A stretch of 62,957 nucleotides of DNA, counting the filler, from Globobulimina sp. (taxonomy: Eukaryota): the NCBI GenBank assembly GCA_003354225.1. It is 52 parts of 52 records of this genome, joined end to end, with 100 filler letters (N's around TTAATTAATTAA, not from the genome) between each part and the next. Parts side by side here need not be neighbours in the genome. Positions count along the whole stretch, not along the records: positions 33,969 to 35,081 come from PIVH01023182.1; 51 more parts are not named here. One strand, given 5' to 3'. A program made the translations under genes and the position numbers. Each line of letters begins with the position of its first letter. Position 1 is the first letter of the stretch. The notes under the pieces are model-generated. The model was not told the origin of the DNA. It made no database searches and worked only from the letters and a program-made list of their open reading frames with translations. Positions 1 to 62,957 of this stretch are shown here, piece after piece.

Positions 1-2
1 CT

Positions 3-1114
3 AAGAAAAAAACCAAAAAAAAGAATAATATCTTACCAAATCGAGGCGCAAACAACAAGAATGATATACTATTTGTCGACAAATATGCCCCGGTGAGCTC
101 CGGTGATTTGATAGGAAATAATAAGTGCATCAAAGATCTGCGACAATTTCTAATCCGATGGGACTCGATAAAAAACAAAGGAATTCGCGGTAAGGATGGC
201 GTAAAAAAAGGTATTTTATTATCAGGTCAACCGGGCATTGGTAAGACCTCTGCCATCAATGTGGTTGCCAGAGAATTGGACTTCGATGTGATTGAATTTA
301 ATGCCTCGGACACGCGGAGTAAAAAGGCATTGAAAAACGTCATTGAACAGTCCTTAAACAACAGCAGAATGACGGATTTCTTTGGCGCTGCGACGAAGAA
401 TAAAAACAAAAATAAAAATAGCAACAACAATGCAAAACTGTTAACTGCGAAGCAGAAGAAAAGGAACTTAATAATCATGGACGAAGTGGATGGAATGTCC
501 TCCGGTGACCGCGGGGGTGTACAAGAGCTCATTTCTTGCATTGATAAATCCAAAATACCCATCATTTGCATCTGTAATGACCGGAGTAGCCCTAAAATAC
601 GCACCTTAGGCACGTACTGTTTAGATTTGCGATTTAGGAAACCCACCGCCGCTCAAATCACAAATAGATTGTACAACATCGCTCGCAACGAAGGCTTCCA
701 ATGTGATATGCCCACAATTCAGAAATTAGCAGATGGCACCAATGGGGATATCCGACAAATGTTACATTTGCTGCAGTTTTGGAGCAATTCATACGGTTCG
801 AAAAATTTGACCTTTAGCGATATAAAAAATAAATTGCAAAGTACCAATCGAAAAGATCTAACCGTTGGTCCTTGGGATGTGGTGCCGAAATTATTCTATT
901 CCAACACGCCGATTTTGAAAGGTCTGCAGTATTATTTTGTGGATTATTCATTGATTCCATTGATGATTCAGGAGAATTATTTGAATTTAAATCGGAAACC
1001 AATGTGGTCCAAAAAGGAATTACTTCACATTTCCAAGGCATCGTTGAGTATATCGGATGGTGACATCATTGATCATAATATACGTACATCGCAGCAATAT
1101 GCCGCCTTGCCGTA
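3..1114 (+). CDS. RFC1: Replication factor C subunit 1 (partial)
   Basis: LFVDKYAP, Walker A GQPGIGKT, EFNASDTRSK, MDEVDGMSSGDRGG, PIICICND, GDIRQ, IQENYL. Confidence 0.95.
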
Positions 1115-1214
1115 NNNNNNNNNNNNNNNNNNNNNNNNNNNNNNNNNNNNNNNNNNNNTTAATTAATTAANNNNNNNNNNNNNNNNNNNNNNNNNNNNNN
1201 NNNNNNNNNNNNNN
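1115..1214. other. Artificial contig spacer (44 N + TTAATTAATTAA + 44 N); recurs 51 times between 1112-1114 bp contigs
   Basis: Identical linker every ~1213 bp with stops in all six frames; contig lengths fall 1114, 1113, 1112, i.e. a length-sorted concatenation. Confidence 0.99.
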
Positions 1215-2326
1215 CAAATTTTCATTGTCTTTATAAATTTTAGCAGTACTGCCAACACACTCCACGCTAACTAAATACTGTGGATCCAGGCTATGCGCCA
1301 TCGAATGAGTGTATAGAACAGTTCGGACGCCAGCAAACTTAACAAAGTCATATCCCGTGGTTCTCATTGTGAGATGGTAAGAATTACCACAATTAGACAC
1401 GTCACAATCGAGATTCGTTGCGCGAAACATAGGTCCCACAGAATCTCCAGAGCTTACACAAATATTTACATAGTTGAGATTTGTAGTATCATTGTATACG
1501 TTTTTCAGTAACAACGGATATCGCATACACATATCAACGATATAGATAGTTGGTAGCATACAGTAAATTAATTAACATTTCTAGTTTATAGTCGGTCCAA
1601 AGCAATGATGCCGGATCTTTCTCCCCCATCCATGCTATTATTCCCGTGCTGGCAGGAGTTATTTCGTTCTGTCTAATACTACAATCTCCACCGATTGCCG
1701 CACCGCCCATTCCCCAGCCCCAACTCCCACCAATACGTGTCGCCCACCTGTCGTCCCAATCGCAAATATAATTCCTTCAAACATAGCATATACCGGCAAG
1801 TTATAATGAAAGTATATAAGTAAAAAATAAAAAAAATAGTGTACCAGAATGTGGTTTCGGGTGAATTTGCTGTAGTGACTACTAAATTTCTTATCGTAGC
1901 ACCAAAGTCGCCGTCCCAATCACTGCCTAAATTAATAGCTTGGTTCATTACAATCGGATGTGATACCGCACGCCCAGCTATTTCTACGGTGTAATCGTAT
2001 ATTTCTTCATATTCATAATTGCCACCAAATGTAACTTTAAAGCCTCGCTGCGTTTGAGACAAAGTATAATGATATTCAGTGTCCAATTCATACCCCGATG
2101 TTGTTGTCGATTGTTCCGGATTCGATGTCGTCACTGTGGCAAAACTGGAGATGACATTCTGTTGTTATTTAATATGAAAAAACAGCATTATAATATTATA
2201 TATGTACCACATAGTCATAGTACATACGTGTGTGGCTCCGTCAATATATATCGCGGGATATTTCTGTGCGGCACTGTCCCCAAATTGTAATATATTGCCC
2301 CAACCAGTTGGCCACGAAGTAAATGT
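1215..2326 (-). CDS. Multi-exon extracellular protein with concanavalin/LamG-like beta-sandwich domains (partial)
   Basis: Spliced reading TFTSWPTGWGNILQFG..KYPAIYI / ..ATIRNLVV / ..LWTDYKLE / ..GPMFRA..VECVGSTAKIY; about three GT-AG introns join the ORF pieces. Confidence 0.5.
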
Positions 2327-2428
2327 GANNNNNNNNNNNNNNNNNNNNNNNNNNNNNNNNNNNNNNNNNNNNTTAATTAATTAANNNNNNNNNNNNNNNN
2401 NNNNNNNNNNNNNNNNNNNNNNNNNNNN

Positions 2429-3287
2429 GAAATAGATGAAAGGATTCAAGACAAATTAAAGAAGTGGAAAAAATCCAAGAGTTTAAATGAACGCAAGGGA
2501 GAAATTATAGGTTTATTTATTTGTTGCGCAGTGTTACAAATATTCGTTGTTGGTATTTTAAGAAATTCAGTGTTTGGAAGTATGTACAATGTCATAATAT
2601 ATGTACGTTATATGTCATATAATAATTATTAAATTTAATTATATTTTAATTGTAGGTGAAGTGCCATTTGGTGCCAAGATTTTTTGTTTATGGATGAATA
2701 TATGTGATTCAACGATGCTCGCTGTTTTTTTAGTTTGTGTGACCAGCGCAATCACACATTTTTCGTTTCCAACATTAATTATGAACGAATTATCACAACA
2801 AATTAACTGTAGAACTGTCGGAGAATTGATTAAATGGTGGGAATTAAGGAAATGTTATTTATTTTGTATTATTGATATTCATGGGGCAGGAATCTCTGGT
2901 ATGATTCTTTCGACATTGGTGGGGGACATGGCGGGGATTATCACATTTTTGGGCTTTTATTATGCTGATCAACAAGAAACCGCATTGTTACTCTTATTGG
3001 TAATATTAATTGTTTTCGCATTCTCTGCCACATTTACAGCTGTTGGATATGCAGTGAATTTTCACAATAATCAATTAAATCATGTTCAAATGATCAATAA
3101 AGAGAAATTAAAATTGCTTAGTGATAAAAATACGTTTAAGGATAAAATAATTGAAGGGATTGAATTCGATGTAAAAGAAAATAGTCATCCTTTTAATGTA
3201 TTAGGCGTGCGATTAACGTCAACATTCAGGTTATTCCTTCAATCAACAGCAGCTACAATTGCTTTGGCCTTTGTTTTTAGTGGATAA
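2429..3287 (+). CDS. Multi-pass membrane protein, C-terminus like 7TM ionotropic/gustatory-receptor-like (7TMIC/DUF3537) proteins; intron 2580-2655
   Basis: Hydrophobic helices; frame kept across the GTATGT..TAG intron; ends HPFNVLGVRLTSTFRLFLQSTAATIALAFV. Confidence 0.5.
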
Positions 3288-5165
3288 AGTGTGCGTGTTT
3301 TTGTGTGTGATATAAATTTATGTAATTATGTATAAATCAGTTAATTTAATTTCCGATTTGACAAACAACACAAGCTTTGGTTGAAAAAATCAAAAGTGTC
3401 AGATTTATGTTGTTTGTCATCTTAAAATATTGACAAATATAAATAAATACAAAATGTGGAGTTGTTTTATTATGAACCAAAATAAGCAGCAATGCAAACT
3501 GTTAAAACAGATGCTCTTAAAAACAACAAAAATTCGCTTTTCNNNNNNNNNNNNNNNNNNNNNNNNNNNNNNNNNNNNNNNNNNNNTTAATTAATTAANN
3601 NNNNNNNNNNNNNNNNNNNNNNNNNNNNNNNNNNNNNNNNNNCATTATGAAATATTTTGAAAATGATTGCTAGGCATAGAATGCATTGACGTTTAGCGGT
3701 CCCATTGTAACATTGGTATTACATTTAATATGCTTTGATTCTCTTCAGGAAGACCATCACTGTTAGAAATGCATGATCGTAACGACATTAACAAACCAAA
3801 TTTAGTGGTCTTGAAAACTACATCGGTGTCGCTATTATGACCCAATTGTAAAACCAAAAGCTCCCACAAAGATGTCATGTAGCCATAGATTAAAACCAGC
3901 TTACATAAATCTTCTTCACAACGACCAATATTATAACGACGAAATCACAATGATAAATGTATTGTATCATATATGTGATATTTTATAGACAAAGAAAACA
4001 TGTTACTGAATTTTGTTATGTATAAACAATCTCTGAGTCTGAATTAAATACCTGTACAAGTCAAGCACAACAAATAGGGACCAAAAAAACACAAAAAAAA
4101 TAATTATAAGTTTTATAATTTCTGAATAGATAAAGTGTCATGACAAACATTAAAAGCATGATGAAAGATTATTTTTAATTGCCATCCTTTGTCCATATGG
4201 TTCCTTTTCATATTCCTTTAACTTATTCCATGCCACAGATTTTAACATTCACCTCAACCGGTTCGTGTCCCTATGCCCTGTTCGGATATATTAAACTGTA
4301 TATTGTGTATTATATATTTACTTCAAAGCAAAATAAAAAAACGCAAATAGATCAAAACCAAAAAACAAAGAATCAGATTGGTTTAAAGTGCCCACTAAAA
4401 GAACACTTCTCATCAATAAACATTCTGCGCAGATCTTGGTTTATTAATCATCAAAATAGAGACATAGATAAAACATTACATACAACATACAATTGATACA
4501 ATATAGTTAATCGATTCCCCTTCATCAAAAACCTAAATATTAATATTATTCATCTATTTTTAGACATTAACAGCAAAAAACAATCACGTAGAAAACAAGT
4601 TTGCTGCAAAAATAAGCAAATCAGTTAGAATTTATTGCTTTCCACATTTTAATTAGTATCATTTCAGTTCAAGTAGAAGGGAATTAGTATCATCAGAGAA
4701 ATATTTAATTGAATACATAAATAAATAGAAAATACATACCCTCATTAACTTACTCCNNNNNNNNNNNNNNNNNNNNNNNNNNNNNNNNNNNNNNNNNNNN
4801 TTAATTAATTAANNNNNNNNNNNNNNNNNNNNNNNNNNNNNNNNNNNNNNNNNNNNAGACTAAGTCAGCTCAAAGTACTTCAAAGTAGATGGTCAAATTA
4901 TGTGTGAAAACTAGTGTCTGAAAACTACTTTCAATCCAAACAGAAAATCAGACAGGTTGTTTGTTGCATAATATCAACCATGAACACAATCTTATCAGTA
5001 GCTTATATTTATTATCGCATCGTTTATGCGCACTCAATGGAATCTCCATCTGATACTGATACAGAAACACAACACGATCATGACATACCATGTGTTTTAG
5101 TTATCATTTTTTGCAGTACGTATATTATGGCATTTCTGTTATATACATTATCGAAACAGACCAAC

Positions 5166-5969
5166 ATGACGCAAATAATATCATTTACCTTATTCTCATT
5201 GTTATTCGCCAGGACATCTGCAGCGACATTAGATACAACTTTAGTAGGCGGGGTTAGCGGGAATGGTGCGGCGGGAAATATGTTTGACTTATGCGCTAAA
5301 ACAAACTTAGAAATAACATCCCTTGATATAAATTGTGCTGCCACTGGTTTAGATACAGTCGAAATATATATAGCAACCGCAATAAATGAACCGTATGCCC
5401 CGATCTTCAGCGATTCATCCGCATGGACGTTAATTCACCAACAAGCTGCCACATGTCAACCAGTGGGCACATTAACAGTGTTGAATGCATTTAATATCAA
5501 CACCATACCCGCACTGATCAACAATGGCGACTGTAGAGGTTTCTATGTCACGCTGACTACGGACAGTCTCAAGTACACAAATGGCGTTTCTGTTGGAAGT
5601 ATTTTTGCTTCAAACGCGGATTTGGATTTTAAAGAAGGAGCTGGTTTAGAATATCCTTTCGGGAATACATATACACCGCGAGTCTGGAATGGCAGAATAC
5701 ATTACAATGCAGGTACTTACGCACCAACGTTACCAACAACAAATCCCACTCAACAGCCAACCACTTCAATTTCATTATGCGCAACAACTCCATATCCCAC
5801 ATGGTGTTATTATGTTGATTTATATCCAACACATTCAGACACCACAACAACAGTCAATATAACCGACATAGATAGAGCTTCTGACGTATATTTTAATATA
5901 GTATTTACTCCACGAGGACAATTATGCATTGATCCATCAATCACTTTTGAATATGAACAAATTGATATA
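5166..5969 (+). CDS. Secreted protein with GNG..GNMFD...PRVWNG.I.Y domain followed by PT repeats (partial)
   Basis: Signal peptide MTQIISFTLFSLLFARTSA; domain motifs; APTLPTTNPTQQPT linker. Confidence 0.7.
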
Positions 5970-6069
5970 NNNNNNNNNNNNNNNNNNNNNNNNNNNNNNN
6001 NNNNNNNNNNNNNTTAATTAATTAANNNNNNNNNNNNNNNNNNNNNNNNNNNNNNNNNNNNNNNNNNNN

Positions 6070-7182
6070 TTTGAGGTTTTTAATGGCGTTCAATTTATCA
6101 GTGATCACATAATCAATGATGGAGCCTCCTGTATGTGCAGTATCTTTGGAAAGGCAAGTCAAGAAATATGGCGCGAATATTGGGTTAGCAATGCGGAGAT
6201 TGGTGCTGTTAAGAAGGGACTTCATGTGCCTATAGTGCGCGTTTGTGTTATGATCTGTGGTTTCAGCGCCCAATCTGGCGTTGAAATCGCCAATTACAAA
6301 TACATTTTCGTAGTCTGGTTTGAATCGGATGATGTCTGCAGATAATGCGCGATAGAATTTATCACTGCGTTCGGCTAATTGAGAGTGATACGGTCGTATG
6401 TAGTTTATTGAGAGGTAGGTTGGCTTCGGTTGAGATACGAAATCAATTGAGAGCCAGACTGTATTCATCCCTCTCGTTTTCTGTATATAATGAATGTTGT
6501 TTTTTAGATGTCTTTTTTTGTATATTATTATGCCGCCAATGTGGGAGAGATTGTTGGAGTGTGTGGGGGGTTTATGGGCAATTAAAGTGTAGCCTGGGAG
6601 TTTCCATTTAGGTCTCGCTATGCATCGGGTATCAATCAAGCATATAATATCTAGTTTATGGTGCACCACTAACTGTTGCATGTATGGGTGTACGTGTTGG
6701 GTTTTATATTTGGTGTTGCCGTTTATATTTAGGAACCCAATGGTTAGGTTTTTGAGCGATATTTTGGTTGCAACGATGGGTTCAACTTTTGGGGCATACA
6801 TTTGGAGGAAGGGGAATTTTTGGATGATGTTGGGGAGATCATCCTGTTTAAACATGTCATTATTGAGATGACACTGTATGATTTTATGGATCAGATATTT
6901 TTTATACTTTTTTAGGTTAATTTGATTGGATTTGTAATGGGAGACAGCATATTTGAAGAGTTGGTTGAGGGATAATATTGCATTATTTTTCATGTTATTT
7001 ATATGGCGGGCACGGTGTATTCGGTGCAAGTTTGTGCAGTTGAAACGTTGGATGGATTGCCAGTGAGATATTATGTTTCTCGCTTGTTTATCTTCTGGCA
7101 CATTCCAGCGTATGTGATATTTGTTTTGTTTGATGGATTGTTGGATGGTGGCATCCCCATCAACATAATTAAACTTATTGAT
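6070..7182 (-). mobile_element. Non-LTR retrotransposon APE-type endonuclease region
   Basis: IGFLNING, DIICLIDT, GGIIIY, INYIRP, VIGDFNAR, SIIDYVI. Confidence 0.85.
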
Positions 7183-7444
7183 NNNNNNNNNNNNNNNNNN
7201 NNNNNNNNNNNNNNNNNNNNNNNNNNTTAATTAATTAANNNNNNNNNNNNNNNNNNNNNNNNNNNNNNNNNNNNNNNNNNNNGCAAAAATAATTAACACA
7301 TTCAGGCATCAAACAAAAAATAAGAAAAATCATTTGAAATTTCAAAAAATAACTACGAGAAGAAATGAACGCACAACACAAACAAACTGGTTTTTGATGA
7401 TTGGAACGATTGAAATTAAATTAATATTTGTCTAAAAAACTAAC

Positions 7445-7540
7445 ATTACCCAAATTTAAAAAATATTTTTTTTAAGCAATTGCCAACGGATACATTCACC
7501 ATTAACAATTGCTTAAAAAAATACTTTTAAATCTGGTAAT
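7445..7540. repeat. Imperfect inverted repeat with ~36-bp arms (MITE/foldback-like)
   Basis: attacccaaatttaaaaaatattttttttaagcaattg ... caattgcttaaaaaaatacttttaaatctggtaat. Confidence 0.8.
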
Positions 7541-8189
7541 ATGGAAAAAATAAAACTATAAATAAGTAATATGAGTCATTTATGCATATTTTCATATTTA
7601 ACATGGTGTAGTAACTGTAAATTCGTCATCACCACAAACTACAAATTCATCATTAATTGTTTCCGACAACGATTTAGCTGGAACCAGTCCTAAATTTTGA
7701 AAATTAATATTATTGCTTTGAATCGGTGATATATTTGAACGTAAATCTTCTTCATCACATTCATTTTTATCATTTGCATACTTCTCAACTGTTACCACAA
7801 TACCATCAAATGCCGCTGTTTCCTCTATAGTGATTTTCATATATTTCCGCACAGATTTTGTGATAAAATTAAATGTATACAACACAAACCTGATAAGGCG
7901 AACATATCATTAGGAACAAAATCAATATTTGCTAATTGCACGGGTCTCAAAGCAGGCGATAATCTGTTTAATGACGGCGATATTCGCGCAGCTGTAATAA
8001 TGCGTAATTTCGATATCGATGATGATTTATGATTGGAGTTACTACAAAATACAATTGCAAAACAACAGATTGATATTATGAGACCAGAAAATATTCCAAT
8101 CAAGGGATTGAAATTCATTATTTGAATGTGTATGTTCCATAAATTGTTGAATGTCTTGATCAGTTACATGGTTGGGCTTTCGATTGGTG

Positions 8190-8395
8190 TTCACCTCCTG
8201 AACCTGCATAAATGTGTCCCTCACCATCTATCGCAAAAGCAATTACATTTGCAGTGATTGATAGAACGGCCTCCCAGTTTTCAGTATTTGCTAGCTTACG
8301 ATATATATTATTAAATCCTCCAGTTCCTACGAAAATATCATCATTACTATTAAGTATCATGGAATAGACAATAACTTCAGGCAGCCCTATATGCA
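8190..8395 (-). CDS. Bacterial-type beta-propeller (BNR/regulator-propeller-like) repeat fragment at contig end
   Basis: IGLPEVIVYSMILNSNDDIFVGTGG..IYR..WE..AFAIDGEGHIYAGS; similarity stops abruptly. Confidence 0.55.
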
Positions 8396-8495
8396 NNNNN
8401 NNNNNNNNNNNNNNNNNNNNNNNNNNNNNNNNNNNNNNNTTAATTAATTAANNNNNNNNNNNNNNNNNNNNNNNNNNNNNNNNNNNNNNNNNNNN

Positions 8496-8672
8496 TAAAT
8501 GCATTCCCGATGCCACAGATATATTAAATGCATTCCCGATGCCAATCCCACTTCTTACAGATATATTAAATGCATTCCCGATGCCAATCTCACTTCTTAC
8601 AGCTATATTAAATGCATTCCCGATGCCAATCCCACTTCTTACAGATATATTAAATGCATTCCCGATGCCAAT
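8496..8672. repeat. 42-bp tandem repeat, about 4 copies, truncated by contig start
   Basis: Unit atatattaaatgcattcccgatgccaatcccacttcttacag. Confidence 0.95.
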
Positions 8673-8906
8673 CACATTGTGGCGATCGGACTTTTTTTTG
8701 AGAACTAAAGCGAACCAAAAAATAAGGTGACTTTGACACCTAGCTCTTCCACCAAGCCAATACTCGGCACTGATGATCCTTGATATATATAGAAAGCTGT
8801 TTTAACGTTTAAACTCAAAACAGAAAAGTCAAAAATAATCATCACCATTGTATAATTATCGTCATTTTTAGTGAGAATTTTCAGTAAGTAACTGACATTT
8901 ATCGTC

Positions 8907-9608
8907 ATGAATGTCACAATTTCACAGTTTGTCACCTATAATGCACAAACCAAGCTATTCAATATCACCAGGTCCAAATGTCAATTGAACGCGCAAAGTA
9001 ACTTCGCCAAATCGCTACAAAGTAAGTCAATCAATACACAACGCAAAGCAACATTGCAACAACTACAAGAATATTACGATAAACATGGTACGCATAAACC
9101 GCGCAAATATAAAAACGTTAAAATAAATATAGACTATGCAACAATTGAAGAGATAATTGCAGCGTTTAAAGTATTTATATTGGCACATCAACAAAATTTA
9201 ATTGAAAATATAAAAATAAATATAGATTGCAAGAAACAAAAATCAATCAAAAAAGCTATACAAAAATATGAAAAATTTATAAAAACGTTTAAATATATTC
9301 CATCCACACCAGCACCATCAATGACTCCCTCAATGACTCCATTAAGGACACCATTACGTACGCTACAGTTCAACACACCAATATGTACACCGTTTGAGTC
9401 TTGTAATGATGAAACAACGCAACCACTAAACAAGAAAAGAAAATATACGGAAAGTGAAAATTGCGGCATTATTAATACAATAACAAATATATTACAAACT
9501 CTGTTGCTTGCTATACTGCAGCCAATAATACGTGCAACACAAGCAAATAACCAATTATTGACGGAGATTCATGGTAAATTAGGTCCAATGAGTGACCGTG
9601 TTCACTCC
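8907..9608 (+). CDS. Hypothetical basic protein (partial)
   Basis: More than 230 codons open in AT-rich DNA; no recognised motif. Confidence 0.5.
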
Positions 9609-9848
9609 NNNNNNNNNNNNNNNNNNNNNNNNNNNNNNNNNNNNNNNNNNNNTTAATTAATTAANNNNNNNNNNNNNNNNNNNNNNNNNNNNNNNNNNNN
9701 NNNNNNNNCGCGCAATTCATCGGTCTCCATCTGATATCTGTTATTCTCTTTTGTAAAAAGTTCAATCTGCTCTTCCACGGGGCCCCATTTATAGACACCC
9801 TATTTTTTATAATAAATATTTATATAATTATACAGTTACTGTATACTT

Positions 9849-10121
9849 TTATATATACTTAACGAGAGCAGCAATTATACTGAATACGATGGTACTCGCT
9901 AATACCAACATAAATGTAATCCAACCGTCAGCATTATCTATCTTCATGATAGAAAGTATTGTGCAGACAACGGCAAATAAACCAAATAATAAAAATAATG
10001 GCGAGATTAATTTCGTGAATTTAGCCAATTGCGCCATTTCTGCATCCACTACGATATCCTCATCATCATCATCATATTTACTTTCATGTCTTCCTGCTGA
10101 AGAGGGATTTGTAGTTTCCAT
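9849..10121 (-). CDS. Small membrane protein, first exon
   Basis: Acidic N-terminus, two hydrophobic helices, probable intron donor near 9858. Confidence 0.5.
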   Translation of the reverse strand: METTNPSSAGRHESKYDDDDEDIVVDAEMAQLAKFTKLISPLFLLFGLFAVVCTILSIMKIDNADGWITFMLVLASTIVFSIIAALVKYI

Positions 10122-10214
10122 GTTGAATGGGGAAAAGAGGGATTTTTTAACAAAATTTTAATCATGTCTGAATTTATAAAAATCATATTGGCACTTGTGT
10201 TTTTAAACGTTGCT

Positions 10215-10821
10215 CTATTGATATTTTGTACGAAATCTGTGTGGCATATCAATAAACATTGTACTCCAAAATGTAGCATTTACTGCTTTGTCTACAATTT
10301 GTAGCAACTTGTTTACTGCTAAGTCCTCATTTATATCCAAATGAAGACGATATTTAATAAATTGTGCATTATGTGGATCCATCATACTAATAACATCTAA
10401 TATTAACGGTGCCATTTCCCTCAATCGACAATAAACTAAAGTCATAAGTTTTTGAAATTCTTTATATTTCTGACTGTCATATCCGTCCATTACAGCAATC
10501 ATTTGTCGAATTACCCTGATTTTCGGACTAATTAAACTTTTCATTGTTGGTTCTTCACCATATATATAACCAAAATCAATATGAACTAAAAACACTTCAT
10601 TGGTTAACAGTATATTATCTAAATGACGATCTCCCACACCAAATAAATAAGTAATAACACAATACACCGATAACGACCTTACAAAACGATCCTGCAATAC
10701 AGAGAACACATCTCTTTTACCTTCTGCCATACTCTCAAAATACATACTTATATTGTTATTATATTTGCTCAAAATATTGTCAACAGTTGGTGCATTGGGA
10801 ATGAATTCCATTAAACCATGA
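10215..10821 (-). CDS. Phosphatidylinositol 3-kinase catalytic domain, Vps34-like (3' part)
   Basis: FVRSLSVYCVITYLFGVGDRHLDNILL, HIDFGYIYG. Confidence 0.9.
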
Positions 10822-11106
10822 NNNNNNNNNNNNNNNNNNNNNNNNNNNNNNNNNNNNNNNNNNNNTTAATTAATTAANNNNNNNNNNNNNNNNNNNNNNN
10901 NNNNNNNNNNNNNNNNNNNNNAAGAGCATGAGGACCTTTGTCCATAAGTGTTCTATTTTTTGTATCCTCGCACTCAGTGCACAATTTCCCTTTATGTGCG
11001 AGGATAGAAAAAAATAGAATACTTATGGACAAAGGTCCTCATGCTCTTAATCCTTTCTGCTTTGCTTGTTGTATAATCTCTTTATTATCAGACTTCGATA
11101 AACCAT

Positions 11107-11502
11107 TCATTCCGCTGGCGAATAAACATCATATCTCAATAATATTAAAAACAAATATTTGTGCCAAAATCCTTCATTTTGCATAAATGGCTCCATTTTA
11201 TCTCGTGCCTTATTTTCAATTTCCTCAGGACTTAACTCCTTTTTTTTAGTCGGCGCAGCAGCGATTTTCTTCTTTTTCTTTTTCTTCTTTTTATTGACAT
11301 TTTTTCTTCGCCCAACCAATTGCTCCAAATATTTTACTTTTGCTCCCATAACACAGCATTGCTTCGCTTCCAGCAAAAACTCATCGACCCAGTCCTCGTC
11401 TTCTTGATATGCGTCAAAATCTGACACACTGTAAATATGATATTTGTCCACCATCAAATCAATCTGCCAAACATCATAAAAGATGGCCACATGGTGCTGC
11501 AC
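11107..11502 (-). CDS. Hypothetical Lys-rich protein fragment
   Basis: 131-aa ORF with poly-Lys tract; upstream sequence looks unrelated. Confidence 0.4.
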   Translation of the reverse strand: MQHHVAIFYDVWQIDLMVDKYHIYSVSDFDAYQEDEDWVDEFLLEAKQCCVMGAKVKYLEQLVGRRKNVNKKKKKKKKKIAAAPTKKKELSPEEIENKARDKMEPFMQNEGFWHKYLFLILLRYDVYSPAE

Positions 11503-12484
11503 GTTGGGGAGCTATGAATGTTAATTCCCACTTAAATCCGATTAGCTAACTACAATAGGGGTTGAATCTGAAGGCCAGGGGTTAAATAGGATAAGAATTA
11601 TTGCTATTATGGCTACTACAGGTTGGCGTCAGATGTGCTTAATGCCGGATGAAATAGATGTGATCAATCATTTGGTTGCATACAAGGACGGATTAATGAT
11701 AGCTCCATCCAGACTCTCTTCGAAAGGCAGACTGCAGCTGGAAATGAATTTAATTCATTCATAGAGTTCTCTGCGGATCATTTCTTTATTGGTAATCATT
11801 TCATGAAACATAATAAATTCTACATATTCCACACCGGCACCACATACACCAGCATTGACCTGCAAACTCAACAAATTGCGGCTCACCCTATTCCATTGAA
11901 AAAAGGCCAAGAAATTGGCCGTGGTGGCAGATGTATTTGCAGCCAAGACGGCGGTACGGGCGCCTTCCGACTCCGCTCCAGCTGCAAACATATTATCTGC
12001 GACGACGGGAAAGTGAGTTGTCACGCATTTCCAGNNNNNNNNNNNNNNNNNNNNNNNNNNNNNNNNNNNNNNNNNNNNTTAATTAATTAANNNNNNNNNN
12101 NNNNNNNNNNNNNNNNNNNNNNNNNNNNNNNNNNAAAGATTTTTTAGCAAACGACAAGCCCTGCCACTACAAATGGCGACAGGTAACACTAAAATGTCTA
12201 GTGACCGTCAAATCAAATAATCCATAGAAATCATGTGGTGAGTTCCTGCCAAACCAAATATTAAATCTCCTAAAAGCAATTTGATTTTTTAATGATAGCA
12301 ACACGCAAAATATGAATATCAAACCAGACCGCTAAACCAAAGAGTTCCCACATGTACATCATAAATTTATCTACTTTTGAAGGAACTCACCCATATTCCA
12401 TGGATTAATTCCCACAGCAAAATGCATGACATTATAATATGATACCTAGGCCCCAAGGATCATGATTCAGATATCAATGATGCA

Positions 12485-13247
12485 ATGGACAATATTTTAA
12501 ACGACATGCGACCCGATGAAGTACAAGCACTTCAAGCAGCGATGGGTAACATTGACGAAGCCAAAGGCGGCGATGACGATGATGGCAAAGGTAATGATGA
12601 TGATGCAAAAGGTGGCGGCGATGCAAAAGACAACGACGACGATGATGGTAAAGGCGGTGACGATGACGACGGTAAAGGCGGCGGTGATGACGACGACGAC
12701 GATGACGACGACGATGACATTGATGCCGGCGCAGACAAACCAGCTAAACAAGTCGTGGTATGCTCATATGTGATATGCCTCCATATTATACAAAAAAACC
12801 ACCAAAAAACACCCAGAAACCCGACGAAACCGCCTTACCCATCGATGAGTTGCTAGCCTTGTTAGACTTAGATGGCCAGGAAATCGCCGAGCAATTGACC
12901 ACATTGGGCAGCAATGTCGGATTATTAGGCAACATCACCAAATTGGGCAGTTTCAGTGCATTGAAAGGCATCTTAGAGGGCGCACAAAAAGGTGGCGCCG
13001 ACGCCGCGGCTCAATTCCAAGACTTAATTCGCAATATGCTCAAAACTGAAGGGTGCGATTAAATGTATTGCATTGTGATTGGATATAACGTTTTCTTTGT
13101 TTTTTATAAATATACAGGCAAAAATACGCAAAATGCGCGCTGCAATTCATCAAATTATTAGGTTACGCCGTGAGCCATACCGGCGACGACATCCTCATCA
13201 GCGGCGGTCCGGACCTCTCCATCATCGCTGGCGTCAAATCCAATAGA
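12485..13247 (+). CDS. Asp/Gly-rich low-complexity protein, multi-exon
   Basis: KGGDDDDG repeats; GTATGC..CAG intron (~12758-12817) joins the next ORF KPDETALPIDELL. Confidence 0.55.
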
Positions 13248-13369
13248 NNNNNNNNNNNNNNNNNNNNNNNNNNNNNNNNNNNNNNNNNNNNTTAATTAAT
13301 TAANNNNNNNNNNNNNNNNNNNNNNNNNNNNNNNNNNNNNNNNNNNNGTTAACAGAAGCCAGGTTTTTA

Positions 13370-14263
13370 ATGTCGCAAAACAAATTAAATCCGAACAATT
13401 ATAATAATTATTTTGTATCCGAACGCATATCGTCCAATACGTGCCATACTTCCTTATACAAATTGGATGACATAAATGCAAATTATTTAACTCGCGACTC
13501 AGAATCGCAGAGTGATAAAAACAAATTCGTATTAAACACATTGATAAACTTACGCAGTAACAACGAAATTGAATTTAAATTGTTTCAAAACAGTCAAACC
13601 AACCAATTCCCAATGGACACTATGGTCTGTTGCATGGAGCGATATTTGAATGGATTTATCAATGCCAACGGCGGCAAAATATATTTTGGCATTGCTGCGG
13701 ATGGCCGTATATATGGACAAAGTTTATACTGCACAAATCCACGCAAAATATTGGACGAAATGCAGTTAAAAATCTGTGAGAAATTACGGGAATGGAAGCC
13801 GAGGAAATATATTCAAAAATTAATGGCCAGTTTGCGTATTGATATGGTGGATATTCTCTGCATCGATGATGGCGAGAGCTGTGGCTACGTGATGCCCAAC
13901 AAAAAGATCATTGTGGCGCACATCGATACGATTTGTGATTGTGAGGGTGGACAGGTTATATTTAGTAATAACAATTGTGTCTATGTGCGGCAACTGAGCA
14001 GTTTGTGCGCGTACAGTGATGTTGGAATGGAGCGGCAAATTGGAAAGAGACAGATCGATAAATTGAATAAGTTGAATGACAGTGGTTCGGAGAGTGACAG
14101 TGATATTGATTTTGATGATGATGATGAAAAGGATTGGATTCATGTGCAGCAGTTACGGAAGAATGAAAATAAGGGCGGTGGTATGGGCCTGGCTTTGTTG
14201 AATGGCAGTTATGCAAAGCAAAGTATTTCTAAATTTATGGCATATTGTTCTAAGTATACATGA
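13370..14263 (+). CDS. Schlafen/AlbA_2 domain protein
   Basis: EIEFK...RYLNGFINANGGKIYFGIAADGRIYG...VYVRQLSS. Confidence 0.8.
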   Translation: MSQNKLNPNNYNNYFVSERISSNTCHTSLYKLDDINANYLTRDSESQSDKNKFVLNTLINLRSNNEIEFKLFQNSQTNQFPMDTMVCCMERYLNGFINANGGKIYFGIAADGRIYGQSLYCTNPRKILDEMQLKICEKLREWKPRKYIQKLMASLRIDMVDILCIDDGESCGYVMPNKKIIVAHIDTICDCEGGQVIFSNNNCVYVRQLSSLCAYSDVGMERQIGKRQIDKLNKLNDSGSESDSDIDFDDDDEKDWIHVQQLRKNENKGGGMGLALLNGSYAKQSISKFMAYCSKYT

Positions 14264-14561
14264 TGGAAGGTTTTGTCGTGTAAACGTTAACGATCATTAA
14301 TGCGAGATATTACATGCATGAATAAGATTATATAAAATTATTTGTGTTTGTTTTTTTGTATGTTTTTTTTTAACTAAACGATCGTATCAAAACATAAGCA
14401 GGGACACCATGTTTTGCAAAGACTCTCACCCTATACTTTTGTTTTAACAAGACTGTTTTTNNNNNNNNNNNNNNNNNNNNNNNNNNNNNNNNNNNNNNNN
14501 NNNNTTAATTAATTAANNNNNNNNNNNNNNNNNNNNNNNNNNNNNNNNNNNNNNNNNNNNT

Positions 14562-15673
14562 CATTATATTGTCATCACGAAGAAACCAGACATTATTTTA
14601 TTACAAGAAGTCAATAAATTTTATAATGAGAATGATGCGAATATAACCATCAAAATTAAGAATTATAAATCATTTATAATCAAAAAAAATGGATATGGAA
14701 AAGTAATAACATTGCTCCGTAATGGTATACACCATGAAAGAATTAATATTAATTTCAAACACAATGCACGAATCGATAAAAAAATAACAGAGTTAGATAC
14801 AACAGATGAGCAACAAAGGAAAATCAAGAAACAACTCCTAATGTCAAAATTGTACGTATTGTCGTTAAAAGTGTACGATAATGACATGGGACAAGCTTTT
14901 ATTGTAAGCAATTATTATCGTCCACAGAATGGCATTCCCGGCTCAAATCTAGGCCTATTATTGAATTATCTAAATACAGTGCTAAAAACTAAGAATTATG
15001 CATCATTTCCGAACTATATTGGAGGTGATATGAATGCACATAATAAGGCATGGTTTGAGGGAGAAATTAGAGCATCGAAGGCAAAGAAATGCGGGGAAGA
15101 ATTGGCAGAGTGGATATATGATAAAAAATGGTTAATTTTGAACGATTTAAAACCAACGAGACTCCGAAATGAACAGAGAACGGCACCGGACGTCATATTT
15201 ATAAATAACAAAACAAAAAAGGATGATTGGAAGTATTGGGCCGAAGATTTTACGCGTTTGGATACAAACAATTACTTCTCAGACCATTTGGTATTATTTG
15301 CCTTTTATAACAAAGGCGAATTGTATGAGGAGGAACTGCCCGAATTTGCGATAAAAACGGGTTCAGATAGAAATTGGGATAAATGGAGAAACGAATTGGC
15401 AGAAAACGTAGATGAATGGGATGATATTTATGGTAATCAATTAAATAAATTAATAACTCATTATTTGGAAGTTTATGGCAATGGAAACTGTGACATAAAC
15501 AGTGAGTATTTATTAAAACATATTAAAATGTCAAAGGATGATGTATTGGATGCTGTGAATGACTTCTTTAAACATAGAATTGTCGACACATCCATCGACA
15601 TTCTGGGATTAAGAAAGAAAACCATCGGAAATGACAAACCGTGGCTGACCAAGAAGATGAAAAATGCGATGAA
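14562..15673 (+). mobile_element. Non-LTR retrotransposon ORF2: APE endonuclease and linker
   Basis: PDIILLQE, NYYRP, GGDMNAHN, ILND..PT, TAPDVIF, SDH, KPWLT; open across the whole contig. Confidence 0.9.
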
Positions 15674-16012
15674 NNNNNNNNNNNNNNNNNNNNNNNNNNN
15701 NNNNNNNNNNNNNNNNNTTAATTAATTAANNNNNNNNNNNNNNNNNNNNNNNNNNNNNNNNNNNNNNNNNNNNGTGTTGAATGGTTTTAGTGGCTTTCCA
15801 CAGTAACAAACCGAATTGACATTGTTTAATTGTTCAATACTTTCTTTATTATCCATGGTTTGACTTTTGCGTACACGTGATTCGTTAATGGGAGTCTACG
15901 TATTCGACAACTATCGATTCAGTGACTACGCGCGACTCACGTTGTGGTCTTTCTGTTAATTTATTTCTCGCCTGGTATGAATGCACTGACTTAAAAAAGA
16001 AAACTTTTTAGG

Positions 16013-16026
16013 TACTAGAACATTCC
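16013..16026. promoter_or_regulatory. TACTAGAACATTCC motif (HSE-like GAAnnTTC), copy 1
   Basis: Identical 14-mer at 23347; lies 157 bp upstream of a minus-strand ATG at 15856. Confidence 0.3.
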
Positions 16027-16062
16027 CTAATTTGTATTTACAGTTGAAAAAAACAACAGTAG

Positions 16063-16886
16063 TTACTCGTTATCAATATATTTGGTCATAATGGACTTAT
16101 CAAGGCATGAATTATCAGCAAGAACATGCGTTTTTACACCATTTATTTTAACATTCCTATAGTAATTCCATACAGCATTTGCAGCTCTGCACCAATGATT
16201 TGCAGTCTCTTTATATGCAAATCTTTTCAGTATATTTTGCCATTCGATTTCTTTATGTTTTTGCGATTCCATTGCATTAAACTTATAATATAAATATTCA
16301 TTATACAACGTTTTATTATTTCCAACCACAGTCAAATATTGTGCCAATTCCTTTGCTGATGAAAAATCCGCTGCATTAATATATGAATGAGGCGGCAAAT
16401 AATAATCATAATTTGGTATTTTATCCACACTAAAAACAATCGGAACCGCTGATGATATGATAGCTGCGCCCAATTTCTCTGTAATGTAATCTTTGCAGTT
16501 ACTATTTTCCATAACAATATAAAATTTATATTTTTTAACAATATCCTTTAAAGATTTTCCATGCGGCCATGATTTTCCTTGCGTCTTTAAACAAGCACCA
16601 TACGAATGCACTGAAATATATTTAAATAATTCACGCAAATAAATCTGTCGCCCATTATGCGCGCCACAATTACTACCAATCCATGCTACGTCTGCTCCAA
16701 TCTCCGACTTCTCCTCAAATGTTAGCAATATTGGCGTATCAATCAATTGTTTAATAGTTCCGCGACCAACATATGGAAGAAATATATCGGAGCTAAATTG
16801 ATAAGACATCAATAAATCAAAATGTTTCATCGAATCGCTTCGTGCCATACTAACAGAGGTCGCTGCGGGCGATTCCATGTTATGAT
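16063..16886 (-). CDS. Alpha-1,3-fucosyltransferase (GT10), 3' part
   Basis: MESP, WIGSNC, VHSYGAC, YKFYIVMENSNCKDYITEKL, PPHSYINAADF. Confidence 0.93.
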
Positions 16887-16986
16887 NNNNNNNNNNNNNN
16901 NNNNNNNNNNNNNNNNNNNNNNNNNNNNNNTTAATTAATTAANNNNNNNNNNNNNNNNNNNNNNNNNNNNNNNNNNNNNNNNNNNN

Positions 16987-17797
16987 CGATCTTTGGTTGG
17001 GGGACAATTCTCTGTGCCACCAAACATTGTCGAACACCATTTGTCTGTTACCTGCATAGCATTTATATACGTAAATCCGTAGCAATCTGCTTAATCTGCT
17101 ACAACAGATTGCAAATTAATTCAATTGTATACAGTACCTTAGCTGGCAAATCCTTGCATTTTAGGAAATGTAATCTCAACTCGACCACCACAGTTAATGT
17201 GCATACAATGGCTGAAGCAATGCCAATGGGATAACTTATATATAACAATATCATTGACAGTAAAAATACAATCATTCTGACCAAGGCAGCGGATTGTTTG
17301 ATTTTAAATTTATTCCTATTCACTCCACAGATATAGGACGCAAAGGCGGCGCAGATAAAGGTTAACCACGAACATATGCCTAATCTCCATTTATCAAACG
17401 ATATTTGCGGAGTGCTGTACATAAAAGAAAAGAGAGCACCTAAGAAGATGCATGGTATTGTAAACCATTCCAACTGATAAGCAAATAAACTGAAAGCATC
17501 GTTATGTTCCAAGATGATGGCATCCTCATCTTCTTCCGCCACTATGTATGCGTCTTTGGGGACTGGCGGCGGTGCTCGTTTTGTTTGGGAGGAAACTGAT
17601 ATTACTTCGAAATAGCCATCGGGGATATACCCTTCTTTGCCGTCTTTTGCTTTGGCTAAAATCCAATTTTCTGGCGTCAATTCTCCGATTAATGTCAACA
17701 ACTGTCCTGCGTTTATGTTTAATTGATTGTCTTCGTCACCGCCGAAATCATATAGCACGCGGGCTTTGCGTGCTCTTTGTTGGCCGGGTGCTGACAT
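16987..17797 (-). CDS. N-terminal SH3 domain plus multi-pass membrane region (partial); intron 17052-17137
   Basis: ARVLYDF..QL..NW..GKEGYIPDGY; PPPVP; about four hydrophobic helices. Confidence 0.8.
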
Positions 17798-18209
17798 TGT
17801 TATTTTATATTTGCTTGGTTCAGTAAATTAAGTTTTTCACTGAGGTCCAAATGGTTTTATCACACGTAATCTTTTGGCGTTTGTTAATATTGTGGTCGCA
17901 TGTAATTGTAACATGTGATGCCATATTTACTGTGTGGCATGACGCATTGGATGAAATGGAGAATGCAAACTGGATTTTAAACGGTTCCGTGAATCCAACT
18001 GATTCAAATTACTGCCCAACCAGCAGGTAATGTGTACAAATTGAATCACAATCATCCATTAAAACCTCCATAGCAACTCGCAATTATTTAAATTTTACTN
18101 NNNNNNNNNNNNNNNNNNNNNNNNNNNNNNNNNNNNNNNNNNNTTAATTAATTAANNNNNNNNNNNNNNNNNNNNNNNNNNNNNNNNNNNNNNNNNNNNA
18201 AAGAATAAA

Positions 18210-18630
18210 ATAGAGCTTAAAAGCTTAGTTAAAGCAATAGGAGCACTTTAATACGATATGTAACCGTAGAGAATACGATATGATATATTATGGAAAATAA
18301 ACACCGAGCGAAGCGAGGTCATCCGAGCGAAGCGAGAGGTGATATTAGCAACGAATATAATAGTGCTTAAAAGCTTAGTTAGAGCAATAGAAGCACTTTA
18401 TGATAGCGTAGGATAGGATAAAAATCGCAAAAATAGCAGACCTATATATCCATCTCAAAAATCGCAAAATCGCAAAAAACGCAGAAATCGCAAAGGTATA
18501 TATGCGTTTTTGCGATTTCCATATCCATCTCAAAAATCGCAGAAATCGCAGACCTATATATCCATCTCAAAAATCGCAAAAATTGCAAAGTCGCAAAAAT
18601 CTCATATATAGCAAAAATCGCAAAAAGTAC
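18210..18630. repeat. Complex repeat: 41-bp direct repeat, CCGAGCGAAGCGAG x2, array of AAAATCGCA / atatccatctcaaaaatcgca
   Basis: Direct copies at 18210 and 18360; repeated decamers with one inverted copy. Confidence 0.85.
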
Positions 18631-18674
18631 CAACTTCCGGTCGACCTGCTAATGAGATACGGTATATTTTGAAT

Positions 18675-19312
18675 CTATGTGCTATGATGATTTAATCGCT
18701 GGATTTTGTCTTTCAGTTTGAATGGTGTAATGTGCTTGGTATTTGTATGTGTAACGACTCGCTTTCTATGTCTCACAGCCTTTCGATTAATACGTCTCAG
18801 CTCATTAATACGATCCTTTAGCTCCCGCGACGGATTCGCTTGGTATCGTTTCCATAACCTTTGTTTCTCAAACGAGCGAGAAGCAATTTTAGGCGTACAC
18901 CAAAATTTCTTTGGCTTAATACCATATCGATCAATATATCCAATATATTTGGTAGCTGCGCGAATTATTATCATACGGTACTCATGCAATATAATCTAAT
19001 ACACTTTCTGCTATATCTGCAACAGGTCGCGAATGCAATAAATGGATGTATTCTTGTAAGAGTTGCAAACGATATTCAACAGTGGCTATATATTGACTAA
19101 TTTTAATAGGTTTGTGATAATTAAAGCGCCTGATATGGATTTTAAACTTCCTATCCCTACGGTTATTAAACTCAATATTACAGCTAACAACGGCTTTGTG
19201 TTTGTGGAGTGAATGGAATATAAGCCATAATGGTCAGTTACTGAATAAGCACTACGATTCAATGGATTAAAATTTAATATTGCATAATCTACACCTTGTT
19301 TGAAGAAACAAA
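18675..19312 (-). pseudogene. Degenerate non-LTR retrotransposon (end of APE domain and linker), frameshifted
   Basis: VDYAIL..DH / HKAVV..RRFNY / IIIRAATKYIG..KFWCTPKI..KQRLWKRY spread over shifted frames. Confidence 0.6.
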
Positions 19313-19971
19313 NNNNNNNNNNNNNNNNNNNNNNNNNNNNNNNNNNNNNNNNNNNNTTAATTAATTAANNNNNNNNNNNNNNNNNNNNNNNNNNNNNNNN
19401 NNNNNNNNNNNNAAATTGTAAGGAAAAGTTGGTCCAGTAATATTTGGTCATATCAATATTGTGGTCATAGCGTCTGCATCTTATCCGATACATCACTGTA
19501 TTTGGATATGGTCTTACGCACATTTCTCATGCCATAATACGTAATCCTTTAAACTCCACGTAATTCAAATTAAGGATATTCATTGTATTACTTGTATATA
19601 TGTATACACATTTTCTGTATATGTATCAAAATAACACCACTGAGATAAGTTGTAATGTTGTATATACATTTTCGGTCAATTATATATTAAAGTTAAGTTT
19701 TTGAAGCGGTGATGCTTTTAATAACTTGTGCCATTTTCAAATTTTATTTTTTGGTGGCTATTCTTGGTTTACTTTAAAGAACAACATATCCAAAAATTAT
19801 CACTTTTTGAGCAACTTTCAGGATTGTAAAAGCCAATACACTCTGCATACAATAAAAAACCAACATTGGTGCGGCTGTAAGTAGTGTTGCCATTATATTT
19901 AAGTATCTTACAGCTCTTTTTCATCAAAACACTCATCTGATTTTTGAAACACTCTAACAAAGCAAACAACT

Positions 19972-20525
19972 ATGCTGATACACCCAAATCCAAATCAACA
20001 TGAAATGAGTCAGACTCATGATGATAACGAGAAAACTGACAATAACAGTTGCAATACAACAAGCTATAAATATATGACAACCAAACTGATTGGTTCGGGC
20101 ACATTTGGTGAGATTTGGAATGTGATTGAAAAATATGATGTAAATAATTGCCACCAAAAACAGAGTCGATACGCAATAAAAATGATTAAAAATGAAATTA
20201 ACATAAAAAAATATGAACACGTATTTGTGAATGAAGGTAAACGAGTTTTGCGTTTAAATATGATTCCGACTGCAGAAGTTGGCAAACATTTCATTATTAA
20301 ATGCAAAGAATTATTATATTGTACGAGTGCCAATAATCCCATATTCCATTTATATTCACCATTGATTGGACCCTGTCTTGTGATGGAATTATGTGGTTAT
20401 TCATTATCACAATATATGAGATTCCACCAATATACAAATTGTGCCATATCTCTATCAACAATTCGTTGTATTTCAGTGCAAATATTGTTTGCCATGTCTT
20501 TCCTTCATGGAATTGGTGAGTGTAT
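19972..20525 (+). CDS. Ser/Thr protein kinase, CMGC-like (N-lobe, partial)
   Basis: IGSGTFGEIW, YAIKMIK, CLVMELCGYSL, ISVQILFAMSFLH. Confidence 0.85.
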
Positions 20526-20625
20526 NNNNNNNNNNNNNNNNNNNNNNNNNNNNNNNNNNNNNNNNNNNNTTAATTAATTAANNNNNNNNNNNNNNNNNNN
20601 NNNNNNNNNNNNNNNNNNNNNNNNN

Positions 20626-20990
20626 TGTTCGACCAGAAAAGAATGCGCTAAGATTTCAAACATTTTATGTGGAAACGGCATAAATGCAGCAGCGTATCAT
20701 GCCGGTTTGGAGTGGCAGAGAAGAGCTGAAATACAAAGCCACCGTTGCTTTTGGAATGGGCATTGACAAAGGCGATATTCGCCATTTTATACATTACGGC
20801 ATACCCAAATCCATTGAGTGTATATTATATTTCAACGACGCGGACTTTGTGCACTGTGAATGGATTATTAACCAATCACAAACCGATAAAGTCCGAAGAC
20901 AAATGAAATCGCATTGAAATCCTCGCAATGTCGGATACATATAATTTTATATTATATAAATCATTTTGGTGAGGTGTTAGACGATGGAAT
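20626..20990 (+). pseudogene. RecQ helicase pseudogene with internal deletions
   Basis: [15 protein letters not shown], frameshift, [27 protein letters not shown] joined directly to CILYF; motif VI missing; stops downstream. Confidence 0.85.
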
Positions 20991-22066
20991 GTGAAGTGGA
21001 GAGGGACTTTAATGATTGAACCAAATTATTGGTGTTTGTAAAGGAAGTAATATGGAACTTGTAAAGGAAAAAAACGTTGGATGGCTCAGTGCATAAAGAT
21101 GTTTTGGGTGAGACTCAGAATAAAAAGCGAGGAATATCTTGTGTGGCAATTGAATAATACACCAAATTGCATGTATGTGACTCCAAACAGTGATAATAAG
21201 AAGAAGAAGACACCAAATTCAACTCAGTAATCCGTGGCTTAATAATAATAATTCAATGAATAATAATAATATTCCGATGAATACGAATTCAATATTACAG
21301 ATTGTAAAATTTTCGAATCGAATGGAGCGTCAAAACATGACTTGTCTCAAAAATGGAATATATCTTCAAACGGCCCAAAATTACACAATGCTTTGGATCA
21401 AATGATGCAATTGCAAACATGGCAAATATATCAAAAAAATACTTTAATGTCACATAGCTTTAAATAATGCACTTGAAATTTGAAAATGAGCTTTGATGAT
21501 TCAGGCTTAATTTGAATCTGATGAACTCCAATCAATAGGTTTATATTCATCACTTATATTCCAATACAATATCCTCTCTCTTGTTATAACTTTTTGCCAT
21601 ATCACGTATATACAATCCATTAAGGATGTTAGTCCGTTATTTTTTGCGATTTTATCCACTTTTGTTTCTGGTTTTTTCTATCCATTGTATGCCTTGAATC
21701 CATTTTATTTCTTCATAATAATTAATACCAATACCAGTNNNNNNNNNNNNNNNNNNNNNNNNNNNNNNNNNNNNNNNNNNNNTTAATTAATTAANNNNNN
21801 NNNNNNNNNNNNNNNNNNNNNNNNNNNNNNNNNNNNNNAAACGCTCAATGATTTTTCAAGCAATCCTATGTACAGCGAAACGTTATTCTATGCAACATTT
21901 TTTGCTGATAAATCAAATGAGGGGGTTAACCATTGTCCATTGAGAAGGGTTCATCTAAGTGGATCCAAATAATCTAAACTTTGACACTAAAATTTATCAC
22001 ATCTCAACCAAAACAAGAAAACACACACACACCAAAATCAAAAAAAAACAAAAAAAACAATGATTT

Positions 22067-22951
22067 TTATTCTTGGTAAGGTGGTGCAATTGGCGGTAAA
22101 GGGTAGGATGTAATTGGTAACGGTACGACATCATACGGTGAAGGTGGTGTACTGCCAGGTTTTGGTAAAGGTGTAACAACATAAGGTATACTATACTGTC
22201 TGTTGACTGTTGCTGTTTTTGGTGATAATGCGTCAGATTTTTGTTGTGTTAGCATTGGTTTTGAATTACTTGTTCCCTCCGCGCCATTTACCGGTAATAA
22301 TGGTGGAGGACCATTCCTTGCGATTGATCTTTGTATCATATTCCCCATACTCATATTCATAGGATTCATATTTTTAATATTATAATCATGAAAATTAAAT
22401 GAATAATTTTGTTGCATTGGTTTAATAGTTTTTGGTTTTCTTATTTTTTTCTTGGTTGCTTTCGTATTACTATTATTAACTTTGCTTTTTTTCTTTTTCT
22501 TCTTATTCTTTCCTTTTTGTACTTTATCATTTGGGTAATTTTGTTTATAATATTTTTCATGTGCTCCATTCCCATCTTTTCTTTGTCTTAAATGATATAA
22601 TAAATGATGATTTAATTGGAATGGTTTCTGACAAACTGGACATTTGAAAGCCTTCTCACTATGAATTACAATATGATCTTTGATTTTTTTCAATGAATCA
22701 ACCCCTAATCCATCATTATTATAATGTGTGTTACATTTTGTGCATCGATATTCATTCGTTTCCATCAAAACATATTCTTTTTCACCAAGTCTCTCACGGA
22801 AATATCGCAACGCTAATTTTTTCGAATCGTTTTTGTTTATTTTAAATAAACTCTCCATGCTTTCTAATGTTGGAAATTTATCCGAATGATCACGTACATA
22901 CTTATCCAGTTCATCAAAACGACCATCATCACCTATATAGGCATACCTATA
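22067..22951 (-). CDS. C2H2 zinc-finger protein with Pro-rich tail (3' part)
   Basis: YRCTKC..HIVIH, FKCPVCQKPF..LLYH. Confidence 0.85.
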   Translation of the reverse strand, partial: YRYAYIGDDGRFDELDKYVRDHSDKFPTLESMESLFKINKNDSKKLALRYFRERLGEKEYVLMETNEYRCTKCNTHYNNDGLGVDSLKKIKDHIVIHSEKAFKCPVCQKPFQLNHHLLYHLRQRKDGNGAHEKYYKQNYPNDKVQKGKNKKKKKKSKVNNSNTKATKKKIRKPKTIKPMQQNYSFNFHDYNIKNMNPMNMSMGNMIQRSIARNGPPPLLPVNGAEGTSNSKPMLTQQKSDALSPKTATVNRQYSIPYVVTPLPKPGSTPPSPYDVVPLPITSYPLPPIAPPYQE

Positions 22952-23051
22952 NNNNNNNNNNNNNNNNNNNNNNNNNNNNNNNNNNNNNNNNNNNNTTAAT
23001 TAATTAANNNNNNNNNNNNNNNNNNNNNNNNNNNNNNNNNNNNNNNNNNNN

Positions 23052-23194
23052 GTAAATTTTAATGATTGTGGTGTTGTTGCTTTGTGTTTAATGAACAAAT
23101 CTTTAATTTCTGCTAAATTATTCGTATGAACCCATGCATCAAAATCAAAATCACCTTCTCCTTCGTTGGCTGTTTCCTCAATGTCTTTGTTCAT
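23052..23194 (-). CDS. 5' end of a gene, possible SAM-like N-terminus
   Basis: FDFDAWVHTNNLAEIKDLFIKH. Confidence 0.45.
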
Positions 23195-23220
23195 GACTTC
23201 AAAGCAGCTTTGTCAACTTA

Positions 23221-23349
23221 GTGTTACGTAATAGGTGTCGTTAATTGGTAATAAATTGTTTTTGCAAAGCTGGTCACTCCGATCTCAATTGTAATAAATT
23301 GTAATTGATGACACCTAGGTCCTAGGTATCAATTCTAATTACGTAATAC
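23221..23349. mobile_element. Short MITE-like element with TA flanks
   Basis: TA|gtgttacgtaat ... attacgtaatac|TA (12-bp TIR, one mismatch); internal cctagg palindromes. Confidence 0.5.
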
Positions 23350-23360
23350 TAGAACATTCC
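23347..23360. promoter_or_regulatory. TACTAGAACATTCC motif, copy 2
   Basis: Identical to 16013-16026; lies 153 bp upstream of the minus-strand ATG at 23194. Confidence 0.3.
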
Positions 23361-23438
23361 ATTATCTATCTGAAAACAAGGACAACCAATTAAAAAATAA
23401 AAAATAACTTATGTTAGTGTGACATTTTATTTTTGTTA

Positions 23439-24164
23439 TTATTTAGATGCATTGTGATCAAATAATATCCGAATAGATGTTGGCGAATATAATTTCATGG
23501 ATTGATTGTGTGTTATACAAATCCAACCACATTCATCAACAGTTAATATTTTACCGCATAATTCCTCAGAAATATCAGACAAAACCTGTCCATGACTTAT
23601 CATTAAACAATCTTTTCTTACCATATCTTTTTCTTTTGATTGCTGTTCTTGGATCAATATGTTTTTATATTCTTTCACACATTCAACATGTAAATGATTG
23701 CCTGCTTTTTCTTTATGATTCCATTCAATGTTTAAATCATTTTCAACCACATTATGTTTCTCCTCATCTTTATTGTTACCCTTATTATATGTGTCAACAA
23801 TAATTTTCTTAATTTGATTCATTGTTAAATATCTAACATCTTTGTAACCATTACAGATTTTATAATTTGTTTTTTTATTTGAGTTTTGCTTATTTTTCGC
23901 ATGCTTAATACATCTGTTTATAGCCAATGCGTTTTCGCCTAATCTGGCATCAATTTCAAAGCTTAAGTTTTTAATATTTAAATATTTTGCAATCACTGTG
24001 GCGGTTTGAATACATCTCAAAAACGGTGATATAATAATCTTTGTTATATTTATTGTTGGTATAAACGATTGCAGCTCCTTCATTTTCTCAATCGGTAATT
24101 GAAAATCACACATTGGTACATCATAAGAACGTAAGTATTCCTCCTTTTCATCGCCTTCTAAATA
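23439..24164 (-). CDS. Histidine phosphatase / phosphoglycerate mutase family (3' part)
   Basis: IIISPFLRCIQTA, IDARLGE, LMISHG. Confidence 0.85.
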   Translation of the reverse strand, partial: YLEGDEKEEYLRSYDVPMCDFQLPIEKMKELQSFIPTINITKIIISPFLRCIQTATVIAKYLNIKNLSFEIDARLGENALAINRCIKHAKNKQNSNKKTNYKICNGYKDVRYLTMNQIKKIIVDTYNKGNNKDEEKHNVVENDLNIEWNHKEKAGNHLHVECVKEYKNILIQEQQSKEKDMVRKDCLMISHGQVLSDISEELCGKILTVDECGWICITHNQSMKLYSPTSIRILFDHNASK

Positions 24165-24273
24165 NNNNNNNNNNNNNNNNNNNNNNNNNNNNNNNNNNNN
24201 NNNNNNNNTTAATTAATTAANNNNNNNNNNNNNNNNNNNNNNNNNNNNNNNNNNNNNNNNNNNNTTAACATCA

Positions 24274-24888
24274 TCAAGGAATTCCAGAAGCGACCAAAAT
24301 TATTTCTTTCGCATTCATAACAGTTTGAATACCGACTGTTAATGCGGCCTTTGGAACTTCTTCTGCAGTTTTAAAAAAACGGGAATTATCAATTATCGTT
24401 TCCTCTGCTAATATTTTTGAGCGAGTCAATGATTTCATAGAAGAGCCAGGCTCATTAAAAGCAATATGGCCATCTCCGCCAATTCCACATAAAAATAAAT
24501 CGATGCCACCTGCTTTCTTAATTTTGTTTTCATATTCTTCACATTCAATAATCGTATCAGCGCACATTCCATTTAATAAATTTATATTTTGTCTGGGAAT
24601 GTCAATATGATCAAAAAAATGTTTATACATAAAATATTCATAGCTTTGTTCATGTGATCCATCTAAACCTTCATATTCATCCATATTAAATGTTATTACA
24701 TTTTTAAAACTGATTTCGTTATTTTTATGGAATAAAATTAAATTTTTATAAACGCCAATTGGTGTACTTCCAGTGGGTAATCCTAATACAAATTTTTTAT
24801 GCTTTGGATGAGTTAAAATCTTATTTTTAATGTATAACGCAACCCAGTAACAAGCATCAGCATAGGTATCTGTCAAAATGACACGCAT
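24274..24888 (-). CDS. nagB: Glucosamine-6-phosphate deaminase, C-terminally truncated near contig edge
   Basis: FVLGLPTGSTP, TFNMDEY, GGIDLFLCGIGGDGHIAFNEPGSS, ALTVGI. Confidence 0.95.
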   Translation of the reverse strand: MRVILTDTYADACYWVALYIKNKILTHPKHKKFVLGLPTGSTPIGVYKNLILFHKNNEISFKNVITFNMDEYEGLDGSHEQSYEYFMYKHFFDHIDIPRQNINLLNGMCADTIIECEEYENKIKKAGGIDLFLCGIGGDGHIAFNEPGSSMKSLTRSKILAEETIIDNSRFFKTAEEVPKAALTVGIQTVMNAKEIILVASGIP

Positions 24889-25107
24889 TGATAAGTATTT
24901 TCAGTCAAGTTTTCAGTCGACAAGTATTATGACTGCTTCATCATGTCAGATTACTGACAAAATATAATAATTTCTGGCATTGAAAAAAACACAACAATCA
25001 TATTTGAAAACAACAATATTGATTAAAAAAAAATATTTATCAAACCAATTACGATCGAGTCATCGAATAACCATCTTATTTGCAACTGTTATTTCATTCC
25101 ACGAAAT

Positions 25108-25377
25108 ATGCATCAATCATTTTTACACTTAATTTTATCAACATTAATATTGCAAAATCCAATCAAAGGACAGACAGTGATTACCGGTGTGTGGTATGAT
25201 GATTTTGCACAAAATGCGACTGGGATTGATGGCTGGTACATTTACGAATGGGTAGATGCTGACACATTTACCTCATTAGGGAATCCATATATTGTAGGTA
25301 ATGGCGGTAAGAAGTATCATGGGCCTTTGTCAGGTAATACATATAATATATTTGAAAGAAAGTTTCAATGTGCCGCG
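25108..25377 (+). CDS. Secreted protein, 5' part
   Basis: Signal-peptide-like N-terminus; open to contig end. Confidence 0.55.
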
Positions 25378-25824
25378 NNNNNNNNNNNNNNNNNNNNNNN
25401 NNNNNNNNNNNNNNNNNNNNNTTAATTAATTAANNNNNNNNNNNNNNNNNNNNNNNNNNNNNNNNNNNNNNNNNNNNACAACTAATTAAAGATTTTATTT
25501 TGTTATATATTGGTAGGAAACATAAGGAATGGAATTAAGAAATTACATATTCATACAGTTTTTAATAAATTAAGAACATTTGATATTGATAAATATGAAA
25601 TGTCCAATCACTTCCCATCAACTTGAAAATGAACCAACCAAAAATACAAAACCAACCAAAGTAACAATTCGATCATAAAAATACAAAAAATAAAAATAAA
25701 AAAAAATATAAAGAAAAAATAGTGCTTAATTTAATATTAATAACATAATAATTCATAAAAAAACAAAGAAAACAATGGATGATTCTGTATTGTACACATA
25801 ACACATTTAAATAATAAGTTATAA

Positions 25825-26439
25825 TTAAAAATCGATTGTTGAGTCATCTCTTACTGGCTTCATTTCTGTTTTTTTGTGACATAAGAAACAAAGCATAATA
25901 TTGATTGCTACACTCACACCAAATAATAACCAAATATTTAGCAAACTAAAAGTACCAAAACCTAAACTTAATATATATTCGCCATGGCCATGGCCACCAT
26001 CCTCTGCATTTTCATTATTATCATCAATATCATTATGCGCCGCGGCCGCAAATAATGCTTCATCTGAACTCTCTGAAACTGAATTCGAACCACCTTTTTT
26101 TCTTCTTCTTTTTCTTCTTCTTCTTTTTTTAGATCCACTCTGGGAAACATCATTTGAACCATCGTCTGACTGTCTGAATCTGAACCATCGTCTCACTGAA
26201 TATGAATATGATGATGAATCTGATGAATCGGTGGGATCTTTTGTAGGTTTAAATGTAGGGGCATTTGTAGGGTATGCTGAAGGGGCCTTTGTAGGGACAG
26301 TTGAAGGGACCTTTGTAGGGGATGCTGAAGGGACCTTTGATGCCGGCGTAGGTGCGGCTTGTGTAGGCTTAATAGAGGTAGAGGAGCTTTTAATATGTGT
26401 TACACCGAATATTAATGCTATTAATAATAAAACTTTCAT
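25825..26439 (-). CDS. Type I membrane protein with PT/PS repeats
   Basis: Signal peptide, PTKAPS repeats, polybasic patch, C-terminal TM helix. Confidence 0.75.
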   Translation of the reverse strand: MKVLLLIALIFGVTHIKSSSTSIKPTQAAPTPASKVPSASPTKVPSTVPTKAPSAYPTNAPTFKPTKDPTDSSDSSSYSYSVRRWFRFRQSDDGSNDVSQSGSKKRRRRKRRRKKGGSNSVSESSDEALFAAAAHNDIDDNNENAEDGGHGHGEYILSLGFGTFSLLNIWLLFGVSVAINIMLCFLCHKKTEMKPVRDDSTIDF

Positions 26440-26843
26440 CTTTTTGTGTTAGACGCTGTTTGTCCTGTAAATGTACATTAAATTTAAATTAAATTAACTC
26501 ATTGTGTTTTGCAGTACGTATACCTGTGGCGCTACAAACACAAACCAAAGGAATACAGTTTATATTGAAATAAAAAGAATTTATGATTTANNNNNNNNNN
26601 NNNNNNNNNNNNNNNNNNNNNNNNNNNNNNNNNNTTAATTAATTAANNNNNNNNNNNNNNNNNNNNNNNNNNNNNNNNNNNNNNNNNNNNATTTGGATTT
26701 GTTTTGTTTTCGTTTTTAAGAGTTATCCAGTCCTTCAGTTTACTTTTATGCCTTGGAATGCCGCCCTTGGAATTAGTATGTTCAAAAAATGCTGAGAAAA
26801 AAACGTTACAGTGCCATGATAAAAGCAAACTAGTCTTGAAATA

Positions 26844-27803
26844 ATGGCAGATGGATTTAATGCTGCAAACATAGAGACAGTTCAATTAAAATTGCAGCAA
26901 CTAATTGAATTAAACACTACCGAGAAAATCAACAAGAATGGAAAAACATATTTAGAAACAGATACTATTTTAAAATTGTTGGCTGAGTCCATAAACCCAC
27001 ACAAATCAATAAGAACCACAAAGTTAACATTTGTTTGCATTGTTTTTGAAAACGAAATATATTATCATCAAATATCAGAACTGTTCACTTTATTGATTCA
27101 ACCCAACTGCAAAAACAAGAAGAAAAAAATGCAGACTTTGATGAATTGACTGTGCAATGTGATGATGATCGGAATGATGAATCAAATAAAGCACAGATTA
27201 AAATTGATTGGACGGGCTATGCTGTGGATCATTTACGATATGAAGAAGATGAAAAATTACAATACTATTCGAATAAAGATTTATTTGTCATTTTATCCAA
27301 ATATTTATTCATTTATTCTTTGCCTGGGAATGGAAAAGGTGAACCCCGCACATTTGCAAACAAATTATCAATCATTCGAATATTAAACAAATATGATTTG
27401 GTATTAATAGCAGCGCAACAAAGAGATTATACCACAAAGCAATATGTCAAGTGTTTATTGCCAGTCTCAGGATGGATATATTTACCACAATCAACCATAC
27501 ACAAATGGATAAATTCTGATAAATTGCTTAATGAGAAGTTATCGACGCGTATGGATGGCTCATTGAGTACGATTAACATTGACATTGACATAGTAAATAT
27601 CGTCGATTATAATTTATCACCAAAAAATGGAACCAATTACAAATACATAAATATCGATGAATTATTTGCTGATCAGCATGAAATTAATGAATTGCATGAT
27701 TCTCTATGGAAGCATTTACAAAATAAAGATTATAAAAATATAGATTTTTTAGGCCAAGAAATTGCTCCCTTTACTCATCCTTTACCTCAATGTATCTTTA
27801 AAA
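26844..27803 (+). CDS. Hypothetical protein, two exons; intron 27023-27078
   Basis: GTTAAC..CAG intron joins the two ORFs in frame (TTK-TVHFIDSTQLQK). Confidence 0.6.
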
Positions 27804-27903
27804 NNNNNNNNNNNNNNNNNNNNNNNNNNNNNNNNNNNNNNNNNNNNTTAATTAATTAANNNNNNNNNNNNNNNNNNNNNNNNNNNNNNNNNNNNNNNNN
27901 NNN

Positions 27904-28656
27904 CAAAAACAAGAAGCCAGGCAATGTGCAATAGACACATTGAATAATTATACATTCAATAAACGAACAGAAGTATCAATCCGAATAAATCCGGTTTCCT
28001 CCGGCTTAGCAGAAGCTGATATTGATGCCATTTTATCTGCCAATATAATGCCAAATGCAATCTGTTTACCCAAAGTTCAAAAAGCAGATGAAATCGCATG
28101 GCTAAGTCTAGAAATAACGAAACAAATTGGCTCTAAAGGAGATGACATAGAAATCATTGGAATGATTGAAACTCCCAATGCTGTGTTGGATGCATATTCA
28201 ATTTGCAATGCAGATCGACGACTAACTGCAATTGTATTTGGTGCGGATGACTATGCAGCGGAAATAAATGCGACTCGAACAGCATCAAATCATGAAATAA
28301 TGTTTGCGCGCAACTTTACTTTGTTGAATGCCAAATGTGTTGGTTTGGATGTTATTGACATTGTAAATATAAACTTTCGCGATGAGGCTATATTTTTACA
28401 AGAAGCACGAGAAGGATTTGAAATGGGCTTTACAGGGAAACAGTGTATCCATCCAATCCAAGCGGAATTGGCACAGAAAGCATTCTCTCCGACGGATGAA
28501 ACTGTTCAATGGGCTGTCAAAGTGGTCCATGCATTCGATAATCAAACGTCTAAAGGTGTTGGTGCTTTTGAATTGGATGCGATAATGATCGATATGCCGA
28601 CGGTTAAACAAGCACAAAACATATGCACTCGGGCAAAGGCTTGTGGATTATTATAA
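27904..28656 (+). CDS. CLYBL: Citrate lyase beta-like / citramalyl-CoA lyase (CitE family), 3' part
   Basis: IRINP, LPKV, MIETP, FGADDY, GFTGKQCIHPIQ, MIDMP. Confidence 0.93.
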   Translation, partial: QKQEARQCAIDTLNNYTFNKRTEVSIRINPVSSGLAEADIDAILSANIMPNAICLPKVQKADEIAWLSLEITKQIGSKGDDIEIIGMIETPNAVLDAYSICNADRRLTAIVFGADDYAAEINATRTASNHEIMFARNFTLLNAKCVGLDVIDIVNINFRDEAIFLQEAREGFEMGFTGKQCIHPIQAELAQKAFSPTDETVQWAVKVVHAFDNQTSKGVGAFELDAIMIDMPTVKQAQNICTRAKACGLL

Positions 28657-29116
28657 TTTACCATTCTTTGTTCCTAATATAATGATATGATGATATTACG
28701 TTTACAAAAAATTGTCAAACATATATGAGCCCACACACATATGATTTCAGTGATTTGTGCTTTCTGAACTATTGCTTGGATCCCCTAAAATGTGGGAATG
28801 CTCCGTAGCATAAGTTGATTGACTAACTATCGGTTTTTGACATAAAAGCGCATCTAAACAGGTTGAATGTCCGGCTTAGCAACAGGTCAGTAAAATTGGT
28901 GGTGTTGAGAAACACCTGGTAAAAAATAAAATAATTATATACATGTACAAAAAAATTGAATGCTGAGTTTAGTTTTTCTTTTTTCCTTTTTTTTTTGGCG
29001 ATAATGGGGCATTGATNNNNNNNNNNNNNNNNNNNNNNNNNNNNNNNNNNNNNNNNNNNNTTAATTAATTAANNNNNNNNNNNNNNNNNNNNNNNNNNNN
29101 NNNNNNNNNNNNNNNN

Positions 29117-29334
29117 TTGGGAGCGAAGGCAGTGATAATTGGCAATGCAATCAGATTGGAACAGGTAAATACTAAATATACAATGCCTATGGATATGGCA
29201 CCAACATCTCCATTTTTACTGGTTGCAAATGAGGACGACGCAGACCATCCAGAAAATACTAAAAAAAACGAGATAGACACAATTAATGTGTTACGTTCGG
29301 CGACAGAATTAAGTGGGAAAAGAGTCTTAAGCAT
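29117..29334 (-). CDS. UNC-93-like MFS membrane protein, 5' part
   Basis: RNTLIVSISFFLVFSGW..G.ISIGIVYLVF...P. Confidence 0.75.
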
Positions 29335-29381
29335 TGTTGATATGCTTAAACCCAACTAAGTTTTTGCCCCTTTAACACAAA

Positions 29382-30229
29382 ATGAACCATGCTGTCAGGA
29401 AAAGACGGTCAAAATTATTGATAAGTGGATACGTTAGAAAATATAGCTCTCAATACATCCATAGAGATATTATTAGTGTCATTCATGCATTCCATTGCAT
29501 AATATATAAAATATTGGAATTGTATTCGATTGGTAAAAACAGATATGGACAACAAGGGAATGGAGGAAACGAAGATATTCAAAAAATCACAAAAATAAAA
29601 ACATTTAAAAAACAAATACAAAATATTGTTACTTGTGGTGATATTTATGGTGTAGCAGCATATATTTTATTTGATGATGAAACCTATGAATGTTGCGGTT
29701 ATAATGGAATGGGTGTATTAGGTGTTGGGCATTGTAATAATATTAATATATGGCATCAAAGAAAAGATATGAAAATAAAAAATATATTCTCAGCACCAAA
29801 CGGATCATCTCATTCATTTTGTATTTCAAATGAGAATAAATTATATGCGGTCGGACGGAATAATAAGAATCAATTTGGTATACAAACAAAGACAGCAAAT
29901 AATAATCAATGGACACCAATTAATACATCATTATCGATTCAAAAAGTAGCCACAGCAGGGGGGTATACAATATTTTTAAGTGATAATGGTAAAATATATG
30001 TTGCTGGTTATGATTGGGATGGTGGTGGTTTAGGATTAGGTAAAGATATTAAATCATCACCAAATATTCAAGAAATTCAAATAAAAACAAAATTTAAGGA
30101 TATATATTGTGGATTGGCACATACCTTAGCAATTGCTGATAATTATGGTGTTTGGTCGTGGGGCAATGGTAAATATGGTAGGTTAGGTCATGGCGATGGT
30201 AATAATAGATATTCACCAACAAGAATACA
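29382..30229 (+). CDS. RCC1-repeat protein (partial)
   Basis: GKNRYGQQG, CGYNGMGVLGVG, CGLAHTLA, VWSWGNGKYGRLGHG. Confidence 0.92.
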
Positions 30230-30329
30230 NNNNNNNNNNNNNNNNNNNNNNNNNNNNNNNNNNNNNNNNNNNNTTAATTAATTAANNNNNNNNNNNNNNN
30301 NNNNNNNNNNNNNNNNNNNNNNNNNNNNN

Positions 30330-30971
30330 ATTGTCATTATTGATTAATACTGTGATAATGGCATTGATTGATACGGTGTTTTTCTTGCTATTTGGTATGG
30401 CGTTGAATATATTTAATGCAACAGCGGGGTCACAAAAGCGCCCATAAGCATTCATTAATGCTGTTTGGATAAAAATATCATCGATTTTTAGTGGAGATAA
30501 TAACTTGTGAATAGATCGTAATTGATTGTATCTGGTACAGTTTGCAATTAATTGTGAAATATTTTTAGAAAAATCAACGGATTCAAACGGTTTTAACTGG
30601 TAATCGTTACATTTCATCCATGATAATATTTGAATACATTTTTGCAATTTGATATTGAAATTCTTATTATCGTTAACACAGTGGCAGTGATGATGGAGCA
30701 ATAATGGATAAGAAATGAGTGTTGATTTGGTTTTATTTGTTGGTTGGTTTAAGTTCTTAATATCATTCCAAATTATTAGTGAATGTTTTTGATCAAATTT
30801 ACAATGTTTGGATAGATTTAACATTGTATTTATAATAAAATGATTTTTTTCTTGAGATATATTGTTGTAAATTTCAAAAGCCTTTTGCAATATATTTCCA
30901 TTTTGATGGTGACCTAAATCTTGTTTAGTATATAAATTTTTGATGAGTTGCGTCGCCTTTGTATTGTTCAT
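30330..30971 (-). CDS. Pentatricopeptide-repeat protein, 5' part
   Basis: DIFIQTALMNAYGRF..ALNIFNAI..KNTVSINAII. Confidence 0.85.
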
Positions 30972-31151
30972 TTTATTTCAAGTTACGCTAAAAAAAATGT
31001 TACTTACCAATTTCGCAATGGCAACCAGAGGGAAAGCAAACAAACATCTGACTTTTGCATAAATTTAGATTAAATTGAAAAAATGATTAAAAAGAAAAAA
31101 AACAACGAAACAAATAGCCACTTTAGCTTGTCAACTGATACTGATATTCTT

Positions 31152-31442
31152 TTATAGCCCTTCATGATCAAAATGATCATCATGACCATGAGGACTTTCA
31201 CTGCTAAATGTTTGTTGTACAATCTCATCAAATTCTTGCTGTTTTGCAGTATAATCTTCATACTCCGCAATGTCTACATTATCATCCATCCATTCACCCA
31301 TTTCCCTACACATTTCCATCAATGCCTCGTAATCACTCTCCTCCATTTCCATCTCACTATTCTTATCATATAATTTACTTTTTAACCCAAACACAGAACT
31401 TTCCAATTTATTCCTTGCTTCCGTCCGCTTAATAACCTCCGC
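31152..31442 (-). CDS. Hsp70 family (BiP-like) C-terminal lid, ending HEGL
   Basis: TEARNKLESSVFGLK, EWMDDN..AEYEDY..KQQEFDEIV. Confidence 0.8.
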   Translation of the reverse strand, partial: AEVIKRTEARNKLESSVFGLKSKLYDKNSEMEMEESDYEALMEMCREMGEWMDDNVDIAEYEDYTAKQQEFDEIVQQTFSSESPHGHDDHFDHEGL

Positions 31443-31542
31443 NNNNNNNNNNNNNNNNNNNNNNNNNNNNNNNNNNNNNNNNNNNNTTAATTAATTAANN
31501 NNNNNNNNNNNNNNNNNNNNNNNNNNNNNNNNNNNNNNNNNN

Positions 31543-32655
31543 GGTAACTCACAAAAAAGTATAACCACAACAACCGCAACAGAAACAGCAACAGCACCAG
31601 CAACAACAAGTAATGCTATATCATCGGTATCAATGTCTGAGTATGGCGCAGGTGATCAGTTACCAGTTAATACAATCAATCATTATGAGCCTGCTCGTTG
31701 TGTAGATGCCAACTGGCAGACCAACAGTACCATTTTTGCAACGGGATCGGCGTCAGTCTCGCTATGGGACATTAATAGGAACCATTCATTGCATAAATTT
31801 ACACAGTCACCTGAACAGGTCACCGACTTAGCATTCAACCCGGGACAGCATAACATTTTAGCCGCCTGCATGCAAGACAGCAAAATTTCTTTTTACGACA
31901 CCAGATCCAAGACACCAATGCCTTACATTACATTACTTGTTTAGTTATACATTTACATTTACATTGTCAGCAAATAATAAACATAAATCGATCCATAGAA
32001 TTGGGCAAATGAGATCCGATGGAATCCAATCGATCCGCGCATCTTTGTGATTGCGACCAATGATTGGTGTTGTTATACCTTTGATATTCGTCATAGTGCG
32101 CGGGCCATAAAGACGCACCGCGGCCACGTCGATTCTGTAACCACTGTTGATTGGAGCCCAGCAGGCAAAGAATTTGTGTCTGGATCGGTTGACGGCCATA
32201 TTCGAATTTGGAGATCGGATCATCAAACCGCCGATGCACTAAAAGTTGGATATTCGCGAGAATTATATAAAGGAAAAAGAATGTATCATTTAGAACAAGT
32301 CCGATGGACAAATGATGATAAGTATATTTTAAGTGGTTCAGCCGATGGTTGTATTCGTTTATGGAAATCTCAACGATCCCAACATTTGCATCATATTAAT
32401 GCGCGGCAAAGAGCCAGTATACAATACGCAAATAAGTTAGCTAAGAAATACCAACATATGCCTGAAATTGGATTAATTTCAAAATTTAGAAATGCCAAAA
32501 TTCCGCATAGGATACCAAGAAATGGTGTTTATTATAAAAAAGAAAGATTTGAACAAAATAAATTGAGAAAATTAAAAAGAAAAATTGTTTCAGAAATTGA
32601 CAACAATAAAGACATTGAAAAAAAACCGGGCAGTAAATGGAGTGTCAAAATGAAA
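31543..32655 (+). CDS. DCAF13: DDB1/CUL4-associated factor 13 / Sof1 (WD40); intron 31939-31998
   Basis: FYDTR, NEIRWNP, HRGHVDSVTTVDWSPAGKEFVSGS, SRELYKGKRM, YILSGSADGCIRLWK, KYQHMPEI. Confidence 0.92.
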
Positions 32656-32792
32656 NNNNNNNNNNNNNNNNNNNNNNNNNNNNNNNNNNNNNNNNNNNNT
32701 TAATTAATTAANNNNNNNNNNNNNNNNNNNNNNNNNNNNNNNNNNNNNNNNNNNNCAACCACAACTCAATTGGTGATGAGAAAAAGAATAAA

Positions 32793-33470
32793 TTGAAATC
32801 CAATCGCCAAGAAGATATAGATCCATTTTTCCAATGTTTTTATGAATGTTTAGTGATTTATAATGTATATAACAGCAATACGAATAGTAAAAAAATCGCA
32901 ATAAATGATTTGAGACAGTATTTAGAATTAATAACATCACGAAAAAGCACAATAAACGTATTAAAATTAATGAATGGAGTGATAATTTGGGTGAATAAAA
33001 TCAAAACAAATTCAATTCGATTAATATTGGCCGAATTAAATATTGATATATCATTATATGAATTTAGTCAGTTATTACAATGCATTCATTTACAAACACA
33101 GCACGCCGTTTGGCAAAGAATACAGAAAAATGATGAAAACCAAATTGCAGATAAACAGAATTTATCATTATGTATTCATATTTTACTATGCATTGCTATC
33201 AAAGATAAAAATGAAACTGGATCGCAACAAAAATATCCCAATACGCAAAATGATAAAATATATTCCAATTATTTAGATAAAATTGTAACATGTCTAATTG
33301 ATAGCTTTTTAAACTCAAACTCAAATTCAGATATTTCAGATATTTCAGATAATAAAAAACCATCGATATCATCACCATCTACAATTATTATGGAATTTGG
33401 TGATTTGGTGGAAAAGTTACCGCTTTGGTTATTGCATTGTGATAAATTGTTACAGTCGCAACAGTCATAA
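32793..33470 (+). CDS. Hypothetical helical protein (3' part)
   Basis: 225-aa ORF; no firm motif. Confidence 0.5.
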   Translation: MKSNRQEDIDPFFQCFYECLVIYNVYNSNTNSKKIAINDLRQYLELITSRKSTINVLKLMNGVIIWVNKIKTNSIRLILAELNIDISLYEFSQLLQCIHLQTQHAVWQRIQKNDENQIADKQNLSLCIHILLCIAIKDKNETGSQQKYPNTQNDKIYSNYLDKIVTCLIDSFLNSNSNSDISDISDNKKPSISSPSTIIMEFGDLVEKLPLWLLHCDKLLQSQQS

Positions 33471-33968
33471 GACGCATCCATCATATTTTTTGTTTTGAGT
33501 GGTTTGTGTGTGCTTTTCTGCTTTTCTTTTGTTGAATGTTTTTTAGTAGTTTTACTAGTTAAGTTGTGATGTGAATACACTATTTTTTTTCTTCTTTCGT
33601 CTCCCTCAAACTAAAACGTACAATTATCCAAAATAATAATTATCCAAAACCAGAAAAACAAAAATAAAAATTAATGATAATACAATCAAATAAAGCAAAT
33701 AAAGCAAAGAAAAGAAGAAGAAAACAAAAAGGAGCTAGGACGCCGACTTAAAGTTTGTTACATAAGACAGATGAAATAATGCACATAAAAAGTTGAGAGA
33801 CAGCAATAATAATTGAGATTATATTTAAAATTTGTAAATTATCTTTCAAATTATGTTCGATAATGATCNNNNNNNNNNNNNNNNNNNNNNNNNNNNNNNN
33901 NNNNNNNNNNNNTTAATTAATTAANNNNNNNNNNNNNNNNNNNNNNNNNNNNNNNNNNNNNNNNNNNN

Positions 33969-34383
33969 GTGTAATCTTCGTCTGTAGTGGCCGTTGGATA
34001 CCATATTACATCAATAAAATCCAACCATGTTGCTTTCCCAGCACCATACGTAATTACGTATGCATGATAATATGTGTTGAATCAGGCAAAAATAAATGAT
34101 GAGGATCAGTAAAATCAGTGATATGTTTTCCATTAATTGAAACATGTGGATCAGCCCATACATGGACATATGGGGTTTCTTTCTGATCGGGGTGCCACAC
34201 TTTGAACGCTTGATGAACAAATGTTATTTCATAACCACCAGGTGTTACAATTTTATTATCTTCTTTATAAAGATATAAACTTCCAACCAATAATGCTAAA
34301 ATTACTGTTGATTCATCAATCGTGCCACTTCGAATATGCATTGGTTTTAATAGTAATGCAATCAAAAAAATAAAAGATTTCAT
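33969..34383 (-). CDS. Secreted DUF1521/MIIA-like (D-P autocleavage) domain protein; frameshift at ~34055
   Basis: Signal peptide; IVTPGGYEI..HVWADPHVSINGKHITDF..FLPDSTHIIMHT, continuing VITYGAGKATWLDFIDV in the shifted frame. Confidence 0.65.
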
Positions 34384-34488
34384 AGCTGGTCTGACACTGC
34401 TTGACTTCGGATCGTTTGTTTTGAAGATTTTAAATGTTTTTTGAAGATTTTTAAAAAATACTAACTCACTTACAACACCACTCCGACC

Positions 34489-34851
34489 ATGTCATCAAAG
34501 GCTAACAATTATGAATTACCAACAACATCGGTTGCAAAAATTATCAACAAAGCAAATCCAAATATTAAAGTAAAAAAAGACGCCAAACAAGCCATATCTA
34601 AGGCAGCCGGAATCTTTGTATTATATTTAGCCCATAATGCGAATGAATTGTGCAAAAACTCAAATCGAGTGACCATCCAAGCAGATGATGTCTTAAATGC
34701 ATTGAATAATATTGAATTTGGTGAATTTAATGATGAATTAAAAAAAATCTTAGCTTCCTACAGAAGACAACAAAAACAAATCAAAGAATCGAAAAAACAG
34801 AAAAAAGAAAATGCAAAAAAATCCACAGCCACAACATCCAACGATCACTAA
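34489..34851 (+). CDS. POLE3: Histone-fold protein, DNA polymerase epsilon subunit 3 / CHRAC17 (Dpb4)
   Basis: LPTTSVAKII, KDAKQAISKAAGIFVLYL, RVTIQADDVLNAL..IEF. Confidence 0.85.
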   Translation: MSSKANNYELPTTSVAKIINKANPNIKVKKDAKQAISKAAGIFVLYLAHNANELCKNSNRVTIQADDVLNALNNIEFGEFNDELKKILASYRRQQKQIKESKKQKKENAKKSTATTSNDH

Positions 34852-35289
34852 TTTCAACCTTGTAACTGTTTTTATTCACTATTTAATTTATCCTTGCACA
34901 CCAATACAAGAATGAGTTTGTGAAAATGCATAATTTGACATGAATGGATGTATGATGTAAGAGGCACAAATTTATTACACAATAGCAACACAACAAAATA
35001 ATATAAAACAACACAAAAACAATCATCAAATGCCATAAAATTTCTTTTGGGTCTCTCAATTCCAGTATTTTGAAAAAACCTNNNNNNNNNNNNNNNNNNN
35101 NNNNNNNNNNNNNNNNNNNNNNNNNTTAATTAATTAANNNNNNNNNNNNNNNNNNNNNNNNNNNNNNNNNNNNNNNNNNNNCCACTGGGTCATCGCCTCG
35201 CCATGGTCGTGGAAGAGACCATCGTAGGCGCCCGTTGAGGTTTCGGCATAAGTCGGATTGGCGTGGATGTTCGTCGTGTGGCCAACGCC

Positions 35290-36253
35290 AAACCAGAAAA
35301 ACTTCCATTTTAAGCCGTGCGAATTGACTAAAAAGGAATCTTTGATTTTCATCTCGTCGTCGAACATCGAACTGAATATAATATAACGGACATTCCACTC
35401 CAAGACACTGCCCAAATATCCAAGTTCCGCCTCCTCCGACGCCACACTCTCATTTTCCTCCTTATTACGCAGCAAAGCGTCTTCTTCCGCTTCGGCGTTG
35501 AATTTCAATTTGAAGTTTCTTTTTTTTTTCATTTTCATTTTTTTGGGTTTAAATTTGCTTTTTTTTTGTTTTTGTGTGGGGAATGAATATTTGTTTCGAT
35601 TGGAAGTGGGCGACCGCGAAAAGGCGGCGGTGTTTGCGGGGAATCTGAAGTCCAAAATGCGTTTGTTTATGAATGCGATGATGTAGTTTTCTTTGCGTAA
35701 GATTCTGTTGGTTATGTCCAAGGCGTCTAAGTATTTGTTGTGGTACAGACGGATCGACTTCTTTTGCAGCGACACGATGTTGTTTATAACCGAGGACCAT
35801 GGCAGTTGCCGCAATAACTCGTCATTTATGTTTAATTTGTCCGCGTAGAATGACTGTGTGGTGGCCAGCGACGTTAAGGAAGCGACCAAGTTCAATAAAT
35901 GCCAAATGAAATATAAGATGAACACAATGGTGTAAATCACCACAATGGCGCCGAATATCCTATTTTTGACGATGTTGTTTTGGATCAACACAACATTCTT
36001 GCATTCCCCATCAGATTTGCCGCAGCTGATCACGCGATGCCAGTCAATAAAACCAACCAAAAACACTGAAAATGAGATGGTGAAGGCGATGGTGATGAGG
36101 TTGGAGATTTTGGAGTAAATTATGGACCAAAAGCCGCCTTGTTTGTGGTACTCGTAAATGTGATTAAAATAAGTGTCCAAATTTTTGATTGATAAAAATT
36201 CTCGCGAGGCATGAGCCTCTTCGTCGTCTTCTAGATATCTTTCTGGATATCGG
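35290..36253 (-). CDS. ATG9: Autophagy-related protein 9 (partial)
   Basis: IKNLDTYFNHIYEYHKQGGF, ITIAFTISFSVFL..IDW, LDITNRILRKENYIIAFINK, LEWN. Confidence 0.93.
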
Positions 36254-36393
36254 CTACACGTAAAGGGGCAGATGTTAATTTTTGGATTTTTATNNNNNNN
36301 NNNNNNNNNNNNNNNNNNNNNNNNNNNNNNNNNNNNNTTAATTAATTAANNNNNNNNNNNNNNNNNNNNNNNNNNNNNNNNNNNNNNNNNNNN

Positions 36394-37005
36394 TATGGCG
36401 GATTTGTTGGTTTACACACAGGAATTAAAAAAGATGTAATGACATTAAGTATTGATACTCGGTTTGATGATAACATGGACAAATATTTGACAGAGTGGAT
36501 AAAAGACCCAACAGATACGGACGAGTTAATAGTAATGACGACGAGATATGTTATGGAGAATGCCAATTCGTATTCTGATGCTATCAAACATTTACAGAAT
36601 GTTTCCCTGGTATGTCCAGCATACATTATTTTAGGCGGTTTAAAGGCGGGCGAAGGTGCAGTATTAACCTATGGACCACATAGGACTATATTCAATGAAT
36701 GGGGATATCCGAATGGAATGACATTGCCACAAAATGATAGTGGCCAACCCCCATTTTATGTGTTGGAAACCAACTATGATAATTGGGAGGAGCCACCATT
36801 TTATGATGATAGAAGGTATCCAGCCGAAAAGTGTATGGATGAAATTGGTGCAAAGGGGATGGACGTTGCGTCATTATATAATGTATTAAACGGTCTTCCA
36901 AATAGAAATCGTTTAACAACATTTACTTCATTAATGCATGCCAAAACTGGTCATTTGGAAGCATATAAACAATATTGTACAGAAAAAGATTGTATTCCTT
37001 GGTAA
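36394..37005 (+). CDS. Acid ceramidase / NAAA family (3' part)
   Basis: GFVGLHTG, PAYIILGG..GEGAVLT, LETNYDNW..PFYDDRR.PA, NRLTTFTSLM, CIPW. Confidence 0.92.
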   Translation, partial: YGGFVGLHTGIKKDVMTLSIDTRFDDNMDKYLTEWIKDPTDTDELIVMTTRYVMENANSYSDAIKHLQNVSLVCPAYIILGGLKAGEGAVLTYGPHRTIFNEWGYPNGMTLPQNDSGQPPFYVLETNYDNWEEPPFYDDRRYPAEKCMDEIGAKGMDVASLYNVLNGLPNRNRLTTFTSLMHAKTGHLEAYKQYCTEKDCIPW

Positions 37006-37718
37006 ATGTTAGCACATAAATATTTTGTTTCGCACATAAATAATTTGAATCGGACTTCTGTGAAAATTATACTAGTACCTTACTTGAAAGATTTTCACAG
37101 AATCGGACTTACGTATACATCACAGTAAGTTGGTAAAATTCCCAAATCTGTAGAATTCGATGATTTGTGCTCTTGTAATATTAATATGATGGGTTCATTA
37201 CAATCAATCAAATTATATCAATCACAAAAAAACGTTTTATTAAAACCAGGATGGAAAACAAAAAGAAAAAAAAATAACAACAGGCTAGAGATGATTACAA
37301 ATGCGATATATGATATTTTATTATATCGATGTTCATACATTATAAATAAAACCATCGTTATAATCAACAAAATAGGTACGCGTCACATGAATGAATTGAA
37401 GAATACAAAAAAATTAAAACTTAAAAAAAAGAATGGAGGACAAAAAAAAACACACAAGTTCAATAATAAATACATCATAGGATTCATATCAATTAAAGTT
37501 TATACNNNNNNNNNNNNNNNNNNNNNNNNNNNNNNNNNNNNNNNNNNNNTTAATTAATTAANNNNNNNNNNNNNNNNNNNNNNNNNNNNNNNNNNNNNNN
37601 NNNNNAACATAAAACTAAAATTAATCACTTAAATGTAAATTTGAGTCATGTAGCTGTGATATAGATCGATCAATTTGTCTTTTGAACAAAACAAAAAATA
37701 CAACTACTGCTACAACTG

Positions 37719-38717
37719 TCAACGTAACTGGAACCTATTTATATATATATATAAAGAAAACGAGCAAAATGAAAGTGTTACAAACCACAAATGCAAATAT
37801 AACTTAACTGCAATAGACACGGCATAAACCGCCGCCATATCGTTAAATTCATTATGAATTATATTATAAAAACATTCGCTAATCGTAATGTTAACAACAA
37901 AATGAAAAAACCATGGAAACATTAATATTTGTCCAAATGCAATCGTATGTTCCAATATAAATCTTCTCACAAAACCAATTCCCCATAAACCACCAATCAC
38001 AGTATGCAAAGGAACAATGCACAAACCATAAATCACTGACAGTAACACTGGATATAACTTGTCATTATACACAAATGCTTTTGGTATATAATGTAACAAC
38101 GCAAATCTGTAATCATATATCAATTCTACATTGCCACTATTTTCCTGCTGCAATATAGATGTTGCGTTTCCTTACATATATGATATAGAAATATATAATG
38201 AGTGCAAGGATATGCGTATATAGTTAAGTCACATACCAATTAAACATAGAGCTAGAAATCCCTTCGCAATGCCTATTCCGCTTGCATTTAAACTACAATT
38301 TAACACTAATGTATTGATTGAAGAGGTGGAGGCTCCCAAACCATGAAACCTTTGAATTGCTCGATGACATAAATAACATTTTACGATTTCTTCAATTAAT
38401 GAGGATAAGACAAGTGCAGTGAATACAATTTGTTCCTGCCCAAAATCATGAGTACCATAGTGATGACTGTCATTTTGTAAGGCTGCTGGTGGCATAATCA
38501 ACGGCATTGTACAGTTAACTGTGGTGAGTGTAATGTATACCGATAAGCCACCGACCCAGAAACCCCACGATAAGTTGTTTATAAATGATGGAATATTGGA
38601 TATATCAAAGATGTATTGTTTGGGTAAAAATATAAATATGAATAATAAACAGGGGCAGAAAAATACAATGGGAAAATAATAAAATATATCGTCATTGAAA
38701 TACATTCCACCAAAGAT
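37719..38717 (-). CDS. PrsW-like intramembrane metalloprotease-family protein, multi-exon
   Basis: SLIEEIVK, VPLH, PWFFHFVVN; intron around 38172-38236. Confidence 0.65.
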
Positions 38718-38817
38718 NNNNNNNNNNNNNNNNNNNNNNNNNNNNNNNNNNNNNNNNNNNNTTAATTAATTAANNNNNNNNNNNNNNNNNNNNNNNNNNN
38801 NNNNNNNNNNNNNNNNN

Positions 38818-39020
38818 AATAGTTTTATTTTTGGGTTTCACAAAAAAAAAGTAGGAAAAGTTTTATTTTTGGGTTTCACAAAAATAAAGTATGAATAGTT
38901 TTATTTTTGGGTTTCACAAAAATAAAGGATGAATAGTTTTATTTTTGGGTTTCACAAAAAAAAAGTAGGAAAAGTTTTATTTTTGGGTTTCACAAAAATA
39001 AAGTAGGAAAAGTTTAATTT
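38818..39020. repeat. 38-bp tandem repeat with a hairpin in each unit, about 5 copies
   Basis: Unit aaaagttttatttttgggtttcacaaaaataaagtagg; tttatttttg and caaaaataaa are reverse complements. Confidence 0.95.
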
Positions 39021-39137
39021 TTACGAATTCCATTAAACCATTTTCTATTAAGTATGCTGTGTGAAACTCAATGCAAAAACTTTCTTACATTCCGACAAGT
39101 AAAATGATATATAAATTAAGTTTTAAAAAAAACAGAA

Positions 39138-39929
39138 TCAGTCAGAATCAGAATCATTTTGATTAAATAATGCATTGACCCTTTGGTGATAGGGTGCCAG
39201 CCTTTTGCTTTTCTTATTTCTTTTCTGTTTTTGCAATCTAACATTGATCACTTTATTTTTCCTAATTTGCGTGACAATTAGTGCCAATCCGTGGCGATTG
39301 CCAGCCAACAATTGACTACATTTAGTTTTAGTGATTGAAGGTTTCATATTTAAGCGAACTTCCAATACTTCAACACACGCAATTAACTGTGGCAAAGTAT
39401 AAACTTTCTGAGCTCGCCTCAGTAATTTCCGAATATCCCAATTCTTTTTATTTTCATCTCCATTCAAATATTCCTCACAAAACATCAAAATATGATCATT
39501 TATACTTCGCGTCTGAACAACACCATATTTTTCAACATATCTCAAATATTCCCAACACATTTTAATTCCGTTTCTATTACATTTATAATCCGATCCCCGT
39601 TTAAAATCAAAAATGTACGGATTCCGCAGTATGCCGTTTGCACTCATTACTCCATCACATTTAGTAAACTTTAATGTGAATTTAACATCTTGCGTTGTCT
39701 CAATATTTCCATTTGATATTATTGGCAATCTCAAACCTTTCAAAGTGTAATGTTTTTTGATTAATTTTATACATTCTAAATCAGCCGGGCCTTCGTGCCT
39801 TGTTTTTTCTTTTCTTCTGCCATGAATTGCAAGCAATGATATTCCAGAATTAATTAACATATCAATAAAAGCAATGCTTTGTTCAATGCTGTCCAATAGC
39901 CGTATTTTAGCAGAAATTGGTAATTTTAC
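39138..39929 (-). CDS. tRNA-dihydrouridine synthase (DUS1-like), 3' part
   Basis: PISAKIR, LAIHGR, GPAD..I, PIISNGNI, CDGVMSANGILRNP. Confidence 0.9.
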   Translation of the reverse strand, partial: VKLPISAKIRLLDSIEQSIAFIDMLINSGISLLAIHGRRKEKTRHEGPADLECIKLIKKHYTLKGLRLPIISNGNIETTQDVKFTLKFTKCDGVMSANGILRNPYIFDFKRGSDYKCNRNGIKMCWEYLRYVEKYGVVQTRSINDHILMFCEEYLNGDENKKNWDIRKLLRRAQKVYTLPQLIACVEVLEVRLNMKPSITKTKCSQLLAGNRHGLALIVTQIRKNKVINVRLQKQKRNKKSKRLAPYHQRVNALFNQNDSDSD

Positions 39930-40029
39930 NNNNNNNNNNNNNNNNNNNNNNNNNNNNNNNNNNNNNNNNNNNNTTAATTAATTAANNNNNNNNNNNNNNN
40001 NNNNNNNNNNNNNNNNNNNNNNNNNNNNN

Positions 40030-40977
40030 GTTAAATTTAAGTTAAAGAATGTGGGTCAAATTTCAATTGGAACTGTAAAAGCAGATAAAAATAAATTATT
40101 AACTGAATGGATTGAACATTGTGATGCAAAGCAAGATTGTTCAGTATTAACCACACAAACTAACAAATATATATTTGCGGTGTTTGATGTCAATAAAAAA
40201 CACCAGACATCCATAGCAGTCACAACATTTCATGTTAGATTGGATCAGAATGGCAATGCAGATCCGAATGAAAGTTATTTAGAATTTGATAAAATGAAAA
40301 AGGGCGAAACAAAATCTTTTTCAAAAACATATGCAAATTATCCGAAAAAAACCATGAAGATACTTTTTAACAAACAAATATTTAATGCAGATTATGAATG
40401 TACAATAAGTGAGACAAATGCAGTCATTGTCGTTATTTGGGCACAGCAAACTATGGTAGCATATCAATCATTGGTCACTGATCAAAAAGATGCAATACAG
40501 CGAGTATTTGATGCATTTGCTGATAAACAAAGTAGTATGAAGACAAAAAATGAATTTATACGGGATATTGATGGTGGATTTGAGACGTATTGTTCGACAA
40601 AAGTAAGGGACCGAGGTGAAGTGTTAAAATGTGGCGGGAGATGTAAGAAAAAATGTGATGTATTTAAACAAGAAACAAAGATTGTGCGGTTTCCAGAAGT
40701 ATTAATATTTGCAATTGATCGATATATCAATGATCAGAAATTTACGAAAGTTGTTGGTTATCAGGAATATGAAACATTTGATGGGAATAAGTATGAATTA
40801 TATGCAGTGTGTAATCATTCGGGTGGTTTGGGATATGGACATTATTGGGCATTTGTTAAAGGAATTGATGATAATATTTGGTATAATGCAGATGATGCAA
40901 GAATAAATAAAATGGATGTTAATAGAGTTATGGGTCAAGCAACTGCGATTTTATTGTTTTATAAAAGATCAAAATAA
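40030..40977 (+). CDS. Ubiquitin-specific protease (C19), His-box half
   Basis: FPEVLIFAIDRY, YELYAVCNHSGGLGYGHYWAF, WYNADD, AILLFY. Confidence 0.9.
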   Translation, partial: VKFKLKNVGQISIGTVKADKNKLLTEWIEHCDAKQDCSVLTTQTNKYIFAVFDVNKKHQTSIAVTTFHVRLDQNGNADPNESYLEFDKMKKGETKSFSKTYANYPKKTMKILFNKQIFNADYECTISETNAVIVVIWAQQTMVAYQSLVTDQKDAIQRVFDAFADKQSSMKTKNEFIRDIDGGFETYCSTKVRDRGEVLKCGGRCKKKCDVFKQETKIVRFPEVLIFAIDRYINDQKFTKVVGYQEYETFDGNKYELYAVCNHSGGLGYGHYWAFVKGIDDNIWYNADDARINKMDVNRVMGQATAILLFYKRSK

Positions 40978-41267
40978 TATGTGTAGATAGGAAATCGGAT
41001 GAAAAATCCGATGAAATCATGCAAATTTTGACTGAGAGTTTTTGAAATTGAAGTTTTTTTCAACAACACCTTTATCATCCCTTCGCTTCATTCGCCAACC
41101 TGTATGATATTTGTCCTTTTGTTGCGTCACATAACTCACAANNNNNNNNNNNNNNNNNNNNNNNNNNNNNNNNNNNNNNNNNNNNTTAATTAATTAANNN
41201 NNNNNNNNNNNNNNNNNNNNNNNNNNNNNNNNNNNNNNNNNCTTGAAAAAAAAAAACACCTTCTAAA

Positions 41268-42353
41268 ATGATGAGCAAACATAAAATTGCAATGTTTTTA
41301 GGATGTTCAGTTGGTTTGATAATCTATGCTAAATTAGCATTATATTATGAAAAGAATTGCAAACCTCCTCGTCAATATTCAACCAAAAAGTTTGTAAAAC
41401 CTGAAAATAATAAACAAGAGACAGTCAACAAAACAATACGAAATGGCTTTACAAAGAAGAAAATCCCCAAAAATATTGATGCAATTATAATTGGTTCGGG
41501 CATCAGTGGTTTAACTGTTGGTGCATTGTTATCATTAATTGGTAAACGAGTATTGGTATTGGAACAACATTATATCGCTGGTGGATGCACGCATTCATTC
41601 CAAGAAAAAGGTGTTGAATTTGATACGGGAATACATTACGTTGGTAATATGGGAAAAAATTCAAAGTCAACCACCAAAAAAGTGTTCGATTTAATAACTA
41701 ATAATAAAGTAAAATGGTATCAAATGGGTTCGGAGTTGACAGAAAACAAAAACTGTTATGATGAGATAATAATTGGTGATAAAAAATATAATTTAAGAGC
41801 AGGAAAAGAAGAATGGCTGAATGAGATTAAAAAACATTTTGAAAAAGAGCAAGTCAAAGAAGCTGCAAATTTTTTGAATGAAGAAATATTAAAATCTAAA
41901 AAGTACTTAGACGATTATTTTGAATCTAAAGTCATAAAATATAAATGTTTACAAACATTATATTTAAAATTATTTTGCAGCAAATTTTTTGACGGATTGA
42001 AGGAAACTTCAGTCGCATTGGTGGAGAGATACACAAAAAATAAAGATTTACAACATTTATTATTGGCATTGACCAACGATGTGTGCACAAATCCAAATGT
42101 ATTGCCAGGTTTATTTCTTTCCAATGTATTACATCATTATTTAAATGGGGGATATTATCCAAATGGTGGTTGTAAACAAATTGCCTATAATATTATTAAT
42201 ACAATAAAACAGTGTGGTGGACAAGTCTTAGTTCGTAAGAAAGTGAAACAAATTTTAATTGATCCAATCACAAAAAAAAAGGTAATTGGCGTTGAAATGG
42301 AAAATGGAATAAAAGTTTATTCAAATATTGTAGTATCAGCATGTGGTATCTTT
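41268..42353 (+). CDS. RETSAT: All-trans-retinol 13,14-reductase-like / phytoene desaturase-family FAD oxidoreductase (partial)
   Basis: DAIIIGSGISGL, VLVLEQHYIAGGCTHSF, EFDTGIHYVG, HYLNGGYYPNGG. Confidence 0.88.
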
Positions 42354-42580
42354 NNNNNNNNNNNNNNNNNNNNNNNNNNNNNNNNNNNNNNNNNNNNTTA
42401 ATTAATTAANNNNNNNNNNNNNNNNNNNNNNNNNNNNNNNNNNNNNNNNNNNNCATTATATCGGTTCACGTTTTTTGGAAACGTTACGTAAGAGAAATAT
42501 TCGGTATACATGGAGGGGGTTATCTATCTGAATATATCGTTGAACTATTTGAAGTTTTTAGCTTCAGTCAGTTTTTAATA

Positions 42581-43565
42581 ATGGGCAAGCGAAAGTTAGG
42601 AAGTCGTTATGAGTTAGGCCGCACACTGGGCGTAGGCGCCTTTGGAAAAGTGAAGAGCGCCACCAATTTAAAAACAGGAGAACAAGTCGCAATAAAAATA
42701 TTAAATCGTGCAGATATAAAAAAGCACGGCTTAATAAACAGTGTACGGACAGAAGTGACTGCCTTGCAACTAATCCCCCCACATAAACACATAGTAAATC
42801 TACTCGAAGTCTTAGAATCCAAAGCCACGTTATATTTAGTGTTGGAGTTAGTATCTGGCGGAGAATTATTTGACAAAATCAAGTTAGAAGGCAAATTAAA
42901 TGACGATGTCGCCCGACATTATTACCGACAGTTGATCTCAGCCTTAGAATTCATGCATGAACGCAAAATATGTCATCGAGACTTGAAATTAGAGAACTTA
43001 TTGGTTGATCAAGATGGAGTCCTGAAAGTGACCGATTTCGGCTTATCCGGCCTCCATACGGGCGGCGACGAAGTGTTTAAAACCACATTGGGTTCGCCCA
43101 ACTACGTGGCGCCGGAGGTGCTTATTGGTAGAGGCTACGACGGGTTTAAAGCCGATATATGGTCCTCCGGCGTCATATTATATGTGCTGTTGGCTGGCTG
43201 TTAAGTTAACGTTCTTCAAATATCCGCAAATTCGCACACACTCTGCACACTGCGCACTGCCCACAGTCTTACCCTTCGACGAAGACAACGCCAACGCGCT
43301 GTTTAAGAAGATCTGTACCGGCGACTTCCGGTACCCTCAGACCTTCAGCAACCAAGTCATCGACTTATTGAATAATATCTTGGTCGTCGACCCTGTCAAA
43401 CGCTACAATTTGACCGACATTAAAGCGCATGAATGGTTCCAGTCCGCCAAGGAAGAAGACGCCTACTTTGAGCCTGCGATGATGAACGAAGAGGCGCTGA
43501 TGATATCCGCCACGGCCATGGATACCATCCATCCTTCGCTCAAAACCTCGTTTGGGCACAGCGTG
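42581..43565 (+). CDS. SNF1/AMPK-related (CIPK-like) kinase; intron 43200-43266
   Basis: LGVGAFGKVK, HRDLKLEN, DFG, GSPNYVAPE, GYDGFKADIWS; splicing restores LAGFLPFDE. Confidence 0.95.
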
Positions 43566-44090
43566 NNNNNNNNNNNNNNNNNNNNNNNNNNNNNNNNNNN
43601 NNNNNNNNNTTAATTAATTAANNNNNNNNNNNNNNNNNNNNNNNNNNNNNNNNNNNNNNNNNNNNCGAGTTGAGGAGGATTTAAATGAGTTTGTATATAA
43701 TTTAGATTGGTTTATTATGCGATTGAAATCGATTTAAATCAAAGTTTAGATTATTTGGTTCCAGCTGGTGAGTTACTTCACTTAGTTCACTAAGCTGCTG
43801 TTGAAACCAGGTAGCGAATGGATGGTCTTATATAATTAGTAAATAAAGTGAGTTTAGTTTGTAGATGTTTATCCTTGCACCAGGTCGCTGCGCCGGTCGC
43901 GGTCGCGACGAACTGTAAAACACATTAGCGTCAAACGTGACAAAAAAACATGAATTGTGCATTTTAGTTAAACTTTAACAGTGGAAGTGATTACTTCGAC
44001 AAACAAAGAAGCAAACACACAACAAATGTCATCCAAAAAGTTGATGTAATTCGAATATTAATATTTATTATTTCTTATGTTTTTTTTTTG

Positions 44091-44777
44091 TTAAATAAAT
44101 TTATTTAATTTTTGATTAATTTTTTCAATCATTGCGTGATATAAATTATTTGTGCATTCATTTTGATATTTTTTAATATTTTCGAGCATTGAAATCCTTT
44201 CAATCTCATTCATATTCCATCCGTGCTGTGTTGCTGATAAATTTGATAATAATCTGATTGCGTATCCTTTTATTAATCCTCGTTTATGATTCAATAATAA
44301 ATTAATATTAGTAAATAATTTATAATCACCATTATTAAACGTATTTGTTTGTGTTTTTGCTAATTTCTCCAAAATTAATAGCACCATTCGCGACACACAA
44401 ACATCCGCATTTAATAATGATTCATTTATTAACTGTGTCATTAAATATGTATTTGAGGAAATATCAGCGCAAATTAACTCGTTTTCCATCATTGCGTCGT
44501 ATACGAAATTTAATTCATCCACAACAAATAAATCATTATTCACCAATGATTCCCGCAATTCGTTTAATTGCGTGTCACTGAAACGATTCTCATTATTCTT
44601 TTGCAGTGTTGGTACATTTAAATCTAATGAAATAAGATCAAATTCATTCACATTTGCTCCTTGATAATATCCTTTAATTTGAGCCCAAAATTTTGCAGAC
44701 GGCAAGGCATCGCCACTGCTTCTGCGAAATTCGAAGCGTGTGTTCCCAGATTGAGGCCAAATATAAATAACAAAAAA
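44091..44777 (-). CDS. C-terminal KA1-like plus helical (ARM-like) region
   Basis: RFEFRRSSGDA..SAKFW followed by helical repeats. Confidence 0.45.
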   Translation of the reverse strand, partial: FFVIYIWPQSGNTRFEFRRSSGDALPSAKFWAQIKGYYQGANVNEFDLISLDLNVPTLQKNNENRFSDTQLNELRESLVNNDLFVVDELNFVYDAMMENELICADISSNTYLMTQLINESLLNADVCVSRMVLLILEKLAKTQTNTFNNGDYKLFTNINLLLNHKRGLIKGYAIRLLSNLSATQHGWNMNEIERISMLENIKKYQNECTNNLYHAMIEKINQKLNKFI

Positions 44778-44877
44778 NNNNNNNNNNNNNNNNNNNNNNN
44801 NNNNNNNNNNNNNNNNNNNNNTTAATTAATTAANNNNNNNNNNNNNNNNNNNNNNNNNNNNNNNNNNNNNNNNNNNN

Positions 44878-45160
44878 GAAGGGCAATGTGAGCAAAGGAA
44901 AAGCGAATAAGAAACAGAAACAGAAACAGAAACAAGTATATTATGACAAGTTTACTGACTTTATATCGATTAGTAATTCAAAAACGATACATAATAATTA
45001 TACGTTTTCAAAAGAAAATGAATTGGAATCAAGGATTGAGGTCTTGGAAAATGAAAATATTATTTTAAAATCTGACCTACGTTCATTGAAACATTTAGTT
45101 CGCGATTTGACGAAGACAATGCAGCAAATGATTCAAGTACAGAGCTTGGAGCAAGAATAA
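44878..45160 (+). CDS. Coiled-coil C-terminus of an unknown gene
   Basis: LESRIEVLENENIILKSDLRSL heptads. Confidence 0.45.
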
Positions 45161-46393
45161 AGGATATATATTCTATGTATTTTTATTTTTATATATGCAC
45201 ATTCGTATTGATATTGTTTCTTTCATTCCATATGCTTTCATATATTTTGTGTCAGTATATATTATGTCTCATTTTATTTATTTTTTTATTTTTTTTTTCA
45301 ATATTTTTTTACTTTCCCTTTTTTTTTCATACATTTTCTATCTATCTTAAGTTTATATGTTGTAATGTTAATATTTTTTTTGTGTGTAGCTAGTGAATTA
45401 ATCTGTAGGTTTGGGTTTAAATGTGCCTTAAATGGGTAATTTGCAATTGGTAGTTTTATATATTTGTAGGAGTCCCATGAACTTAGCACGAGTGACATGA
45501 ACATTAAGTACGGAAAGAAAATATGATTCTGAAACCGCGCTTGCTGTGTATATGAACATCAAATATTATTTCCATTTCCTTATTGACCATACTTATTACA
45601 ACCAAAGGAATATACTTTACCAGTTTAATGATAATAATGTTGGATTGTCGTCTCTTTTGAGGACAATCCCATACAAGCATGGCATGTCAGAATTATTCTC
45701 AAAGTAAGCAAAAGAATTAAGAATAATATTTATCAATAAAATAAAGAAAAAGCAAAAGCAAAAGAAAAAAAGCAATTAAAAAAACACATCATAAAACCTT
45801 AAAAATATAATACAAAAAAAATAGAATAATAAAAATAATTAAATTAAATAACGATTTATCTTTGAATTTAACCTACGAGAATATTTTATTAAAGTATAAA
45901 AATAATATTTTTATATGCAACGTAATAGTAATTATAAATAGTTACAATATATCAGATATAAATATAAATATAAATGTCTAAATTTCTCTNNNNNNNNNNN
46001 NNNNNNNNNNNNNNNNNNNNNNNNNNNNNNNNNTTAATTAATTAANNNNNNNNNNNNNNNNNNNNNNNNNNNNNNNNNNNNNNNNNNNNAAAACGTTATA
46101 TGGTAACAAATGCGTTGCTGATTGACAGAAAAAAATGCTCAAAACCTTGAGAAACGTTTCTATCTGCAGCGGAACAGAAGAATCGCAAAGTTCCAAGATT
46201 CCAAAAGTCTACGGATCCTAAAACATGAACGACAATGATTATGAAAATTAGTATAAATGGCAGCATATTGTATAATTCATCAACATTACAGGTGTTCCAT
46301 TCGATAGCATTCTTTTTCTCTTCTTGTAGTTGCGATCCATACATTTTAATGTTTTTTTGGAAAAAGCCAGTGCTTTAGTTTTTTTTTTCAAAT

Positions 46394-47201
46394 ATGGGTA
46401 ACAATTCCTCTGCATCGTCAGCAAAGAAGAAAAGAAAGAGCTCTTCGAATAAATTGTTGCACAAAAGTCAGAATAAAAATACTAATAAAACAAATGCTAA
46501 GCAAGATCATGATTGGGTTTTAGATCGTATTGTACAATTTGTGCAGTCACCAGAATGTACGATGTTTGTTGATGGATTTATTGATGAACACTGCTTAATA
46601 TTTGATGCAAAGAATTGTAAAATCAACAGTGAATATACAAAAATTCATTTAGAATATAAGCGAATGATAGAAAGTTTATTAATATCCAAGTTATCAAAAT
46701 TAGGATTAACTGCCAAACAGTTTACAGAAGCAATGCAAAAAGCAAACAGTGCGAAAATTAATTTACATATTTTACAATATGTCACTGCAGTCGATGATTT
46801 TTCTTTATTTCAAAATATAATGACTCGACGAAATATTGAATTAGAAAAAGAAGCCCTTAAATATTTATCCCAACAAAATGTAAAAAGCAAACAAGTTAAT
46901 ATTCATAATATGACAGAACAAGAACAAATGGAATGGGCTTTAGCGGAATCAGCTGCATTTCAACAGCAGCAACAACAACAAATTATGCAATCATTACCAC
47001 ATTGCGAACAGTATGACATTATTCCATCCGCGCCATTTGCGAGCAGTGCACCACACAGTCCGCAGCAAAAAAATGAAGTTAATCATAAAAATCCATTTGA
47101 TATATGTCAACCAAAACGAATATCATTGAAACCATTGAAATTACACAAAGATGATACTGATAATATGTCCTTTGAAGGCATTAAAAATGATTGCGATTTG
47201 C
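46394..47201 (+). CDS. CFAP36: CFAP36-like BART-domain protein (partial)
   Basis: DWVLD..FVQSP..FIDEHCLIFD, EYTKIHLEYK..IE, AVDDFSLF..MTRRNIELEKEAL, EQEQMEWALAES. Confidence 0.8.
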
Positions 47202-47301
47202 NNNNNNNNNNNNNNNNNNNNNNNNNNNNNNNNNNNNNNNNNNNNTTAATTAATTAANNNNNNNNNNNNNNNNNNNNNNNNNNNNNNNNNNNNNNNNNNN
47301 N

Positions 47302-47545
47302 CGGGAACCGCCAAAGCTCATCAGGCAGGTGGTTAATCCAACAACCAGTAGCAAGCTGACTATGCCTCCCCGAGACAGAGACAGAAAGACAGCGGCTGCG
47401 CCTAAGATAATCACTATCAAGAGACCCCAGATGGGACGGGCCTCTCTGGAACCAAGAAAATCCATTATCTCAGCAGAATCAATGGTTCGATGACCCAAAA
47501 GCTCATAAACGTGAACGAATAGCAGCCCGATGAGCAAAACCCAGT
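47302..47545 (-). CDS. Bacterial O-antigen ligase-like fragment at contig end
   Basis: ILGAAAVFLSLSRGGIVSL; visibly more GC-rich than the rest of the contig. Confidence 0.7.
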
Positions 47546-47560
47546 TGTAGTGACATTCCC

Positions 47561-48047
47561 AGACGTCGTAGTTTTCAGAAGCAATTTGAGTTGAATGCTG
47601 AAATAGCCTCTTTAGCCAATCATATCACCGATACTATTGAAGATCCAGAGGAAACCAAAACAGCGGCTGAACAAATTCTTCAAAAAGTAGAATCCCGAAA
47701 TAAATTGCTTCAAGTTTGCGATCAACAACCGGGCCTCATGAATGTTATGGATAAAGCAAAAGAACTTTCGGATCTAAAAGATTTGTTGGGCTCCAATACT
47801 GATCCTACTTTGGCTGCTCTTATTATCCCAGAATTACTCAAGCAATCAAATCAATCTGAGAGCTCTAATTATCGTCGTCCTCAGCAGTCCTTTCTGCCAG
47901 CTGGGGGTCAAATCGCCCCCTATCAGCCACAAATGGTCAACCCCTATCAGTATCAGTCGCAAATTGTCACTTCGGCCGCTCCTCAAGCGCAATATCAACA
48001 GCCTGTGCTCGTCCCCAATCAGTCAGGCATGCTCATCTACCATGGTA
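47561..48047 (+). mobile_element. DIRS-like retrotransposon gag-like ORF fragment
   Basis: KQFELNAEI...RNKLLQVCDQQPG resembles the DIRS gag KQF.FN...RNKL..AD motif; Q/P-rich tail. Confidence 0.4.
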
Positions 48048-48190
48048 ATCGATACTGTTTAAAGGGTATACCCAACCCATACCCAATAATTGGGTAAGTA
48101 TGGGTATTTCGAGCGACATATACCCATACCTGAGTATGGGTATGACGGCAATACCCATACCCATACCTACCCAATTTTTACTAAAAATAC
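48048..48190. repeat. ATACCC/GGGTAT subterminal-type repeat array (MITE-like) interrupting the ORF
   Basis: Multiple atacccatacc and tatgggtat copies in both orientations. Confidence 0.65.
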
Positions 48191-48759
48191 TAGGTATTTT
48201 TATAGCCAATTTTCACCAAAAATAGAGCATTTTTTATGCCAAAATTTCGTAAATTTTGCTCGGAATTCATAAAATTATGCTTATTGTTGTGCAACAAGAT
48301 TTGGCTTGACAGTAGTTTTGAACATAAGCAGAAGGATTGGGCTTGTATAGATTTTTTTAATTTTTTAACTTTGAATTATATGTCATAAAAAGGGAAATAA
48401 CTGCTTAATAATGNNNNNNNNNNNNNNNNNNNNNNNNNNNNNNNNNNNNNNNNNNNNTTAATTAATTAANNNNNNNNNNNNNNNNNNNNNNNNNNNNNNN
48501 NNNNNNNNNNNNNATAAGTGGCGGGATAGTAAGGAGATGAGAGTGGATCGTCTCATGTTTGTAGATGACTAAGGACTGTATGTAGAGGTGTTGTTGGAGG
48601 GCCAATGGAGGCTTAGCGTGGTTTGGGATCCATGGTTGCGACTTAGATGTCTTCAAAACGGTTAAAAACTGTGAATTGTACAGTAGAAATTAGAAAAACG
48701 GAGAAACATTTAGAGTTAAAATAAAGCTTTAAAGGAAAGTATTAGTAAAAATAAGACAG

Positions 48760-49284
48760 TCAAATAGGAATTGAAGCACCAGATAGGAAGATATCCATCT
48801 CTGTCTTTTCAATGATGGCGTATACTCTCCATATAATCCATAATGAATATGAGACGATAGAGAACCATAACAGTACAAAAATTAATTGAGCATGACCTCT
48901 GATTGCAAAGATATTCAAAGCCAATATAAAATAAAATAATGTCAATACTAAGAAAAATACAAAATACAACATTGTAAATGATGGGTTTCCATTCAAAATG
49001 CCGTAAAATCCTGCAGTTACCACCAGTACGTAAATTGCAAATAATACCATCACCTCCACACTCACTAACGAGTGAATAGATGAATACATCACATATAACA
49101 GCACCGCTACACCCACTAACCAATGAATTAAAAGGATTAGTATTGATCCAGATTGTAAAGAAAAACAAAAGTGGCGTTCCGCTTTCATTTTGGAATGAAA
49201 TGTCATTTTATACAAGTCATGCATGGCATACATGCCATCATTTGGGTTTTGTAATATCTGTAATATCTCTCTTGATTCTGCCAT
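48760..49284 (-). CDS. Four-TM membrane protein
   Basis: HFCFSLQSG then four hydrophobic helices. Confidence 0.65.
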   Translation of the reverse strand: MAESREILQILQNPNDGMYAMHDLYKMTFHSKMKAERHFCFSLQSGSILILLIHWLVGVAVLLYVMYSSIHSLVSVEVMVLFAIYVLVVTAGFYGILNGNPSFTMLYFVFFLVLTLFYFILALNIFAIRGHAQLIFVLLWFSIVSYSLWIIWRVYAIIEKTEMDIFLSGASIPI

Positions 49285-49352
49285 TGTGTCACGGTACAAA
49301 TGTTTTTTTTTATTTTTATTTGTTTTAGTATAACTTAACTATATCGACAACA

Positions 49353-49625
49353 ATGACTGGTCTTTCACACTGCCAAGCATGTATTGTGTATGCCATACTG
49401 CTGATTATCACAATAACAACGAATTTTATTTTGCGTGGCCTTGGCAATCTGATATGGTGCTCATTATTATCAACAGCAACGTTACTAACCATTATTTATT
49501 TCTTATGCACCAAACCACCCCCAAGCATACCACCATTAGAAAAGCCCCAACAACAACAAGCAAAACAATCAGAACATGCTGAATCTCTCGTTTCTGTGAA
49601 TTCGGTACCCGCACCACCAACGCGT
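49353..49625 (+). CDS. Membrane protein, 5' part
   Basis: Two hydrophobic helices, then a P/Q-rich stretch. Confidence 0.5.
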
Positions 49626-49725
49626 NNNNNNNNNNNNNNNNNNNNNNNNNNNNNNNNNNNNNNNNNNNNTTAATTAATTAANNNNNNNNNNNNNNNNNNN
49701 NNNNNNNNNNNNNNNNNNNNNNNNN

Positions 49726-50547
49726 TCCATGCGTTTGTCCTCTCAGTAAATAAACCGAACCAGATTTTATTGCATCACTATCCTGCGGATCTTCAATTAC
49801 TTGAGTTGTGGTTGGAATATATCTCAACGTCAATCCAGCCCTCCGTTTGCCCGAATTATTTGCTAACGAACCATGTATTGACATTGGATGATGTATACTT
49901 ATTGAGCCAGCATTTAATTCTACATTTTGAACACTTAATTCTTCCTCTTTGCTTAATTCAATTTTATGCTGAGATTTGATAACATCCTCTTTAAAATCAT
50001 GAGGGGATAAATCTGTTACAGAGAGCTCTTGTTCATGTGAATAGGGCAACATTTGCATACATCCATTACTAACATTTGAGTCATCCGCAGCTAGCCATAA
50101 TGTGATTACTTCCATGGGTTTGAGAGGCCAATACGACCCGTCCTGATGCCAATGTATTGCTTTACCATCAACTCCCAACTTACAAACATAACATGATGCA
50201 AATAGGGCTAAATCATTAGTTCCTAAAAATTCAGCAACAATATCTAAAAATTTATCATGCGATACTAAACTTAGCCAAAACGGGTCGTCTCTCATAAACC
50301 AATGTTCTAACAATTCTGGATGTGTATTTGGATACTTTTTTAATAGCCAATCGATATGTTCCTGTACGCATTTTACTTCATCTTTGTCCAACACATCGCC
50401 AATTATTGTGTAGCCTCTCTCAGTATATTCCGCCACATTCTTTGCATACTGCGTTGCTTTCAATGCACCGGAACCAAAACGCATATGTTGCGATTTCAAC
50501 AGGGAAACAGCAATAAGTCTTTTACAACGGCCAGCCGCGCAATGCAT
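49726..50547 (-). CDS. Phytanoyl-CoA dioxygenase (PhyH) family Fe/2OG oxygenase with putative transit peptide
   Basis: WHQDGSYWP, ITLWLAADD..NGCM..LPYSH, IHGSLAN.SGKRRAGLTLRY. Confidence 0.92.
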
Positions 50548-50937
50548 TTCAAAAAAAGTTTTGTGGTCAGAAAAAAAACTAAAACTACTAAAAAATACAC
50601 ATTTACAATCACAAAAACGGATAATAATTCAGAAAAAAAAGTGTGTATAAGAAATATGTCACTCATTTCATATCAAACTCGGACCATTCCGCATCATCAG
50701 TTTCCTCAGGAATCATCAATAATTTATGTTTTTGGAATGTAGCCCTTCGTGATATCCTTAATGGCCGCCTATTCTTTGATTTTTTCTTTTGTTTATCTGC
50801 ATCTTCACTTTTCTCCTCATCATCCTCCTCTTCATCTNNNNNNNNNNNNNNNNNNNNNNNNNNNNNNNNNNNNNNNNNNNNTTAATTAATTAANNNNNNN
50901 NNNNNNNNNNNNNNNNNNNNNNNNNNNNNNNNNNNNN

Positions 50938-51747
50938 TTCATAAGAGTCCTCCAAATAACTCTCTTTCACCACGGGAATGCCGCATAATATGGAGGCTAA
51001 CACTTTGAATGTTATATTTGGCGCACCGTCAAAGATATTGCTTTTTGAGATTAACATTTGTGTGGTGCCAATCCGCCATTTCTTGTTTAAATTAATGGAT
51101 AAACTCTGTGCTTGTGATGTAAATAACGATGTCTTTTGTTTATCATATCCTGTGATGCATATCTCGCTCGGTATGAATATATTATGCATATCATCGACAT
51201 CTCGCTTTTGGAGTAACGATTTATTTCTATTTAATGATTGATTTGTTTTTTGTTGCATTTCATCAATCATTGCGGAATCAGGTGTATACGCTAATTGTTT
51301 TTTGCTTAATTTCCGTTTTTTGGGTGTCGGAGCATCCATTTCTTGATTATTTGCATCAAATAAGTTCCGTTTTCTTTTTTTAGTCAGACGGATATCTGTT
51401 TCTTTTTCTTGTTCGTCTTCGTCTTGTTCGTGTTTATCAGTGCTTGATATATTGAATAATTTTGCAGCACGTTTAATATTTGAGGATAAATCATGAAATG
51501 TGTCAACGATATTGTTAATGCAGACATTATTTGTTATTTCTTTCGTGAAATAACAACACTGACAATGAATGCATGAGCCCTCATTGCTTGATTGTTTAAA
51601 TGCACACGACTCACAAACATGATGTGAACAATTTAAAGTTCGCGCTGATTTTAATAGTTTGTTGCAATAATTGCATTTTAATATTTCATGTAATTCGTCC
51701 CGCAGTTTAATGCAGGCTTCAACTGTGGTTGTTGAGAAAGATGCCAT
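50938..51747 (-). CDS. RING-finger plus BRCT protein, BARD1/BRCA1-like (partial)
   Basis: LKCNYC..CSHHVCESC..CIHC; ICITG..TTQMLI..TFKVLASILCGIPVVKESYL. Confidence 0.75.
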
Positions 51748-52255
51748 TATAACACTTCGGAATAACCAAACTATATTCAAAACTTCTCAAAAAACATCTC
51801 TTTTCAACATCATTAATTTATCATGATCAAATATAGATGTTGACAAACAAAAACATGTGCGAGGATAGAAAAATAGAATATAATGTACAAATACCATTAC
51901 AGAACACACCAACAATCAAACATAAAAATGGTAAAAGAAAAAACATGACAACTAACAACAAGGAAAAACATAAATTATATTGAAAAAAAAAGATCACAAT
52001 TATACATTTCAAAATTCATCCTTTAAAAACATTTAATCTCTACAACTTCNNNNNNNNNNNNNNNNNNNNNNNNNNNNNNNNNNNNNNNNNNNNTTAATTA
52101 ATTAANNNNNNNNNNNNNNNNNNNNNNNNNNNNNNNNNNNNNNNNNNNNTAATCCTTTATCAAATTTTCTGATTAGTTACACGGCAAAAAAAACTAAATA
52201 AAAAGCAAAACCAAGATATATAATAATTATAATATTTAATAAAATAGATATTTTT

Positions 52256-53251
52256 CTACACAACAACCATCGTTTTTTTCATATCTTTTCTCCAATCCTT
52301 ATTTGAACGATACGGGATGGTGGCATCTTTTGCAGGATAACCAACGGGCACCAATAGAAATACTTTTTCATTTTTTTTTCTTCCACATATAGTCCTTATG
52401 GCTCTTTCAGCGCCCATTGGTGTGGACGGCAAGCTAACTAAATTCGCATTATGCAAGGCTGTAAACAACATTCCAGTGGCAATTCCCGTTGATTGATTGG
52501 GATAATAATTATCAATTTTCTCACCATTTCCACCAATTCTATACATTTCTTTCATGACAATTATCAAATATGGCACTGTGGTTAAATATGGTTTATGTAT
52601 CGAATCACTTGAATGCACATTTCCTACCACTGCTGTTACTGCGTCGACCCACGATTTCTTCATTCGTCTGTCATAATTTATTTGTTCTTCAGTCTCCACC
52701 ACTTTCCTTATTTGCCTTTTTTTCTCCTGTATATACAGAGTGTTTCCCACAATAGAAACGCAAATAATGTGTATACAGTGTACCAGATCAGCAACGACAA
52801 CAAATGTCCACGGCGAGAGATGAGCGCCACTCGGTGCGGTATTCGCAGCCGCGATGCAATTACGCACAACTTCAATATCAACTGGTTCATCACTAAAATG
52901 TCTGAAGGAACGTCGCATGTCCATAAATCTAAAGAAATCGCGTGATCTTTTTAATTGAATGTCCTTTGGAACTCGTTCGTATTTAACTGTTGCAAATTTA
53001 AATCCATTTTCTATTTGGGGGATTGTATTTTGTTTCACTGTGAATGGAATTAATGTATCATATCCTTGCGATTTTGAGTGGGTATTTGGGTTGTTTTCAC
53101 TCTTTTGTTTTGATCGTGAACGTGTTGATATATACTTTGCAAGAAATAATGAGGCTGCGATACAGGCACTTATTGATATAAAACCTCTGGGACTGGTGAT
53201 TAATTGAGCGAATTCATTTAATTTGCTATCAGAATTTGTATCAGCTGGCAT
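52256..53251 (-). CDS. IYD: Iodotyrosine deiodinase with N-terminal anchor; in-frame intron 52727-52783
   Basis: RRSFRHFS, TAPSGAHLSPWTFVVV, EEQINYDRRM, KPYL, YYPNQSTGIATG, STP, NEKVFLLVPVGYPA. Confidence 0.93.
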   Translation of the reverse strand: MPADTNSDSKLNEFAQLITSPRGFISISACIAASLFLAKYISTRSRSKQKSENNPNTHSKSQGYDTLIPFTVKQNTIPQIENGFKFATVKYERVPKDIQLKRSRDFFRFMDMRRSFRHFSDEPVDIEVVRNCIAAANTAPSGAHLSPWTFVVVADLVHCIHIICVSIVGNTLYIQEKKRQIRKVVETEEQINYDRRMKKSWVDAVTAVVGNVHSSDSIHKPYLTTVPYLIIVMKEMYRIGGNGEKIDNYYPNQSTGIATGMLFTALHNANLVSLPSTPMGAERAIRTICGRKKNEKVFLLVPVGYPAKDATIPYRSNKDWRKDMKKTMVVV

Positions 53252-53362
53252 TGGTATAACCNNNNNNNNNNNNNNNNNNNNNNNNNNNNNNNNNNNNNNN
53301 NNNNNTTAATTAATTAANNNNNNNNNNNNNNNNNNNNNNNNNNNNNNNNNNNNNNNNNNNNA

Positions 53363-54473
53363 AAGAAAAGAGGCCGAGGCAGACCGCCAAAGAAGAAAAA
53401 CACTCCAAATAAAAATAAAACTAAAAAGCGTAAAAAAAATAAAAAGAATAAAAATGATTTGGATGGATTTATTGTACATGATAACGAGGATCAGGATGAA
53501 GAGTATGAAGCGGGGTCGCTATCCCCGGCATCGCTAACCTCAGCATCCAGATCTCCGCAGTCGCCAACATACGCGGTGGCAGACTCTGATGACAATAAAC
53601 AAGAATATGATGTGAATGGGCCGCATTGGTTTGATTTCAATGACGAAGATATCACCGCAGTGTTAGGGTCAGAGATCGATGATTTGTATGATGGCGGCGA
53701 TGAAGAATGTCCGTATATGGTTATATACCGTCGGAAATGTATGAATACTGGCAATTGGCCACCGGAGATTCCTCCCTTTGTCTCTTCGTTGTTAATCGAT
53801 GAGCCATTGGATGCGGAAGAAGATAAACAAGAAATTAGTATTGGTATTGTTAAACTAACCGTATGTACATATTTCTATCTGTTATGTTTTATTTTGTGTT
53901 GTGATGTTATTACTAAGTTGGGTACAAAACTCGTGCGTAAAACAAATAGATTTCTATCAGATTCTGACTGTGACTCTGAGTCTGAGTCAAATGTTAATAT
54001 AGAAACTAGAGAGAATGAGGTGAGTATCGCTGCGCTGTCTAGCGACGATGATATAGATATTGTTATGAATGATTTTAAGATAAATACACCACCCAAATCT
54101 TTTATGCGTAACAGTAACAGTGACAGCAATGGCTCTTTGTCTGTAGCCATAGCCGCTAAGGTTCGGTCAGAGATTGTTATTATTTCTTCCGACGATGACG
54201 AATCTCCACAAAACTTAATCTGTGTAACGCCGAAATCTGTTTCTCCAAAACATAAACCAAACACAAATAAAGAAAACATATCAAATAATTCTCGGCATAG
54301 TAACAGTAAAAAAAGAAAGTTTGTGCTCATTTCAAATGAAAATAATAATCAAGTTACGAACTTACGCACGAGTTTTTTTGTTGATTTATTTCCAATTATA
54401 ACTATAACCAAAATTAAAATATACATAGAAGTTCGGAGAGGAGCCACAAAAAAAGAAACGCAAATTGCAACAA
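53363..54473 (+). CDS. AT-hook, acidic nuclear protein with SIM-like motifs, multi-exon
   Basis: KRGRGRPPKK; LDGFIVHD; IVIISSDDD; probable introns at ~53861 and 54353-54428. Confidence 0.55.
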
Positions 54474-54575
54474 NNNNNNNNNNNNNNNNNNNNNNNNNNN
54501 NNNNNNNNNNNNNNNNNTTAATTAATTAANNNNNNNNNNNNNNNNNNNNNNNNNNNNNNNNNNNNNNNNNNNNGG

Positions 54576-55304
54576 TTGAGTACATTTGGTGGTGAAGATG
54601 AATATCTTTTTATTGGAGGCGAGTTTACATTGAGAATAGAGTCCATTCGGGAGGTTATATCTAAGAATAATTATCATGCAATTTTTAAATCATTGTTTTA
54701 TTTCGATTGTGTATTGAATGGAGCGGACTTGTCACTGAAAACGGCCAGTAATAGGGATTGCAGCATCATAAATAGTTTGATAAGACATCATTTGAAAGAC
54801 GATGGATTTGAGAATACATATACTAAATATATTAATGATACATTCGGAGCATTTGTGTATAATAAGCGACAGATTGTATTGCATTTAGTGAATTGTCATT
54901 TCAACACTGGTTTGAATAAAATGGCAAAATTGATTTTGGATATTGGAAAAGAAGGATACTTGGAAGAAGGTGCTGTTCCAAAGCACATATTGTTTCAATT
55001 ATTTCCGAATGTGGATAATATTATTATTCATACGGGAAGAAGTGGCAGGCGACATTATATTGCTGTAGATTTGTCTAAATTATTAGCAGTAATTAGTTCA
55101 TCATCATCATTTATTACAAATGACTTAACAATTGCAATTGGAGCGCCACTAATTGCTGAAAATAAACCAGAGCTCAGTTCATCAGTCGAAGTTAGTTATG
55201 CTGCAAAAAAATGGAGAATTGTTGCCCCGAAGTTGAAGTTTGTTGGGAAACCAAACTGTCATTATCCAGGATATCATGATTGTTTAGTTATTACCAAAAT
55301 GTGA
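54576..55304 (+). CDS. C-terminal part of a protein with ART-like S.F..ExE.LF motif
   Basis: STFGGEDEYLFIGG..LRIESIR. Confidence 0.5.
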   Translation: MSTFGGEDEYLFIGGEFTLRIESIREVISKNNYHAIFKSLFYFDCVLNGADLSLKTASNRDCSIINSLIRHHLKDDGFENTYTKYINDTFGAFVYNKRQIVLHLVNCHFNTGLNKMAKLILDIGKEGYLEEGAVPKHILFQLFPNVDNIIIHTGRSGRRHYIAVDLSKLLAVISSSSSFITNDLTIAIGAPLIAENKPELSSSVEVSYAAKKWRIVAPKLKFVGKPNCHYPGYHDCLVITKM

Positions 55305-55785
55305 ATGTTTTATGCTCTTGCTTGTCTTTTATAATTTTTGATTCTTGATTCTAATGTTGCTGGTGTAATCATGTCATATTTCAATTGCCAATCACAAAGT
55401 AAACTAACGTTGGTCGAGTTGTTTCCATTTGACTTCTAAACACTTCTTTTGTGTGTGTTCCGGAGTTCAGTCTGGCCAGGCAGACTCAGAAATCCTCCGT
55501 AGCCAAAACTGCCGGACGATGTGAAAATTATTAGCGCCATTCAGGCACTTGGTTGCGGTGTAATAGAATAGTATATTCTGTTACTTTTATAGAATCGAGT
55601 ACATTCTATACGTTTGAGAAAAAATCCGAGATTTTGTTTTTTTTAGTACGAGTTTTGAAAATACCTTTTTCCAGACAGTAGTTCTNNNNNNNNNNNNNNN
55701 NNNNNNNNNNNNNNNNNNNNNNNNNNNNNTTAATTAATTAANNNNNNNNNNNNNNNNNNNNNNNNNNNNNNNNNNNNNNNNNNNN

Positions 55786-56897
55786 CCTTTAATAATTGAT
55801 ATTGTTGCCGGGCAAACTAATATTAATGAAAAAATCAATGGAAATCCAGGTTTTGCATAGAACGGCGAAAGTAAAACAATTAAAGCCGAAATTATACGCA
55901 ATATTTTCCTTGTTGATAGTTCTTTCCATAATCCATTAACAACATAAACCAGGCCAATGGTGATAATCAGTTCATCAGCACGAACAAGGCACAGCTTTAC
56001 CATTGATGTGCTAATATCAACAATGGAAACAATTACACCCATAATCATAAGTATTACCATACAAACTAAACCGGTTATTATTTTACGGTCGATTATTCGT
56101 AATGGATTAATTTTTCCGAAATAATAAACCATTAGCAATGTAAAGGATAGAAAGGAAATAAATCGTTGTTCATGTAAGTGTGTAAACAGGCCAAAGTCCA
56201 CAGGAAACCAGTGAAAACTGCAAAACCTGGAAATTTCAAACCAAAATGTGTCAGGAATTTCTCCGCCTGTAAAGTTTGATGGTTCATAAACAATATACAT
56301 CCAACTGCAGGAAATAAACAGGAACAATAGCCCACCAATTAATACTCCAGGCTTAATAATTCCTCTTGGTTGCATGCATAGAATGGAAAATATAAAAATC
56401 CCACCCAGTATTCCATAAATGGGGTTCGTAATAAAAGAAGCAGCAAGGGTCAATAATGAAAATATCGGATGTTCTCTAAGTATCAATGTAATAGCTAAGA
56501 TAGTAAGCATAAAGGATACATTGTTGAACTTTCCCTCAAGATATGGTCCAACTCGACCAAGATCCATATCAAGTGTATTGCTTGTTAAAAATAGCAGTAT
56601 AACAATTATTGAAATATATTTATTCACCTCTGGTAATATTGTCTTACAAAGAAAATGCAAAGAAAATGCAATTAATGCTATTTCAAAAGCCATAACAAAA
56701 GGGATTAATGTTTCAGGTTTAATACCCATGAATTTGAATGAAAGAAGGTAAATATGAGCAAAAGCCGATTTCCCGAAATTCTCAATTCCACTTGGAAAAT
56801 CGTTCGCGAAATTTTCTTTCTCTATTGTCTTATAAACCCATCCAATAGGTGAGTATCCTTTATATGGAGTTTTGTTTTCTACATTATATACAAATTG
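55786..56897 (-). CDS. Bacterial-type polytopic membrane protein (GT-C/DUF6798-like), partial
   Basis: Intronless ORF spanning the contig with many TM helices; ENF.NDFP, NPIYG, RFCSFHWFP. Confidence 0.5.
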
Positions 56898-56997
56898 NNN
56901 NNNNNNNNNNNNNNNNNNNNNNNNNNNNNNNNNNNNNNNNNTTAATTAATTAANNNNNNNNNNNNNNNNNNNNNNNNNNNNNNNNNNNNNNNNNNNN

Positions 56998-58066
56998 TGA
57001 TACAAGTGATATTATGCAATGTAGAGATAAATGTTTAGCAAATATGAATTGCGCAGCATTTAATTATGCGCCACTTGGAGGTGACCCAATCGCTCGAAAT
57101 GATATTGTTTGCACAATGTACGACAGCAGAGCACCAGACAGAACTTGGGGGTACCAAATATTTTGTGATTTAGTAACAAGTGATCCAACATCAGATCCAA
57201 GCACAAGTCCAACAACATCGAATCCAACAAAATCTCCAACATTAAACCCTACAAAAACTCCAACATCAAATCCAACCAAATATCCAACATCAAATCCAAC
57301 GTTAAACCCTACTAAATATCCAACCAAATCTCCAACTAAATATCCAACAGCAAATCCAACAAAATCCCCCACCGCATTTCCAACAACAAATCCAATAACA
57401 AAAGAGCCAACATTAAGCCCCACAGAACAGCCGACATCAAACCCTACAAAATCTCCGACCTCATTTCCAACAATAAACGAACCAACAAACAAACCAACGC
57501 TTGAAGGCCAAGTCGATGATGAATCGACCACAGCAAATGATGGGAATGGAAAAGAAGAAGAAGAAGCAATAAATGATGCATCGATTGGCTTATCGGAGAG
57601 AGAGTATATTATTTTATATATAATTCTTTTGATTATCGCATTGTTGTTGTGTTGCATCTGTGTGTTGGGGATGATTGTTCGAAGACGTTTCCATAATAAA
57701 ACGAAACAGAGTTATAAGGAAAATGTAAATGAAATTGGAAAGCAAACATTTGAGTTACAAAAGGTTCAAAGTGTATCGATATTTAATAACAGTAAAATTA
57801 TGCCAGCACCGCATGTCTCCGCGTCACCAAATGTGATTATTCAATATGAAAATGAACAAGAAGAGGATGATGCATTGTACGTAACAAACGAAGGCAATTC
57901 GTACAATGCTACACCAGTCACGCCATTGACTAAAGGTAATAATGAACCTGTCATTGCGGAGGATGATAATGGTGAATCGGATTTGGATATTAATATGGAT
58001 GCAGCAGACGAGTCTGATGATGATTTATATTCAAATAAAGATCAACAAACAACATCAAGACAATAA
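56998..58066 (+). CDS. Surface protein: PAN/Apple-like Cys domain, PT repeats, TM helix, acidic tail
   Basis: CRDKC..CAAFNY..CTMY; (PTxx)n; IILYIILLIIALLLCCICVLGMIV. Confidence 0.85.
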
Positions 58067-58293
58067 ATAATCGGAATTAAAACAGCTTGTAATTATTATT
58101 ACTCTTTTTNNNNNNNNNNNNNNNNNNNNNNNNNNNNNNNNNNNNNNNNNNNNTTAATTAATTAANNNNNNNNNNNNNNNNNNNNNNNNNNNNNNNNNNN
58201 NNNNNNNNNCAACTTTTTACCAAAAACAAGCTACCATTACGTCAGATCTTATCACAACGTTCAACATATATAATAATTACTAGAATCATACTA

Positions 58294-58578
58294 CCGTAAA
58301 TGCTCTATTAAACTGGCTGCCAGTTTATTTCGTTTAAATATTTTTGGATGCCAGTTAATTAGAGACTGCCAGTCAATTAGAGACTGCCAGTTTAATATTT
58401 AAACAAGGCTCACCATCTCTAAAACACTTAATTTGGCCATCTTCTGGGCCATCTGCAGGAAGTTCTCTATTAAACTGGTCATTCATGCCAGTTTAATAGA
58501 GACTGCCAGTTTATTAAGATGCGAGCGCCATAAACTGCCAGTTTATTAGAGACTGCCAGTGTAATAGAGAATTTACGG
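58294..58578. mobile_element. 285-bp Tc1/mariner-pogo-type MITE with TA target-site duplication
   Basis: TA|ccgtaaatgctctattaaactggc ... gccagtgtaatagagaatttacgg|TA (24-bp TIR, 2 mismatches); internal actgccagt/tagag repeats. Confidence 0.9.
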
Positions 58579-59157
58579 TAGGTGTGTCGGTGTTTATCCA
58601 AAGGAATCAAATTTGATTTATGTTTATTGAGTGCTCTATTTTTTATGACTATGTTCTCTATATGAAAATCGAAGTCAATAAGGTTATTTTTTTTAAATTT
58701 CTAATATTTTAATGCGTTTTCTAAATCTTGGTAATTTTATAGCGTCTGAATAGCATATTACAGTTTCTAAAAATAGCATACAACAAAAGAAGAAGACGCT
58801 GTCATCCAGTGGGTCTTCGCATCAAGTATATAAAGGCTCCGTCGCAGCCATTGTTACTTATATTACTCTCGAGTGATATACATACGTGACGACTCTTTTA
58901 TATTAGTCGTGTGTTTGTATTAATAGAAATTTACTTGTTATTTATTCAAAACGTTAAATCTTTTTAAATTTGGTACGTTAATTAACACTTAGGTTTTCGA
59001 TCTTTCAAATAAACGCCCAAGATTACATTAAATTTGACTTTTTAAAATGAAGATTTTTATTTAAATGTCTTTTCTGTTTTCAAAGCGATCGATCTGTTAG
59101 GTTTCACTTGTTTGCCGACAATAATATTGTTATTTCAGATAGTTTCACTTACGATTA

Positions 59158-59321
59158 ATGCTTCAATCAAAAATGGTTAAAAATCGTGATCAAGGCATCT
59201 GTAACATATGTGGAAAACTGGTTAAACATTTGCGGAACCATCAACGGAACTTGCACAAAGAAAAACTAATCATTTGTGGTTACTGCAACAAAAGTGTGTC
59301 TGAGACAAATCTGGCTCGCCA
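59158..59321 (+). CDS. C2H2 zinc-finger protein, 5' part
   Basis: CNICGK..LRNHQRNLH, CGYCNK..NLAR. Confidence 0.75.
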
Positions 59322-60338
59322 NNNNNNNNNNNNNNNNNNNNNNNNNNNNNNNNNNNNNNNNNNNNTTAATTAATTAANNNNNNNNNNNNNNNNNNNNNNN
59401 NNNNNNNNNNNNNNNNNNNNNGACAGTGGTGTGGGCGAAAGCGAAGGTAATAAAAATTTCACGATATGTATTGTGAAGATCCGAACAGCCCCCACCATCT
59501 ACTCATCTATTTTGATCTTTATTTGATTAATTACCATTTATTGTATATTTATATTTCGCGCCCTTAAATTGATTCTCATGTATTGATTGTTATACGTTAA
59601 TGGTGGCGTCTGTTTTGTTTTAGCCCACCCAGGGAGTCTTTCCTTATTCGGCGCATAAACCTGTGTTCTGAATAACTTTGCTAAGCGACATACAAGCGAG
59701 TGCATAATCCAAATCGTTTATTTCGGACATAGTTATCGGTAATAAGCTATAAAACATTAATTAAGCTAATTTTTCTTGCTCTTTTCATTCCTTCCAACTC
59801 TTGATAAACATAGTTAAATATTAAACATTTAATATTCTTTTGATTTTTCCATTTTCTTCCTGAAACATGAAGACGTTTTTCTTGGTTTTCTACAATGGAG
59901 GTTCTACCTCTTGAACTCCTGATTGCGGCTTCTTAAGTTTTGAGCGCTAATTATTACACCTAAAACCAAAAACCCTGTCCTTCCGTACTTTTTGTCCATT
60001 TGACGAAAAGTGAGGTCATTTTCTCATTCTAAAACCGGGGAGAGATAACCATTTGTTATTTTTCGCCCTTATCAACATTCTTTTGTAATATTGTACTCTA
60101 GTGGTTGTAAACCTCTCTGTTTGCATTCACTTTTTCCTTTCACTACGTTTTGGAAGTTTGCCAAATCGCTTGTTTCCATTTCTTTATGTACAGTCGTCTG
60201 CTTTGCATAAACCGGCCGACTTTTTCTCTTGTTCACTTGGAAAATTTTCCTATTTCCAATTGAGCTTTTCCCTCTTTCTCATTTCTTTCGATTAAGTGTT
60301 TGTAGTGCTCCGCCGTACTACTCATCTTAATTGTTTTT

Positions 60339-60533
60339 GTGTTTCTTGTCGCATTGTTTGCGCGTGGCTATTATTATAGTCATTTCTTTGTCAATTGTGT
60401 CACCTTTGTGAAAGGAATGCCTAGTCTGATGCTCTCTGGTTCGGATGATACCGAGATAAAATTATGGGATGTTCGCATGAATGGAAATAATGGATGTGTG
60501 GGTTCCTTAATTTCTCATGAATGTGGTATTACA
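60339..60533 (+). CDS. WD40 repeat fragment (DCAF11-like)
   Basis: VNCVTF..LSGSDDTEIKLWDVR..VGSLISHECGIT. Confidence 0.65.
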
Positions 60534-60709
60534 NNNNNNNNNNNNNNNNNNNNNNNNNNNNNNNNNNNNNNNNNNNNTTAATTAATTAANNNNNNNNNNN
60601 NNNNNNNNNNNNNNNNNNNNNNNNNNNNNNNNNAAATTTAATCAGATAAATCAATGTAGATATCCAATCAAGCATATTTATCACAAGTTTATTTTATCCT
60701 GAACAATTA

Positions 60710-61183
60710 TTATGTGTCAGTTGGATTTAATGGTTTAACAACATCAGTATCTAAATCGTGTCTAGACCCAACTTCATTGTCTTGCAGTACATCATCTAAT
60801 CCATCATTAGTATCTGCTAATTTTTCTTGTGCCATTCTAGGCGTCCACCACAATTTATATATCAAATATAGCAAAATGAGCAAAAATATATTAACAGCAA
60901 TAAGTACCCACCAGATCAAGCCAGCTAATCCTTCTTTACATGCTTCTTTAGACTCTTTACAATAACATAAATTATCAGATTGGTCAAATGAACAACAAAA
61001 TCTACATTTTGTTCCATTGATATATGCGTCGCTATCTTCTTCACAAACATTGTATTCAGGATCCGTTGCTTTTATATTACCGCATTTCCAGTCACTCATA
61101 GTACATGATGATGAACAATCGTCCTCTCCAACAACTATCCATGACACAACACATAATATTGCACTAAGTATAAACCAGATCAT
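60710..61183 (-). CDS. Small type I membrane protein with Cys-rich ectodomain
   Basis: Signal peptide MIWFILSAIL, Cys-rich region, TM helix, acidic tail. Confidence 0.75.
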   Translation of the reverse strand: MIWFILSAILCVVSWIVVGEDDCSSSCTMSDWKCGNIKATDPEYNVCEEDSDAYINGTKCRFCCSFDQSDNLCYCKESKEACKEGLAGLIWWVLIAVNIFLLILLYLIYKLWWTPRMAQEKLADTNDGLDDVLQDNEVGSRHDLDTDVVKPLNPTDT

Positions 61184-61304
61184 CTTTGAAACGAAGTTAG
61201 AATAAATTACACAGTAGCCTGAGCTTAAATAAATCTTTTCGAGCAGAAATCCGCTCACTAAGTTAACAGTGCAGCTGTCTAAACTCCCAAACTCAGATCA
61301 TAAT

Positions 61305-61380
61305 TCCTTTAACTACTAAAATTGTCCTTTAATTAACTACTCCCAGTATTTTTGTCCTTTAACTACTAAAATTGACGTCA
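61305..61380. promoter_or_regulatory. 20-bp direct repeats and TGACGTCA palindrome in a divergent intergenic region
   Basis: tcctttaactactaaaattg at 61305 and 61355, variant at 61325, TGACGTCA at 61373. Confidence 0.45.
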
Positions 61381-61412
61381 GACTTATTTAACTAGTTTTT
61401 TTTTTACCAACA

Positions 61413-61745
61413 ATGGCGCGAACAATGTCACGAATGCTCAGCAACACACTTACTAAACATCTCCGAACAAGTATCAACATACTGCGTGTCCACCACCGAC
61501 ATTTATCATTAGCTCAAACGCCAGTGCAACCATTTTCTGCATTTGAACAATGCATCGGCAACACTCCATTATTATATTTAAAATCCGCATCACGCATCGC
61601 AGGCTGTAACATCTACGGTAAAGCAGAATTTATGAATCCAGGCGGCAGTGTAAAAGATCGTGCCGCATTATGGATGATCAAAGAGGCGCAACAATCTGGT
61701 GAATTAATCAAAGGCGAACCAGGCATAGTTGTAGAAGGTACTGCA
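61413..61745 (+). CDS. Cysteine synthase (PLP-dependent) with mitochondrial-type presequence, 5' part
   Basis: IGNTPL, IYGKAEFMNPGGSVKDRAA, IVVEGTA. Confidence 0.93.
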
Positions 61746-61847
61746 NNNNNNNNNNNNNNNNNNNNNNNNNNNNNNNNNNNNNNNNNNNNTTAATTAATTA
61801 ANNNNNNNNNNNNNNNNNNNNNNNNNNNNNNNNNNNNNNNNNNNNCT

Positions 61848-62468
61848 GCTGGAATAACAGCTAATTATGAAATTTATTTATTTGGTGGACAAACATCGCA
61901 GGATAATCACGGTGAATTAATAAAACCATCCATTTGAATAAAATCAAATTATTTGGGTCCGCCTACAAATTCGCCTACAACACCATTACCAACACATTCA
62001 CCGACAATACCAACATTGTTACCATCCAAATTACCCACCCGATTACCTACCCGATCACCTACAACACCATTACCTACAACACCGTTACCTACAACCTTAC
62101 CTACAACATTACCTACAACACCATTACCTACGCATTCACCTACAGCACCAACCCAATTACCAACACAATAACCTACAGCACCAACATTATCAACAACCCA
62201 ATCACCTACTCATTCTCCTACAAATTCGCCCACCAAACCTACATTATCTCCATCACATCCTCCGACACATAATGCACATCTTAGAACTAAACATTCTATG
62301 GAATATTGGGTATTTATGGCTGTAGCTATTGGTATTTGTGTATTGGTATTGTGTGCTGCATCGATATGGTTATATAAGAAATATCAACGGGATCGCGAAA
62401 AACGATTAATATGGGCCAATGATAGAGATAGACCTGATGGTGCTCGAAGTGATCCTGTTGTCAAGTGA
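61848..62468 (+). pseudogene. Kelch-like end + PT repeats + TM surface protein with two in-frame stops
   Basis: IYLFGG..SI*(TGA 61935)IKSN..PTQ*(TAA 62169)PT..YWVFMAVAIGICVLVL in one frame. Confidence 0.7.
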
Positions 62469-62675
62469 CAGTTATTGATATCTTGTGTGTAATGTTTGCT
62501 TTTAATTTTTGATTGCATTGTGTGGTTCTTTTTTTCTAATTATAATTAACATCAATAGTATTCTATAAAAACGTTTTAAGAGCATTTAAAAAACAGAAGT
62601 AACTGCTCCGATAAAATACGAAACAAAAACAAAATCGATAAAATCCAACATGCATCAAAACAGCAATGCCGTTAA

Positions 62676-62957
62676 TTAACAAACAATATTTGAACAAGGC
62701 TGATTCGACAATACTTGCAATGCATTTTGAACCGCCATTTCAGTATTTCTAAGTTTGCATTCTCTGGTAAATGATCCAATATGTGGCATAACAATACAAT
62801 TATCAAAACTTTGCAATTTATTTAATCTATTTTCATCCAATGGTTCAGGATCCGTACAATCCAATGCCGCACCACCAATATATTTATTTGCAAGTGCATA
62901 GATAATTGAATTGGTATCGCATAATTTGCCTCTACCAACATTTATAAACCATGCGTC
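62676..62957 (-). CDS. D-2-hydroxyacid dehydrogenase / glyoxylate reductase, 3' part
   Basis: FINVGRG, IGGAALDCTDPEPL, NCIVMPHIGS. Confidence 0.92.
   Translation of the reverse strand, partial: DAWFINVGRGKLCDTNSIIYALANKYIGGAALDCTDPEPLDENRLNKLQSFDNCIVMPHIGSFTRECKLRNTEMAVQNALQVLSNQPCSNIVC

Follow-up and report, generated by a model that had tools for sequence, protein, structure and literature searches.

A divergent homolog of the bacterial MIIA/DUF1521 autocleavage domain encoded head-to-head with a histone-fold gene on a eukaryotic contig

To our knowledge, the domain termed MIIA, for metal ion-inducible autocleavage (DUF1521 in Pfam, PF07481), has been characterized only in bacterial type III-secreted proteins. 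The Vibrio domain is reported to cleave after the Asp of its GDPH motif, to be blocked by the D116A substitution, and to require Ca2+ or Mn2+; the same report cites Ca2+/Mn2+-inducible autocleavage of the NopE proteins (PMC6506597). Cleavage at GDPH is also described for VWD proteins and ITH3, where it generates a reactive Asp-anhydride (PMC8267560). A full-text literature search on DUF1521 and metal ion-inducible autocleavage returned no eukaryotic member by title or abstract, and the eukaryotic variant of the domain described here is new.

The window, i.e., the whole 62,957-nucleotide stretch analyzed, consists of 52 unrelated contigs of 1112-1114 bp joined by 51 linkers of 100 nt (N/TTAATTAATTAA), and the relevant context is restricted to the contig at 33969-35081 (1113 bp), whose first base is position 33969. 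A preliminary description had placed on this contig a secreted autocleavage domain of horizontal origin beside a eukaryotic gene (Table 1). Its observations (the peptides, the ORF, and the neighbor) agree with the translation, the ORF list, and the coordinates. Its interpretation stands as to DUF1521 homology, eukaryotic DNA, and an ADPH motif, but the Pfam scores lie below the cut-off, the copy is frameshifted and truncated, and no donor emerges. The account we favor is that the contig comes from an AT-rich eukaryote and carries a broken copy of a gene from a family of targeted, self-cleaving MIIA homologs of bacterial ancestry.

Table 1. Coordinates of the features on the contig, counted along the window
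Feature	Position	Strand	Description and basis
MIIA-like ORF	34054..34383	-	109 codons plus TAA stop; ORF list, translation
Hydrophobic N-terminus	34324..34383	-	residues 1-20, MKSFIFLIALLLKPMHIRSG; Kyte-Doolittle windows
W-A-D-P-H motif	34144..34158	-	codons 76-80; read directly from the sequence
Palindrome with insert	34045..34062	.	18-bp perfect palindrome CATACGTAATTACGTATG
Domain continuation, -1 frame	33969..34051	-	(T)YGAGKATWLDFIDVIWYPTATTDEDY; translation and alignment to P0002 residues 112-138
Divergent intergenic region	34384..34488	.	105 bp; TTTTGAAGATTTT twice, at 34419 and 34439
Histone-fold gene	34489..34851	+	120 aa, H2B-like, CHRAC-14/POLE3/Dpb4, NF-YB, NC2-beta class; Pfam, PDB

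Homology to DUF1521 and a small eukaryotic family

The ORF translates as MKSFIFLIALLL...IVTPGGYEITF...HVWADPHVSINGKHITDF...FLPDSTHIIMHT*; a hydrophobic signal at its N-terminus is followed by ~65 residues from the start of a DUF1521/MIIA-like domain (residues ~43-109). Direct translation recovered every peptide quoted in the preliminary description, either in this ORF or in the frame one base back. When the 109-aa ORF was searched with phmmer against 1.84 billion representatives, 12 matches were found at E ≤ 1e-3. Seven of these (P0006-P0012; E 1e-6 to 4e-4) are Pfam-confirmed bacterial DUF1521 proteins, all seven matching PF07481 at 1e-7 to 4e-38; their identity to the ORF is 27-50% by row, and 42-50% in the four rows that align as a single stretch. 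Two others, P0002 and P0005, are eukaryote-type relatives. These matches show that the resemblance in motifs is more than chance. Three further matches (P0003, P0004, P0013) are repeat proteins and were treated as spurious because they lack DUF1521 and aligned via many weak stretches.

The DUF1521 homology put forward in the preliminary description was upheld by the seven confirmed proteins and by hhalign, which aligned P0002 plus P0005 to 12 bacterial DUF1521 segments with a probability of 98.4% (E 7.6e-15, 120 columns). The Pfam DUF1521 profile itself gave 14.4 bits (E 0.041) for the window ORF, with residues 51-108 aligned to profile positions 18-77 of 169, and 20.6 bits (E 4.9e-4) for P0002, both below the gathering cut-off of 23.6 bits; only positions ~16-82 of the 169 were matched, and P0005 gave no match. 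NCBIfam returned nothing beyond chance-level rows, and a PDB sequence search with P0002 nothing beyond a chance-level row at E 0.8. The best scores in a language-model protein atlas were 0.88 for ITI_HC_C and 0.85 for DUF1521; both are under 0.9 and are therefore leads only. Taken together, the sequence comparisons identify the window domain as a true but divergent DUF1521/MIIA homolog.

This divergence can be seen column by column. Across 80 bacterial segments, 21 columns are at least 90% conserved, and the window keeps 14 of the 20 that can be scored, including the G-Y of TPGGY, W, D-P-H-V, D-F, L-x-D, T, I, and T. Residues D78-P79-H80-V81 align with the D-P-H-V columns, which are conserved in 80/80 bacterial segments. 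At the Gly of LPDGT (80/80) the window has Ser, and P0002 shows a gap at the conserved C-terminal Trp column (76/80). The hhalign alignment of P0002 ends at template column 130 of 186, and the window copy is cut by the contig end.

P0002 (228 aa, 77% identity, E 9.8e-52) and P0005 (227 aa, 39% identity), both labeled eukprot, were the only matches among the 124-399-aa proteins of a 5.8-billion-protein set; no homolog of the 109-aa ORF was found among 59-191-aa proteins. In JGI metagenome contigs, none of 201 pattern matches was a relative, and a degenerate pattern encoding YVHVWADPHV had no exact match. Within the 63-kb window, tblastn found no second copy of the MIIA-like gene. The best explanation is a small eukaryotic family of ~228-aa proteins in which an N-terminal hydrophobic targeting signal precedes a divergent DUF1521/MIIA homolog.

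The first 20 residues of the ORF are basic at position 2 and include, by the Kyte-Doolittle scale, a hydrophobic core of 10 residues, and they are therefore likely, on this heuristic hydropathy reading, to be an ER signal peptide or signal anchor. Residues 25-39, STVILALLVGSLYLY, make up a second hydrophobic stretch. The two-stretch layout is shared with P0002, for which AlphaFold gives no confident structure at residues 2-35; P0005 has one longer hydrophobic N-terminus. Judged by hydropathy alone, the MIIA-like protein would be secreted.

The Asp-Pro motif, the predicted fold, and the origin of the family

The replacement of GDPH by ADPH noted in the preliminary description is read directly from the window: all 85 bacterial HSPs have WGDPH, and the window and P0002 have A-D-P-H. 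The bond predicted to be cut is Asp78-Pro79, preceded by Ala where bacteria have Gly. By analogy with NopE1, Vibrio VIC_001052, and GDPH-bearing VWD domains, the protein would enter the secretory pathway, where its β-sandwich domain would fold, probably with the help of Ca2+, and the chain would then break itself between Asp78 and Pro79 of W-A-D-P-H via an Asp-anhydride. Of the two products, the N-terminal one would be small and the C-terminal one larger, and the two may stay associated. By the same analogy, we infer that Asp-Pro cleavage in the eukaryotic family would be Ca2+-dependent.

Self-cleavage could instead have been lost in eukaryotes, leaving a true DUF1521 homolog that is a stable β-sandwich acting as a binding or structural module in a small secreted or membrane-anchored protein. 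This is possible, though we think it doubtful. Such a loss fits the Gly-to-Ala change at a GDPH position that is Gly in 85/85 bacterial segments, and the Gly-to-Ser change in LPDGT of the window. It also fits P0005, which lacks W-x-D-P-H altogether with the rest of the protein kept, so that membership of the family does not require the cleavage motif. Furthermore, mature P0002 is much less acidic than the Vibrio MIIA domain (29 D+E vs 19 K+R in 188 aa, compared with 42 vs 21 in 171 aa) and is predicted to fold with confidence. On the other hand, the window, the 77%-identical P0002, and a 97%-identical copy from another organism's run (X5) all carry an exact W-x-D-P-H-V; the chemically labile Asp-Pro bond is intact; and the differences between copies are mostly synonymous. 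We retain self-cleavage as the favored reading. A decidedly tentative extension of it is that a protist lineage domesticated the Ca2+-triggered MIIA/DUF1521 domain as small secretory-pathway proteins that cut themselves at A-D|P-H, and that the resulting Asp-anhydride could attach the protein to a cell coat or matrix, as ITIH and mucin VWD domains do.

In the AlphaFold2 model of P0002, residues ~40-135 are all beta with pLDDT >88, residues 140-200 have pLDDT 63-86, and the turn that separates strands 76-78 and 83-86 holds W-A-D-P. Among the top 25 VIA-align rows for this model, 15 were VWD/RGM-containing chains at Z 3.5-5.9, all <8, so that each single match is weak; the best was MUC5B (Z 5.9, rmsd 3.2, 82 aligned residues). 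A Foldseek search of PDB gave no match at E ≤ 1e-3. The model thus predicts a weakly VWD-like β-sandwich. The preliminary description had named VWD as a possible better match: at E ≤ 10, neither the window ORF nor P0002 nor P0005 matched the Pfam VWD profile (PF00094), but the predicted fold does lean weakly toward VWD, and on that ground DUF1521 and VWD look like related folds rather than alternatives.

The same likeness would be expected if the family were native to eukaryotes, an old branch of the VWD/GDPH superfamily that resembles DUF1521 through common fold ancestry, with no bacterial acquisition. The structural matches fit this idea, as does a tree that places the three eukaryotic rows on a single long, isolated branch nested in no named bacterial clade; a weak Pfam VWD match (1.3e-5) in the bacterial DUF1521 protein P0012 points the same way. 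We consider the idea unlikely, given the missing Pfam VWD rows, and given 44-50% identity over ~70 residues to Myxococcota proteins, as against no detectable similarity to eukaryotic VWD. VWD domains have a conserved disulfide framework, and this cysteine framework is absent here (no Cys in the 109-aa window ORF, two in mature P0002, none in P0005). Lastly, the eukaryotic sequences found number three, vs 269 confirmed bacterial loci. Under the favored account of bacterial ancestry, the family would most likely descend from an anciently acquired bacterial gene whose composition is now fully adapted to the host. Horizontal acquisition from bacteria is plausible; the long-branched tree names no donor lineage.

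The eukaryotic setting and the broken window copy

The neighboring gene encodes a histone-fold protein that matches Pfam CBFD_NFYB_HMF (PF00808) at 1.3e-13 and, among PDB sequences, CHRAC-14 (5.4e-14), NF-YB3 (7.1e-12), the S. pombe Pol epsilon subunit D (1.3e-11), and NC2 beta (2.6e-11). Its earlier assignment as POLE3/Dpb4 is sound at the level of the CHRAC-14/Dpb4/NF-YB class, but not as exact orthology, because NF-YB, Dpb4, and NC2-beta score close behind CHRAC-14. The head-to-head spacing of 105 bp between the ORF ATG and the histone-fold start is as first described, and the intergenic region may be a shared promoter. One independent contig (X1 record 3, depth 34.8) has its match confined to 34419-34451, with unlike sequence on both sides, so it represents a look-alike of this segment elsewhere in that sample. 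Contigs of runs X5, X6, and X8 cover the histone-fold gene, and all 12 listed differences are synonymous. Cover from X6 and X8, whose library type is guessed to be RNA, is limited to 34476-34853, which bears on neither expression nor linkage; likewise, no RNA run with the MIIA-like gene is listed, which says nothing on expression.

The preliminary description had noted an AT content similar to that of the neighbor. The composition of the ORF (GC3 0.19) resembles that of the other eukaryotic genes of the window: GC3 is 0.275 in the histone-fold neighbor and 0.18-0.31 in 12 of 15 other eukaryote-type ORFs. Other contigs in the window encode ATG9, an RFC1-like AAA protein, UCH, RCC1, BART, PI3/4-kinase, and similar proteins. 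Both genes of the contig also occur in runs of two differently labeled organisms, which fits the eukaryotic setting. The histone-fold neighbor, the GC3, and the closest relatives, which come from EukProt only, all attest the eukaryotic gene context, and we conclude that the contig belongs to an AT-rich eukaryote.

It is quite improbable that the contig is something other than nuclear DNA of the labeled organism, i.e., a chimeric assembly or the DNA of an associated bacterium, a giant virus, or another eukaryote. The contig is short (1113 bp), its depth is ~3-6 in the likely source run, and its layout is intronless, compact, and AT-rich. The same sequences recur, at 97-100% identity, in a run labeled as a different organism. 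None of the independent contigs spans the ORF start with 31 nt to each side. X5 leaves 34235-34462 and 34919-34956 uncovered, which in itself is no evidence on linkage or expression. Against a foreign or chimeric source, the GC3 of 0.19 is like that of the neighbor and most window genes and far from that of Myxococcota (the genera with the nearest bacterial relatives have GC-rich genomes), bacterial relatives reach at most 44-50% identity, and none of 164 pattern matches among IMG/VR viral contigs was a relative. An associated eukaryote is a conceivable source, but one that would leave the nature of the gene unchanged. As to the chimeric junction between the ORF and POLE3 that the preliminary description had contemplated, X1 record 2 (34368-34560) runs uninterrupted from the first 16 nt of the ORF to the histone-fold gene, with the whole intergenic stretch in between; it is the sole independent contig across the intergenic region and has only those 16 nt inside the ORF, so the junction is bridged in part.

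The frame shift remarked on in the preliminary description is real, and its cause is 8 extra nt inside the 18-bp palindrome, just after ...HIIMHT, which throw the translation out of frame and give rise to the TAA stop at 34054-34056. These 8 nt form a perfect palindrome, itself at the center of a 10-nt palindrome, and the 18-bp palindrome is unique within the 63-kb window. The region also reads as a near-tandem TACGTA-AT-TACGTA with an 8-nt period, and a transposon-excision footprint was considered as a candidate. The 8 nt are kept in X1 record 1 (34029-34379, 0 gaps, depth 6.3), and are missing both from the X5 copy (record 6, 34016-34225, with '8 left out at 34047') and from full-length P0002, which is uninterrupted at this site (...HIIMHTYGTG...). 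The frame one base back continues the domain as far as 33970, where the contig boundary ends it ~27 codons past the frameshift. The gene is truncated at 33969 because the boundary falls there, and ~100 further P0002 residues are missing. Being both frameshifted and truncated, the window copy is probably a pseudogene or null allele in the source organism. The X5 copy, by comparison, lacks the 8 nt and differs from the window ORF at six sites, five of them synonymous and the sixth S82T, with one I-to-V change in the tail. A closely related organism has an intact version of the gene that is under selective constraint.

That the 8 nt are a tiny unconventional intervening sequence, or are bypassed by -1 frameshifting in a functional window copy, is hardly credible. 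In its favor, the insert is a perfect palindrome within a palindrome, the X5 run, which supplied the copy without it, is of unknown library type and covers mainly coding parts, and shifting by -1 at the stop would add just three residues. Against it, GT-AG ends in register and a slippery heptamer are both absent, the window has the motif at this one place, and X5 carries substitutions besides the indel and is therefore a different strain or species, making the indel most simply a DNA difference. An intron of 8 nt was rejected, this size being far below that of any spliceosomal intron we know of. A 25-nt GT...AG stretch was likewise rejected, since by hand translation it leads straight into a stop.

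Significance and comparison with known systems

If the domesticated, self-cutting reading is true, this would be the first eukaryotic MIIA, and the family would form a sequence bridge by which bacterial MIIA and animal GDPH/VWD autocleavage become one ancient fold and chemistry. The VWD-like predicted fold and the existence of a eukaryotic family hint that MIIA has a common origin with the autocleavage at GDPH seen in mucins, RGM, and ITIH. Having kept the Asp-Pro and replaced the invariant Gly, the eukaryotic family is a natural test of motif requirements; it would also be a case of gene flow from bacteria to protists, given a horizontal origin. MIIA is used as a self-removing purification tag, and variants may therefore have practical value. 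The value of the finding is tempered by the broken, truncated state of the window copy, and by an activity and a localization that are putative.

The closest characterized system is the MIIA/DUF1521 domain of Bradyrhizobium NopE1 and NopE2 and Vibrio coralliilyticus VIC_001052. The window domain shares with it the blocks TPGGY, PD-K-T, W-x-DPHV, DF, LPD-T-I, and T, and an Asp-Pro bond at the homologous position, with an all-beta fold predicted in P0002. It differs in its eukaryotic host and hydrophobic ER-type N-terminus, whereas the characterized bacterial members undergo type III secretion, and in having Ala, as does P0002, at the position before Asp that is invariably Gly in the bacterial segments. 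The alignment takes in just the first ~2/3 of the domain, and the conserved C-terminal Trp is missing. The Vibrio domain is disordered and more acidic, whereas P0002 is less acidic and predicted to fold confidently.

The nearest bacterial sequences found are uncharacterized DUF1521 proteins of Myxococcota (Corallococcus, Myxococcus, Archangium, Cystobacter), Pyrinomonadaceae, and Sphingomonadaceae, with identities of 44-46% over ~71 residues (L001-L003) and 50% over 67 residues (P0007). All of these bacterial proteins have WGDPH and many are multi-domain or tandem-repeat proteins (e.g., P0006, P0008, P0010, P0012). They come from GC-rich genomes. In the tree, the eukaryotic clade sits apart from them on its long branch.

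More distant are the GDPH-bearing VWD domains (MUC2, MUC5AC, FCGBP, RGM) and the C-terminal domain of the ITIH heavy chain, for which Asp-Pro-His cleavage chemistry with an Asp-anhydride is described (PMC8267560). The likeness of the eukaryotic MIIA-like protein to these is a weak fold resemblance (MUC5B, Z 5.9), with ITI_HC_C as the top language-model neighbor (0.88, a lead only). It differs from them in having neither a Pfam VWD match nor detectable sequence similarity, and in being a much smaller, single-domain protein that lacks their disulfide framework.

Homology of the ORF to DUF1521

Translation of the minus-strand ORF reproduced exactly the peptides quoted in the preliminary description. 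Its assignment to DUF1521 held as homology and failed as Pfam membership: the Pfam profile scored 14.4 bits against the ORF (E 0.041; profile positions 18-77 of 169 matched; cut-off 23.6) and 20.6 bits, also under the cut-off, against the eukaryote-type relative P0002, and gave no match in the second such relative, P0005. A phmmer search with the ORF, run exhaustively over 1.84 billion representatives, returned 12 matches at E≤1e-3. P0002 (228 aa) was 77% identical across the whole ORF (E 9.8e-52) and P0005 (227 aa) 39% identical; seven others (P0006-P0012, E 1e-6 to 4e-4) all carry Pfam DUF1521 at 1e-7 to 4e-38. P0003, P0004 and P0013, long repeat proteins without DUF1521 that matched only in many weak stretches, were set aside. 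Aligned by hhalign with 12 bacterial DUF1521 segments, a P0002+P0005 profile matched over 120 columns, equal to P0002 residues 37-163 (probability 98.4%, E 7.6e-15). A better match to vWD had been named as an example of a result that would count against DUF1521; no Pfam VWD profile matched at E≤10. On this sequence evidence homology to DUF1521 is almost certain and, because phmmer and hhalign support it but the ORF and P0002 score below the Pfam cut-off, we class the ORF as a divergent homologue, not a certified member.

The ORF family and bacterial DUF1521 have in common the blocks TPGGY, PD-K-T, W-x-DPHV, DF, LPD(G)T-I and T. Twenty-one columns are at least 90% conserved among 80 bacterial segments, and the window copy keeps 14 of the 20 scorable in it; the misses are T to V, R to H, Gly to Ala in GDPH, F to L, Gly to Ser in LPDGT, and Gly to Tyr. 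At the conserved C-terminal Trp column P0002 has a gap, and in the window copy this column is past the contig end. As first described, ADPH replaces GDPH: the motif is WGDPH in 85/85 bacterial HSPs, but WADPH in the ORF and P0002. A second Asp-Pro-His, in FTDPHHLF (D93-P94; 34105-34107 and 34102-34104), lies 15 residues past the first; it is kept in P0002, reads TEPHH in P0005 and is missing from the bacterial consensus.

The AlphaFold2 model of P0002 (82-row alignment; mean pLDDT 73, pTM 0.70) has a confident all-β region at residues ~40-135 (block means 88-94), with W-A-D-P in a turn linking strands 76-78 and 83-86; residues 2-35 were below pLDDT 50 and the C-terminal half was intermediate. 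Foldseek gave no match to this model in the PDB at E≤1e-3. VIA-align searches independently of Foldseek; its best match, MUC5B (Z 5.9, 82 residues, rmsd 3.2), is weak by the tool's guidance (Z<8), as is each of the VWD- or RGM-containing chains that make up 15 of the top 25 rows (MUC5B, VWF, MUC2, MUC5AC, FCGBP, vitellogenin, Cypridina luciferase, RGMB); their enrichment around the predicted fold is striking, with every single match weak.

From the first in-frame ATG, at 34383, the ORF encodes Lys2 and then residues 3-12 (SFIFLIALLL; mean hydropathy 3.5 over nine residues), with a second hydrophobic run at residues 25-39. P0002 has the same layout, whereas P0005 has a single longer hydrophobic N-terminus. 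This looks like a putative ER signal peptide or signal anchor; of the proposed signal peptide, the hydrophobic N-terminus is borne out.

Contig context, eukaryotic setting and origin

The window is a pseudo-molecule, not a single genome stretch. Within its 62,957 bases the 12-mer TTAATTAATTAA occurs 51 times, spaced 1212-1214 bases apart and each time central in a 100-nt N block, and once the blocks are taken out, 52 contigs of 1112-1114 bp remain, ordered by length (GC 0.25-0.45). Reading across a linker joins unrelated DNA. Contig 33969-35081 (1113 bp, GC 0.32) is the sole context for the ORF; position 33969, earlier taken as the start of the feature, is the first base of the contig. A scan of 53 of the window's 72 stop-to-stop ORFs of at least 110 aa (19 shorter or overlapping ones dropped) found, on the other contigs, the eukaryotic families ATG9, RFC1-like AAA, UCH, RCC1, BART, GT10 fucosyltransferase, protein kinase, PI3/PI4-kinase, Sof1/WD40, SH3 and endonuclease-reverse transcriptase. 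The ATG9 fragment has a GC3 of 0.58, far above most window genes.

Features located in the window
Feature	Coordinates	Strand	Basis or remark
DUF1521-like ORF, 109 residues, TAA stop	34054-34383	-	translation
Continuation after TAA stop, frame one base back, (T)YGAGKATWLDFIDVIWYPTATTDEDY	to contig end	-	translation
18-bp perfect palindrome CATACGTAATTACGTATG	34045-34062		one copy only in window
Histone-fold gene	34489-34851	+	PF00808 at 1.3e-13
70-codon ORF, open at contig right end, RFFQNTGIERPKRNF...KDKLNSE*	34872-35081	-	tail-to-tail with histone-fold gene
Non-LTR retrotransposon fragment, ORF fills contig	6070-7182	-	Exo_endo_phos 2.6e-9
Non-LTR retrotransposon fragment, ORF fills contig	14562-15671	+	endonuclease-reverse transcriptase 4.3e-12
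ATG9 autophagy protein fragment	35182-36291	-	PF04109, 6.2e-54

The 105 bp reported between the ORF's ATG and the start of the histone-fold gene was confirmed. The best solved relatives of that gene are CHRAC-14 (5.4e-14) and NF-YB3 (7.1e-12), followed by S. pombe DNA polymerase epsilon subunit D (1.3e-11) and NC2-beta (2.6e-11). With the PF00808 match, these place its product, a protein with an H2B-like histone fold, in the POLE3/NF-YB/NC2-beta class; of the earlier POLE3/Dpb4 label the histone-fold class stands, but the scores do not single out POLE3 over NF-YB or NC2-beta. Contigs from three further sequencing runs cover the gene, with 12/12 listed differences synonymous. Those from X6 and X8 (runs guessed to be RNA; 34476-34853) start 2-13 nt before its ATG, and their ends range from 10 nt short of the final stop-codon base to 2 nt beyond it; there are hints here of very short UTRs, or of divergence outside the CDS.

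Linkage of the two genes is based on the assembly and on record 2 of run X1 (34368-34560). Read pairs spanning the junction had been proposed as a check; this contig crosses the entire intergenic region but reaches just 16 nt into the ORF, under the tool's 31-nt rule. The divergent intergenic region holds two copies of TTTTGAAGATTTT 20 bp apart (34419-34451). An X1 contig of ~5x greater depth agrees with the window over these 33 nt alone, so the X1 sample contains the motif elsewhere too; it is possibly a common promoter element. The 70-codon ORF, covered by X5 over 34957-35081, could be the 3'-terminal part of a third gene.

Several lines place the DUF1521-like gene in a eukaryote: GC3 (0.19 in the ORF, 0.275 in the histone-fold gene, 0.18-0.31 in 12/15 other eukaryote-type window ORFs), the eukprot source label of P0002 and P0005, and the synonymous-only variation of the histone-fold neighbour. 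P0002 and P0005 were the only 124-399-aa proteins to match the family profile in a 5.8-billion-protein set. Scanning one prokaryotic genome per species gave 372 pattern matches, 269 of them confirmed relatives; the best 80 of the 269 are mostly from Myxococcota (Corallococcus, Myxococcus, Archangium, Cystobacter, Pyxidicoccus), Pyrinomonadaceae (Acidobacteriota) and Sphingomonadaceae/Sphaerotilaceae, and the highest identity was 44-46% over ~71 residues. In a rapid maximum-likelihood tree of 95 rows by 178 columns, which the tool flags for deviant composition and for joins between long branches, the three eukaryotic rows group together (SH-aLRT 100) on a long branch nested in no named bacterial clade. 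Because three eukaryotic sequences stand against hundreds of bacterial ones and there is no similarity to eukaryotic VWD, horizontal acquisition from bacteria, as first suggested, would be the simplest reading, but the tree gives neither donor nor direction.

Frame break in the window copy

P0002 is uninterrupted over the break site (...HIIMHTYGTGPATWLNFIDVIWYP...), and the window has the same two pieces in different frames. The X5 contig (a differently labelled organism from another study, depth ~170) spans 34016-34225, carrying six substitutions and lacking 8 nt ('8 left out at 34047'); an X1 contig covers 34029-34379 without a gap (depth 6.3), X1 being the best-matching run and possibly the source sample, hence not independent. 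The 8 nt are thus real in the X1 sample DNA, and a 97%-identical relative lacks them. At the centre of the 18-bp palindrome, they are an 8-nt palindromic insert in the middle of a 10-nt palindrome; they might have been left by transposon excision or produced by slippage. An alternative reading of the palindrome is a near-tandem 8-nt duplication, TACGTAAT/TACGTATG.

The insert shifts the frame and brings in the TAA stop; the contig ends 27 codons later, and P0002 runs ~90 residues further. Between the X5 copy and the window there are six differences in the ORF, five synonymous plus S82T, and one I-to-V in the tail; these mostly synonymous differences indicate purifying selection on the gene in relatives. 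Most simply, the window copy is a recent pseudogene or null allele.

Predicted self-cleavage and comparison with known systems

Titles and abstracts of the literature on DUF1521 and NopE1-type autocleavage yielded no eukaryotic DUF1521/MIIA member. What appears to be new is a eukaryotic form of an already known domain, its function predicted only and the copy in hand broken. By homology, the cut in the eukaryotic proteins would fall at the Asp-Pro bond of W-A-D-P-H, which is Asp78-Pro79 in the ORF. Arguing against this are the replacement of an otherwise invariant Gly by Ala, a weaker negative charge (29 D+E against 19 K+R in 188 aa), the confidently predicted fold, and the paralogue P0005, in which the motif is missing. 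Cleavage competence of the intact relatives is quite possible, if on balance slightly doubtful.

The Vibrio MIIA domain, as described in PMC6506597, is largely disordered and very acidic, is induced to fold by Ca2+ or Mn2+ but not Mg2+, and is cut after the Asp of GDPH, a cut that D116A blocks. GDPH cleavage in VWD proteins and ITH3 is autocatalytic according to PMC8267560; it can take place in the ER or under acidic conditions, and its product is a reactive Asp-anhydride.
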